Shown: positions 1-64,000 of the stretch, piece after piece
How positions within the stretch are numbered: position 1 is the first letter of the stretch
How the letters are laid out: the number at the start of each line of letters is the position of its first letter
Source: Trichosphaerium sp. ATCC 40318
Lineage: Eukaryota; Protista; Tubulinea
DNA: 64,000 bases
Reading direction: 5' to 3'
Assembly: GCA_038496445.1 (NCBI GenBank)
Contig: JALMLS010000353.1
Location: 372,001-436,000, forward strand
The notes under the pieces: model-generated
Databases searched by the model: none
What the model was told of the DNA's origin: nothing
The model's input: only the letters and a program-made list of their open reading frames with translations
Translations under genes and position numbers: made by a program

Positions 1-891
1 TTTGTGCGTTTCGGTTTTGACTGTTTGAAAATGGTAGGTACCTTCTAACGTTAGCTTGGCTTGTTCACGTTGGTATTAATAATATTGCTAACTACCACCC
101 GTTCTTGAACACAATGTTCATTGCTATGGATGGAGTTTTTAGTTTCTTTGGAGTTGTCATATTTGGGGTGTTCTCTTTTTGGCTTATGGCATGCGTTGTA
201 GCTGGTGTATTTAAGTTTGGTGTTCGCGTGCCGTTATTAGTAAAACTATATCCTATGGAGTACGATTTTTTTGCTTCAAACCGTATAAGCGCAATCACGT
301 GATTTACACATGTTGCTAGCTGTGGAGTAAAGGCTAATATGATTTTTTTTTGTTTAGACCACACAAAACAATGATGTCCGCTTTTCTGTTCAATACGTTT
401 GTCATCCTACTTGTCTCTGTTGCTGTGACACACTTCATTACAGTGTCTTTTGAAGATTACGCAAGTCTATCTGAAATTAATGGTACGCAGTGACTGTCGA
501 GGCATTAAAAGCTTGGCGAACCAAAAAAACCTACTTCGGAACAGTACACAAACAATCTGACTGGGGTTCCCCAGCAGGTTCTCCTACGTGTGCTTGGTAT
601 TATCAGGCATGCGCCTAGTCCATTGTATCACTTTTAGCTGTGTAGAAATATTATGGAATGTCACTGTTTGATTTTTTTTGTTTAGCTCTGTTTGCAATGT
701 CAGTTTCGAACCTTCGTGGATTAAAATACTTTTGGAAGTATTCTGTATATGCTCTATTCGCAGTTTCTGCAATAACATTTATTTATTTGTTATGGAAACC
801 TAGAGACGAGTCTCCTATAAAGTCTCATATGTATTCTAAACTAAATACTAAGAAACTAGACAAGAAGAAGATTAAGAAACAAAAGAAGTAA
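1..891 (+). CDS. LMBR1/LIMR-family multipass membrane protein, 3' part (5' end outside window; spliced)
   Basis: Spliced translation ...GVRVPLLVKLYPME|PHKTMMSAFLFNTFVILLVSVAVTHFITVSFEDYA...NLRGLKYFWKYSVYALFAVSAITFIYLL matches the C-terminal pattern of LIMR-family proteins (TxMxxFLFN...F..YA...LRG.KY). Stop TAA at 889-891. Confidence 0.75.
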
Positions 892-1255
892 ACACCGAAC
901 CAAAAAAACAAAAACAAGAAAAAAATAACAATAAATCACGTGTTTGTACATAAACCGCTTGGGGTTTTTTTTTTCAACACAGCGGAAGGTGCAGCTCTTT
1001 ATTTTTTGAGGGTGCCCGCGGTTTTAAAATAAAGTTTAAACAAATACACCACATTTTACATGCACCGGAGTTTAGGGGTTGAAACGTTGTGCAAGGTTCA
1101 GTAAATAACAATGTGATTATTCTTAAAAGATCGTTTCGCCAACATACGTAAAACAAGGCCCCACAAGTGGGTTGTATAACAAAATACGCCAATAAGGCAA
1201 CAAAAAAGCAGTAACAACTACACAAAGCGCGTAACAATACACCTAAACTAAGAAA

Positions 1256-4024
1256 ATGGGTGCGTGCCATGGAGGTAGAACAGCTAATCACGTGGCTATA
1301 TCGAAAGCTATCTCTAAAGCTAAAAGAGAGCAAGCAAAGACTATAAGGATATTATTACTAGGTTAGTAGTATTTATACTGTATATATCAAGGGAAGATAA
1401 GAGATTATTGCCCGCGATAACGTGTTAAAACAGAATTTAGTATTTTAGGAAAAAAACAAAAAAAACAAGGTTACATGAGTTTATTTTAATGTTTCTTCTC
1501 TTTATTCTTATTTATAATGCTTATATACACTATATTATAGGTGCTGGGGATAGTGGTAAATCTACATTTCTTAAACAGATGAAATGCGCTCATGATAGAC
1601 TATCTCTTGCTGATTATCAGACGTATAGGAGGATTATTAGGTACTCTTTTTTTGTTTAAAGCGATCAATTTTTCTTCAAGAAGAACTACCCAAAAAACGT
1701 TGATGCACCAAAAGTCCGGCCGTATTTTGTACTAATGTGATATGTAAGAGACAATTTAATTGCTGCAGCAAAGGGACTATATATTGGTGCAAGCCGAGAA
1801 GGTATTGATGTAACAAGTGAAACAATAGTACGTAAAATAACAAACGTTTTTAAACGCTTTATTTTTTGAAAACTCAGCGCAGTTCGGGGAGGTACCACCA
1901 ATTGTCACGTGATTTCAAAAAAAAAAACGATCGTGGACAGTTGACTAATTTTATGACGTGGGTTTTTTTGTTCGTTCTTTGCGCACGTGACATAATTATA
2001 ACAGAATTTTTGAAAAAACCTATTCAAAAAAAAAAAAAAAAAGAACTCGTTTCACGTTAGCTAAAAGCCGTAATTATTTCTCCACTACTAGTGAAATTGT
2101 TTCTACATGTTACTCCTCGCTGCTATGCAGTGGTTTTCTGGCGGAGAAACCATTTCAACGGCAAATCAGTTTAAAAACGAGCGAAACTGTCCCTTTTACT
2201 GACTTCTATCTTTTAGAACACGTATGAAACAATTATCGATGTAGATACGCGAGTATGGACGTCAGAGACGATAGAACAACTCCAGGTACCTGCAACCATC
2301 AGTCACTCCAGATGGAGATATTAACAAAGACCAGAAACTATGGAAAGATCCAGGTATTAAGAAAGTGTGGCGTTGTTATAAACTAAAATATCACTTGCTT
2401 TGGTGTACAAACTAGTGCGTTATTTTACCGACAATTCATTTATTACCTCTTTATGTGGACTTCTAAACAGTGTTTTTTTCAAAAACGAACGACATATTTC
2501 AATCGTGTTTATCAAAACCTTGCATCATTTGTTTTGTTATGTAAAAACTATCTCCGAACTTTTATTTTTGTTTTAATTCTCCTTAAATATAAAAAACGTA
2601 ACAAAAATATTTCGGGTATGACGTCATATAATGATAACATCATATAAAACCAAGTAGAGAAAATATAACGCAATAATGGTTTTCTTGTTGACCAATTTTT
2701 ATTCCGAAAAAAAAAGAAGTGAATTTTTGGGTTTTTTTCTTTCTTGTCCCTCGTATTTATATTTTGTATGAAGCCTTTTTAAACATGCTGGTCGTATTGG
2801 TTCTAGTAACTACAGACCTACAGAAGATGATATTTTCAGAGCTAGGCTCAAAACTACAGGTGCGAAGTTATTCGCTTTACAGAATTTTTTTTGTGTTTTT
2901 TTTTCAAACCTTCTTTGCCTCTCCAAGGCACGTGCAGGTACTTCTGTATTTTTATGATGTGCACACCATAACATATTGAGGGGTTTTAGTAATTTTTTAA
3001 TTCTGGCTGTGGCTATCTAACGTTTAAAAAGGTGTCAAAGAGACAACTGTAACAGTAAAAAATGATATCAGAATAACTTTCATCGATGTTGGTGGTCAGC
3101 GTTCTGAGAGGCGTAAATGGCTTGATTGTTTCGATAATGTTGATGCTATTATTTACCTTGTGGCTTTGGATGAATGCACGTGATTTTAGAGGTTTTTACA
3201 ATTTTCTCCACTCACGTGACTTTTTCGGGTTTTTTTCGAAAAGTTCGGCTTGTTGTATTACGTCTCTTCTTGGATTCTTATACTCATTAGATAACATGGT
3301 AATAGAAGAAAACAATACAACGAACAGACTCAAAGAGTCTATGGCCGTTTTACATGAGGTCAGCGGCGCATCAGCTCTAAGAGATATGGATATTCCGTTT
3401 ATTCTATTTTTAAACAAGTTCGATTTATTCCGAGCCAAGTATGAGTATGTGCCTCTCAGCGACTATTTTCCAAAATATAAAGGTAATAACGAATGCACTC
3501 CTTCAATTACAACATTAAAAACTCTTTACTTATAAAACTAAGGAAATGATTGGCAAGAGGGTGTCAAATTTGTCGCTGGAAAGTTACATGAAAGAGTTGA
3601 AGATCACAGAATAGCCAACACTTACGTGAGTACATTTTTTTTACTATTCAGCTATTAAAAAACGTAAATGTGTTTCTTTCCATCATAATGCGATCTTCCA
3701 TTTGTGCAGAACTGTCAAAATGAAACTCGTCTGTTTTTTTTCAACATCAATTTCTTTCTCTCTTGCGTACCCCTCTTCTTTTGCTTTATTTGATTAATCA
3801 CTTTGTCAACTAAACTCTCTTCACCATAATTAACTTTTCAATAGGTCACGTGTGGTTTAGACACGAGAAATTGTTCCCGCGTATTCAGATCAATTTACGA
3901 GGAGATTTTAATGGATAACTTGACAGCAGTATCCGCTTTGAGTAAATCATCAAAATCAAGCTCAAAAGCATCATCATGCGAATCTGAAACAAGAAGTAGT
4001 TCTGAACCTCGTGTCATTTTCTAA
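1256..4024 (+). CDS. Heterotrimeric G-protein alpha subunit (catalytically intact), multi-exon
   Basis: N-terminus MGACH (myristoylation/palmitoylation). G1 [13 protein letters not shown]2 RLKTTG, G3 [13 protein letters not shown]4 FLNKFD, G5 VTCGLDT. Ends in a Ser-rich extension ...SSSEPRVIF*. Needs a GC-AG intron at 3176-3290. Confidence 0.95.
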
Positions 4025-4366
4025 AAAGAGGAAGAGCGTTATGTAATCATGCGCAAAGAGAGTTGAATTTTTTTATCTACAAGTGAAATACCAAAAAACC
4101 AAAGTAAATATTGTACAGTAGCGACCCTAGTATCAAAGAAATGGGTGAAAGTAAATTATAATTAATTAAAACGAAGTATATTCGATTGCATGTATGAATT
4201 GGGATGTTATGAGTACCCACTGACTTCGTATAAAAACAACTTTGTGACAAAGCAAGTTAATTAATAAGTGGATATTTGTAATCTTATCAAGAAGGTCTGA
4301 CTAGTGATAGAGTTGCAAAAGATATATGCAAGAGAGTTAGTTGAGTTATAGTGGATAAGAGTAGGT

Positions 4367-4815
4367 GTTGATGAACTGGGGCAAAGCATTGTGACCTGAA
4401 ATATCGCTATTTTTCAATTTAGCTACTTTTCAAAGGTAACTCCTGATTAGTAGCAAGCACGTGACTTTGCTGGTCCTAGCATCACACAAAGTACTCCGTA
4501 AGGATACAACTATAGCTTTATTTCAGGTCAAAACCGTTTGCTAAGTTCATGTCGACTTCTAGTTAAACGTATCCGCTTTGCGGTATACTGAATTTTGCTA
4601 GTTTCCTGTCGTTTAGTGCGTGTTTACAAATCAAATTTACTGTTCTGAGCTGTATCGTTTGTTGTCATTTTTTGGGCGTTTTTACAAGGAAAACTCGCAC
4701 AGTTTTCGGCTTTTTTGCCTTCTCGCTCACAACGCATAAAAATAGTCGAGCTTGGCTCTCCTACGCACGTAAAGCCATATTAAGAGGCGGAAACGTTTAA
4801 GTGGAAGTCGACATG
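4367..4815. mobile_element. Two abutting inverted-repeat (foldback/MITE-like) units
   Basis: Imperfect IR ~4367-4410 / ~4512-4556 (core TGACCTGAAATA..GCTAT). A second ~30-bp IR at 4548-4577 (CATGTCGACTTCtagTTAAACGTaTCCGC) / 4787-4815. No ORF and no clear TSD. Confidence 0.55.
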
Positions 4816-4949
4816 CTCAATAGGTTCTGTAAGTTTATTGTCTTGTGTTGCTTTCGCATCCTATTCAACTTTAACCAGTTTTAGCACCTCCTTCCTTTCT
4901 TAATTGGGCAAGTTTTTCCTTTTTTACCCTTGTCGCCACTATAGCTGGC

Positions 4950-7407
4950 ATGAATTTATTCATGGTCTCTAGCCTGCTAATCGCTTTTGCTTTCATTACA
5001 GTGTGGCTACCAGTCACTAACGCTCAAACATGTATGCCATTCACTGTAGAGAGTAACTGCGTATACGAGGGGACTAATAGCTCGTTTCAAATATTTGTAC
5101 CGTATGCTCGTCAAGAAACGTTACTAACGAACTATTCAACATTCGCTACGGATATTTCAACGGCATTGAGCTTGGACAGGGAGTACGTGCAAAAAAAAAA
5201 AGTTATTTAACAAATGGAACCTCACGTACTTGCGGTACTAACTAGTACGTAGTTGTGGCAGAGAATTGAAAGAACTCGTTTGTAAACGAGTTTTTCGACC
5301 ATGCGGCGGTTTTCCGCCAATAACCGCGTGTTATTCACAATGCCAACGCGCACTAACTGCTTGCGAACGATTATTCGAGATCGTCCCCGAAAAAAAACTA
5401 AATTGCAACGAAACAGAGGAGTTCTTTGGTACAACGCATTAAACAACGTAACAGTGGCGGTTCTTGTACTAACGGTTGTACCAGGTCTTACTTTTGATGC
5501 GTATACACCAGCACCTTGCAACGAACGACGGGTAGCCATTGTAGAAGAAGACTGTATGTTTCCGTTCAAATACAACAAAGAAGCGAAATCGGATGAGCCT
5601 CCGTGCGCCATATCATGTCCTTTCCCCGATAAATCACTTTGTAGAGTACCACACTTGGTATGGCGCACTAACACATCGTTTGAAAAGAACTAACAAATCC
5701 ACTAGATTTTCTATATTTTGAACCCGATTTCTTTGGTCGTTGGCGTCTTTACACTTGCTACATTTCTTTCAAGTAAGAAAAGAAGGAGATTTCCTGTCAA
5801 TTTACATATTATTCTCATGGTGTACGTACACGTGAAACAAGAACAATCATAGTTTTTTTGTTGCAAACAAAAAAAAAGAGAAAACTAAACTTTTTTTCAA
5901 TAGATTTCTAAGTCTTGTTGTGCCTTTGGGGCAGATACCTTCTTTTTTGGTATCACGTGAAACTATGTTATGTGAGAATGATTATACATACAGAACAAAA
6001 TATAAGGCCCAGAATATACCGTGCCTCATTCAAGGTAACCGTTTTTTTCAAAGAAAAAAAAACGAAGTCAAAACAATTGAAGTTCTTACTGCTTGTGAAT
6101 AGGTATAATAGTTTATATTGGAGGTTTAAGTGCAACGTTTTATTGGGCATCATTGGGACTTATTACTGCAATGTCATTGTACAGCTTAGAGACAAATTGG
6201 AGCAAAACTGTGAGGTACTCATTATTGTCTAAAACCAAAGAACATCACGTCTAACAACTCACTTTTCTAACTAGATATCTCTTCTATTTTTTTCCTGGAA
6301 GTGTAGTTGCTGCTATTATCATAGCAAACTTGGCGTTTACAAAGTTCAGATCACAGCCTTCTTGTTTGTCTGTGTGCTTTATATCGTTCTTACCAGAAGA
6401 TGCAACACTAGTTGCAATAGGTGTAATTCCAGCTATTTTATCCGTTGTAATCAACGTTGTTTGTGTTTCATACATTACATACAAGATATTTGAAGCATAT
6501 TTGGTACAGTAACGGCTCATATACAATCTATTAACTCCAACACAGCGGGTAAGTAAAATGTCAAAGCTGAGTAAAAAGAAAAAAGCAAAAAAGTACAATT
6601 ATCCTTCCTTCACCTTGCACTATACTTAACTTTTTATTAGGCTGCTATTAGCTCAAGCTGGTATGTGGGTTTACTTAGTAGGAGCAGGGTGGACTGCTAT
6701 GTGCGTTGTAGTAGGGTGGTGTAGGTACGAATGCAGCCAAAATCAAAATCTGTTTAACGGGCTGTAGTGTACCTATTAAAGGTCAAACACGTGTACTAAG
6801 AGAAGTCAGTTTCTGGATAGACTGCGTTACAAGCGGTTCAGGAAATTGCGGTATGTGTTACTTTAAAGTCGATGAATACAAATCTACACGTGGATAGTGC
6901 TAAGGCTTACCCTATTTTTGCTTAAGGCGCTTTTCCAACAACTGTTTCTGAAGCAGTGACGAATACAGTCATATTTTCCATGTCAACTACAGGTATAGTA
7001 TCATTCCTAACGGCAATGGGTACGTCATTTTAAAATAAAAACCCAAAAGACACATTGTTATAGACATCTAATTGGGATTGTTTAGCGATGCCTGATTTTT
7101 TTCCTCTTATTGTGAGGAACTACTATTACTGTACTTGTCGTTATGATCTATGGCTTGTAAAGTATAAAAAAGGCCAGACAGGGTCTCAAAAGACAAGTAA
7201 AACGAATGCTTCAAGCTATAGATCAGATGAGTCAAATAGTGTTGCTACAATGGGGAACACAGAAAAGGACAACAAGGAACAGTTACAAATTTAGAGCTTG
7301 AAGTAGATCACTCTTTCGGCTCAGATAATATAAGCTCTGAGAGTGATGATAATATAGATTTTATAGACGATGATGATGAAGATCAGGAATCCACTGTTGT
7401 GGTGTAA
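4950..7407 (+). CDS. Frizzled/Smoothened-like GPCR (Dictyostelium fsl type)
   Basis: Signal peptide, then a Cys-rich Frizzled-like domain (CGRELKELVCKRVFRPC...CYSQCQRALTAC), linker CAISCP, TM1 followed by KRRRFP, and further hydrophobic helices. The C-terminus is either ...KEQLQI* (7294) or the acidic ...DQESTVVV* (7407). Confidence 0.8.
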
Positions 7408-7806
7408 AGAGAGAAAAAAAATAATGCTTTGGTTGAAAAGCAATTTGTAAACTATAGTTTCTTCAATAAAGATAAACTAAAATGAAATAACGTACACCTA
7501 GAAATTGGATGACTTCTCTGATTTTTTTGACACATCACAGCCTGAATTGGTGATAAAAAAGACCAGAGAAGCAAACGCAACGCCACATGCGTTGTAGCTA
7601 TTGATATAAATATCGTCGTTAACATTGTGTGCTCTGAATGTTGTTACAATGTGCGCTCCGTGAGTTATGGCAGTGGCTTCGTTTTCAAAGATATCATCCA
7701 CGTGCTTGCTTTCGGTTTGACTCAGTACTTCTGATTGTTCTGAAATTATTGGATTTCGGTTTTGAAAATTAAGTTGACATTTTTTGTCATAGAAAGCGCG
7801 CTCTGA

Positions 7807-9082
7807 ATGACTGAGCCACAAATCAAACGCCAATATGGCAGCGATACGCTATTACAGACTCTACCATCCGAAATATGGCAGCACATCCGTTCTCAATGCC
7901 ATTGGACTGCTATCGGCTCTATTCACGCTGTATCGTCTACTTGGCACAAAGAAGCAGCGAAACCAACGTTTGAACAAAAACTATACCGCAACATCATAGA
8001 ATCAACTCTTAACGAATACACGTTCTTCAAAACAATGAAAATTAACGTTTCAGAGTGGTTAGATCGTTTTGACAACACCGTACGCTTATTAATCGTTTAT
8101 TTCGTACTACGAGCGTTGAACTAAGCTCCAACAGGTTACATACAAGTGTATCTTCAAGGATCAGTTACTAGAAATAGTATCCGAGTTGGAAAAGCTGAAA
8201 AAAATCGTATCCAAGACGGTGCCTTGGAAAGAAAACTATGAGGGTGCTTTATCAATTGTCGGAAGTTTCTCTGAGAAAAAATTCGCTGACAAGGTACCTG
8301 GTAGCTACTCGTTCATCGGTGGTACTCCTACTGTTCCTTCTGATGCTGATATATCTGGTTGGAACATCGGTGATGGTAAAACACTCGTTGCACAGCTTGA
8401 TATGCTTGATTTTTCTCACGTGTTGAGCACTCAAGATCTATTCCCTAAAAAAGGTATTTTATACTTTTTTCACACTGAGTGGAGTACTCCTTCTGTGTTC
8501 CATATTGTACGGCTTTTGTTTCTTCTTGTTGTTTTATATGATTATACGTAGTTGAACTACGTAGTAGAGCCATTAATGACTCGGCTTAAGTCGAACTGTA
8601 TCGAGTCATTAACTGCTTGCACTTATTACACGTGATTTTGTACTAATTGTATTTAGGATACGGAGGATTGTGATACATTGAAATGGGCAACAGGATATTC
8701 ACCTGGGGAAGGACGAATGCTCAAGAGTGTTATATCTTCAGCTATTAAAGATACACTTTTTGTCGATAGTTCTAAGCTTGAATCATTGATTAAAGAAGAC
8801 CTCCCGAAAGACAAGAAATGGGACAGTAGAGAAGCACTTGAAGAGTTTGAAAAAGATAGAGCAAAGTACACATTTCGTGATGGTTATTTCCCAGGTTGTC
8901 ATCGGGTTGGAGGATACAAGAGTTTTTGTAGTCAAGGTAATTCTGTGTTAAGTGAAGGCGAGAGATTGTACATTCAAACATCTCATGATGGTGATTTATG
9001 GCACTCTTTTATCTTCAGTACTGATATTTCTAATGTTGGTGACTACTCAAAAGTAAATCTGATGATGTCTGACGACGTATAA
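7807..9082 (+). CDS. F-box-like + DUF1963/YwqG-like domain protein
   Basis: N-terminal LLQTLPSEIWQHI...IHAVSSTWH (F-box pattern). SFIGGTPTVP...LVAQLDM...LFPKKGILYFF and HRVGGY are the typical YwqG/DUF1963 motifs. Two GT-AG introns. Confidence 0.7.
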
Positions 9083-9818
9083 TAGAGAACAAAACAAAAC
9101 AATAAAATTTAACTCAGCATTTAAGCATTCATTTACAGCTGTACATTGGCCAAGACTTGCCCTCCCTTCCCGGTTCGTGACGAAATCTTGTGTTCACATC
9201 GACCTTTAAACTTCCATCTGTCATACTCTCTTGTTGTTTACCATTGGTGAAATGGCACTTAGCCAACTGTCCATAAACCATTTCTCGTAGTATAACAACT
9301 TTCAGTTTCACAGTTGCTCTTCTCTGAAAACCGAATCGGAATAGAGTCGACTATTTCCAACTTTTCACGTTTTGCCGATAGATTCGGTATTCTATTCGTT
9401 TGGAACATCGCTAGTTACCCTTCATCTTCAGGAGCAGAGGTAAACGAAATATCAAAGTAATGTTTGTAAAATAAAACAATGATACGAGTTAGTTCCTGAG
9501 CCGAAATATGTACGGTGCATCCCGCATAGAACGAAAGAAACCTAATACAAAAGTTTGTTGTATAAGCTTCGTTCTACTTTGGAAAAGTTCAGAGCTCTTA
9601 TCGGGTAAATTATTCCGAATAGTTGCTGTAAGCTTACACTTTTTGACTCAATGACCCGCTAGTAAGCAAACCCGATACATATAAAAGTACAGTACGGATA
9701 TCATACGCTGTAATACTGAAGTATCTGTGTTGGTGCCAGCAGTATTTGTACACAACTGTTCAGTAAACAGCAAAAAGTCAACGGGTTTTTTTTGATCTTC
9801 AAAACACCAAGTATCTTC

Positions 9819-10314
9819 ATGCGTTTACACCTTATCATCACCTTCACTTTTGTCCTTATCGTAATGCGAATACAAAAGCCTGCGACATCTTCTTACTTCA
9901 ATCTAGGTAGCTTCACAGCCACCTCCTTGCTGTCAACTTCTCCCTTCTGGTAGATGCAGGGACATATCTTGTGCTCGTAGAGGCGTCGCGTTTGGACAAC
10001 CAACAAGTTGTATACCCGTTGTAAGAGCAGTCCCAGGAGGTACGTGTACAATCTAAACCAAGAAAAGCTCTTTTACTTCTCGTAGTACTTATCTGTGATG
10101 GTTTTTAGGGCAAACACGTGATTGTATTTGTGTTCCGAGAGACCCAGTTTTAAGAGAGCGAACATGCGCCACGCTTGCCCCTCCAACCTGCCAAGATCTT
10201 GCTTGTACCAACCGATTGAGAGCTATTGGATTCCCTAATCCTCCTGGTTGTACATCAGTTCTTACAATACCACTCGGCACTCAAAGACAGTGTGTATGCT
10301 CTGTCTGTTATTAA
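9819..10314 (+). CDS. Small secreted cysteine-rich protein with two tandem 6-Cys modules (absent from ORF track)
   Basis: Three exons joined by GT-AG introns give MRLHLIITFTFVLIVASQPPPCCQLLPSGRCRDISCARRGVAFGQPTSCIPVVRAVPGGQTRDCICVPRDPVLRERTCATLAPPTCQDLACTNRLRAIGFPNPPGCTSVLTIPLGTQRQCVCSVCY*. Confidence 0.8.
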
Positions 10315-10443
10315 ACAAGAAGTAATAAATAGCATATTACCTTAGCGACTTAAACATTTTCTGTCTTCTATGTTGTCATGCTTTTTTATTCTTCAAATAA
10401 ATGATTTTTCTATTGCCTCATAAAATTCTTGAACTTTTTTTTT

Positions 10444-11169
10444 AAGGGGGAAGAAGATGCATTAAGATGCATCACTTAACAGCATGTATAGAGTTGTTAT
10501 ATGTGGTGTGTGATACTAAAGGGGAATTTTATGTATTAAGACGTCTCACTTAATAGTGTACACTGTTTGTATTAGGCTACAAAGGGGGAAGATTGTATGC
10601 TAAGTTCCGTCACTTAACAGTGCACACAGACGCTATTGTGCAATAAAGGGGGAAAATGATGCATTAAGGTACACCACTTAACAGTGTATAGACTTGCTAT
10701 ACGTGGTGTGATACTAGTTTCACAAACACGTCTCTTTACTGGGGCAAATAAGTGTTAAGACAGACCACTTAACAAGTTTTTTGTTAGTACCTACCATTGG
10801 CAGCGTACTAGAGCGCTATTGGAGTTAAAGCTTGTGAAATTAAAAAAAATTCACAACCTACACGTCATCATTACACAACACTTTTTTTTTCAATAAATCA
10901 TCTCTTATAGGGGCGCTTTTGTGTTTAAGATGACTCACTTAACCTCATTGAACAATACCACCACTGGCAGCGTACTAGAGCGCTTTAAGTGGCTCAGCGA
11001 AGCCCATGCGAGCTGCAAATATCCTGAGTTTTCTGGGAAATCTTTGAGCTGGTATCAAAGATTTCCACCTTGTGACTACACATAGCTGGTTCTTTAATAC
11101 ACGTTACAGTTTTATTTATAGTACATTTTTTTATTAAGTTTTACTAATGGGGGTGGTAGGTGTATTAAG
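10444..11169. repeat. Array of six complete and one interrupted GGGG-N10-NTTAAG-N6-CACTTAAY modules
   Basis: CACTTAAY at 10473, 10547, 10611, 10675, 10766 and 10936. Each is preceded 6 nt upstream by (A/G/T)(T/C)TAAG, with a G4-5 run 9-10 nt further upstream. A seventh left half lies at 11149-11169. Confidence 0.9.
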
Positions 11170-11459
11170 TAAGGGGGCACGCTGAGAAAGGAATGACCTT
11201 AGCTCCACGGGCATCTTCAGGCGCGTAAAACGCTCGAACTGTGTAGATTGATTACTTGAGTTCTGTCTTGTGTAGAGCAAATTCGTTATTTTTTTTTGCT
11301 TTCAAATTGAGACTTTTTATCCCATAGCATGTACTAAGATGCTATGGGTAATGTAGTTTTGAACAAATATCAGTCGCAACTTTTGCAACTCACAATATTA
11401 ATCATGTCAACACGAAAATTTTTTGAACAATTTCTGCACATCTCAGCGTGCCCCCTTAA
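11170..11459. mobile_element. Non-autonomous DNA transposon (MITE), possibly Kolobok type
   Basis: Perfect terminal IR TAAGGGGGCACGCTGAGA (11170-11187) / TCTCAGCGTGCCCCCTTA (11441-11458), flanked by GTAA/TTAA. Internal 10-bp hairpin CCCATAGCAT/ATGCTATGGG. No ORF. Confidence 0.75.
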
Positions 11460-11594
11460 GGCATAAACACTGTGCGTTGGTAATGTATACAAAAAGTTTT
11501 ATCAAACATTCACTATCTTATACTCTATTAATCCCAAACACTATTTCTATGCGTGAATACTTCTCCTATCTTTTTGGGTCTTGTCAGTTGCTTA

Positions 11595-13080
11595 CTAACA
11601 TGCTTGCTGCCTTATGAAAAGTCTGTTCAATTTTTTCACACGCCATAATTTCTGACCATTCCAACCAACCATCTCTACAAATTGCGCAGAATCCCCTATT
11701 GAAACTACGCTTATACCATGGCATGAACGAACATCAACTTGGACTTTATGAGAGTATCTACTATGGTCAACATTTCCATGCTGAACATAATGAGACCACT
11801 TCGTTTTTCCATTGTTTTCAACCATAGATAATTCAACACCACTATCGAAATACGGTGAATAGGCATAGGTAAGTATTGTTCCATCTCCAAACAATAGAAA
11901 TCTAGCAGGAGACTCTACTGAAACGTCTGATTTCCATTGAAGGCTTAACTTGTTTGCTTCGAGTTTGTAACAGTGCACTTGACAATCTGAACTGATAAAC
12001 ACTTTATCATTTAGGCACTCGAAACTTTTACTAGCAAAAGGAAGTAGTGCTACTAGCTTACTTGATTTAATATCAAAGATAGTTGTACTGCTCTCAGCCT
12101 TTACATTATGTCCATTTATCTGTTTATAAGGTCCTAGTTTGGCAATAGATAGCAGATTCTCACTAGCAGAAATACTTAATGCACTTGCTTTGGCTACAAT
12201 TGAAATGATGTTTTTCTTCCATATTGTCTTTCCTTCTATTGAATGTTAGTCACTTTCATGTACAGTGGTTCCTTTGTCATACCTTTAGATATATTCAAGC
12301 AAAATAACATCCTCTTTTTTGGTATATATGCTGTATCACCATCAAGGCAAAAGAGAAGATCTCCAGAAAAAGCTATAAGAGGGTTCCTAATACCAATTTT
12401 TTTTTTCCATTTTGTATTTCCAGTTTCAATGTCAACACCCAATATATGTTTCTTTGTTGTCAATATAACAATGTCATGGGTAATTAAGTGATTTTGATAG
12501 GCTTTCACCATCTTCGGGGTTGCCCACAAGTTGCGACCGCTTTCTGTTTTGAGCATCAAATACCATATGTCAACATTAGCACGACGTAGTCCAACATGTA
12601 CTTCACGTGGTTTACGTTGCCAATACGAGAGTTCAGCTTCTCTAGAAATATTCAATATCTGTCCATTAGTAACATCTAACTTATCCTCGTTCTCTATAAA
12701 CACAAGAGGCGCCTGTAGAGTAAAGAGATGATTAACATTCAACAAACAACTTTTTTTTTCAACTTTCGAGAACGTAAAACCAGGTTTTTCGTCGGTTGAC
12801 GCACGTGTTGTTTATGCTCAATATAAGAAGCAAAATAAAAAACATCTTGCCACGAAGAGGACGTTAATATGTCGACTGGCCAACGACATTTGGGACCCCA
12901 ATGAAGTATCGGCCATTTTTGTCGTAAAAGAAACGAAGCCGACTTGTAGTTTCGCAAAATACTTGAAATTGTTGTGTTTGTGCTTGATAAGTACAGTATC
13001 GATTGAAAACTGTCGCAAGCGCTACAAACCATGTAAAGAGTATCAATTGAACATAAGACTTTGTCTGAGAGCTTTGACAT
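11595..13080 (-). CDS. F-box-like + PQQ/BamB-type beta-propeller protein
   Basis: Three ORF-track pieces join in frame through GT-AG introns (...KNL|APLVFIE..., ...NISK|EGKTIWKK...). Repeated D..TG...W motifs (GVDIETGNTKWKK, NNGKTKWS). Weak F-box-like N-terminus. Confidence 0.6.
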
Positions 13081-14578
13081 TGCCTGTAGGTGAAGAAGCT
13101 GGCTGTAGTTCCTAAAGCAGTCAAAACTATTCTTCATTCAACAACAACTTACTCAGCTGTTGGGTCAATAACGCAACAGTAACACATGGTTTGGTAGAGT
13201 CACCTTGTGGGACTACAACACGTTGATATACTGACGGATATTCAGTACAAGGTGCATATGTAACGGTGTTTATTAGTCTTTCACCAGTAGAGAACTTTGT
13301 CAATACAAGATCTTCGTAACAAGTTCAACAACTTCGTCATAGGATTGGGTATCGACTAGTCAAGATTTATGTTCGTAAGTGCGATTAAGTAAAAGCTCTC
13401 AACTGATAAAGCGTAAGTATTGAATGTGTACATTACAAGACAATTTTGAACATTGCCGGCAGAAGAAAAGTAGCTGAGAACTACAATACAAGCTACTAAC
13501 ACATAATGAATTAACACTGTCATCGGCAAACAAAGAGAAGCTGTCTTCAAGCGAGAATGCGTAGATACAGACCAAGATTAGTGGAACCACTCTGGTAAAC
13601 CTCTGAACACGCAACCGCGAATAAAATACTTACGAATAGTTCACTCGTGGTGAAGTATAGTTGTTTGCCAACAAAGTTGGTCACGTGTTTCCAAAGCAAC
13701 AAAAGAATAAGATAAAAGCTCAACTAAATTGTAATCGATAAACGTCAAAGACAGTCACTCAATCGTTGGTTTTATTTACCTCAGACAACTTATTAGTAAA
13801 CGCTTGACTTTGGTGTTGAGTATTTTCTTTCTTGCTAGCTATTTTAAGGCTTATTGACTATGTGCAAAGAATACATGACGCAACTAAAAAAGAAGTTCCT
13901 TGTGATGTTGATGTCATATTCCATTCCAGCTTCTCCGTTTTTACCCAAGTTCGCTTTCTCATTCAGGTACTTCCTCTGTGATTCTGTGGACTGATGACCG
14001 GCGCTTGGCAGCTAAAAGGCGCTACTATTACAACAAATCACGTTTCATCTCCTTTATCTGCAGGTCATTGCTTTAAAAAAAGACAAGCAATGTAGTTACA
14101 TATGTTGTAATATCAAAAAAACTGACATTGATGAAGTACCGATAAGAAACCCATAATAAAATGAAACAAATATGTGATTCTAAAGATCGAAGAACTGAAG
14201 GGAAAAAGTACTCCATGGCGTACTCAACCTTACGTATGCAGCCCTGAGGCGATCATAGGGTTATGTCGGTGTCGTACTGGTACCTGTACATGTTCGGCCT
14301 ACTTCGTTATTGTGAAGGGTGTCGTGACAATAAAAGAGTTTGCCAACAAAATTATTGTGACCTTTGCGCAGAAAAAAACGTTTCGTGACTTCGCAACAAA
14401 AATAACACGCGCACATGATTACTATAAGGGATGAAAAATAAGCGTACTTTATGTACAAATGAAGGATACAGATTTAGGCACGGCACAAAACAAGGACAAA
14501 TATTTGTAAAAGTTTTTTTTTAAGTTTTCGGTTTTTTATTTTGGCTTTCTTTACAAATGTACATTTTAATTTTTGTTA

Positions 14579-16409
14579 TTACAAAAGGAGGGATAATAGG
14601 GATACTGAAATAAGCGCTACTTGGCTGATGCCAAGGAAAATTTTTTGTTTAAACATCGTCAAAGAGAAGAAGTCTTTTTTTTTTTGCTGTTTCGACTTTT
14701 TTTCTTGTGGCTGCGGTTCGCACTTTTAAAACGTTCTTCTTTAATATCCTCCTACCTGGGGATGTGTATACGAGTATCTATCAGCTGCTCGTGCACATAT
14801 CTTGCTGAAAGTAGCTTTACAACCCTCAGAATCAAGAGCACAACCGTCGAAGATATTCAACTCATCACCCTCAAATCCCTTTCTAAACTGCTCGGTAATA
14901 TATTCTACAGCTTTATTTGCGTCTGCACCGCCTATTAAGTGTGTGAGTTAAAAAGATCAAAACACCAATTGTTTAAAAAATCTCATACCATCGTATTCCG
15001 GGAATAGGTTCTTTAGAGGAGATCGCGAGAGTTTAGCTTCGAATTTATCACGCTTGTTTAAGAAAAGAGTGAATTGTTTATTTTTCAGCTCTGGTATTTT
15101 CGAAAGTTCCCAAAATGTTTCCATAGAGTCTTGCATAGCGTTGGCTGTAAAATCAATGACATTCATTTCATCGTCTACAAAATAAAAAAAGTCAATAAGA
15201 GTCGTCTCGTATTTCGAAAAATTATTTAAAATGGCGTACAAACATCCAGTGCTGCTACGAATACAACAGCCGTTGATTGTCTCATAAATGTGGCCCACCT
15301 AATCTTTTGTGAGTAAAGGTCTACAAAAAACTTGGGCGAAAAACTGACTTACTTTCTCCTTTGATTCTGTTCTCCGCCAGTATCAATAAAGTTAAATTGT
15401 ACAGGCATGGAAGAGTAATCAGCCTCAAATAGATATTCTGAGATGCCCGTGGTTTTAATTTGAGCGTGCACAATGTCAGCGTCCGTAGGTTCAAAATCTG
15501 GCTGCATGATACGTTCTACGTGTTGCAAGACGCTTTAAAGTAAAAATGAGTACAAACGCCATTATTATAAAAAAAATAAAATAAAACATCACAACTCTCC
15601 GCGTACTATTCTGTTGTAGACGCAAACTGCCCTGAACCATGCGCTTGAGTCCATATTTTTTGTATAGCGTCTTTCTTCCACATGCGCACAATCTCGCGGG
15701 ACACGTTCGCAGACAGCTGGTACTTTTGTAGTACAACATCAACTCCGTGCTGAAAAAAAAAACATAAGAAACTACAAAAAGTTGGAGCAAAAGTGCACTA
15801 TTTTTTTTCTTTACAGCGCCACTTCACCCATTAATTTAGGGCAAAATACACGCTATTAAAGTATGTAATAGTGATTAATGGCACATTGTGCACTACTTAC
15901 TGTCTCTTCGAGGTGGTATGCTTTAAGGAACAATTGAATGGCATCCAGCAAGTTCTGCTTGAGTATCATGCCGAATTTATTCCTTTCAACCTTCGTGTAA
16001 GGTCTATGAATTACGCGCATCTGTTTAGCCACCGTAGACTTACCAGAGCTACCAACACCTACGCACATAAATAAGAGAAGTAAAACATTAAAAAAAATTG
16101 CTGAATGCCAACACGGCACGTGGTTCAAGAAATTTCGTGATAGTCTCACATGAAAATGATCGCGTGGATCTATCAATGAACTAGGAGTATTAACGTACCC
16201 AGTAGTAATACGTTGAGTAAGGGTAATTCTCTTTGGTGCTTCGTCCGCACAGTCTTTCGCTTTTGTTTTTTATCGCGCTTCTTCTTAGGTTCTTTCATCT
16301 GTTTCTTAGCACTCGCATCGACGACATTTAGTTTTGATTTTTTGCTTTTCTTTCGACGAAGTCGCATAATCCTTCGTTTAGGCTTCTTTTCCTTCTTTGT
16401 ATCACTCAT
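14579..16409 (-). CDS. Divergent G-protein alpha subunit (predicted GTPase-deficient), polybasic N-terminus, probable hydrophobic C-tail
   Basis: LLLGVGSSGKSTVAKQM, DIVHAQIKTTG, FIDTGGEQNQRRKW, LFLNKRD, GCALD. Ends at 14741 if unspliced (...HPQVGGY*), or at 14579 through an in-frame 45-nt (or 33-nt) GT-AG intron. Confidence 0.9.
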
Positions 16410-16921
16410 TATAACGTCACTGAAATTCTAAACAATAGAATCCGCCAATTGCTTTAAAACGACTACGCGCTGAGCTTATTATTTGTCCAAGAGCCCTCTT
16501 AGTCGGTTGTCTTGGTTAGTGTTTGTTCTAAACCAAGCCTCGTTGTCAACACGGAGTGCCAGTTTTTTGTATGGTAAATTTGTGAATTTTCAAAAAAAGG
16601 TACGCGAAGTTTTTAGCGCTAGCCCTTCTTGGTAAATGGTCCAAAAGTCGTTAAAACAAGAAAATACCAGGTCTACAAGATATCGATGACGTGACAAGTT
16701 TCTCCCGTTGGTTTTAGTTTTTTAGTCAAATATCAAATACCGTGATTCACTCGCTTGTTCTGATAATCCCACATTGCTCTACATGCAGTAGTGAGTTGAG
16801 ACAATTTTTTTTAGTGCGTTCCATTACCTTTTTGCGCCATACTGACGACAACATCTCGGATTTTAGGCCAAGTGAGATTTTTTTCGGTTTTTTTTTTTTT
16901 GCTTTTCAGCAAAATGTCTTT

Positions 16922-19900
16922 TTAGAGAAGGAGGAGTTTCGTTTTAAACAAGTTGTTTGTGCTATGTGTTTGAATGATCTGGGTTATGGTGTTGTGAGTT
17001 ATTGTATTCGTATTTAAATATCGTAAAAGAGATGCCATGGCACGCCACAATGAACCTAAACAACTCGCTGAGAAGAAACAATCCAAAAATTTTTACGTAA
17101 AAAAAACGAAAAAATTTGCCCGGTTAACCTTTTTCAATTTGTTGTCACGTGCGTTATCATACCTTCGCTAGATAACATAGGTTGTAATAGTACGTTTGAA
17201 ACACATTTTGATACCTCCGCCGCGAAATTTCGTGCGAGGTGCGTGATTGTCCTCAAAGAAGCTATTTTAGGCGTGTCGTCCAAGTTTTCATTCAAAACAA
17301 CACGTGAAAGTGCAGCAAGCAGTTTAGAGTGATCCAAAATAACCGTATTCCAACGAGGCACATTAGATAATAGAGCGTCGATGATAGAGAATAAATAAAG
17401 GCTCTCGCCAACCTAATTGCCGCTAGTTAACCGTCTTTGCAGTTTTTGAAGTAACCTTACCGTGTTATAACTGCATTCACTTTCTAATCGGTGGGTCACG
17501 TGACTGTAAAGGTCAACTAGCATTGCATCTATTTCTTTCGATCTCTCAATGGACGCAATAATAAATTGTAACACTTGAAGCTCTTCAGTGGTAGAGAAAG
17601 CAAGCGCGCTAGGAAAAACATCCTTTTGAAAAAAACGTCAGCGATCAAGTGATTGTATTTGTTAAACAAATCAAAATCACAGGTATATTGAACCAGATTA
17701 TTGTAAGATTACATACCTTTGCCAATCCTACAATAAACGGTTGATTACTCCGCAGCTGATACAGAAATTTAACACATTTTCGTCTTATCCTTCCTACAGC
17801 ATGTATGAGCTTGGGTACCTCTTGATTGCTTCCTTACCGCTGTTGTGTGATACTAAACTCATAAACTCTGAGTTATACTTCATTTCTATAGCTTGCTTTG
17901 CCGTGAGAACCACTTTAGTTGATTCAAGAGAGCGAATCCAATAAGAGTCTGAAAGAGCTTTAAAGTACTTCACTATTCGTATTGGTACTACTGCTTCATC
18001 TTCAGCGATCTGCGTAATGATGGGTTTGTATAGTCGCTTATGATATCTAACGCATAACCAACCAAGAGTCTCCAAGACCCAACTAAGCGCACGTTAGCTA
18101 AGAGACTTCGTCGTTTTTGTCAACAGAAAAGAACTTCTGAAAAAAATCAAAACATTTTTTCCGCTTTCAACTTGTCACAATCTCTTTTAACCAATGAGAT
18201 TGATCGGTTTACGGAAAATTATGTTACAAGGCTACAAGAGCAGCATTGTAACATACAATAAAGGCAAAATAAAACAGAAAACTGCGAAGGTGTACATCAA
18301 AACATACATCAAAACAAAAAAGGTTACTTTGTTGTTTGGTATTAGTAAAATAACTGTTACCTCTTTGGTTGCTTATCTGATAGTACTAGCGACAGGCAAG
18401 AAGAAAAATCTTCATGGTCAGTAAACAAACACGTGTCTAGAACCTTCGCTATAGGCTGTATATTAGCATCACCATCGTATGGTAAGCATAAAACGAGACG
18501 AATAAGTTGTTCTCTTTCATCCGCTTTTAAATCTATATTTAAACCACCTATGGAGTGAAATTAAAGTGTGCACAGTACAAAACAGTACAAGAGGGAATTT
18601 TTTATAATACCTATGGTTTCCTGTGACAAATGTTCCCCAGAAAATAAGGCACGAACTATTGAGTTTAAGGCTGGAAGTTGTACGGCTCTGAAAGATCAAT
18701 GTCAGTAGTCTGTATGCGCGAGATTGTAGCGTTCACAAAAAACGTCATGTGACAAACCATGTTTTTTTTTTTCCATACCTCATAACTTCTTTCACGTGGG
18801 CCAAAGAACTGTTAATATTGTTGTGTGTTAGGAGGTGGAATGTTCGCTCAATAAAAGGAACAACAGAAAGGGCTTGTTTACTCTTGATTTTCTCAATAAG
18901 AAATTCGCCCAGAGGTTTAGGATCTTCCTCCAAAAGAGCGTTTATACCTAAAATAACTCAGTGTTAGCCACTCGATGAGCGTTGATGTTGCAATTTTATT
19001 CAACTTCAAAGAGAATCTTGTAGTCTTATTAATACCACGTACTGTTAGAATGTTGTGTCATTGCAGTTTGGCAGCTTTTGGAACCATCCTCTTGATCAAA
19101 TAACACTCGTAAGATACCAGAAGATACTTCAAGGGCTTTTGAAATTAGATGGTTAGGCCAAGAAAAAACAGGGTTTTCAGCTAAACACTTCCGTTAATAA
19201 CTTGTAACCAACATGGTTTCACATGCCTTCAACTGCAAATTGATGTAATATATGACTCTTAGGACATGCGATTGCGATGCAGGACGTATGAAATTTCATC
19301 CAAATAGCCAAGATGTCAGTTGAACTATCTCCACTCACGGAAGCGTTCCAACCTTCTTCAAAATAGCTCCAGAATGCAACTTGGCATTCCTTGTTCTCAA
19401 CAAGTTCCTTTGCAGTAAATATACATGCATCGTCTGGGCTATGGTCAATCCAAGATAGAAGCCCAGACACTCTTGAACTCACATCAAAACGTTTTGTGAG
19501 GTCGCAAAAAGCCGATGGTGCGTCTTGGCCATTAAGAAACTGATTGAACACCTTCTTATTAGCTAGTATGATAAATCAGTGTAAATAAAGTAATCTGTTG
19601 CACTCACTAGTATTAGCAACCAAGCCGCTGAGTAGAACAAGTCCAGTTTTCTCGTGCTTAACCTGGATACAGATTAATGAAAACTATTGACTTGTGTAAG
19701 TTTTCGTGGCTTACCGACTCAGATTTCTCAATACGTTGTCGCTTAGGTTGTGGCTCATTGTTCAAATCTGATTCTTCACGTGTTCTTTTTGTACCCTTAT
19801 TTGTTGTAGTCATTGACTTGTTTGATTTTCGCCAAACTTCTTCTTGATGCAAAATCTTTACACGTTTTGTTAAAAGTGACATAGCATCAACTAGATAGTT

Positions 19901-21876
19901 ATCAATGAAACTAAGCTCTCCATCACTGACTTTAACATCCTTGAAAGGTGTTAGATCTAGAGCTCAACAATTTCTGCGAACCTTAATGCTGATAAGTGCG
20001 CGTGTCAATACAGGTAATAGAGAAGCGTTTTTGGTGAATTTTGATTCTGTGAGAAGAGTACAAAGCCAAGAAAGCATTAAATATCTTTGATTAACAAATT
20101 TTGCTGAAGCTTCCGTTGAGTTGACAGCAAAGAAGACTCTGAACATATTAGGATTCGACACAAGCTTCAAGTAAATACTAGTCAAATCGTAGGGCTCTAA
20201 AACAAGATTATAAAATCGTAGGGTAACTAAAACTCATACCTGTGCTGCTCAAACCAACGTGAAGTATAGAAGTCAAAGTCTCGCTTGCTTCACCACGTAT
20301 AGTCATAACGACTAATTGGCGTATAATCGTAGTCCGAAGCTTCTCTGGAACAAGTCCTATAACAGCAGGTATGTAAAGAGGTTGTGCTTTAGCTATACTA
20401 CAAATCATTGAAGTGAGCTTTTCGGTCTTTAATTGATTCTTAAGAGTGATGCCTGCACGCCAGGCAACATAAAGAATGTACTCCATTGCAAATATATAAG
20501 AATTAGGGAACTGTGGGATAGCCATAAGAATGAATAAAGCAATTTTGGTTAATCGATAAGCAGCTTCTTTTGTTGATTCTGCATGTGCCAGTACTTGAGC
20601 TTGATTCTCTGTGAGTTTAACAAAAAACTCTGAAACATGTGTTAGACATTTATGCATGCTGGAGTTGCCGGGAATTATCTTTAACCTAGAAAAAGAACTG
20701 AATACACCGTAGCCTTATTTGGTACGTACTGAAACTCTAAAGAGTGTTCTCTTGGTGTATGTTCTTGTGGAATCCTGTTATGCTTATATAAAGCACGAAT
20801 AAGTTGCTCACAAGTGAATCGCCAAAGCAGTTTGGATATTGTGTTGTTCGTTGTTGGTGCTGTATACGGCATTGAAGATCTTGGTGCAACCCTCCAATAG
20901 CTTCCTATTGCTCCTAGCAACCAACTATGAGGAATGGTACTAATTAGAGTTAGGTAACTGCCCAGGTAATTGTGCATACCTCTTTGTGTTTCTTAGATTA
21001 TTTAAGATACAACAAAGCAAGCTGTAATGTTGAACAGCTTTAGAAGGCACAAGATATGCGAGCGTGTGCTCCTAAAATTATGTTAACACCATATGTATTG
21101 TACTTTAATACATAGAAGACGCTATGAAATACGGAGTGAACACTTACTGTGGATAACTCTGTGTGGTGACGTTCGATATCGAAACCCATATCGATGTACT
21201 GATTCTTTTTACAGTATTGCATCCATTGAGCTCCTTTTCCATCACAAAGGTAATTACTATCATCTTTATCCCATAGATACGCTTCAGTATCCTATAATAC
21301 ACCATTACTAAAAGTAATCTAGACGAAGCTCCTTACAGATAAGAATGGTCTCAAACTTTTGTTGATGTTATCTTTAATCCGCTGCGGAATTTTCGGACCA
21401 ATCTTAAGTGTCTACCGTCGTTTACTAGTTAGAAAATGTTTAAAAAGAAAGACCTTGTTTTGTACCTTCTCAAAACAGCACAAATTAATATCAAATTGAG
21501 ATATGTGAACTTTAACTGACTTGACATTTGTCAAACTTTTTAAGTAGCTTGATATCGATTCTTCTATAGACATCAGGACTTCTCCCTTGGATCCAAGAAG
21601 GGCATGTATACCATATATAAATACAAGTTTTCTTAATACCTCAAGGACAATGATGGCGCCACTACACAAGGAGCATGAGAACAAAATTTCGTAGAACTGC
21701 CTCAAAAAAAAAGTACAAGTTCAAAAGCCTCAAGCTATGTTTAAAAAAAAAACGTATTGTAACGCTTCTTACAGAATATGTGGAGTTAACCAAAGACTAA
21801 AAATCGAAATATCCTCCCCAAAACTAAAATTCCCACCAGTCGTAGTTGTTTGGTTTTTTCCGTCACAAAGAATCAT
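16922..21876 (-). CDS. Large multi-exon Leu-rich alpha-helical (ARM/HEAT-like) protein of unknown family
   Basis: Chain of minus-strand exons bounded by GT-AG signals, helical Leu-rich composition, bipartite NLS-like KRTREESDLNNEPQPKRQR. Last exon ...FKTKLLLL*. Start codon tentative. Confidence 0.55.
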
Positions 21877-21924
21877 TAGCTCTTTGACTACGTCACAAAA
21901 CACAAACTAGTGTGATACAATAAC

Positions 21925-23197
21925 ATGATTGCTTGTAGCTCAACTTTGCCTATCATTCTTTCACACCAAGTACATTGTTGAGTTGCATTGGCTACTGGCA
22001 TTGTTAGTGCAGTTGTATTATATGGCACATACAAAGTTTTTCCTTCATTGTTTGCACCACTAGAGCTAGAGAAACAGAAAAAAAAAATCTACGATGGTTA
22101 TCTCTCTTCTGTTGCAACTTGCCTCACAGAGGTCTTCCCAGCATCATGCTTTAATGAGGTATATTAGTAACAATAATTAAGAGTTCCTAACACGCTTGTA
22201 AGTTTGACATTTATGGAGAAAGGGCAAAACTGATTCCTGTTGTAAGACGAGTTGTCAGAAGATATAAACAACTTAAAGATGATATGAAAAACTCAGCAGA
22301 ACTAGAAGGAGTAGAAAGAATTAATATGGTTACACAACAAATACAGTTTTTTACAATGTTAGAAAAAGATAATGACGAGAAATACAAGTCAGAAGAACAA
22401 GCACTAGACTACACGCCGGTTCGTGGTTTTTTTAACTTTTTTTTTTCTTTATTCTTAGAATATTCGTACTTATTCTGTTGTTTAGGTGATGTCTCCAGAT
22501 AAATCGGAAAAAGGTTTTTATATTAAAGTATCTTTGGATAGTAATGATATTGCACCAGCACTTCGTAGTGCTGTAAATTATGATGGAAAGAAAAAATGGT
22601 TTAGACTTCCAAGTTTTTTAAGAAGATGGCCTTCTGTACCAGAAGTCGTTTCTAAAATTGATGAAGCTGCAGCATACCTTAAAACTACAGATTATGGAAA
22701 ATGTCTAATCGTTTTTGAGGATGCTAGCTTCCTACAGTACGAAACTATTTTCTTTTTGCTATTCTCGCTTTTTTCTTTTTTTTTTGAGTTGGTGTTCTTA
22801 ACCCCCTTTGTTTAGGATCAATAACGAAGCTCAGTATAACAATATATTAGAATTAGCAAAGCGTAACAATGATGAAGATAGTAACATAAAAATTGTACTA
22901 GTAGAGAGTGAACCTGAAGATGTTAGACAAAGAAGAATTACCTTAAAAAGAGAGGCAGAACGCGAAGCATTAAAACGTGATGTGCTTGCAAATTTAAAGA
23001 TAAAACAGGAACTAAAACAACAACGACTAAAAGAACAAGAAGAAGCTATGAGAAAGTTGAAAGAAGAAGAAGAAGAAGCTAAGAGAAAGTTGAAAGAAGA
23101 AGAACAAGAAGATGAAGATTTAGATGAAGGCGACTATGTTTATGAAGATGAAGTTGATGAAGAAGAATTTGTTGAAGATTATTCTGATATTATATAA
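21925..23197 (+). CDS. Uncharacterised protein with N-terminal membrane anchor, coiled coil and acidic tail
   Basis: MIAF|ALATGIVSAVVLYGTYKVF after a 48-nt intron with GAG acceptor. E/K-rich coiled coil and D/E-rich C-terminus. Confidence 0.55.
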
Positions 23198-23476
23198 AAT
23201 ATGTGCTTAAACTTCTTTTTTTATCATAGATGTTTTGTGAGATTATATAATTTTCAACTGCACGTGACATGCCAATATAAGTTGTAGCAATAGTCGTCAA
23301 ATTGGTCCAGAATTTTACTTCGTTTTACTAAAAAAGTACAAGCACAAGGGAAAAAGCATGTGCCTTCAGTATAAGTTTCGTTCTAACTACTTACTGTTTT
23401 GTACATAATATGTTTTTTGCTGTGGAACTGGGTCTAATAGTTGGTAACAAGACGGTGAGTGTTAATAGTGATTAGT

Positions 23477-24886
23477 TTACTTTAAACTTGAAGAAAACAT
23501 AGATGTTGTTGGTGCTGCAGGTGTTTTGGGAGGCTAAGGATAACGTTATTGATAAATTCACAAATCTGAAAAAGCCCTTTTACGTACTTTACATAGAACT
23601 TGAGGAATATCTTTAATGTCTGCGCCACTAAACACAAAGAAAATTAATGTCAAGAAAAAAAAATAAATTGAGCATTGTTGTTTTAGCTTACATATTAAAT
23701 GCTCTGTCGGAAATGAAATTAGTTACAGGTAATATGATATCATCTAATTCATTCCATTCATTATGATCTGCTGTCTTTGACAGTGCAAGCACCTTTTCAG
23801 AATTACAAAATCCATGTAACTTCTAAAAAGAAAAATTAGAAAAAAAAAGCTCACAAACCACAAAGAGGGGTTAATTGCCTGTGAATGATAACATGGAATG
23901 ACATCATCCTGCTCTCCATGAATAAATAAAGTTGGACACGTGACTTTCTGGATATTACTACGATAATAATGAGGATAGATGCGGTGGGAGAAAACAATAA
24001 TAAAAAGAGGTAAGCAACACCCTAAGTTCACACAAAACAACTCCTTGCACCACCACGTACCTCCTGGAGTCCCAGTATTTTGGTGCAATAAAACCTACAA
24101 ACCCTGCTATATCTTTAGCTATGTCTCGTATCGATAAATAAGGGCTACAGTTGAATAAGCACAATTTACAAAAGGTAAATAAGAGGACTAAAATGCGGTT
24201 TGTTTACGCTTAAAACAATTCTGGTGCAATAGTGGCGTGGTTACCTCTGAAGAATTAGCGCAAGAGGGTTTTTGGCCTCGCTACATAATTTCCGGCATAG
24301 TTTAATTGTAGGACCTGTTCCGATGCTCCTACCGAATAGGATGATGTTTTGTGAGGGTATTTGGAGCATTTTTGTCATAAAGTCGTATACAATTCTGATA
24401 TCTCGATCAATTGCAGAGACAGAGGGAGAACCTGGTGATATACCATATCCCTGGTACTCATGTTTTATGATATTGGCCTTTTGGACGTGTCAGTTATCTT
24501 CAGAGTTTTAACTTCAATCAAAGATGTACCTTCCATGCTCTCGCTTTCATGCCAATGTCGTCGTTGCAACCAATATCTTCTGCGTTACCATGACTCCATA
24601 GTATGTACAGTTGACTAAGTTATTTTAAGAAAACGCACGGTATTGTCGGTAATGGGTGTTTGTACCTTTTAACGCCGTCGCAATTGTATTCGTGCAAAAA
24701 ACATGGCACTGAGTTATTTTCTGATTTTAGAGCGGCTAAAGGCTTCTTCGCCATATTTCTAGGTACCCTAAATGGTTTATAAACGTACGTTAATTAAAGT
24801 TGAGTGAAAACTAACCAAAACAGGCCATTAGTTGAATGAGCTTTGTAGGTTGAAGCTGGGGCTGGGAATACCACCTTGTTTAACAT
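23477..24886 (-). CDS. ABHD17: ABHD17-like alpha/beta hydrolase (protein depalmitoylase family)
   Basis: KVVFPAP..TY, WSHGNAEDIG, EYQGYGISPG, IILFGRSIGTGP (nucleophile), PTLFIHGEQDDVIP..HS, ADHN. Confidence 0.85.
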
Positions 24887-25244
24887 TGCTAGTGTAATTA
24901 TGATTTGGGAACACAGTTTGACCAAAAAGACGTTATTCGCACAGTTTTGAGCTAACTTTTAATGTAAAACACAAAACCTGTACCTGTAACATCAGCCACA
25001 TGGTCTTTCGTTCATTACGAGTAAGAACAGCGAAAAAACCTCCCGAAGCGTTTTCGGGATAACTTAGATAGTTAGAATGCACAGATTGGCCTACTTTAAT
25101 CTCAAAATTACATAGCGTCAACAATACTTCGAGAAAACAGAAAACGTGCGCAGACTTTTTTTCCGGATCTTAAATTTTTGTGGGAGCGTTTTTGTGGCGC
25201 CTTAAGGTCTCTCGTACGCGCTTTTTGTAATATCGTGCGTTAGT

Positions 25245-26519
25245 ATGGGTGCTATAAGCCTTTTCGCTATCAAACCACTGTAAACGAATAGCTACTCACT
25301 ATGATGACACTAAGGACAAGCCATTCAACAAAATTTTCAATAGTGAATCCACAGTGAGTGACGGTACAACTTTTCTCAAAAATAACGGTTCGCGTGTCCA
25401 GCCATTCACAATTATTAATACCAACCTATGCTGGACATATCAGCAGAAAAGCAAGCTATGATAAACACATCAGAAGAAAAACCTTCACCTCCGTGCTGCC
25501 GTAGATACTGTGCTTTATTTCTTATTTTGGGTGTTACCTTTGGAGTTCTAATTTTAATTCTTATTTGTTTTTTGATTGGCGCTGCCGCTTCCTCACAGAA
25601 AGACATAGCTTGTCCACAAAAGTATAATTATGATAAATCTACTTTCCCTTCTGGAGGGGTTGTACATGGACAGATATCGGGAGTAGGAGCTAACGCAACA
25701 AGTAACATTTATGTTTTTTCGAGACAAGGACGTGACTTTAAAAACACTGAGATTATCAAAGAACCAGTATTGTTCAGAGTGAATACATCCGGAAGTATTC
25801 TTGATTCTTTTGGAGAGAACATGTTCGTCGTACCACATATGGTATCTGTTCTAGACGGATTTCTATGGGTCACAGACGTTGCTTTGCATCAAGTTTTTAA
25901 ACTTGACACTTCTGGAAATGTTCTGCTATCTCTAGGAACTGCAAGAGTGCCTGGATGGGATAAAACGCACTTTAATCAACCCACCTGCGTTACAGCATTA
26001 TCTGATAAGGTTTATATATCAGACGGATACGGAAATTGCAGGATCGCTGTCTTTTCAAAGAACGGAACTTATCTATTTGAATGGGGCACGTGTGGAAGCG
26101 AGCACGGTCAATTTCGCACGCCGCACTCTGTGACTATCGCGTGGGGTAAATTATACGTTGCTGATCGTAATAATTACCGTACACAAGTGTTTGATCTTGA
26201 TGGCTCTTTCTTACGTGCTTTTGATTCACACACACCTCGTAATGCTTTTTACCGGTTTAAGGCTTTGATGTTCGGATCTTGGATGAGATACACAACTGCT
26301 GTAATCTATTCTCCTACGGCAGATGCTCTTTTCTCCTTGGAGGGTGACCAAATTGTAGTTCGAGATCAACAAGCGACGAACTTGGTTTGTGCATTCACAT
26401 CTCCAAATGGGATGAACTTTCCTCATGATATCGCAGTTAGTGCAGTCCCACACCTAGCCATATTCGTCGGTCAGGTCGGTACTACAGATGGTCACGTGCA
26501 ACACTTTGTAAAAAACTAA
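25245..26519 (+). CDS. Monofunctional peptidyl-alpha-hydroxyglycine alpha-amidating lyase (PAL)-like NHL-repeat protein, N-terminally anchored
   Basis: NHL repeats with FVVPHM, FNQPT, SDGYGNCRI, FRTPHS, VADRNNYR, FPHDI. TM segment after CCRRYC. Probable extra 5' exons from ATG 25245 (main exon from ~25443). Confidence 0.85.
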
Positions 26520-26590
26520 ATATAAAGCTATTTAAACAACTTGCCTTAAATTGTTGTTAGTCAACTAAAGTATTAGCTACAATTGACATT

Positions 26591-27284
26591 ATGTGCGCAG
26601 TCTCAACGGCAAGTACAGAGAAATGTAGCAAAAAGGTTTATTTATTAATCACGTGCTTAGATTACAGAGCATGACGCTGATCGCATCACTCTTCTACAAC
26701 TTCCGTTCGAATTACAGCTATTAATAATAGAAATGAGCATAGAAGTATACAACATATGGCCTTTGCTGTCTAGAAGTGCAGCAATGTCAACACGGTTTGA
26801 TTTTAAGCTTAACCCACATGGCGTGTGGATTAATTGTCCACGTGGGAAATCACGCGAAGCATGGGTAAAACGGCGCGTATGGGAACGAGGAAAGAAAAAA
26901 GACTACAAAGAAAGATACGAGAATGGTAAAATGAAACAACACACGTGCTACAAACACGGCAAACGTCATGGATACAGTAGGAAATGGTTTTGTGATGGAC
27001 GCCTAAGAAGCGAGTGTACTTATGTCAATGGTTTAATTGAGGGAGAGTATAGGGAATGGGATAAGCACGGTAGACCCGTTAAGGAGTTGTGGTACCAGCA
27101 TGGTTCAAAGGAAGGGCGTCAAAGGAGGTGGTCATGTGCTTCTCAGCTACTTGAATGCTATACATACCACGACAATAAGCCGAATGGAGAATATTTAAAA
27201 TACCATAGAGGACGTCTTATTTTGCGATGTTTGTACAAGGATGGTAGGATTGTTTCTTCCGTTGGTACTAGAGATTTCTTCTAA
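26591..27284 (+). CDS. F-box + MORN-variant (YwqK-like) repeat protein
   Basis: LLQLPFELQLLII upstream of the ORF-track start, then repeats Y.NG......Y..GK.HG....W...G. The first exon probably uses a GCAAGT donor. Confidence 0.7.
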
Positions 27285-27742
27285 AATACACTAAAAGTTA
27301 CATGGCATTTATTGTTCTCAAACCTCGAGGCTTATGCAAATAACAAGAAATCGAAACCTTTGCTCACTTTATCCAAATAAACGTCAACTAGAGTGGCGCC
27401 GATAGACATTATTCTCCTTGAAATAGCGTTTTGCTTCAATCGGTGTTAATCTACCAGATTGTTTTGGTTCAAAGATCTAATTCTTTTAAGAAAGAAATGA
27501 AAATAATTATTGCAATTCAACCAATAAGTTTTCTAACTGACGTTTAATATTTTTCTTTTGGTTTGGTCCAAGCCTTGCTTTCAACATAGGTGTTGTGTAT
27601 GCAGCTTGACTTAAATGCCGTGCGCAAAAAGAGTGTACTGAATTTTTCTTTACCCAACACTTTGGAGTTACACATGCAACAATACTGTTCTAAACCGATG
27701 TTTCCGAGATAACAATTTATTAATGTTGTTGACTACAATACA

Positions 27743-28930
27743 TCAAGGGACATGTCCAATTTTTTTAATACCTTTCTTTTTAAGTTCTTTAATTCCGGCT
27801 AGCGTAACTCTTGTTAAAGACAATCCTAATATCTCAAGACTACCAGGTAATGATTTTATGCCTTTATCTGTAATATTACAACCACGCAATTGCAACACCT
27901 TTACGTCAGATGATATGGCGCTAATCCAATCATCTGTTGCATTTGTATGAGTTAGATCAATTGAATAAGCACTTGATAAACTCTTCATAAATATCCCTTT
28001 TCGTAATGACCTACAAGAGGAGAGGTTGATATCATGTACACCAACCAAAGCTGAAACACCTATATCAGTAACTCCAGTATACTCCAAATTTATGGTATGA
28101 ACACCAGCTAACGCTGCTACACCTTTATCCGTTATGTCCTTGCAATATGTTAAATCTATCTTATGTACACCTGCTAGCGATACAATTGAATCTGTTACAT
28201 GTGTATAACTTAAATCTATGGTATGTACACCAGCTAGTGACGATACATCTGTTATATTAGTTGAACTTAAATCAATTGTATGTACACCTGCCAAAGAAGG
28301 TATACCCAAGTCAGTGATATGTTCATATTTTTTCAAATTTATTGTATGCACTCCAGATAAGACAGATAGTACGTCATCTGTGGCACTTGAGTTAACTATG
28401 CTAATCGTTGGTATTCCAGAGAGAGCCTTCAAACCTATTTCTGTAATCTCTTCAGCTTTGTACAGACAAATGTAATTGAGGTATGGAGCAAGTTGTGCCA
28501 AACATGAATCTGTTATATCTGGACAGCGTTTTAGTTCTAATCGTTTAACACCAATCAAATGATTTAACCCTTTGTCTGTTATACAATAGTTGAAGCAAAG
28601 GCTTATTGATTTAATACCAGAAAGAAGACAAAGATCTTTGTTGGTAGTGCCCACAAAGCGTTTTGTTGATACTGTAGTATTCTGTAGAAGAGGACTTCCT
28701 TCGAGATAAGAAAAACACTTGTGTGATTTTACATATATTGTACCATAACCAATGTGAGTGTGGATGATGTCTCTTAGCCGTCTACAGCTTTGGGAAATTG
28801 GATATAGGAAGATATAGTCCAAAAATGCAAGTAAATGAGCGATAATCTCTGTAGGAATATCTAGAAGCTCGGTATTGCTCTTGGTTGTATTGCATACAGG
28901 TGTGTGCCGTGTGCGCTTTGTTCTTCGCAT
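27743..28930 (-). CDS. F-box/LRR-repeat protein, intronless
   Basis: LLDIPTEIIAHLLAFLD...ISQSCRRL F-box, then many LAGVHTIDLS..(I/V)TD repeats. Likely start MRRTKR at 28930. Confidence 0.85.
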   Translation of the reverse strand: MRRTKRTRHTPVCNTTKSNTELLDIPTEIIAHLLAFLDYIFLYPISQSCRRLRDIIHTHIGYGTIYVKSHKCFSYLEGSPLLQNTTVSTKRFVGTTNKDLCLLSGIKSISLCFNYCITDKGLNHLIGVKRLELKRCPDITDSCLAQLAPYLNYICLYKAEEITEIGLKALSGIPTISIVNSSATDDVLSVLSGVHTINLKKYEHITDLGIPSLAGVHTIDLSSTNITDVSSLAGVHTIDLSYTHVTDSIVSLAGVHKIDLTYCKDITDKGVAALAGVHTINLEYTGVTDIGVSALVGVHDINLSSCRSLRKGIFMKSLSSAYSIDLTHTNATDDWISAISSDVKVLQLRGCNITDKGIKSLPGSLEILGLSLTRVTLAGIKELKKKGIKKIGHVP

Positions 28931-29245
28931 GGCAGTATTTGTAGGGTTTTGTTGAATTGCTATATGTTGGGAAGTTAAACAGCACTGAGAACAAAGAGTG
29001 CAGATTAATTTATTGACTGTTCTTGATTGATAGATTATTAAAAATACCAAAAAACTCAATCAAAAACAAAATCTACCATAAAATTTTGAAACAAGCTTGC
29101 TTGGCCACAATTCTTATAGTTCAAATGGTTACATAGTCTCTGTGTTTGATGGGTCACTACAGGTACAACATTCGGGTAGAACCCACAAAACATAGGTTGG
29201 TTTTAAGGAATTTTGTAGACTACTAAGAATTCATGTTCTTTCACC

Positions 29246-30869
29246 ATGGCTACCATGCTGAAAGCAAGGCTTGGACCAGACCAAAAGAAAGTAATCGACG
29301 TTCCACGTGACTTTGGCGAACGAAGCACCGTTTTAGCAGCGCAGCTGGAGCAAATCGACAGTGGAGAGTCAATAGATGATTATTTGATTGTTCTCAAGCA
29401 CGCTGAGGGATTCTGTTGGCTTGTATCACATTACAACAAACCAATAAGCTCAGTATGCGATAAATTGTGTATGGTATCTGAAAAAGAGCGCTTAGAGTGT
29501 ATACAAGTTGTACGAACATTTTTGTTTTTGAGTCACACAGGTGTACTTAGCTTGACCTTTTTTCGCTGAGAATGTCTTTGTTTCGAAATGTGCTCGACTA
29601 AAGTAAAACATAGTCAAATAAACCAAACAAACAATGTACTTTGTTTATCTGAGAGACTTTACTGGGTTTTTTGTTAACTTTGTTGTTTATCTAGATCTAT
29701 GACGCTTTAGATTGTTGTGATTACTTGGACTTACAAATGCCTTTGTTCATGCAAAGTATAACACGTATGCTTCAGCTTGAAGGATGTGACATAAGAAATG
29801 ATTTTGTTCAATATTGTTGGCCTGTAAACTTTTCATCAGCAATTCAAGATGCCTATGAAGGGAGTACGTAACTCTACTAAATGTGTATTCTAATATAGTA
29901 AAGAGTGGTTTGGAACACTGAGAAAAAGAATTATCAGCGGTCCGTTTATACCACCAACCGGCTTTCACGGTAAGTGAGCATACAATAAAATCTCATGGAA
30001 TTATTTGTATTACCTCTGGTCGCACTTTTGGTAACAAAAAAGTCACATGTTGGAACTATTCTTTAAACACCAAACAATTCAGAATACTCGGCCTCCTTGA
30101 TGAGGCTGCAGGTTTTCACATTGCTAAAGAATACTTGACAAAGTATTTTTTAGAAGGAACTGCAAAGATAGACAGTGTGATTGTTGCTCACTGTTCATCG
30201 TTTTGGAGTTTATTGTCAGCAAGTGAACTATCAGATATCGAGGCTCAAGCAGGAAGTGATAGATGTCTGGGTAAATTTATTGTCGATAATCTTGTATCTT
30301 TCCAATATCTCAAGTGTTTTATTGACATTGCACAAAGCAACGATAGGGCTCTTGCGTCGAAAATAGAGCATTCAATTCTGTACCATTTAGCTCAATATGA
30401 ATCTGCACCTAATTTGAACCTTGTTATTGATCTTATGAAGCATATTCCTCCCTCAGAGACTTGGCAAGCAATTAAACGTGATAATTTTGACATAAATGCT
30501 GTACCTCCAATACCTTTCTTTTGGAATGCATTAAAGTACAAAAATAGATCACAAATTACAGATTTTTGATTAATGTAATTCCCTAGGATAGGCATGCTAA
30601 GCAATCAGCTTGATTTTGGTGACTTGAATCATGCTAGGTTTGCGGACTGTATCACTCGCAAAGTTGGTACTTCTGTGACACTCATGAGAGGACAGCACAA
30701 TCCAAACAGGCAGAGGTCAAAAGTTTACGTTGCATTGGAACCACTAGATTTAATACCAACTGTACTAAGTGGATGGCGATCAAAATGGAAACAAAAAAAA
30801 CATACATACAATTTGGACTGGTACAGCGCTTTCCTCACATGCAAAGAACCAGTTCTACCTACGAGCTAA
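29246..30869 (+). pseudogene. Disrupted copy 1 of an unknown gene family (weak BTB/Skp1-like segment)
   Basis: Collinear with 31080-32555 along its length. In-frame TGA or frameshift near 29920 and in-frame stops at 30567-30578. IYDALDCCDYLDL resembles the BTB/Skp1 (A)ADYL helix. Confidence 0.6.
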
Positions 30870-31079
30870 TTAATATCATAGGGATTGTGGCTATATACCT
30901 TATACTCCTAAAACTGATAATTGACAACAGGTCAATTTAGAACTATTCACAAGATTCGCAGGAAACCGTAGTAAGAAAATTGTGAGAATAAAAATAACTT
31001 TCAGAACAACTTGGGTAACGTTGATCGTAAAGGAAAACAATTATCTGTAATAGTGCAATAATCTGGTTGACCTAGTTCT

Positions 31080-32555
31080 ATGGCTACCACACTCAAAGCG
31101 AAGGTCGGCGAAAGGTAACGTACCACGTGACTTTGTTGCGCTTAGCACTGTTCTATCAGCTCATTGGAGCAAATCGACAGTGGGGAGTCAGCAGATGATT
31201 ATTTGATTGTTCTTAAGTATGTTGATGGATTTAAATGGCTTGTATCGCATTACAACACTTCAATAATACACGATAAATTTTCAATTATCCAAAGAAGACC
31301 GCATAACACACCTACAAATTGTACATGTTGGTAAATCTCTAGATGTCCGCTGCAGCAAAATGTTGTGATTATTTGGATGTCAAGACGACTATTATTCAAA
31401 ACATCACACGTATGCTACAGCTGGAGGGTTATAGTATTGATAAAAATTTGGTACATAACTGTTGGCCTGTATCTTTCGATTCTGCAGCCATTCAGGATGC
31501 TTATGAAGGAAGTAAGTGAGTGTTTACTGAATTGAATATTGTTCTAACAAGAAACAGAATGGTTTGGGACGATAGTAATTGTAGATAGGCCAACGCCACC
31601 CTCGGGTCACTCAAAACCATACTTGTACCATGGTCACTCAAAATCATACTTGTACCACTCGGTGTTTTGCGTTCAAAGCTGAAAACTCGCACACATCAGC
31701 GTTGTGTCAGTGAAAGTGATGTGACTGGACTGTTCATGGACGTGCTGTTGGAAAGAAAAAAGCTTCAGGTGGCATTACCATTTAAATGTAGAAGCTTTTA
31801 GAACCTTGTGCCTCATTGATAAAACTGCAGGGTTTATAGTTGCTAAAGAATATTTAAGAAAATACTTGTCAAAATCCATTCGGAATAATGAGGTTAAGAT
31901 AGATGAACAAATCATTGCTGCTTGTTCTCCTTGTTGGAGTGAATTAACAAGCACAGAGCTTGCAGAAATGGAAAACCAAAGAGATGGCTGCATAGCAATA
32001 CTTTTAATAACTAATCTTAAATCTTTCTCATATCTCAAGTGTTTAATTGATACTGCACAAAAAGATGATGAACTGCTTGCTAAGAAAATAGAACACAATA
32101 TAATTTTCAGTGTTAGCCAATCAAAAAGAAGCTTAGCTGACTTAAACGAAATTATTGAAGTCGTTGAGCACATACCACCATCAGAAGCTTGGCAAGTAAT
32201 TTATTGTGATACCTTTAATGTCGATAGGGTACCTACCATACCTTTTTTCTGGAAAGCTTTAAAGTACGATTCAGCAAGTCACCTGATTAATAACCAACTT
32301 GTTAGAGCTGGGATGCTGAACGGTCAACTAGATTTAGATACAGTACCACACAAAAAGTTTGAAGACTGTATTAGGGGCACGCCATCCAAGGGACATCACA
32401 AGAGTAGCAACATTGTCTTGCAACCATTATCATTTGTACCAACAGAATTGATTGGCTGGAAAGCCAAATGGTCACAGAAGAGACACAGCTACGAATTTGA
32501 CTGGTACATTCCTCCCTTTGTTTATTCTAATTATTCAGTAGGGATTGTGGTTTAA
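31080..32555 (+). pseudogene. Disrupted copy 2 of the same family
   Basis: MATTLKAKVGER* followed by deletions/frameshifts, a 27-bp tandem duplication at 31605-31657 and a frameshift in an A-run near 31755. The 3' 249 codons are still open and align with copy 1 (HIPPSE.WQ, IPFFW.ALKY, GW..KW). Confidence 0.7.
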
Positions 32556-32768
32556 CAACATGAAAACAAAACGAGACAGAATATTTCCAGCTGAGCAGTT
32601 GGCGTCAAGTTCCATATACCCTCCACCTTACCACACAAGATGGCTATGTCTAATGAGCCAGAGCAAGACAATGTGTTATAGTCTCATAAAAGGAATACAC
32701 CTACAACGCTGTGTTTGATAAATATCCATTGCTTGTTTGTAAATTTTGTGCAAAGGAGAAAACACTTT

Positions 32769-33998
32769 TTAATGATTAACATATGGCACTGTCTTTACAA
32801 TTACAGACCTACAAAAAGGGCAAGTCTTAAGCTTTCGTGTACATGAAGTACACATAGAATGTCCACATGGATCTATTACCTTCTGCTTAGGACTAGACAT
32901 ACATATGGAACAAATTGTTAAATCTCTTCGTTCCCTCTCCTGACGAGCAAGTTTGGCTTCTAAAGTTTTCGCGAGTGCTTCCATCTTTTTAAATTTAGCC
33001 ACAAGAACGTCTCTCCTTGGAGGCTTTGAAGGTAAAGGTGACACAACCACAGGCGTGCTCTCTCTGTTGTTAGTGCTAGCGAGCTGTGCCAAAAGCTTTT
33101 CCCGTAATCGTTGTTCCAAAGAAATACTAGCAGACTTTTCTACTGGCTGCGTGGACATCTTCAGTTTATCTTCACATAGCACCTTCTCGCATTTCTTCTC
33201 GTGTACTTCTGAAAATGCACTCGATCCTGTATCGTGTCGTACTGGTTTATGGTCTCGTATTGGTGATGGTGGCATACAAGATGTCTTAGCTGGCGAGGAG
33301 TATTTTTTAGGTGGAGAGCATGTTTTAGCTGGAGAGGAGCATGTCTTAGGTGGCGAGGAGCATTTCTTAGCGTTAGGCAAAGGTTTAGATGCTTCAACTT
33401 TCATGAGCTCGTCGCAAAGTTTATCCAAAGCATCTGAAACCCAAAACTCATTTCCTCTGTTATCACGCGCGTACCATTGTGTAAAATCGCTATTTATCGA
33501 AACGTGCTCCATGTATCGCGACTTAATAAACTTCTGAAAGATGTCAGGAAGACCTTTAGATTGCATGGTGTAGTTGTTCATGAATTGGATGAAATACAAA
33601 TCTTTAGTGAATACCATCGTTTGTACGTCACCGAGCTTCTTTCTATTAGTTACCAGGCGTCTATGAAGCTCTGGAGGTACACCTCCCCATGCGTATTCGC
33701 CGATTTGTAGAACTGCGAAGAACGATGGACCAGGGCCAAGGAAAACCTTTGTTATTATGCCTTTTAGTATCAATTGCTTCAGGGAGGGGTTCTCAACGTG
33801 AAAATTTACTTCGTCTTTGTATTTAAAGAAATACTGGTCTCTGTCGCCCAGATCGTAATGTATTACACGCTTAGTGTCTGTTTGGAGAGTGGGAATTAAA
33901 TTTGGCGGGCAATCATTGTAATCGGTGTATTTATCGCTCAAAGCAACGTATTGAGAATTTTTATCGACGCCAAGAGCGACTGCCTGAAATTGTGCCAT
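32769..33998 (-). CDS. C-terminal RING-HC E3 ubiquitin ligase, intronless
   Basis: CSICMSSPKQKVIDPCGHSMCTSCTRKLKTCPFCRSVI, preceded by a coiled coil and 6-7-aa K(K/T)CSSP repeats (33281-33370). N-terminal domain unknown. Confidence 0.85.
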   Translation of the reverse strand: MAQFQAVALGVDKNSQYVALSDKYTDYNDCPPNLIPTLQTDTKRVIHYDLGDRDQYFFKYKDEVNFHVENPSLKQLILKGIITKVFLGPGPSFFAVLQIGEYAWGGVPPELHRRLVTNRKKLGDVQTMVFTKDLYFIQFMNNYTMQSKGLPDIFQKFIKSRYMEHVSINSDFTQWYARDNRGNEFWVSDALDKLCDELMKVEASKPLPNAKKCSSPPKTCSSPAKTCSPPKKYSSPAKTSCMPPSPIRDHKPVRHDTGSSAFSEVHEKKCEKVLCEDKLKMSTQPVEKSASISLEQRLREKLLAQLASTNNRESTPVVVSPLPSKPPRRDVLVAKFKKMEALAKTLEAKLARQERERRDLTICSICMSSPKQKVIDPCGHSMCTSCTRKLKTCPFCRSVIVKTVPYVNH

Positions 33999-34751
33999 GC
34001 TAATTTGTGTACATAAGTTTTACTTCTTTTTACCGCGTTTTTTCACCACGTACTAATACGTGATAGTGGTAGTTCCTACTTGGGCGCAGGTTGACGTCGC
34101 TAGACATCCTTAAACGTTGTATCATTTCCAGGACGACGGGTTCGCTATTGAAGCACTCAAGCTTGAGTGCTTTCAAGGTTCTTACTCGTTTAGAGGCGTA
34201 AAAAGGTCACGTGTCACAATCACGGTAAGGTTTATTAAACAACAGTTAAGTTTATGAGTTTGCAAGGTAATTTGCGCTGGTGGTACAACTCCCACAAGTT
34301 GGGGTGTACGATAAGTATTACGTGTCATTAACGAGTTTATTTCTGCACAGTACAAAGTTGACCCTTGCATCCGAAAGGCAAGATGTTGATTGTTTCTCAG
34401 CATCACCTTTCTTCTATGTATCTTGCTACCAGTTACGTCAGTGACTATAGCCACCATTTCGCTTGTACTTCCCACCATAGGATTGTCATCACCCTCTTGT
34501 GAGCGTTTGTACTCCTCTAAATTCTTCCTCAAGCTCCTTCAACTGCAACATTGTGCGTAGAATCAAGTATAGTAGTGTACAAATGATTACAAGCATGTAC
34601 TTGCACGAGAAAAAGATTCACTGCAGCAACAAGAATTGGCACATTCAAAAATCACTCAAGCACCCTTTAATGTACAGTATAGACCTATCATATGTTTTGC
34701 AGTTATTGGAGTTGCTTCAAGCTTTGGATAATATTCGTATATTTTTACAGC

Positions 34752-37701
34752 TTATTTAATCTTAATACCTACTTTATCAGGTTCTTCATTAACATCCTCA
34801 GGAACATCTTCAACCTCAAACCAAGCATTATCTGCAGCTTTTTTCTTCGCGTTTTTATCAGCATAAGCAGAATTTTTTTCTCTAGCAGCAAGTTTCTGAT
34901 CAGCAATCTGCTTGCCATACTTTGATATTTGATAATCATAATATTCCATTAATTTTTCAGGATTACGCCTTTGTTTCTTTCTTTGTTCTAACTTCTCAAT
35001 CCTAAAACACAAAAAAGTAAACTCTCAAGTGCTATATTCACATTCTCTCTTTCCATTATCAAGAGATGAAAGTCGTGTGAGGGAGTCAAATACGTACGCT
35101 CTTACATTAATTGTATCGCCCCAAAAGGATTTCCTTGCTGTTTTATACATTTCCTTGGAGTGAGATTTTGTTACTATTTTGCGCTCCAAAACGCCCTAAC
35201 ATGAAATTAAGAAAACCCACTGCAAAGATCAACTAATTCATTTCGTTTTCATCAAATTGGCAATACATACCTCACGTGTACACACATCTAGTAAAACATG
35301 TCCACCAGCCTTTATAGGTTGTCGTATAAGACGACCAAAATGCTGATCTGTACAAAAAAAAATCAGAACAAAATAGTTCAACTAACATGCTGCGCACGTA
35401 CCTTTTTGTATTGGTGAAGGATCACTTAGTTTTCCTTTGGAAATAATCACATACGAAAACTTTTCGTTTTGAGGTGCTTTTTTCTGTCTATTGTTCCTAA
35501 ACGACTCCACTGTCGCCTTCTGTATGAAATGACACCAATCTTTTTTCGCTTGCGGACAACTCAATTGATGAGGGCACTAATTGAACAAACACATAAGTCA
35601 ACACAACAATAAAATAATTTCGGTCTTACAGGTGAAATTACGTGTGGATTATCTTTCTCATGCTGGCCATATGTATCTAACACTGTAGTTCGAGCATTTC
35701 TAATATGTGCAAAACCTACAGGAGTACCAAAATCGACAAGTACCTAAGTTAACACAATAAGTAAAGAAAAAGTCTCAGGTTTGATGGAAACGCACCAATA
35801 CTCCACCCTGCGGAACTCGATACCATAGTTCCTTCACTACAGATCGTCTATCTGCATCTGTACTGAGTTCAGTCAAAAGAAAGGAACCCACAACCTAAAT
35901 ACAAGAGAATGAGTGACTTTTGTTTTACTCCATTGCACATTTAGTTCAAAATTTATGTTACCAACTCGTGTTTAACTTCACGGCCTTCGTGTATGTATCT
36001 ACTACGCTCAACATTATTAAACCCATCCAGGATTTGTTCTGAAAGTTCATTCATGTCATCAGATGGCTCAATTAAAACATACTTGAACAGTTTTAGTGAC
36101 ATTAAATAATTTCAAAATTAAACAACAATTTGGAACCTTTTGAAGCCTTGGATAAAGCTCTCGTATTGCCCATGTACCAACACCAGTACCAGAGCCACAA
36201 TCGAGTACAGATTCAGGTTGAAATTTAGGGTATTTGTTACGCAGCTAGCACAAATGGGTTAAAAACAAGCTTGCAACGAAAAAAAGCTGCTTTCAGGAAT
36301 ACCTCATGCATAACACGATGTGTGCTTGTGTAGACACTGTTTGAGCGCACTGCTAGAAAAGCCATTGATTCATTCTTTCTGTAAGTGATAGGTGGAATAC
36401 GCAACTTTAATTTGTCTGCTGCTTTGGAGTACTCAGGGCTGTTCCGTTTTTTAAACGCTCTCTCCATATCCAAGAGCTCCTGTTCTTCAGCTTTTGCTTC
36501 TCTTAATTCTCTTGAGTTGGCAACTGCTTTTATCACTTCACGACGGTGCTTTTGAACAACGTAAGCGCCAAAAACGTAGAGATTTGATTTTTAAAAAAAA
36601 GCAAAAAAAAATACACTAAAGGAAAAAAACATCGACTCACCTGATTCGCTGATGAGTAAGGAGCTTGTTGGCGTAGGATATACGTTCAAAAAATACAACA
36701 AAAAAAAAAAGAGTAGGTGTCATTGAAAAAAAAAACCTGTCATCAGCGATACAGAGTGCCCGACGGTTAGAATGGTAAAACTTTCTTTTTGGTGACGAAA
36801 AAAAAAAATAAATGCGTCTTCTCAAAGGAATGATTAGATAAACATAAGTCGAGAGTTGTATGAATGGACGGCATAGTTTATTTTCAGTTACTAAAAAAAC
36901 TGAATGAATAAAATGCAAAAAAGAAAATATGTCATGCCTGGGTATTTGTAGAGTTTCTTATGTTCAGCATTTCTGCTAGGTGCTTAGAATCCCTCTCAAG
37001 CCATGCGCGGTTCCATCCTACATAATGTGAGTTCATACGTTATAATAGTTTCTTGAGAACAATACCAAACGCTTATTACGCGTTTGGACGGCGATTAATA
37101 CGAAAATGGGGAAAATAGAGAGTATACGATGCTACGTGCCTTCAAGAGCGTCTCTAATGCGATTGCCAAGCGTAACAGGTAAAAAAGTTGTCCCAATCTT
37201 GAGGGAGTGCGATAATTTTGAAGAATCCTCTGGGGTTGAGTCTGTATCAGGTGTGCCTTTCTCAAGGTTGTCTTTCACTTCCTTTAAAGGGTCACTAGGC
37301 CTATCGCCCTCTGGGTCGCCAGCTTGTGGAAAGCCATAATTATCATCTAAATACGCTTAGAGGTCTCATTTCTTCACAATACGGCCATTCAAAACCAAAA
37401 TGAGGTAAAAACGCTAACCTCCACCTTCTCCTTCGCCTTCTGGTTGTGAGTTTGGTATACTAGCGAGGTATTTAGCGAACTGTTCTTTATCTTTGTCTGG
37501 TAGGTCCAATAGCTTGTTTAATTTGTCTTGTACAGACTTGCTTTTTGCAACGCTTGATACATGGCGAATAGCATCATCTAAATGCTTTGTACTTGGTCCT
37601 TTCTTTACAGTTACAGTTTTGTGATAGCTTCGTTTTGATGCAACAGTTTTACTGCGTTGTGTATTTCTGACTGCCGTGCAGTGTCGCAGGCGTACCAACA
37701 T
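34752..37701 (-). CDS. METTL17: Mitoribosome small-subunit assembly methyltransferase-like protein RSM22/METTL17
   Basis: Arg-rich presequence; FQPESVLDCGSGTG, VDFGTPVGF, SPCPHQLSCP...WCHF, EKFSYV, GRLIRQPIK.GGHVLLDVC, YKTARKSFWGD. Exact 3' end uncertain. Confidence 0.85.
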
Positions 37702-37791
37702 TTTGCATAACAAATGAGACCATTTTTGTTTACCTTCTTTTTTTTGAGCCAATATTTCACTTCACTTCAGCAAGGTAAAACGCACGTTACC

Positions 37792-39120
37792 ATGAGTACT
37801 TTGCCTGTGTTCTTTCCACATGCAGAGCAACCAGACATTGTACGAGCTAGTCAAAAAGACGAATATTACAGGCGCTCGTTGTGTGATAAGTACTTTAAGA
37901 TTTGTAATCGGTACGTTGGATGTCTTTCTGTCTGTTAAAACGAAATTACGTATTTTGTTAATAACTATCACGTAGCGTTATGGGACCGCGTTTTGCCACG
38001 CGTTTTAAAGAAGAACTGACACTAGTACGTAGTATTCCTTATCGTGTACCCACTCTAACTTTATAGGCGTCTGATAGCACTTATTTTGGCCTTTGCACTT
38101 TACTGGGGCGAAAGACGCTTGGAGAAGAGTATTGTGACATCTTACAAGTAAATGGCAGCAATGTGTCACCCTATTTTTATGTATGCTACAATTCTCCAAT
38201 TTACAACAGCCTAACAAGCAACATAGGAGCGCGTTGCACTTGGTATATGGCAAATAATCGTACCTTACTTATACAACAAATTATGTTCAAAGCTATTACG
38301 CTTAGCACGGCCTGCTATCCGTCTACCAAACTTCAAAAGTACGAACCCTCAGTAAATGTCAAAAAAGTGCCAAGATTTTTTAACCAAATTGAAGGAAAAA
38401 AGCAGTGGATAGATATAGAACTCAGCGAAGAAAGAAAGGATCAGATAAATAAATATGTACCACAATTCAAACAGATAATGGACATTATACAACGGCTGCA
38501 TGTCGGTGTGTTCTACTTCACAGGTACGCTTTGCTAAATCCTAGAAACTTTATACTTTTCGGCGTAATTGACTGTTTAAGGCGTGTTTTATCATTGGTCT
38601 AATAGACTTGTGAACATACGTTACGTACGTTGATGCATAAAAATAGCGCAGTACTAAATACCTGGTCAGATATTTAATAGAAAGCTTGATGAACAACGAC
38701 CTCGATACATGATACTTGGCCTTCTTATATTCATACAGATTTTCATTGCGTTGGCAATTTGGACTCATGAACGACTCAAGAAACCTGACACAGAGTACAC
38801 AAGGATTGTCGTTTGGATCTATTAGCCTAATGTATTCCTCTAGAAACCAGGAAGAAATAACCGAAACACCCCAGGCTTATGTTGTGAGTCCGGGAACTTG
38901 CTCGCTCTGTCTTGAAAACCGAACACACTCCACATCCACGCCATGCGGTCACTTATACTGCTGGAGTTGTATAACAGAATGGAGTAATACAAAAGTAAGT
39001 TTGGACTTTTTTTTTACAATGCAATTTTGTTCTTGTCATTAATCTGGACTTTAGTTGGCATGTCCAATGTGCCGTGCACCATTCAAGAAAAAGGAATTGA
39101 TGCGCGTATACGGCATATGA
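37792..39120 (+). CDS. PEX10: Peroxin 10 (RING peroxin)
   Basis: [46 protein letters not shown]...[15 protein letters not shown]...CPMCR. Confidence 0.95.
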
Positions 39121-39386
39121 GCTTACGAGTATTGCACAGTGTACATAATAAAATTTCTGTAAGACAGCCTTCTCTGCGTACATGCTGTGGTGAATGCTGA
39201 GAATGGGCGAAACCAGTACAATTCAGCAAGAGTTTTGATAGTACTCACACAAACCGCGATTTTTTGGTTGTCTATTTATTGTCAGTGATTTTCTTGACTG
39301 CTGTAAAAAATAATAGTGTATAGCTTGGTAACGCATACATCGTTGTAGAATTACATCTATAGTATTGAATTCACTCACACAACAAA

Positions 39387-40032
39387 ATGAATAGAGCCAA
39401 CTTGGTTGTTACGTTTTTAAAGAGGAAGAACTGCTCGCTATGCGACAAAGCTATGGAGAAGCTTCAGATTGTTCAAAAGAAAGTAAGTGATTTTAAACCA
39501 GCTCTATGCTGTATTCTCTTATCCTGAACGCCTTGGAGTGCCCTAACAAACTATTAGCAACCTTTTGAGCTGAAAGAGGTAAATGTCGATGTAGCTCACT
39601 ATAGAGTGCGTATAAGCGTTTAATACATTCACGAGCGATCAAGTTCATCGTTTAATCTGTTTTTTTTATCCTTTGCCGCAATAAGCGCGTTTGTAGGTTT
39701 GACATGTACCTAACATTGTTGCATAGGTATGGGCGCGTCGTTACATGTTCGATGTGCCAGTTGCTTTGGTTGATGGCAAAGAAATCTTCCGCCATCATTG
39801 TGATACTGACAGAACGCTAAGGGCACTACAAAAAGAGCGTGCACGCCTAGATAAAATTCACGCTGCGCTCAAAGGACACGAGAGCATTCTTTCCCAGAAA
39901 GACAAAGAAACAGTCCTATCGCGACGTAATGTCATTGATCATGATATCAAAACAACACCAATTGAAGAAACAAGCGAAGAAGTTCGTGCTCATCTCACCC
40001 CAGAGCAACTCGCACTCGAGGACAAAAACTAG
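39387..40032 (+). CDS. Glutaredoxin-like DUF836 protein
   Basis: Spliced: VTFLKRKNCSLCDKA...FELKEVNVD...W.RRYMFDVPV..VDGKEIFRH. Confidence 0.8.
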
Positions 40033-41720
40033 ATACACAACTGGCAGCAAAAGAAACCAAAAAAAACAAGAATCGATCATTTGGATTATTGGTATTTTTT
40101 TTTTATTATTTCAGGTTGTTCCGCTTGCTGTGTTGCTTCTACATTCAAAAAGGGCCACCAATAGCTTTTTTTTTACAAGCAGAAGAGGAAAAAAAGTGGT
40201 TCAATTGAAGTGTTTGTCCAAAATGTGATTATATGTACAGTTGTAATTACCTTAATTTGAAGCCTTTACGACTCCATGATTGTCTGTTTTATTGTACATG
40301 CTAGTGTTGTCTTTTTTCACGTTGTGTTATTCTTTGTGAGTCTTTACACAAAGCTCCCTTTCAGGAAAAAATGAAAAATAGGAGTTGACATGAACGACTT
40401 CAATTTTCTTAGACTTCTCACCAACTTATACAATACCAGCGACAATACACGTGTTGTTACCCTATACCAGTGTTTCCATAAAAGTGTGAAACTATGCTTA
40501 GTAACGTCCAAGTTGTGAGTGTGTAGGTTTCAATTTCAACGTTCACGTTGTCGCATAGTCCCAGTAAATAACTGGTTATTCGGCTTTGTAGTTTAGTTGA
40601 ACTAACTTCGTTTGGCTGACAAAAGAATGTAAACAGCGCTTACACGTACAATACCTGAACATAATATCATTGCTACTGTTCAAAGGGTTAATAAAGTGTT
40701 CAGAAAATATTATGCGGAATTCAATTGCAAGAAAACCGATTAGCCACGTGTTTTTAGTTATATGCCATTTGCTTTTATTTATAGATTTGACAATAACTAG
40801 AATACAACGCCAGGTTTGTATGTAGTAGTTTAATACATGTATTGTAGCATTATCTGATGGATTCTCGATTGTAACTACCAGAAATTCTCCAATAGAATAC
40901 TCTTGGCGTAAATCTAAGTGAACTCTACGAAGAGTTTAGCTATTGCACAAAACTCCACAAGAGTTCTACATCGTGTGAGGCACAACTCATCACTTTTAAA
41001 GCGGAGCCTTCCGGCAGCTTGTAGACGCATTGAATCCTTGTTTGCTAAGATCAAGCACTGCTCCGGAACCGGAACTGACCTTAAACCTCCGTGTTATTTA
41101 CTATGATAAATCAAAAATGGCCGTGATAATCCATGTATCTCTCTTTACTTTAGAAACTGAAGCGGAGTTCTTAAGTGGTTGTGTTGTGATGAGAACTGAC
41201 TTATTTTTTACTTTCACAAAAAGATCATGAGCGTTAAAGGTCGTGCTGTAGTTTATCGGCCTAGTCCAACGACACCTGTATCAGGGAGACTGCCAATGCT
41301 ATTTGAGTTCAAAATAAATAAGTTGGTATGTTTAGCAATGTATTTTTGTTATTACGCCACAAGACATTTTCGCTAATATGAAACTAGTGTCCACTCTACT
41401 TCTGTGAGACAGGATGGAAGTTACGAAGCTCTCCCACGTCCTTTAAGAATAAAGAATTTAGCTGCAAGCGGCGCTCCCTTCGCCGAAGACTCAGTATACT
41501 GTTTGATGGCACTAAAACGACTAACGGCAAAAAATCACGTGATAAAAGAATGGAGATAACCTTCGTAACTTTGCGGTAACACACTGCCGTAGATGTAAAT
41601 AAACTGCTTGTACATACATTTTGACCATACTTGATGAAATTGTGTCACATATGCGACAAGTGATATTTGAGGACATTGAATGTATTTAGTTACAGGTATT
41701 CTTTTTTTCTTGTTGTTTAT

Positions 41721-43402
41721 TTACACAGCTTCTTCTTCTTTATCAACATAAGTTACATTTTCTCCTTTTTTAGGCGCCGCGAATATCTCATCAAATGCAA
41801 CCCAATCTTTTCTCGTGAATACTGTGTACTCATGGTCTGGACATATCTCTTTTGTAACAGCTCTAACCTCCGTCCAAGGCAAAGGAATATATTGTACAAG
41901 CAATGTCCTTTCGCCTCTATCCCTTGCCTTAAACACTCGTGTGACATCTTCTACTGTATAATACCGATAAGCATCACATTCTTTATATGATTGTAACGTA
42001 CACGTGAAGCATGCAACACTGAGGTTCTGTTTAAAAGTTGCTTTTAAAGCTGCCTTTAACAGCTTGCGTGAAGTAAAAGCTATATTGTTGTAATAAGAAA
42101 ACTCTGACGCCCACCACTCTATCACAATCAGTCAATAAAAAATGTCACGCTAATTTAACAGTACCAATTATATCACTCAGCCTCATATCTCTTCCACCTT
42201 CAGGAGCTATAAAGTAAAGATATATGTCTCTAATCTTTCGTTGAACATCTCTACCTCTCTAAATATCCTCATTAGAATTTGTATAATGAGAAAAACCTGA
42301 GTGTACATGATAGTCGTGTACAAAGTTATTAAACTCAAGAAATCCTGAGAAATCACGTAAAGTTGCTTTACCCTACCAATAAAAGTAAGGATAATTAGTT
42401 ATTACTAGCTTTTTGTGTACACCAGATAGTTGGAAGGCACCATCTATATATACACCTGCTTTTTTCACGTTTGGACGTCCAAGTCGTTGCAGCCCAAGCT
42501 TAAAAACATTGACTGTTTCTATTGGTTTTGGTGAAAGGTTTAATTTTATCTTTTTTGGCGCTTCGGCTTCTTTTTCTTCAGCTTCTGCAGCTGTTGAATC
42601 TTCAGTTTCTTCTTCAACGTTAGTGGCTTCATCCTTTTTGTGTTCATTGACATCTTCGGTAGTTTGAATATCATTTTCTTCTGTAACTTGTTCAACGTTT
42701 TCACGTGCTTCTTCCGAACTGACATTAACTTCGTTACTGTTTTCATCATTGCTTTCCTCTTGGTTAACAGATTTATTTTCTTCTGTAGGCTCTGAATTTG
42801 TATCAGCCTCTTTATCTTCGGAAGATACCCTATCTAATAGTGATCTATTAATACGAGCATACGCGCACCACGTGCCTGGACGAAGCGTTTTATTGTACTC
42901 TTCAATAGAACTAAAAACAGGAACATAGTGCGTCTTCTCAGATTCTACACCGACAACTTGTTTGTCGTCTTGCACTGGAACAAGCCATCTCAACAAAGTG
43001 TCAATTATTTAATGTGCCATGTTGTTAATTACGTTGCACGTGAGTTCATAGCTTCTATGAACGCCAGTTTACGAAACTGACTGTACGTCTTTGATGTAGG
43101 TTTGTCTCTGCGAATCTAAAGACGGCAAGTGTTATTTAATGATCTCACGATCCTAAATACGCACAATATTCCATCTATGAACGACCTTAGGCCAGTTTGG
43201 AGTTTTTCCATTTCTCGTGATACCTTTTGCTTTTAAAAGCCTCCTATTGCTATCCTCGTCAAAGCTTTTGCGTATTTCCATGTGTCTGGTAGATTGTTTG
43301 TGTGTCTGGCGCGTACGCAGTACTATTTTCGTTAAAACACTCTATACAACGTATATACGAACCATTGTGTGATTTAGCGCCATAGGCAGCAGACTTCAAC
43401 AT
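41721..43402 (-). CDS. Uncharacterised protein, weak SseB-N-like motif, acidic insert, possible mitochondrial presequence
   Basis: Exon chain from MLKSAAYG. WLVPV...YVPVFSSIEEY resembles the SseB N-terminal motif. E/N-rich linker. Confidence 0.45.
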
Positions 43403-43510
43403 GATAGCTACGAATCACAGTAAACCCAGACGTCAAATGAAGTCTTGACTTGACACAATCAACAACTCTGCGGAGCACACGTATCAAGAATACTGAATCC
43501 ATCACAGTTA

Positions 43511-45027
43511 ATGTCAACCTTCAAAATAAATAAAACATCGTTTAAAATAAACGATAAGCAATACACACGCATTACACTTGAAAACGGAGGTACATCAACG
43601 AATTTAAGCTAAAATGACTTATTGGTAGGTGCTGGCGCGTATGTGACGCTTGTACCCGAGGTAGGTGGTGCTGTAGAGCAAATTTGTTTACCAAACAACG
43701 AAAAACTTTTTACGTAAGTACATTGTACACCAAACAATCGGTTAACTCTAATGAATTCTTTAAGATTGCTTGCTGCTCCAAATAAGAGGTAAATCACAAA
43801 AGAAAAAGTCGTACAACATTTACTTTGTCGGTCTGTTTACAACCCTCAGTGATGGTAAAACACCTCTGAACAAGGCCTGGATAGATGACTACGCATCTTC
43901 ATGGAAAGGTAGCATGCTCATGCCTTGGCAGAATAGGATAAGGGATGGCACGTGATTAATTTTGTTTTACGAATTAGGAAAACGATCGCTAACAATACTA
44001 AAGGAAAATACTCTTGGAGAGGTCAATGTACTTAAGCTGTGCGAAAATACATTGTGCTTATTTTTAAACTAGCATACACATTACCTGTTAATGAAACGCC
44101 ACGCAATTGCGCTTTGCATGGTCTGTTGTTTGACGCACCTATGACAGTAACAAAAGAAGTAAATAAAACCTATTTAGAACTAATTAACTCGCTCATTACT
44201 ATTGTAGGTCGCAGACGATAAAGCAGCAAAAGTATGCCTCACTTACGAATTTGATAACAACCCTGGCTATCCATGGAAGGTATGCTAAAGGACGTTGATA
44301 CCACATCTTAATATGGGTAAAGGTGCAAGTTTCAATTCTATACACTCTAGACGCAGCTGGATTTAAGTGTGAAATGTGGGGCGTTAATCAATCCGAATCA
44401 TGTGCTCCATTTGCATGTGGTTGGCACCCATATTTTGCACTTAGTAGCGCTGATACGGTTGACAAATGCAGTCTTAAGCTCCAAAATTGTAGGTTTGATA
44501 TCGATTGTTTGTTTTAATCTAACAAGTTTAGGCGAGGAAACAATTGCAGACAAGCAATTATGCCCTACGTCTTCAAAAAACCACCCTGGATTTGATTGCA
44601 GTATAAAAGACCTAAAATTGGATACTGCGTTTCGCATTGGTAGGTGGAATAGAACGTAGTATAATAGCATCTAACATTTGCAGGAAAATTTTCTATTTCG
44701 GACCCAGTTACCGTCTCAGAAGTATGCATATCGTTGTTTTAGTGGTATTCCATTAACGTATCTTAGGCACTCACTGCATCACCAATACCATCAAAGTGCA
44801 GCACTACGCGGGTTGCTGGCCCTGGTGCAACAATTGCCTTGTGGCAAGATACATCATTCCCCTTTGTACAAATCTACACACCGGATGATCGCACTTGTAT
44901 AGCCATTGAACCAACGTCAGGGCCTCCAAACTCGTTTAATGTTCCAGAAAACGAAGAACAATACTTTGTATTGAAAAAGAAGGCAGGTACCACATTCTAC
45001 GGATCTTTTGGAGTTCGCCTGGAATAA
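43511..45027 (+). CDS. Aldose 1-epimerase family protein (YihR-like)
   Basis: GSMLMPWQNRIRDG|KY, NCALHGL, GYPW, PFACGWHPYF, LDTAF, VQIYTP...IAIEP.SGPPNSFN. Needs a GC-AG intron at 43948. Confidence 0.9.
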
Positions 45028-45263
45028 AATAACTTATTTCACATTTGGCACGTGGGGTTTTTTTTTGTGAACGCTTTTGCCACACTTTCATCCCCGCACC
45101 AAAAGCACAACAAATAAACTCTTCGAAGAAGCAAAATTAGCGCGGTTTCCGTGACTACTGTTGACTATTGTGTCGTGCAAAGAATTGTAATTTACATAAT
45201 TTTTTTGTCTGTCTGGAATTGCGTACTGCTCTACAACAAACGTTACGTAGCTCGAGCTACGAT

Positions 45264-48200
45264 ATGAACGAGGAGAATGTTAGTTTCAAAAAATTTGAAG
45301 CAAGTAACGACCCAATGGATACGTTGAGTACGTACATGCTATATTTTACGAACGAATGCCATTTTATTTCATGTTATTCGTATAAGTTCAAATCCTAGTA
45401 CTAATAAATTTAAACACTGCTTCGTACGCGTACCACTCATGCGAGTTTTAGTGGGCGAGGGAGAATTAGAATTATTAGAACTTCACACTTGTATTTCCTC
45501 ACAAAGTGACGTTTACTGACGCTCTCATAGTGCCTGAAACAAAGAAAGAAGTACGTGACGAGCAAGGAGATACTGTAATGGAGGTTAATGAAACGACAAA
45601 CAAAGAAAACATCGAATTGAAGCGTAAACGCGCAAACTCGCTCACTCAAGCAAAGAGGTATGATTAATAAGTATTTTTCTGTTTATTAGTTAGTTTTTTA
45701 TTTTTCAAATTGAAAAGACGTTAAAGTTTCCTAATTACGTATTTGTCGCATAAAGGAACTTGTAGCGTAAAAACTTGTTTTACTGAATATCTTCTGTAGT
45801 AAAAAACGTATCAAGCTGGAAGTCAACAAGCAAGAACAATCTACAAACTACAGTGGTATCAATGCTGAGATTATATCCGATGATGAATCGGTTGAGGAGT
45901 TTGGCGATAATGACAACAAAAAAGAAATAAAAAAAGAAGAAAAACAAGAGCAAAAAGATCAACCAAAAGAAGAAGAAGAAAAGGTCAAGGGACCATTGAC
46001 ATTGTCAAAAAATAGCGACAAGGAGAAATACGAACTTGGTGCTGGTATGAATGAGAAACTGCGGCCTTATCAACGCAAAGGCATAAAGTTCTTGTATCCT
46101 TTTTACTTTTACAAGTCATTTATGGCTTCAACTCCACTAGCACCAAAATTTGGTTAATTTAAACGTCAAATGACGTTTTGTTAGTTACCAATTTTTTTTG
46201 CGTCTACATTGGTATCTAACAATCGCATTTTGACAGTATTGCCAATACTGGTGATTTGGTGGGGTTTTCTTTTTGCCAGCAGTATAAATAGTTGAACCTT
46301 GACACTACGAAAGATTCAAGCTCTTCAAACAAAAAACAGGGGTACAGTAACTTGCAATTTAAGTTTTTTTATATTAACTTTGTTTTAAAGGGCATCCTTG
46401 GAGATGATATGGGTTTGGGTAATGTTTTTTTTGTGTGCCAGTTTCGCTGAAATTAAAGCGAATAAAGTGTTTGGAAATTAAAGTTTTAGGGTTAACTGTA
46501 ATATAGGAAAGACGGTTCAAGCGCTTGGGTTTTTGTTTGCTATATTGCCAAAACGTAAATCTAGATTTAATCTATCACCTACAAAGGTTGGAAATGTATC
46601 TCATGTTGAATCAGCACCTCCTGATCCCCAAAAGAAGCATGGCCAAGTGAGTGTTTAAATTTTTTAAGAATAATAGTCTTACTCTCTTAGGTCCTTGTAG
46701 TATGCCCGGCGAGTGTAATACCTAATTGGGAGGATGAAACAAAGGTGTGGAGGCGGTTTGCAAACAGATCAGATGTAAGATTTCAAAGGTACAACATTAA
46801 GTGTATTTAACAAATAATTTGACAAAATGATTCAAAGGTATTTGGGTCCAAAGAGGAAAGAAGTCATAGACAACTTGGACAATGGACGCGTTGAGATTGT
46901 ATATACATCCTATGAAACTTTTAGACGCGATTTAGCTGTATTAAACCGAGACTGGCTTTGTGTAGTATTAGATGAGGTGCATCGTGTAAAAGGTAAGTTG
47001 GTTTTTGTTTTAAAAGAAACAACTGCTAACGCCTTCAATAATAGCCCGCAAATCAAAAGTAGCTATGGCTTGTCAAGAACTCCGTACAATGCGACGATAT
47101 GGCTTGACTGGTACAGTAATGCAGAATAACTTTGAGGAACTTTACACCTTGCTTAATTTTGTTCGGCCTCACTGTCTTGGCACACTTGACAACTTCCGTC
47201 GTTTGTAAGTTCTTATCACCTTTAACAATATTTAAAGAGAGCTTCTCCTAATAGTGGTAGGTATACTCACCCAATTAAAACGGGTCAACGACGTGATGCA
47301 AGTAAGCCTGATATTGCTAGAGCAAAAAGAGCAACAAAGCAGCTCAACACAATTATACGAAAGGTACTTGTACAATTTCTTTTATTTCTTTTATTTCAAC
47401 TTTGTATAATTCTAACACGTGTTCAAGATCGTTTTACGGCGTGATAAGTCTATCATTAGTGAATACTTGCCTGGGAAACAAGATAACATTGTATTCTGCA
47501 ACTTGACGCAGTTACAAATACGTATGTACAAGAGATTGCTTCAGTCAGATGAATTTCAAAGGCTGATTTCATACAAACAGCCTTGCAGCTGTGGGTACGT
47601 CTTGCATTGTCGCATAAACGTTGCTTACGTTTTTCAAAGCTCTGGTTTCAGGCAAAACGATTGTTGTTTTGCGAAAAAGGGCGGTGGTTCATGGAGAAGC
47701 CTTTTGTTCCCTGCATTGCAAACACTATTAAAGCTATCTAATCGTGAGTATTGTTTTTTTTTGTTGAAGGCATTTAAGTTTATGAGCAATTCTTTGTAGA
47801 TACCATGTTGTTACAACCAAGTGAATTGAAAAGAGAAAAAGATAGAGCGAAACATACGCGAGCTGTAAATTTATGGAATATTGCCGTGGTACGAGATGCT
47901 TGTTTTGTTATTCCTTTAGTTTGTTTGTACTAACTTTTTATTTTTTAGGGCGAAGATAGGGCATTGATAGAAGAACTTATTGAGACAAGACAACATGAGA
48001 TGTTGTGTGGTAAAATACTTACTCTGAAATCTTTATTGCCTATCTGGAAAAGCAAAGGTCATAAGATATCCTTTAAGATTTTTTGATTCCTCTTTTTTCG
48101 TACAAACATATAAAGTCGCTTAACTATGATACATTCTACTCTTTTCTCAGTCCACCAAGATGTTGGATATTTTATATGGCGTTGTCAAAAGTGCAGGGCT

Positions 48201-50234
48201 ATCATCATTACGTCTGGATGGATCTACTCCTTTGAATGAGAGAAAGCGTAGAATAGATATTTTTAATAATCCCAAAGGACGTATTGATTTATTCTTGATA
48301 AGCACAAAAGCTGGTGGTCTTGGGTTGAATCTTACTGGTACTTTTAAACATAACTTGAACGTTGTTTTTTAATGAAACATAAATTAGGAGCCAATATTGT
48401 TGTTGTGTATGACGCCTCTTGGAATGCTACACATGATCTTCAAGCGCAGGATAGAGCGTATCGTATTGGTCAAACGAAACACACTGATATTTACAGACTT
48501 ATATCTGCTGGTACAATAGAAGAAATGACGTATGTGAAAGGCCCTTGCTGGGAGTACGTTTTGTTGACAGGATGTAGGTATAATCGGCAGATATACAAAC
48601 AACAAATGGCTGGTATAGGTATAGAAGGGACGTATGAGCGTAGGTATTTCACTGGTGTGGAGGGAGTAAAAGGACAGGAAGGAGAAATTTTTGGGTTAAT
48701 TAATCTCTTGAAACTTAGTAGCGATAAGCTGTTCACAAATGGTAACTATTTTACATGATTCGCCAACGTATACTAAAAAACTATTTAGATATTATAGAAA
48801 AAGCTAAAGATTCCGAAGAAAACTACATTGTAAAGGAGAACAAACTCAATAAGGAACAGCCTTCAATGCTAACTGGTACTGGCAAGTATTAATAAGTTAT
48901 CTAAAGTTTGTATTCTGTAGGTTTGTTTGATAAACCTTCATCTCAAAACGAATCTACAATAGACCTCACAGGAGACGAGAAACTTATTGATCTTGACACG
49001 ATAGCATCGCGTACGAACCTAGAGCTTTGTCCTTTGTCTTTTTAATAGCTTGAACGCCTTGTACTAACTTTTCTTAAGAATTGAATAACAAATCTTTCTC
49101 AGTGTTCGATGATGATGTAGCCAAAGCACTTGCCGCTTCTGGTGTTTTGTACACTCACCGAAATAGGGTACACTTATACCTTTCTTCTTTTTTTCTTCTT
49201 TTTTTTTTGAAAATTAAATGAATCAAAACGAAGATTTCGTTTGCATAGCTAATTCGTCAGTGTGCATCGCCTTCTCTGTGTGGCTTCGCGCACTGGCGAC
49301 TTAATTAGACATGTAGTACCCTCTGTAGTGTAATGGCAAATCACGCTTGGTTGTAGCCCGAGAAATGGTGGTTCGATTCCATCCGGAGGGATTTTTTTTT
49401 ATTTGAAATTCATATTCTATTTTCGCTTATTATTGTAACACATCTGCTAATACAATGCACAGGATATTGTGGGTGAAAGTAGAGCTGAAAGACAGCTTGC
49501 TAAACAGCTAGAGGAAAAATACAAAGGAAAACTTGGTTCTAGCCTAATGCCTCCTACTATGCCTAGAACGCCTTATTCAAATACTCCACTTGGCAACACA
49601 AACTTTACGCGGCTTATCCGCTCGAATAATAGCTTAAATATGCCAAGACAACCGATGACCTTTAACCCATTCCTTTCAACGCCTAGCGCTAGGAATTTAC
49701 AGACACCTCTGTTTGGTAAAGATACTTTATCTGTTCCTGGAGCAATGGCGCGGCCGGGTATAGCGCCTACATTTGGTAAACCTGCAAGGAAGCTGAATAC
49801 AGGTAACTTTTCATTCAATGGTACTTTGGGATCAGGTGTGCGTCGTCCATGGTTAAACAAAAATGCTTTATCAAATCCTGGCTCTATGAAACGTCCAGGT
49901 ATAACACCGACGTTTGGTAAACCTTCAAAGCGATTTGGCTATAATTTCAAGCTACCTACAGCGAACACTAATAATGTGGTACGTTTATTCAGAACCGACA
50001 CTGAAATGTCTTTTTTTTCTAATGTACTATTTTCTGAAGGTCAATATTACTACACAGGATCCATTAGAGTTAATGGAACAGAGCGCCAAGGCAATGGGTC
50101 TTTGGACACCGATGATGGAGCAAACCAATAAGACACTTTTGCGTCAGGCAGCCGAACGTGCTCGGAAGCAAGCTGAACTTGCGGAAAAACGGAGGAAGCC
50201 TAATAACAGTGAACCCATTGTAATTGAAGATTGA
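45264..50234 (+). CDS. ERCC6L2: SNF2-family helicase ERCC6L2/RAD26L-like
   Basis: [81 protein letters not shown]...GEIFG and a VIGSSK-like YTHRN.DIVGES. Confidence 0.85.
46094..46313 (+). other. U12-type (minor) GT-AG intron
   Basis: Donor GTATCCTTTT; branch-like ACCTTGAC ~10 nt before AAG. Removal joins IKFL|FKLFKQKTG. Confidence 0.8.
48066..48132 (+). other. U12-type AT-AC intron
   Basis: Donor ATATCCTTT; branch GCTTAAC; ends ...GATAC. Removal restores the conserved GHK|[14 protein letters not shown] helicase motif. Confidence 0.92.
49319..49391 (+). tRNA. tRNA with GTA anticodon (Tyr), intronless, inside an ERCC6L2 intron
   Basis: Cloverleaf: acceptor CCCTCTG/CGGAGGG + A73, D-arm GTGT/TCAC, anticodon arm CTTGG-TTGTAGC-CCGAG, T-arm GGTGG-TTCGATT-CCATC. 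Followed by a T9 Pol III terminator. Confidence 0.9.
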
Positions 50235-50406
50235 TTGGTAACACTAACGATAAGACAATAATCTTTGCACCGTTGTAAATAAGTTGAAAAAAAAAAAAGG
50301 CAGAGATTGTTTGTTTAAGTCGTATTTCTTATTTTAGTTCACAGTCAACTTGTTTTAGTGAGCAAAACTACTTCCGTTAGTACAAAAAGTTGGTGCAACT
50401 GCCTTC

Positions 50407-51852
50407 ATGGCTGAAACCGATTCATCAGAGAACAGCAGCAAGCAAGAAAGTATTCGAGATGTTATACCGTTTGATATCCGCTTACACACTGCTGATAACT
50501 TCGATGAAGGCATAAACAAAGTTTTCGTCGCAGTTCGGTGTGATGGTAACGAACTGACGCGTTCTAAACCAGTTTGGGTAATCAACCAACGAGCTTCGTT
50601 TCATCAAACCCTACGCGTAGACTGTGCAATTAGTAAGTGCTATCAACTCGCGATTTTAATTAAAAACTTGTTTAGAAAAAAAAGGAGGAGCTTACAGAGC
50701 TAAATCGATGAAACTAGTGCTGTACAACCTCAAAAACAAAAATGGAAAAGTCAAAGATGAAAAACTTCAAGTACAGTTCACATGTTTACTCGTTTTAACC
50801 TGACACTGTCACTTCGTAGAAATTTGAGATAGACCTAGCTGATTTTGTAGACGCTGCACCAAGTGACACCGAACTGAAATCAGAACCGACAAAGAAAGGC
50901 AAAGGCTTGTCTCTTAACGTACTCAACGCTTGTTAAAAGAGTTATTTAATGTATCGTAGCTTGTAGTTAAAAAAGGGAATCGCGTTGGCTATGAAAAGCG
51001 TACCAAGGGCATTAAACGCATTAAAAAACGCGTAGGCCAGAAGCTAGGTGTCAAAACAAAAGAACCGTACACATTGTATTTTCTTCCAACTCAACAAACT
51101 GACGCGCTGTAGCGAGTATCAAGAATATTTCCTGTCAGATTCTGAAGAGAGTACAACTCAAAATGTGCGACAATTGTAAAAACAAGTGTAGTTTTTTTGA
51201 CTAGAGTGTCTAGGATATAGAAACGACCACAGACAATATAATAGACGATTCTGATTTATCCATAAGTGAATCTGTTGATATGGATCAATTTTGTACGCCC
51301 ACAGCTAAGGACTGTACTAATTTTCGAGTTGTAGTGAGCCCAGAAGCGAAGAAGGAGCTAGAAAAACTAGATCTCAGCTCTAGTTCTGAGTCAGAAATTG
51401 ACACGCAAGCTGTGATTGCAAAACGACCTGCCATTAAAGAACTACGGCGTAGAGTTACTTCCGTCAAGTTTAACCCTGTTGAAACCAAGGCGGTAGAAAG
51501 CGAGCCAGTTGCACTTGATGAACCCAACAAACCCCTCAAACCTGTCGCACCTGAGGAACCTGAAGAACCTAAAGAACTTGAGGAATCTGGGGACTCTATG
51601 GAACCTGAGGAAGATGACGAAGGTGATGAAAGCATAGAGGTCGTTAAATCACCACCTGAAGTGAAGAAAACTGAAAACAGCAAGCCGCCAAAACAGAACA
51701 AAAATAGGAAAAAAGCTGTCTCATTTGTAGGAAAAGAAGATATAATCGAGCCACAACCTGAAAGGTTACCTCAGCGACCAATGAGAGAAAAGACTCCACT
51801 ACTTGCACAGAAAAAACGAAAAAAATCTGCTCTTTGTTGCTGTTTTGGATAA
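50407..51852 (+). CDS. NT-C2 (EEIG1/EHBP1-type) domain protein with polybasic/Cys C-terminus
   Basis: IPFDIRLH...TRSKPVWV...ASFHQTL...Y.AK.MKL.L...FEIDLADF, acidic linker, ends KKRKKSALCCCFG. Confidence 0.65.
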
Positions 51853-52212
51853 TAGCGAAAAAAAATACAACCTGTACATTATAAGCCTTTTGTGTCTTTG
51901 CTTGGGAGTTACATTTGCTCTCGCTTTCCAAAACAGAACAAGGTCTTATCTAGAACATTAGTTCACTGCATTATTATTGTACTGCAGTGTGTTTTTTTAC
52001 CATCATGGGAGAGCTTGTGGCAAAAGAATCAGTCGTAACAAAGAAACCCGAGAGAATACTGAAACTAGTATTAAGTTTCTTTGGGAAATCCCTTACTATT
52101 AGCGTGTATTTATTGGCTAGCTCGTCGCACATCGCAGCGCTATACAACCCAAATACAATTTGGAGAGTTTTTACCTTAAATACAAACAACTTGCTCCTCA
52201 ACCCTTTTCACT

Positions 52213-55200
52213 ATGAGCTTGTACGTATTTTTGATTAGTACATTGTTGGATAACACGGTTGATTGTTGTTTACAGTTTCAAGTCTAATTCGAAAGGTCCT
52301 GATATTAACACCATGCGCGAGTACGCTAATAAGCTCTCGGCGAGAGATATAACGTTGGAGCACCTCATAACAGCCCAGCCGTCGTTGGGTCAAATGTTCG
52401 CAGCGTTTTTAAAGGAAGACTATGCTGAGGAATCGCTTGCATTCTACAAAGACGTGTGCAAGTTCGAGAAGCTCAAAAAGACAGGACCTCCAACAAAGGT
52501 ACTTCTATTTTCCGCTCCAAATACTCCGAACAGCGTATAACAACCTCCAACATTGTCAAAATACTATTTCTAAAACACCACTTTGCTAAAAACGTACAGA
52601 TGTTAAAAAAAGGAGCAAAGACGAATGCCCAAGGAACACTTATTTGTGAACAGTTTTTGGGCTTTGGTAGTAACAGCAATGACTCACAGATTAACATCAA
52701 CAAAGGCTTGCTTAGCGACATTAGAGTTGCGTACAAAACTCAACAGTATTATGAAGGCATTTTCGATGTTATTCGGGGTGATATAGCATCGTTGTTGCGT
52801 ACACAGCTACTAACATTCTCGAATGGAATGGACAAAAGTAGTTCTGATTATGGCACACTTTCAATTTACATGAAAGACATACAAAACGCGAGTGCATCGT
52901 TAGAGGAGCTCTTTGATAAGGAAAAGAGTATTACAACTGCTTTTAGAGCATTTTTAAAAAAAGGATTTAGCGAAGAGTATCTGCTCTTTTATTTAGAATG
53001 TGCGAAGTTTAATCGCCTAGCAAGCGCGGTACGTCTCTCGCACTCCCTAGAAATTACTTGTTGGGGTTTTTTTTCTCATCAAAGCGAACATAGTTGCATT
53101 GTTCAACATGCTTTTACGCATTTTTATTTTGTCATTTTATCTCCTCTAAGTGTTACTATTTTAGTCCAAATCGGCACAGTACGCTCTAGCTTTAGCAATA
53201 TGTGAAGCATACTTTGGGATTGACAGCGAAGACAGCTCGTCACGCGTTGCTGTTGCAAACGACGACATAATGAGCGCTTATCGCAAAAAAGTGTTCAATG
53301 TTGACACTTTCGTAAAACCAAAGCGCGAAATTGAGACTTTACTGACTACTAAATTCCTTGATTTCGTATTGAAGGCCGAACGCCTTTCGGTACACAATAA
53401 CTCAACTATTGTGACCACTAGTTAGCTAAATATTACCATTCTAGGACGACAAGCTGCGTGGCACTCCCAAGAAGCGTTCTCTTTCGCAACGTAATCTAGT
53501 CGTAGACACGGGCTCGTACAGTCCAGGAAGGAATAGTTACGGCGGTATGATTAGTCCGAAACGTCACTCTAGATCTAAGTCTGACTCTCCACGAAGGCGG
53601 TCAGAAGCATGGGTAGGTCCTTGGAAATTCGTTTTCTTTTTTACAAAACCTTTTATTTTTTGTCCACTCACTTTTTTGATCAAGCAATTGACGGATGAAG
53701 GATTCACAATTGCTGTCTCATGGGCATCTGAGAGAAAAAAGAAAAGGTTCAGCAAACACAGAGTGACATCTGTTCCAGTTCTGTTAGGTACAAAAATCAA
53801 TATTTGATAGGCGCTAATTTTGACGATACCTTCAGGTCTTCTAGCAGCTTTGTTCAAAATAACACGCCCTCTCGACCAGCTACGATTAGAGCTACTGGAT
53901 ACTGAGTTTGACGCTTATATGACACTTGAATCAATACGAGATTTGCCTACAAAATCTAGTATGAGAATTGTGTCGCTAGACCCTGATCCTCCTGGTGTAA
54001 ATGCAGACAGAGTGATTATTAAAAGGCTATTGGAAGATGTCAGCGAATTGAGAGTAGATCTAAGAGCACTCAAAACACACATGATAGGTGATTCACCACA
54101 ACCAAAACATAGCAAAAAGGCTAAAAAGGAAAAGAAAAAAGAACGAATTACTCATTATCCAAGAGCACCTCTCCCACGTGTCGTTGAGATTCCGCAAGAA
54201 GCAATAGCACAGGTGCAAGAAATAGAGAAAGCACTAGAGAAAGTAAGCAAGGAAAAAGGTCAAATACGAACACATAAATCCAAGGCATCAGGCGGTAGCA
54301 TGGGCAGCCCACAAACAAGGTCACGTGCAACCTCGTCAAGGTATTAAAACATGTATTTAAATGACTCTTCTTATTATTTCAATAGGTTAGAACTTGGCAT
54401 TGATGAACGTGGGCCACTTGGCGGGCACCGCTATGGTTCTGTAGTTTCTCTTGTATCTATTACTAAGCAGATACTGGAAGATGAAGAGTCAATTTTGAAA
54501 GAATGGCTCAAAGCAATGTACCTCACAGAGAACGTTGGCGTTGAGAGTCTTAACATTTGTACTGTAGGCCAAGCACAAGGAAAATTGACGCAAGCGTTTT
54601 AACCAATACATTGTGGCCAAGTGGTTGCAAATTTGACCCTTTTACGTGCTCAAGGCTTGCTTCCATTTTCGGCAAGGACACTACTAAGTTAATGGGTCCC
54701 ATGGAGCTAATTTTGCTAAGTACGATTACAACCAACTCCTGGTTTTAGCTTACAATTTTTCTAGCACGCTACATTGCGCACCTGTGGAAACCGTTTACAA
54801 AGCACGATAGAGTATGCGGGCAATTAGTATTATACAAGAACTAACAAGGCATAGTATGGTACAGATGCGCTCTCACACGAAGAATTGCTTAAAGCACTGC
54901 TTGAATTAAAATTCGAGAATGTATGTTTTGATAGTTTTTTTTGGCATTGTACCATGACTCTAAACGACCTATAGATGGATGATCAGTGTGTATATCCCCT
55001 GTTACAAAATCATCATTTAGACAATGATGGTGACGTTTTGTTTTCAGGTATGGCCTTTGTATAGCCTCAGACAGCTGCTAACTAATTTCCCATAGGTTTT
55101 GTAAGCCTTGTTACACAGTTTGCTTCCATTAGGACATTAACCAAGGACCTTCCCAGACGGCTTAATTCTACTTCCCTGGAAATGAACTTGTACGATTGCC

Positions 55201-55368
55201 TAAATGCTCTGCATTTTAAACTTACACTTTGCTTCAATAGACCAACCCTGATTCGCATAGTTACACAATTTCAAGTACGTTTTTTACACCTAGTGTTTTC
55301 ATGACACTCAATGTTTACCGTTTTTGTAGGAGTGCAAGTACCTTGATATCTTGGCTGACATTGTGTAA
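52213..55368 (+). CDS. Tandem RGS-domain protein with C-terminal penta-EF-hand-like domain
   Basis: MFAAFLKEDYAEESLAFYKDV and AFRAFLKKGFSEEYLLFYLEC (RGS signatures). The spliced C-terminus aligns by eye with ALG-2/peflin. Confidence 0.75.
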
Positions 55369-55616
55369 TTATCTCACGCCAATAATGTACTCAGAATTTG
55401 GCACCCTGAGGATCTGTATTTTACATCTGCAACAAAAGGCCAGAACGAAATTGCAGAAACGAATAAAATGGTCTACCTTGTTAAAAACACGCAGCAACTA
55501 CTTTTTCGAAGTTAACTTTGTTGTTCTATGAACTTTTGACAAAAGTTTGGATCTTGGCTTAAAAAAAATGTTAAGCTCTATTTCGCCGGTATTAGCATTT
55601 GTACCTGTAGTATAAC

Positions 55617-57834
55617 ATGGAAAATCGTTCCGAACTCCCAAAAAACGTCGGTATTGTGGCTATTGAGGTCTACATTCCAAAAACTGTAGTTAGCCAAACC
55701 AAGCTGGGTATGTACAGTACTTGAGTGAAACAGTAGCCAAAACCGACCCTTATGAACTCTATTTCGTCACCTATGGCTTCTTTTTATGTATTTGTATTTT
55801 GCGTTTCACTATCTGACAATACACCCACAGAAAGTTTCGACGATGTACCTGCAGGAAAGTACACTATTGGGTTAGGTACGCTTTTCTCTCCAATTTCTTA
55901 TTTGAGACTAATTGCCCTGCGCGTTGTTGTGGCTACTTCTTCGCTATACGTAGTTGCCTTTTACACTACGCTACTGTCATAACAAAACGCTTACATGCAA
56001 ATTAGGACAGACGAACATGGGCTTTGTTAGCGACAGGGAGGACGTTAACTCCATTTCCCTCACAGGTAATTGCGTAACAACACGCGAAATAAGTTCCGTA
56101 ATTTGTTCGTGTCGCTAATCGAGGCGTCAAAAGCTGTTGCCGGTCTTCTAGAGAAATACAACATCGATCCAAAGAACGTTGGACGCCTTGAAGTTGGTAC
56201 AGAGACAATTGTCGATAAATCAAAAGCAACAAAAACGTCTATTATGCGTTTGTTTCAGAAATACGGTAACTACGACATTGAGGGTACGTAAAATCTCTTT
56301 CCCAAAAAACTGTGCAAGCCACAATTGGTTTTTTTTTTGCTTCTGTGACACTAACTTGTATAGGTGTTGACAGTAAGAATGCTTGTTATGGTGGTACTGC
56401 CGCTCTATTGAACTCCATCGCTTGGGTAGAATCTAGGTGCGTTATAAAGCTGGCTTGTTTGGCATCATCGGATTTTTTTTTGATTTCTAATAATTATTGA
56501 CACTTTTACTAGTATGTGGGATGGTCGCTATGCTATTGCTGTAGCAGCTGATATCGCCGTATATGCTGAAGGTACAGTTTTGATATTATTTTGACAAGCA
56601 TTGGGTTGTTTTGATTATTGTGTTAGGAAATGCTAGACCAACTGGTGGCTGTGGATCTGTTGCCATGCTCATTGGACCAGATGCACCTTTGGTAATCGAG
56701 AGAGGTATGTCTTCACTACAAAATGATAAAAGCTTTGAAGCGAGCGAATATTTAGGAATTATATATTGACATTTTTTTTTTCTTGCAGGATTGCGTGGGT
56801 CTCACTTTGAGGACGTATGGGATTTTTACAAACCAGATCCTACCAGCGAATACCCAACTGTTGACGGTAAACTATCCATCTCATGCTACCTACGCGCTCT
56901 CGACCACTGCTACCAAATATACCGCAAGAAATACGCTGCAATCAAGGGAGGAGATTTTACAATGGATGACGCAGACTATTTTATTTTCCATGCTCCTTAC
57001 AATAAGCTAGTACAAAAATCGTTTGGCAGACTTGTACGTCTATTTGGTGATTTTTTTTTTTTTCGCAGTGCAGCTTGTACTTACCAATTTTAGCTGTTCA
57101 ATGACTTTTTGGAGCACCCAAACAACCCAAAATTTGCTGACGTGGCTGAATTCAAAGGCCTCACCAGAGAAGAGACATACTTTAACCGTGGCCTCGAACG
57201 TTCTTTTGTGAAGAAGGTACTCGATAGTTGTAATTAATTACACCTCTGCGCCTTTGTCTCTTTCTTACTGTGTTGTAGTCAAGGACAGCGTACAATCAAA
57301 AAGTTGCCCCTTCCACCATATTGCCAAAGCAACTTGGTAACACATATACCGCTTCATTGTACATGGGTCTTCTTTCTCACCTCACATTCTGCCCAGCAAA
57401 CACAGTACGAAATTTAATACAAAATCTGGAATGGCCATCTAACAGATTTATTTTTAGGTTGGTAAACGCCTAATGTGTTTCTCATACGGTTCTGGATTAG
57501 CTGCTACACTCTTTTCTATCAGAGTGCGTGGTCCAATAGAAGGAATTGTCCAAAGAGCTGGATTGAGAGATCGTTTGGCTAACCGCATGTTCGTAAACCC
57601 TGATGAATTTGTAAAGGTATGTTCAATGCAATCTTTATTCTTACCTTGGATTATCTCGTAATTTTTTGTGCCTAGAAACTTCAAATGCGTCATCACCAAC
57701 ACAACGCCCGCGGTGCTTATCAACCAAAGGGTTCTTTGAACAATATTTTCCCTGGCACGTACTATCTCACAAAAATTGATGACAAGAGCCGAAGGCATTA
57801 CGCCAGAAAACCTTTGCTTGGCTCCAAGATTTAA
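55617..57834 (+). CDS. HMGCS: Hydroxymethylglutaryl-CoA synthase
   Basis: [60 protein letters not shown]...[28 protein letters not shown]. Ends GSKI*. Confidence 0.97.
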
Positions 57835-58198
57835 AACAGAGAATTTTTTTTGCTTGTAGATTCCCGCATTCCTTATTGTACCGGGTACTCTACACTCTCT
57901 GAATGAAACACCATAACTGCTTTATCTATTAATAATAAAGGCATCACAGTACAGTGATAATAGTCAAAAATCGCGCAATCATTTTTCTGTTATTCCCATT
58001 GTTGTCACAACTCACGCTGTTTTCGCCAGTATTTTTCAAGTACCCACTCAGGGGAGGGGTGAGGGCCGTAGCTTGTCAAGCATCATAACAGTCAAAATTT
58101 CAACTGGGAGATTGCTGGGCAAAAACGCCAATGTTCACCAAAAATACTGGGTAGAATTCTAAAGCATGTATTATAAGCACCCCTCGCTGTAGTGTATT

Positions 58199-61100
58199 AT
58201 GAGTGCATCAATGAATAGGCATTTGGTGTTTGCCAAACCTCACACGAGGCAAGTTGTGGTTTTCTGTGATCGTGGAAGGCCTAATTAACGCGTCGTAGGA
58301 GCGGAAAAGATGTTAAAGCGACAAATGCCGGTAGGGTGATTGGTGGCGTTACAAGCGCCTATAAATTCGCCAGTGGCACCTTGTCGCGGTTTTTGGGGTC
58401 AGAAAAGTCTGTTGCGTATGAAGAGGAGCCAAGCGAACAAATAACGTTTGCTAAACACTACTACATGTATTTGGACGGTAGGAGGTATGTACTGAGTATC
58501 CAACCGAAACCTTTACCTTTCATGATGGCCTCATCGTTAGTTTTTGTTTGTTTATTTAATGAGAACAGGAAGGAGTGCATTCTTATCGGTTATAACGTTG
58601 GGTTTCAATTATGGGACGTCACCTCCATGTGGACCTCCAGACCTACAAATATCATAGAAGAGCTCTGTTCGGTCCGCTGTTGTCAAATACGCAATGTTAG
58701 CGTACGTAGAATCGTAGACACGAGACGCAGAGTTTGTTTACTTCGTTGCAAAAGATCAGCGCATTTTTTTGATTTTATCGCAATACTGACGCCAATATTT
58801 TTCGCGTTTGCATCATTGTTTTGTTGGCTGGATGTTTTTGAACAAATTACGTTTTATTTTGCACCAAATCTGTGGCACTTGTCAATTTTACAAGTATTAC
58901 ACGTTAAATGATATTGCTATCCTATACTAATGCGTAGAAAGGTTATTACTTCCACGACAATTGCACTTAAGCCAAATCATTTATTTTATCATCAGACGCC
59001 AGTTTTCGCTATTGTGTACGCTTTTAAGCAGTTCCTGGTGCATTAATCTGTAGTTGACATTTTGTATAAAATAGAACTGGTGAAGTTGATTCCAAGCGTC
59101 AACCAGCACACAGATTATTATTCTACTCTTTGAAGACAGCTAAGTTCCTCACAGACACCCCTAAAGATTTTGCGTTGTATAATTCTACCATACTCGACAC
59201 TGCGGTAAGCGACACAAGCTTTGTTGTCGTTACCAAAGGTGCCAAAAAACAAAATTAAACAAACTCAGATTATAGTCTAACTGATTATATAGAATGTGCT
59301 CACGTGTATGCGCGTCCGTTGGGTAAACAACCTAAAAAGAAAGCTAAAGTGAATGTACGGTTTGTTGTACCGCTATTTATTTTTTATTGAGTGTTTATTT
59401 TGACACTGTTCAGTTGTATTACGATAACGCAAACTTTACTGTATCAGGTGTTTTTACCCTTGGTAGTAGATGGCTTGCGTATCAATGCAAAGAAGGTACT
59501 ATTTGTCTCTCAGAGCATTCACAAAGAATTTTTTTGTTTTCCGCTAAAGGAATCATGTTACTTATTGCGTTTCTAGCTTGTCGCATGCCAGTGACAGATA
59601 CATCCATTTCTATTGAAGAGGCTACATCAAACTTGGATATCAACGATTTAACAAGATCTGTAAGTCACTTTGTTGTTCATCGTGGCGGTCAAGCAATTGA
59701 AATGGCTAAAGAAGGTGTACAAAGTGCAATGACTAGCGCTCCACCGCCCGAGAACCTCACAGACTCACGCTTAGCAGCCCTTCAAAGAGGTGAACCTGGT
59801 CACGTATGTTTCATTATTTTCTCAGGACAGTGTTTAATATTTTGCTAGGTGAGAGTGGTAGATGTTACTCTTGATTCAGTCGATGAAATTGCACACTTCA
59901 GATCACACAATGAACCACTTACAACTATGCAATTTGATGCTACAGGCTCTTTGGTACATTTTTTGTTTTGTTTTAATATCTTGTGTTTACTCATTTTGTT
60001 TCTTGTACAGCTTGTCACTGCATCTATGCGCGGTACAATCCTTCATGTATATAGAATATGCCCATCGCGAAACTCGTCAACTCCTTCTGCTATAAAACTG
60101 TACGTCAACAATTTTCTTGTAGCAACAGCCCTTTAATGTTTTATTAGGTATAATCTGGACAGAGGTGTTAGTGGCGCAACAGTTAAAGTACATGAAGAGG
60201 AGAATTTTATAGTTTTCCAACTTATACGTACTTTGTAGAATATTTCATTCAGCCCAGACTCGAGGCTAATAACTGTTAACTCCATTCCGAATGGGACAAC
60301 CCGTATCCTGAACTGTTTTTTTTTTGAAACTTCTTTTATTGTTATGAATCTTTGACTGTTGCAGATGTTTATGGTGTTGATTTGTTTGGTTCGGAAATTA
60401 CAGCAAATTCTCAACTTGGGCTTCAAAAGACGCCAATTAACACAACAGTGCAACAACACTTTGCTAAAATGAAGCGCACTAAGAAGGCACCACAAGTTGC
60501 TCTATTCCATGGCAGCGGTTCCAAAGAAGTAAGTTACCAGTGCTTTTTTTTTTTAAACCCTAACAAGTGTTTAGTTTGGTGGAATGGCATTTTTTGGTGC
60601 TTGGGAACATGAAGAGGATCACGAGAATGAAAGGCCAGCCCCAAGAAGGGTGATTGATGCTCAAAAGAAAAAACCTTATGATATGGCAGTACTTGATAGC
60701 AAGTGTATACTATCAACGTTAACAACAGCAGTTCAGCCATCTGGTAGTACTTTTTAAATATGTAAATTGTGATGCTAACAAGGTTTTATAGAAGCTACAG
60801 GTTTCCCAAGAGGTGTTGAAATGGCTGTTTTAGGCGATATGACATGGGATCTATGTCGCAGATCAACATGGCCTACTGTGCGTCATTTGGCACATTACTG
60901 AGATTGCTTTACAATTAATTACTGACATTCTGATTAGAGAACCATTCATGACAATGCACAAAAAGTACTTTTCATGCCGTGTGTTTTTTAGCGATTAATA
61001 GTATTTTAGCCTATTGACGAAGAAGAGGATGAGCTCGCCAATGATCCTGTAATAGAAAGAAACAGGTGGCTTGCCAATTCTGAGGTGGAAACATACAGGA

Positions 61101-61920
61101 GTGTAGATAGTCCGTTCTGGGCCTCGCCACAGTTCACGTGCGTGGTTTTAATTTTTTGCAACAGCTTGAGAGTTAACTCGCTGTCTTTTAGTTTGATTGC
61201 GCACACTGGTAATGCTGTAGAATTTCCAGAAGATTCGAGGAAACAAGACAGGATATACGATGGTATTCCTACACGAGTTGTTGAGACAGTTGGTAAAACG
61301 GTCAAGAATTCCGATGGTACACGCTTTCAGCATTTTAGAAATGAGCCTTCTAGCTTTTTGACACTTTCTTTTTAGATCTTTTCCGTGATGCTCTCAATGC
61401 TTCTGATTCTGATGCATCAGATTCTGAAGAAGAAGCTTTGTTGCGTAGACCAAGAAAGAAGCGAAACTCAAGGCGTGAAGAACCACAACAACCTGTGATT
61501 GTTCCTGAGGAGGCTAACGCAATAAACTTTGAACCACAAATACCAGCTCCAATAGCACGTGATGAGCCAGTACATAGAGAAGAACCTGTTTACCAGCTGC
61601 AACACCAAGAACCACCACTTCCTGCCATGCATAGACCTATAAATGATCCATCACTGTTGGAGGTTTCGTTGGATTTTGATGATGGATCACATTATAACTT
61701 TGGCCCTCCGCCTAATGCGGATGCGAATGGTGCTGGCTGAGTTGTAAAGTAGACAACTTACTGACTTTTGTTTTTAGATATATTGCAGTTACCGCAAGCC
61801 AATGTACAGCACCAACAACCAGAACCTGATGTTCCTGTAAATCACGATGGTCCAGAACCAGTCGATGAATCTTTTGTAAATAACTCTGTTCTTTTTGATG
61901 CACTAAGGGATGATGATTGA
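58199..61920 (+). CDS. BCAS3: BCAS3 / ATG18f-h-like WD40 autophagy protein
   Basis: FTLGSRWLAY, IAHFRSH...MQFDATGSLLVTAS, LY.LDRG, ISFSPDSR...GTTHVY, WDLCRRSTWP, WLANSEVETY...FWASPQF. Start codon tentative. Confidence 0.85.
60303..60364 (+). other. Probable U12-type GT-AG intron in BCAS3
   Basis: Donor GTATCCTG; branch-like TCTTTGAC 8 nt before the exon. Removal restores GTT(H)VY. Confidence 0.65.
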
Positions 61921-62037
61921 CTGAATTAAACTGTCTTTTTTTTGATATTAGGAGGACTAACACTACTTTGTATATACCACTAATAAAAAAAAGATTGCAG
62001 CCAACAAAAAAGATTACGTAATACTTTATTTACATTT

Positions 62038-63834
62038 CTATGTTTCATAATTAAAATTCAAATCAAGTGCGTAAGCAGCATCATCTTCAATTAGCGACGA
62101 ATCTGGCTCTGAAGAAGTGTTCGTCCAAGATTTGTTGAGTTGCTATTTGGGTAGTGAGTATTTTTTGCATGAAATAAAAGGATATTGTGCGTACCACTTT
62201 GCTCTGCAAGTTTTGTGCATGAATTTGAAAGTTCTTTGACATTGGAATCTTATCCGCTTCCATTTCTTCCAATAACTCGAACGCTTCATCGTATCTCTCG
62301 TATTTTTCAAATCCTTTGAACAAAGTCAAGTAGCTCGCCGAATTGGGGTAAACATCTGGTGTCGCTTTTAATTCTTTGTGAACTTCAATTGCACCATCGA
62401 CATCTCCGCTAGCTATATAGGTGTGTATCAACACAGTGAATGTGTAAACGGTAGGAGCAATTTTTAGTTGTAGCATGTCGGTATATGTTGAAAATGCAGC
62501 TTGTAGCGAAATCTTTGCCATAGCATTTATCAACGTAGTATAATGAACAACAGTTGGGCTATACCCGTCCTTCTTCATATCATTGATGATTTGTTGCGCA
62601 TTGATGTGATTGCCTAGAAAGCTATGGACCACCAGAAGTTCTAAGTATGTTACTTCATCGTATTCGATGTTCATATCTTTCATTTTTTGTGCGATTATAA
62701 GTGCTTTGTCAAGCGATTTTGTTCCTTCAAGGTGTTTAGTTTCCTTATATTTCATTCTCAACAGCCGCAATACACAATTATAGACAACTGTGTTCGGGTT
62801 TAAGTCTATTTTGACCATGTCATCATAAAAAGCAAGACCGTCAGTGAACTTGTTCATTTTTGTGCATGCGCTAATAATGATAGAATAAGTAAGGCAATCT
62901 GGTGTTTCGCCTCGTGACACCATGACTTTATATATCTCGTGTATTCTATCCAATTGTCGAAAGTGAGCGTAAACTGAAATCAATGTATCATAGCCGACTT
63001 TGTTGGGGTCCATGCGTTTTTCGCGCATTTCTTCTACTATTTTTAAAGCTTCTTTTGTTTCACCTTGTAATAACCGGTTAGACAAACGAAGTTTTTTCAA
63101 GCAAAAGAAAAAAAAAATAGTGATGGGAGTACCTTGAGCCATGTGCATCTGTATCATGTATATGCGTGTTTGACTATCAGGCCTAACGACTTTGGATTGT
63201 TTAATTTCTTTAACAAGCTTCAGGCCTTTGTGTAAGTCTGCGTTATTTTTTGAGTATACGTGTAGCAAAGAATTGTAAATGCCAATGCTAGGTTTCAGGC
63301 CGTCACTGACCATAGCCTTTAGGTAATACTGAGCGTGATCACTATCATTCCGTCCAACAGCAGCGATAAGCGCAGCATATGCGATGACATCGAGCTTGAT
63401 TTTGTTTTTGCGCATCCTGTCATAAACGGAAATGGCTTTTTTACCTAACCCTTTTTTTCCGTACTCAGAGATCATGGTAGTGAGAACAACAAGCGGTGGC
63501 CGCGTATAACCGTTATCCATCATTCGTACGATCAAATCTATATTATTGACGCCCCCTTCCGCATTGAGTGCAGCACGAAGAAGGTTGACATAAAAAAAGT
63601 CATCTACTTCATCTTTGGGTATTGAGTTTATAAGCGTTTCCACTTGACTCCTCGTTTTGGCAACATTAGCCAGGAAGGTGTATATTTTAACTGTTGGTTT
63701 TTTAAAACGCTGCATTTCTTTGTACGCCAAATCGAAGTCCTTGATTTGTGGCATAACCTTAAAAAATATTCTGGCCAATTGCGTGTCATTCGCATTTGGT
63801 TTCCGTGTAAGTCTTAGTTCCCGCAACACTGCTT
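62038..63834 (-). CDS. Pentatricopeptide-repeat (PPR) protein; 5' end not resolved
   Basis: Many 35-aa repeats (e.g. VIAYAALIAAVG...M...GLKP, VVHYTTLINAMAK, VYTFTVLIHTY...GDVDGA). In-frame intron ~63064-63132. Splice acceptor at ~63835. Confidence 0.9.
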
Positions 63835-64000
63835 CTGTAACAAACCAAGTGTTAGAAACAGTCGTTTGGTGATGTCATTTTGTTGGGAGAAAATAACAAA
63901 TTAAAAGCCTTGTAACTACGCCAAAACGCGATGAAGCGCCAGCTACATCATTGTTTTAAACATAATTTTGTTTTTGGGCAAATAGACACCGTTTTGATTT

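Follow-up and report, generated by a model that had tools for sequence, protein, structure and literature searches.

The array of tripartite motifs found in a stretch of DNA from Trichosphaerium sp. ATCC 40318 is very probably part of a single insertion, at positions 10446 to 11455, of a non-autonomous cut-and-paste transposon of the Kolobok type, with the modules of the array apparently serving as alternative or auxiliary left ends. The window, i.e., the whole stretch that was analysed, comprises 64,000 nucleotides (C28:372001-436000) of a 70-Mb, 642-contig assembly, and coordinates given without a contig name refer to it. It is eukaryotic in character, being without long ORFs, 38% GC, and endowed with one tRNA. 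The latter is a tRNA-Tyr (GTA) gene at 49319-49391, which is the sole match in the window with Rfam or ARAGORN. Among the readings put forward in the initial annotation was that of stacked Kolobok-like transposon ends, and this was essentially right: the insertion is flanked by TTAA and has GG..CC termini, and its relatives encode a Kolobok-type DDE transposase.

To the left of the array, plus-strand ORFs with a DUF1963 match extend up to 9082, and to its right, minus-strand ORFs with a PQQ-like match run from 11595, consistent with the earlier description of two genes converging on the array. The insertion between them is 1,010 bp long, has the termini 5′-GGGGG...CCCCC-3′, and is bounded by a TTAA duplication at 10442-10445 and 11456-11459. 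It consists of two parts. Part A, the array, makes up the left 727 bp and lies outside the inner left inverted repeat; it is composed of seven units in the same orientation, of which four are short, two long, and one partial. Part B, the right 283 bp, is MITE-like, with a 15-bp terminal inverted repeat.

A paralogue of both flanks on contig C16 preserves the empty site. There, the two flanks (74–82% identity) are directly adjacent with nothing between them (C16:512790-512830). The empty site reads TTTTTTTTA joined to GGCATAAACAC, and the window reads TTTTTTTTTAA, followed by the 1,010 bp, and then TTAAGGCATAAACAC. This junction falls no more than 1 nt (one A in a T/A run) from the predicted boundaries. 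Because the flanks adjoin at these boundaries, the array and the MITE part must have arrived together, in a single TTAA-duplicating insertion. The paralogous segment as a whole pairs window positions 10333-12200 with C16:512671-513398 at 74–82% identity, and takes in the intergenic region plus the 3′ part of the right-hand gene. The features of the insertion are as follows.

10442-10445, plus strand: left target-site duplication TTAA, from the sequence and the matching right TTAA; the C16 empty site joins here
10446-10520, plus strand: short module u1, with GGGGG at 10446-10450, TTAAG at 10462-10466, core ATGCAT, CACTTAA at 10473-10479, and a second stem; forms the extreme left end of the insertion; more stable fold than shuffles (z -4.1)
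10521-10583, plus strand: short module u2, with GGGG at 10521, TTAAG at 10536, core ACGTCT, and CACTTAA at 10547; folds no better than shuffles
10584-10647, plus strand: short module u3, with GGGGG at 10584, CTAAG at 10600, core TTCCGT, CACTTAA at 10611, and the stem TGCACA/TGTGCA
10648-10716, plus strand: short module u4, with GGGGG at 10648, TTAAG at 10664, core GTACAC, CACTTAA at 10675, and the stem GTATAG/CTATAC
10741-10909, plus strand: long module L1, with GGGG at 10741, TTAAG at 10755, core ACAGAC, CACTTAA at 10766, and then CCATTGGCAGCGTA, with TGGCAGCGTA at 10798; corresponds by homology to the first long unit on C5, C94, C215, and C607
10910-11148, plus strand: long module L2, with GGGG at 10910, TTAAG at 10925, core ATGACT, CACTTAA at 10936, and TGGCAGCGTA at 10965; contains the core that is best conserved across the repeat family (~10960-11095)
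11149-11172, plus strand: partial module, with GGGGG at 11149, TTAAG at 11165, and then TAA; the C113 copy starts here, with a TTAA flank
11173-11187, plus strand: inner left terminal inverted repeat, GGGGGCACGCTGAGA, with GTAA and not TTAA in front of it
11188-11440, plus strand: internal part of element B, non-coding, 253 bp; shortened relative to the ~540-bp solo copies
11441-11455, minus strand: right terminal inverted repeat, TCTCAGCGTGCCCCC on the plus strand
11456-11459, plus strand: right target-site duplication TTAA, from the sequence and the C16 empty site

Six modules of the form GGGG(G)-N10/11-YTAAG-N6-CACTTAA occupy positions 10446-10942. When the window was scanned for TTAAG-N6-CACTTAA with at most one mismatch, six matches were returned, on the plus strand only, at 10462, 10536, 10600 (CTAAG), 10664, 10755, and 10925. 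Shuffled sequences gave a chance expectation of ~1, and none of 100 shuffles reached six. The G-runs start at 10446, 10521, 10584, 10648, 10741, and 10910, and the distance from the last G to YTAAG is 11 nt, or 10 nt in unit 5. These positions reproduce the six complete modules and the fixed G-run distance, shorter by 1 nt in unit 5, of the initial annotation. Its six cores (ATGCAT, ACGTCT, TTCCGT, GTACAC, ACAGAC, and ATGACT) are likewise recovered, all of them different, as are the perfect second stems of unit 3 (TGCACA/TGTGCA, 10621-10626/10637-10642) and unit 4 (GTATAG/CTATAC, 10686-10691/10697-10702). An additional, seventh module at 11149-11172 is partial, reading GGGGG-N11-TTAAG without CACTTAA. 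All modules share one orientation inside the TTAA-bounded insertion.

Divergence between the modules of the window is far from uniform. Pairwise identity is 0.97 at the 12 block positions of TTAAG and CACTTAA, compared with 0.34 for the cores and likewise for the downstream sequence, and 0.37 for the spacer; 0.27 is expected at random. Invariant columns account for 14 of 56, versus a mean of 6.6 in a uniform-rate simulation (P ~0.005). Since the blocks are kept and the cores are near-random, constraint is uneven along the module. These figures support the view, held from the outset, that the blocks are under selection rather than in neutral decay as parts of a satellite. The converse, a motif unique to this locus with evenly spread divergence, does not describe what was found, in that the motif is present elsewhere in the genome and the divergence is uneven. 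In the context of a transposon, the selection acting on the blocks is most likely for transposition competence.

A DNA search with positions 10440-11200 identified ~10 other loci in the 70-Mb genome, with 68–96% identity. The best conserved stretch, 10960-11180, is 82–87% identical to six other copies; three degraded copies show lower or partial similarity. Genome-wide, the full tripartite motif occurs only in copies of this repeat family (16 matches, versus 0 for a reversed control), and the exact motif is also found on C215 and C607, in each case with an upstream G-run. It had been suggested that such a scan might place the motif beside snRNA genes or at the ends of transposable elements. 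The latter was borne out, as the motif lies in TTAA-flanked transposon copies; the former was not, the motif being confined to one repeat family and found at none of six U1 loci.

The aligned copies follow a common plan: TTAA, two to four short units (60–75 bp), two long units (about 170–240 bp), a partial unit, and GTAA followed by GGGGGCAC. The second long unit holds a conserved core of ~140 bp (10960-11095). Within this core is a perfect 12-bp palindrome at 11036-11047/11055-11066 (GGAAATCTTTGA / TCAAAGATTTCC, with a 7-nt loop), which is kept in eight of nine other aligned copies (it is deleted on C265) and shows one compensatory change, T:A to A:T, on C19. Many short units of other copies have CCATTGGCAG in place of the CACTTAACAG of the window, and the spacing after TTAAG in those copies is 3–8 nt in short units and 5 nt in long units. 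Given these differences, the N6 geometry and the TTAAG/CTTAA dyad are features of one subfamily of units and not of the whole family. The exact N6 spacing first described thus holds for the six modules of the window and breaks down in the paralogous copies, with N5 in long units and N3–N8 in short units.

All four short units of the window are closest to one type of unit, represented by u2 of C215 and u1 of C607. For example, u3 of the window is 72–76% identical to these two units, and its core, TTCCGT, resembles their TTCCAT and TTCTGT, which indicates that cores are inherited and diverging and are not freely assigned. The notion that the cores are free is accordingly correct with respect to the near-random identity between modules of the window, and incorrect as a description of how cores relate between copies. 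Units within an array can also be similar to each other, as with u1 and u4 of the window (81%) and u1 and u3 of C215 (82%). Such a stack could arise by tandem duplication or by repeated end-to-end insertion with deletion, and the pattern of similarity appears to favour duplication of units.

The inverted repeat also occurs without the array. A search for TTAA plus inverted repeat (pattern TTAAGGGGGCACNCTG) gave 20 matches in the genome and 0 for a control pattern, and solo inverted-repeat elements with TTAA on both sides are present, such as that of ~540 bp at C100:181982-182521. Array-type ends (pattern TTAAGGGGGARSWT) were not found as right ends or in other elements; the four copies detected are all left ends.

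Two array-bearing copies are autonomous: C5:897576-900717 (3,142 bp) and C607:3858-7018 (3,161 bp). They are 98% identical, have TTAA on both sides within unrelated flanks, and possess 5′-GGGGG...CCCCC-3′ termini. In each, the array lies upstream of one uninterrupted ORF of 677 aa, located at C5:898366-900399 in the former. Directly after the array is GGGGGCACTCTG(G)AG, an inverted copy of the right terminus, which identifies it as the true left inverted repeat. The window insertion repeats this layout in miniature, with the array, left inverted repeat, 253 bp of internal sequence, and right inverted repeat. A third copy, C590:8979-11547, is 99% identical to the C5 element and starts with TTAA followed by GGGGGCACTCTG, without the array; it no longer has an open transposase frame, owing to frameshifts or stops.

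The 677-aa ORF matches the Pfam family PF20700, Mutator-like transposase (E 2e-27). Its motifs include ADGAW, D296/D298, DPGH at 319-322 (the D(2)H motif), H384, C390, C394, and E499, and all of these are invariant with respect to two homologs at 27% identity. A catalytic role for D296/D298, DPGH, and E499 is suggested by their position. Between the D(2)H motif and the predicted catalytic E is a Cys/His cluster made up of H384, C390, C394, and nearby Cys and His residues. The protein contains zinc-ribbon-like CxxC...CxxC motifs; it has no recognisable C2CH THAP domain, and Pfam detects no THAP domain in it. A word-based protein search recovered only two distant, unnamed homologs, which gave no indication of the superfamily. 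In the ESM Atlas, the transposase lies closest to clusters of PF20700 proteins, whose sources are mainly molluscs, arthropods, cnidarians (some with THAP), and parabasalids.

A separate feature of the protein is an F-box-like stretch at residues 415-451 (PF00646, E 6e-5, above the curated cut-off), situated between the D(2)H motif and the predicted catalytic E. The same annotation is present in homolog P0001 (27% identity), and homolog P0002 has a gap there. If real, such an F-box would hint that the transposase is connected with SCF ubiquitin ligases.

Kolobok elements are characterized by TTAA duplications, 5′-RR..YY-3′ termini, and a C/DxxH motif in common with hAT, P, MuDR, and Dada (PMC9587614). 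Among the copies described here, TTAA duplications with unrelated flanks are seen in the window and on C5, C607, C94, C215, and C113, the termini are GGGGG...CCCCC in all copies, and a DDE domain with C/DxxH is represented by the PF20700 match together with D296/D298, DPGH, and E499. In all lineages except Kolobok1, the Kolobok transposases also carry a zinc finger, located after C/DxxH and before the last E (PMC9587614). The corresponding interval holds the conserved H384, C390, and C394, along with nearby Cys and His residues, as a candidate for such a finger. On the strength of the TTAA duplications, the RR..YY termini, and the D(2)H transposase, the element is filed, provisionally, as Kolobok-type, a placement that it fits by Pfam, signature motifs, and the rules for target duplications and termini.

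Two other superfamilies were considered and rejected. MuDR/MULE elements have target duplications of 8–10 bp and inverted repeats of ~100–200 bp; here, the duplication is a 4-bp TTAA and the inverted repeat 15 bp, despite the Pfam name “Mutator-like”. The piggyBac elements share TTAA with the present element but have CCC...GGG ends in place of its GG..CC termini; in addition, PF20700 is the only Pfam transposase match. Kolobok elements are known from groups that include molluscs, arthropods, cnidarians, and parabasalids (PMC9587614), and in Xenopus the termini of Kolobok MITEs are AGGRR, with one family beginning AGGGGAACT (PMC6004289). The taxa of the PF20700 clusters, and the presence of THAP in some of them, speak indirectly for a possible affinity to Kolobok rather than to MuDR, P, or hAT. 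A literature search for transposons in Trichosphaerium found nothing specific. The element is a new family of a known kind of transposon, in an amoebozoan.

The case for the modules as ends comes from where copies begin. Their TTAA-flanked starts differ: C5 and C215 start with a u1-type unit; C607 starts with a u2-type unit, whose counterpart in C215 (u2, 88% identity) is internal and follows CATAAA; C94 starts with u3, identical at 63 of 63 positions to the internal u3 of C215; C113 starts at the partial module; and C54, C100, and C590 start at the inner inverted repeat. The flank beyond each TTAA start is unique to the copy. The three autonomous-type copies (C5, C607, and C590) are 98–99% identical, yet have three different left ends. 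This variety of starting points, with TTAA beside every one of them, suggests that module starts are used as alternative left ends. In principle, the different starting units could instead be the product of deletions after insertion, which would need to end exactly at TTAA.

A mechanism can be proposed on this basis. Each module would be a unit recognised by the DDE transposase of the element, with the GGGG(G) at its start offering a usable point of cleavage, and with YTAAG and CACTTAA (or CCATTGG) acting as protein contacts at a fixed distance, either for the transposase or for a cofactor. The cores and spacers would be unconstrained. An array of alternative or auxiliary ends would thus keep its blocks intact as its cores and spacers become randomised. 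Recognition of the modules by the transposase is something we infer from these sequence patterns, and two observations count against it. The modules and the 15-bp inverted repeat have in common only GGGGG and a purine-rich start, which makes it hard to see how one transposase would accept both, and the right end of the element is without a module. To our knowledge, Kolobok transposases have not been studied biochemically.

Other explanations of the array differ in how well they account for these data. One is that the modules are sites for host or transposon transcription factors that regulate the transposase, and that the window copy inherited them by internal deletion. In both intact autonomous copies the array is indeed 220–790 bp upstream of the transposase ATG, and a further module-like TTAAG-N12-CACTTAA lies within the inner inverted repeat, ~25 nt upstream of the ATG; moreover, conserved blocks fit any protein-binding role, and would follow equally from a promoter role in a master copy. 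A regulatory array is nevertheless unlikely when the 99%-identical C590 copy is entirely without one, when perfect blocks are kept in non-coding copies that have nothing to express, and when copies begin precisely at the G-run of a module, next to TTAA, as would be expected if modules act as ends. A stack with no function, i.e., relics of tandem duplication or of end-to-end insertion and deletion whose blocks reflect recent ancestry or gene conversion, is also improbable. Its strengths are that the units are homologous with a history of duplication (81% for u1/u4 in the window and 82% for u1/u3 on C215), and that short units vary in number from two to four between copies and differ in spacing as well. 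Recent ancestry would, however, preserve the cores too, whereas identity outside the blocks is 0.34–0.37 against 0.97 at the 12 block positions, and relics would not account for module starts being used as termini.

Much less credible is transcription of the array as a processed multi-hairpin RNA, a small RNA cluster, or a captured non-coding RNA gene. Two small stems are possible per short unit, with sequences that differ between units, and the conserved core has its perfect 12-bp hairpin with the one compensatory change in the C19 copy. Folding better than shuffles, which would also speak for an RNA, is limited to u1 (z -4.1) and u4 (z -2.4), the other four of the six units folding no better, and RNAalifold on nine aligned copies of the core gave a covariation term of +0.28, with double changes in two of 31 pairs. 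The multi-hairpin RNA of the initial annotation is left with little: two units fold well and covariation is negligible. At gathering thresholds, Rfam matched nothing in the whole window except the tRNA-Tyr, and in E-value mode positions 10300-11600 gave only chance-level matches (E ≥ 2.4), no family being matched even when E values as high as 10 were admitted. In other copies, the long units bear a loose resemblance to the U1 5′ end (ACTTACC...GGCAG), but the real U1 genes of this genome differ in sequence and promoter. Finally, tyrosine-recombinase sites of the lox/FRT kind, with asymmetric cores, can be regarded as almost certainly the wrong explanation. The TTAAG-N8-CTTAA dyad geometry is present in the six window modules, but its arms are only 5 bp, it is missing from homologous units of other copies (CCATTGGCAG-type or CCATTGG-type units), and the modules all point one way inside a TTAA-bounded insertion. 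The search for a linked recombinase or transposase gene that had been advised turned up a Kolobok-type DDE transposase and no associated tyrosine recombinase, and the earlier idea of recombination or integration sites falls with the dyad and the enzyme. Nothing in the analysis supports sites for origin or centromere proteins, another early suggestion, the array being the left-end region of a transposon.

The U1 resemblance led to a U1-like or snRNA gene being entertained as a candidate, which was rejected since the ~10 bona fide U1 loci differ in sequence and in their upstream element. Ten U1 snRNA loci were found, four of them above the Rfam cut-off (e.g., C122:19165-19328 and C144:124528-124691). 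In the six loci that were displayed in gene orientation, an A-rich ACCAC element, with the sequence AAAACCACA in three cases, lies ~50–60 nt upstream of the 5′ end, and the tripartite motif is absent from all six. With U1 genes carrying the AAAACCACA-type element and the tripartite motif confined to the array repeat family, the suggestion that the modules are upstream elements of small-RNA genes can be set aside. The 3′ box of the same six loci contains AAAGAAAAA, in two of them as ACCCAACAATAAAGAAAAA. Most loci have the 5′ end ACGUACC and two have ACUUACC, which may reflect U1 variants that pair differently with 5′ splice sites.

Returning to the modules as left ends, the closest known relatives are the Kolobok elements and their MITEs, such as the T2-MITEs and XKol of Xenopus (PMC6004289, PMC9587614), which resemble the present element in TTAA, RR...YY termini, the D(2)H motif, possibly the Cys/His cluster before the E, and an abundance of short, non-autonomous derivatives. 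In contrast to these, the present family has a one-sided array of pseudo-termini in the same orientation outside the true left inverted repeat, and its transposase has no Pfam THAP domain, an F-box-like insert, and a Pfam domain named “Mutator-like”. KolobokP elements likewise have extra terminal repeat units with ends of their own, and the composites, solo units, and multimers that these create act as alternative mobile units (PMC9587614). KolobokP is composite-like with long terminal direct repeats (PMC9587614), whereas the modules here are 63–75 bp and ~170–240 bp, occur at the left end only, and are accompanied by no second encoded protein.

Cut-and-paste elements with multiple binding sites are similar in having short conserved motifs at a fixed distance inside their ends, with unconstrained sequence between. 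The THAP sites of the P element are TAAGTGTA, TAAGTGGA, and TAAGGGTT, of which TAAGTGTA and TAAGGGTT are experimentally verified (PMC3698922). The likeness to these is by sequence only: TTAAGTG, the reverse complement of CACTTAA, contains the THAP core TAAGTG, and TAAGTGTA and TAAGGGTT occur verbatim in C5-type copies, with TAAGTGTA in their partial module. Unlike that of the P element, the transposase here shows zinc-ribbon-like motifs and no recognisable C2CH THAP domain. Specificity for TTAA targets is shared with piggyBac, from which Kolobok termini are set apart as 5′-RR..YY-3′ (PMC9587614) and the present transposase as PF20700.

A bolder proposal, which we put forward tentatively and rate at clearly under even chances, is that the array is a working, expandable cassette of degenerate, interchangeable left termini outside the canonical inverted repeat, used in recent transpositions by a Kolobok-type transposase and defined by no more than a G-run and two short blocks at a fixed distance. 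Were this so, one lineage could yield length-polymorphic copies, and its end modules could be added or lost. Such an organisation of the ends would be unusual among eukaryotic cut-and-paste elements, and would provide a handle on end recognition by Kolobok transposases. For specialists in transposons, these apparently interchangeable, stacked, degenerate left ends are the point of interest, and the nested TTAA-flanked left ends amount to a natural experiment on end recognition, with GGGG, YTAAG, and CACTTAA/CCATTGG as the motifs. The annotation of the genome gains a recently active Kolobok-type family with two intact transposase genes (98% identity), a MITE, and an array-bearing derivative, and an apparently exotic intergenic motif array leaves the list of candidate new systems.

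Two further loci show rearranged or isolated parts of the family. At approximately C94:15842-16960, the MITE part runs opposite to its usual direction with respect to the array, and the composite is still flanked by TTAA. This suggests either that the segment between the 15-bp inverted repeats was inverted or that the two parts fused independently. At approximately C157:144400-145600, a lone module-like GGGAAGAACACGTG-TTAAG-TTCCAT-CACTTAA lies among interspersed, telomere-like repeats of the CCCTAA type, and may be a subtelomeric fragment of the array repeat family.

Follow-up and report, generated by a model that had tools for sequence, protein, structure and literature searches.

A transcribed, divergent G-alpha paralog of Trichosphaerium with replaced catalytic residues and a conserved nucleotide-binding pocket

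Gene structure and transcription

The window analyzed here is a stretch of 64,000 nucleotides from the amoebozoan Trichosphaerium sp. ATCC 40318 (contig JALMLS010000353.1), which carries a G-alpha gene on its minus strand. Reading of this strand and scripted assembly of the exons resulted in a model of seven exons, with a coding sequence (16409-14741) that starts with the ATG at 16409, ends with a TAA stop codon at 14743-14741 and encodes a product of 375 amino acids (Table 1). The six introns are 140, 151, 74, 54, 65 and 57 nt long, and all of them have GT...AG ends. No upstream ATG is present in the 161-nt leader (16410-16570), and Rfam and tRNA scans of positions 13000-18000 gave no matches.

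The gene model was compared with transcript contigs from four public runs (X1, X2, X10 and X11; three studies), which were aligned to positions 14000-17000. The label of these runs reads only 'RNA?'; since their contigs lack introns and carry template-switch and adapter remnants, the runs are cDNA. All six introns are removed in the contigs at exactly the modeled coordinates, and the junction between exons 1 and 2 (16198/16059) is spliced in all four runs. In addition, the 375-aa model is letter for letter identical to P0151, a 'type:complete' open reading frame (ORF) of the transcriptome MMETSP0405 (taxon 498012, Trichosphaerium sp. ATCC 40318), which was retrieved by a word-indexed search using the related protein P0001 as query. 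The G-alpha gene is genuine, transcribed and correctly spliced.

Table 1 Features of the G-alpha locus. Coordinates refer to the window.
Feature	Coordinates	Strand	Remarks
5' UTR	16410..16570	-	Probable transcription start at 16570 (template-switch-oligo loose end, run X10)
Exon 1	16199..16409	-	Start codon, Lys/Arg-rich N-terminus of about 60 aa, first residues of strand beta1 (LLNVLLLG)
Exon 2	15901..16058	-	P-loop GVGSSGKST, start of the helical domain; flanking 140-nt and 151-nt introns spliced
Exon 3	15607..15749	-	Helical domain
Exon 4	15353..15532	-	Switch I (HAQIKTTG) and switch II (DTGGE)
Gln195 codon (exon 4)	15462-15460	-	CAA
Glu225 codon (exon 4)	15372-15370	-	GAA
Exon 5	15240..15298	-	End of switch II and strand beta4
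Exon 6	14989..15174	-	Switch III (Ala263), guanine-specificity motif NKRD
Exon 7, coding part	14741..14931	-	G5 motif GCALD, helix alpha5, C-terminus ...THPQVGGY
Proposed 45-nt intron	14755..14711	-	Retained in all crossing transcript contigs; contains the real stop codon
3' UTR	14571..14740	-	Includes the 43-codon 'tail anchor' ORF (14710-14579)

The C-terminus ends at the canonical position

An initial annotation of this locus had postulated a further, in-frame intron of 45 nt near the end of the gene. Its removal would add a hydrophobic C-terminal tail anchor, and the protein was accordingly described as a membrane-tethered, receptor-independent G-alpha that might be switched by intron retention. 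The suggested search for an RNA-seq junction near 14711-14755 was carried out on the transcript contigs. No splice joint at 14755-14711 was found in the contigs of the four runs from three studies, which do remove the other six introns, and every run contributed a contig that crosses the segment unbroken (14571-14930 in X10, 14675-14930 in X11, 14697-14930 in X1 and 14687-14932 in X2). Consequently, translation stops at the TAA codon and yields the 375-aa protein ending in THPQVGGY. The coding sequence therefore does not extend to 14579, and the hydrophobic frame belongs to the 3' UTR. A second, independent line of evidence against a spliced tail comes from the 'complete' ORF of MMETSP0405, which represents the unspliced form. 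Furthermore, in an alignment of 24 sequences the unspliced C-terminus and those of canonical G-alphas end only a few residues apart, and the ortholog P0001 stops at the homologous place (...DRFRSAGPR), with no comparable hydrophobic frame in the 83 nt following its stop codon.

If the segment were spliced at least conditionally, the resulting protein would end in a basic stretch and a hydrophobic anchor of about 20 residues, giving a tail-anchored G-alpha uncoupled from receptors. The segment does show GT...AG ends and a length that is a multiple of three, introns of 49-57 nt exist at this locus, and the transcript reaches far enough to contain the whole tail ORF. The hypothetical tail is hydrophobic as well, with a mean Kyte-Doolittle hydropathy of about 2.2 over its final 19 residues, and contigs can hide rare isoforms such as a minor spliced form. 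However, in addition to the retention seen in all three studies, the unspliced public ORF, the canonical length of the unspliced protein and the end point of the ortholog, an open stretch of at least 43 codons arises in 36% of shuffles of the 3' region, and in one X1 contig the A-run at 14674, inside the tail ORF, varies in length. We thus regard splicing of this segment as very improbable. The tail anchor and the splice switch are best explained by the T-rich 3' UTR, which contains an open frame. A tail-anchored membrane protein was rejected for the main isoform, as all transcript contigs and the public ORF place the hydrophobic ORF beyond the stop codon, and the description as receptor-independent loses its main argument together with the anchor.

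Family membership and predicted fold

The full-length protein matches the Pfam G-alpha profile PF00503 with 235.1 bits (1.6e-69; cut-off 48.8) over profile positions 15-330 of 333. This search replaced an exon-wise Pfam search, in which only three of the seven pieces matched G-alpha. The protein is a stand-alone G-alpha to which neither a BTB nor any other domain is fused. An AlphaFold2 model computed with an alignment reached a pLDDT of 84.7 and a pTM of 0.78. Residues 1-40 are predicted to be disordered and residues 42-57 to form a low-confidence helix, and the remainder is modeled with confidence as a Ras-like and a helical domain, the helices spanning residues 93-179 between the P-loop and switch I. 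The best Foldseek matches of this model were G-alpha q, t and i, with 310-345 aligned columns and a target-normalized TM of about 0.8.

We further compared the protein with canonical G-alphas (PF00503; G-alpha i1, q and t, Entamoeba EhG-alpha1 (4fid) and 8vga_A). The full-length Pfam match and the combination of Ras-like and helical domains are common to both, as are the G1-G5 motifs, the Mg-binding Thr, the Lys-Trp of switch II, the Phe of helix alpha5 and the length of the C-terminus. In contrast, the catalytic Arg and Gln are exchanged for Gln and Glu, respectively, in the Trichosphaerium protein, which further shows Ser for Glu in the P-loop, Ala for Arg in switch III and several altered charged residues in switches II and III. 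It also lacks a Gly2 or Cys for lipidation and has an unusually basic N-terminus of about 60 aa. Residue-level alignments to solved G-alphas (8vga, 4fid and 6nbf) additionally revealed a four-residue insertion between beta2 and beta3. The best matches outside its ortholog are ordinary G-alphas with 31-35% identity. The protein is probably a lineage-specific, highly divergent and intact G-alpha paralog of Trichosphaerium. The nearest non-ortholog, P0152, comes from another metatranscriptome and not from Trichosphaerium.

Catalytic site and nucleotide pocket

In the residue-level alignments to solved G-alphas, Gln195 in switch I (HAQIKTTG) pairs with the catalytic Arg, and Glu225 in switch II (DTGGEQNQRRKW) pairs with the catalytic Gln. 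No variant letters were reported at either codon in any run. The alignment of 24 sequences, comprising the 375-aa protein, its ortholog P0001 and 22 other G-alphas, underlines how unusual these residues are, with Gln at the switch II position in all 22 other G-alphas and Arg or Lys at the switch I position in 22/22. Here, the initial annotation was right: the arginine finger of switch I is a Gln and the Gln of switch II is a Glu, and GKST of the P-loop and NKRD are retained, with their key residues invariant among the 24 sequences. Altogether, G71, G73, G76, K77, T79, T198, D221, G223, G224, N290, K291 and D293 are invariant in this alignment and the G5 Ala (A344) is nearly so; G1 (GxGxxGKST), the Mg-binding Thr of G2, G3 (DxGG), G4 (NKxD) and the G5 Ala are all intact.

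The changes extend beyond the two catalytic residues to further, otherwise strongly conserved positions, and P0001 shares them. Position 74 in the P-loop is Ser here and acidic in 20/22 other G-alphas, and position 263 in switch III is Ala here and Arg in 18/22. Within switch II, Thr222 replaces a Val (22/22), position 226 is Gln, or Pro in P0001, where 21 of the 22 have Arg, Gln228 replaces a Glu (21/22) and Met236 a Phe (22/22). Switch II retains its Lys-Trp, and the residues that follow differ. In switch III, position 257 is Ile, or Val in P0001, where 21/22 have Glu, and Asp266 stands for a Glu (21/22). Salt bridges among E48 (P-loop), R190 (switch I) and R260 (switch III) have been described for Arabidopsis GPA1 in a preprint about XLG2, a decoy G-alpha of plants (bioRxiv 10.1101/795088). 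By motif counting, these residues correspond to E43, R178 and R242 of G-alpha i1, and all three are replaced in the Trichosphaerium protein, namely by Ser, Gln and Ala. The replacement of this triad and of further switch II and III positions suggests that the active-site region has been remodeled in a coordinated way.

Judging from the sequence, the nucleotide-binding pocket is kept and the cis-catalytic apparatus is dismantled. The term 'pseudo-GTPase' used in the initial annotation is appropriate with regard to the catalytic residues and overstated with regard to the nucleotide- and Mg-binding motifs, which all appear intact at this level. Since an ortholog evolving under purifying selection shares both substitutions, impaired GTP hydrolysis can reasonably be expected.

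A single ortholog carries the same replacements

To place the protein among its relatives, a HMMER scan with the exon encoding switches I and II was run against 1.84 billion representative proteins. It revealed one close relative, P0001, with 77% identity over the exon. This ortholog of 331 aa originates from a marine metatranscriptome and is 67-70% identical to the 375-aa G-alpha. In two word-indexed searches over 5.8 billion clusters, P0151 and P0001 were the only subfamily members retrieved, and a scan of metagenome contigs with subfamily-specific peptide patterns gave no further members. P0001 carries the same Gln, Glu, P-loop Ser and switch III Ala. The R-to-Q and Q-to-E changes, for which an ortholog search had been recommended, are therefore both conserved in the sole ortholog found. 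The last ~10 residues, by comparison, are not conserved between P0151 and P0001.

Next, we looked at the pattern of substitutions. Between P0151 and P0001, pN is 0.23 and pS is 0.82, the latter being saturated. A near-identical variant in run X2 shows eight exonic differences, of which seven are synonymous and one is non-synonymous. Together, these values indicate that the gene is under purifying selection. Lack of expression or a dN/dS near 1, which the initial annotation had named as arguments against its reading, does not apply, as the gene is expressed in three studies and pN lies far below a saturated pS. The catalytic-site replacements thus appear to have been kept by selection across a deep divergence, on the basis of a single comparison between two family members.

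This pattern also bears on the reading as a decaying copy or expressed pseudogene whose catalytic residues have drifted. The strong divergence, with at most 35% identity to all other G-alphas, would fit such a decay. The frame, however, is intact over seven exons and expressed in three studies, the fold is predicted with confidence, the strain variant is dominated by synonymous changes and the ortholog has kept the same substitutions. A pseudogene is therefore hardly credible and is effectively refuted by the substitution patterns of the strain variant and the ortholog.

A basic N-terminus without lipidation sites

N-terminal myristoylation and/or palmitoylation is typical of the G-alpha family, but not universal. 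The 375-aa protein starts with MSDTKK, and Lys and Arg account for 48% of its first 62 residues, in agreement with the Lys/Arg tract of about 60 aa without Gly2 described in the initial annotation. There is no Gly2, no Cys within the first 75 residues and no CaaX-type end. Without Gly2 and Cys, neither myristoylation nor palmitoylation of this N-terminus is possible. P0001 starts with MTRIF and has a shorter N-terminus that is likewise basic and free of Cys. The clusters KRR..RLRRKKSKKSK and KKKRDKKQKRK of the Trichosphaerium protein presumably fit the classical basic nuclear-localization pattern, but they could equally form an electrostatic patch for membrane binding.

Proposed function and alternative readings

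The 375-aa G-alpha most likely binds nucleotide, hydrolyzes GTP poorly and carries no lipid anchor. It would bind GTP and, by analogy with canonical G-alpha and Ras mutants, hydrolyze it only very slowly. RGS-type GAPs would be expected to act poorly on it, since RGS proteins work by orienting the catalytic Gln (bioRxiv 10.1101/795088). More speculatively, spontaneous exchange might be accelerated because the triad that covers the nucleotide pocket is missing, which would leave the protein mostly in its GTP form. In that case, abundance or partners would control its activity instead of a receptor-driven GTPase cycle, and the polybasic N-terminus might determine its place in the cell by electrostatic membrane binding or nuclear import, with neither a lipid nor a tail anchor. 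Gene and mechanism considered as a whole, we find it reasonably likely that this is a GTP-binding, slowly hydrolyzing, non-lipidated and selectively kept G-alpha. The more far-reaching proposal of a small always-on G-alpha subfamily in Trichosphaerium-like amoebae, which would bind GTP without hydrolysis, lack a lipid anchor and be targeted by its polybasic N-terminus, possibly to the nucleus, appears doubtful. If true, the output of such an always-on G-alpha would be set by abundance or partner binding and, unlike in plant XLGs, nucleotide binding would be kept.

An alternative is that the protein is still a working GTPase switch which relies on other chemistry, with Glu225 acting as the base that orients the attacking water, or with an arginine supplied in trans by a dedicated GAP, as for Arf and Ras. 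It might then cycle normally, perhaps with receptor and G-beta-gamma coupling. The intact nucleotide- and Mg-binding motifs, the alpha5 Phe and the switch II Lys-Trp are all compatible with this alternative. Moreover, the ortholog has specifically kept Glu and Gln instead of drifting at these positions, which fits a functional role of the two side chains, and isolated examples among other G-alphas independently carry Glu in switch II (P0038, P0048) or Gln in switch I (P0030, P0110). On the other hand, mutations of the catalytic Arg or Gln in G-alpha s, i and q are classical GTPase-deficient alleles, and the residues that would pair with the Arg in salt bridges are gone too, so that the site looks dismantled rather than altered by a single substitution. 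The findings on the corresponding Gln-to-Glu change in Ras (Q61E) contradict each other: an increase in intrinsic GTPase activity is cited in one source (PMC2987813), whereas an approximately eightfold decrease has been reported in another (PMC6813200). Glu225 could therefore still support catalysis. We consider a working switch of this kind unlikely, though a serious contender.

The protein might also act as a nucleotide-free decoy or scaffold similar to plant XLG2, binding G-beta-gamma, RGS or other proteins regardless of nucleotide. Plant XLG1-3 share with the 375-aa protein a G-alpha-like domain without both catalytic residues, a basic, NLS-like N-terminal extension and the absence of myristoylation, and an XLG3-like cluster was found among the structural neighbors in the ESM Atlas. 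XLG2, however, has lost the Gly and Lys of the P-loop, has RLNP in place of DVGG and Gln in place of the G5 Ala, and binds nucleotide very weakly (bioRxiv 10.1101/795088). The residues for nucleotide and Mg binding that are missing in XLG2 are retained in the Trichosphaerium G-alpha, where G1, G3 and G5 are intact and canonical. XLGs are also much larger (~860 aa) and contain a Cys-rich region, whereas the 375-aa protein has a Cys-free N-terminus, and it shows no specific sequence kinship to XLGs, its best non-ortholog matches being ordinary G-alphas. With no N-terminal Cys and with intact G1, G3 and G5, it was not assigned to the plant-type XLGs, and a nucleotide-free decoy appears quite improbable.

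Comparison with other atypical G-alphas

For a G-alpha that binds GTP and hydrolyzes it slowly, a close parallel would be the GTPase-deficient mutants of G-alpha s, i and q, in which the same two positions are altered and a long-lived GTP state is the predicted outcome. In these mutants, however, a canonical protein carries just one somatic or engineered change, with Cys/His and Leu as the classical replacements. In the Trichosphaerium G-alpha, the replacements are Gln and Glu, and both positions and their salt-bridge partners have changed together and are, unlike in the mutants, kept by selection. The protein may represent a natural example of a G-alpha that has exchanged both cis-catalytic residues together with the reported salt-bridge partner positions and has conserved these changes, with an intact pocket. 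In this respect it would stand between canonical G-alphas and the nucleotide-free XLG decoys of plants. If GTP is bound without being hydrolyzed, it would offer a natural model of G-alpha signaling without the GTPase timer and, at the same time, a test of whether Glu can substitute for the catalytic Gln in the G-alpha fold. In the literature, we found nothing specific on a G-alpha with the Gln/Glu pair or on Trichosphaerium G proteins.

Finally, we compared 160 relatives whose sequences allowed both motifs to be assigned; having been retrieved with this query, the set is biased. Within this set, the Gln/Glu combination was seen only in the 375-aa G-alpha and its ortholog P0001. The switch II Gln is missing in 53/160 sequences and mostly replaced by Ala or Ser, in basidiomycete G-alpha-domain proteins of about 540 aa (DVGGA/S), and in 21/160 the switch I Arg is absent, with Lys in most of these. 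Departures from the canonical catalytic residues thus seem to be fairly common among natural G-alpha paralogs.

Transcripts across the G-alpha locus

Joint contigs assembled from two public cDNA runs (X1 and X11) and from the MMETSP data (L002, a transcript of 2938 nt from MMETSP0405) carry the G-alpha mRNA together with the 3' portion of a gene that lies upstream in the same orientation. This portion comprises a partial ORF of 252 aa, which ends at a stop near window position 16923 and shows no Pfam match; a 49-nt intron between the upstream and the G-alpha ORF is spliced out. In the cDNA run X10, however, a template-switch oligo is found at 16570. Set against this X10 end, the joint contigs look like read-through or overlapping transcripts, or like the products of two alternative start sites.

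Coordinates of transcript and sequence features around the G-alpha gene
Feature	Position	Strand	Source
Joint-transcript region	window 16779-17000 and beyond; L002:1-1575	minus	X1, X11, MMETSP contigs
49-nt intron between the ORFs	window 16779-16827		
Segment with retained intron 5	window 15131-15269		X2 contig
3-nt deletion	window 15220		same X2 contig
A-run, 3' UTR	window 14674		X1 contig
111-nt downstream stretch	window 14211-14321		4/4 runs

A strain variant was present in the cDNA run X2, with 8 exonic differences from the G-alpha gene, 7 of them synonymous. One low-depth X2 contig keeps intron 5, with a 3-nt deletion, alongside spliced X2 contigs; it is unspliced pre-mRNA or else DNA carried over from this slightly divergent strain. 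The A-run in the G-alpha 3' UTR is one base longer in a single X1 contig (depth 153/880).

In all four runs, transcripts ~900 nt long have a match in their 5' part to the 111-nt stretch downstream of the gene. Since the identity reaches only ~90% (11 differences), this points to an expressed paralogous copy at another place in the genome. Rfam and tRNA scans of the stretch returned nothing.

Catalytic positions in database G-alphas

Deviation at the catalytic positions (switch I Arg and switch II Gln) occurs in many database G-alphas (P0170-P0189, P0016, P0033, P0052, P0058 and P0061). One large basidiomycete group of G-alpha-domain proteins of ~540 aa carries DVGGA/S, and another database set has Lys for the switch I Arg, with a normal Gln.
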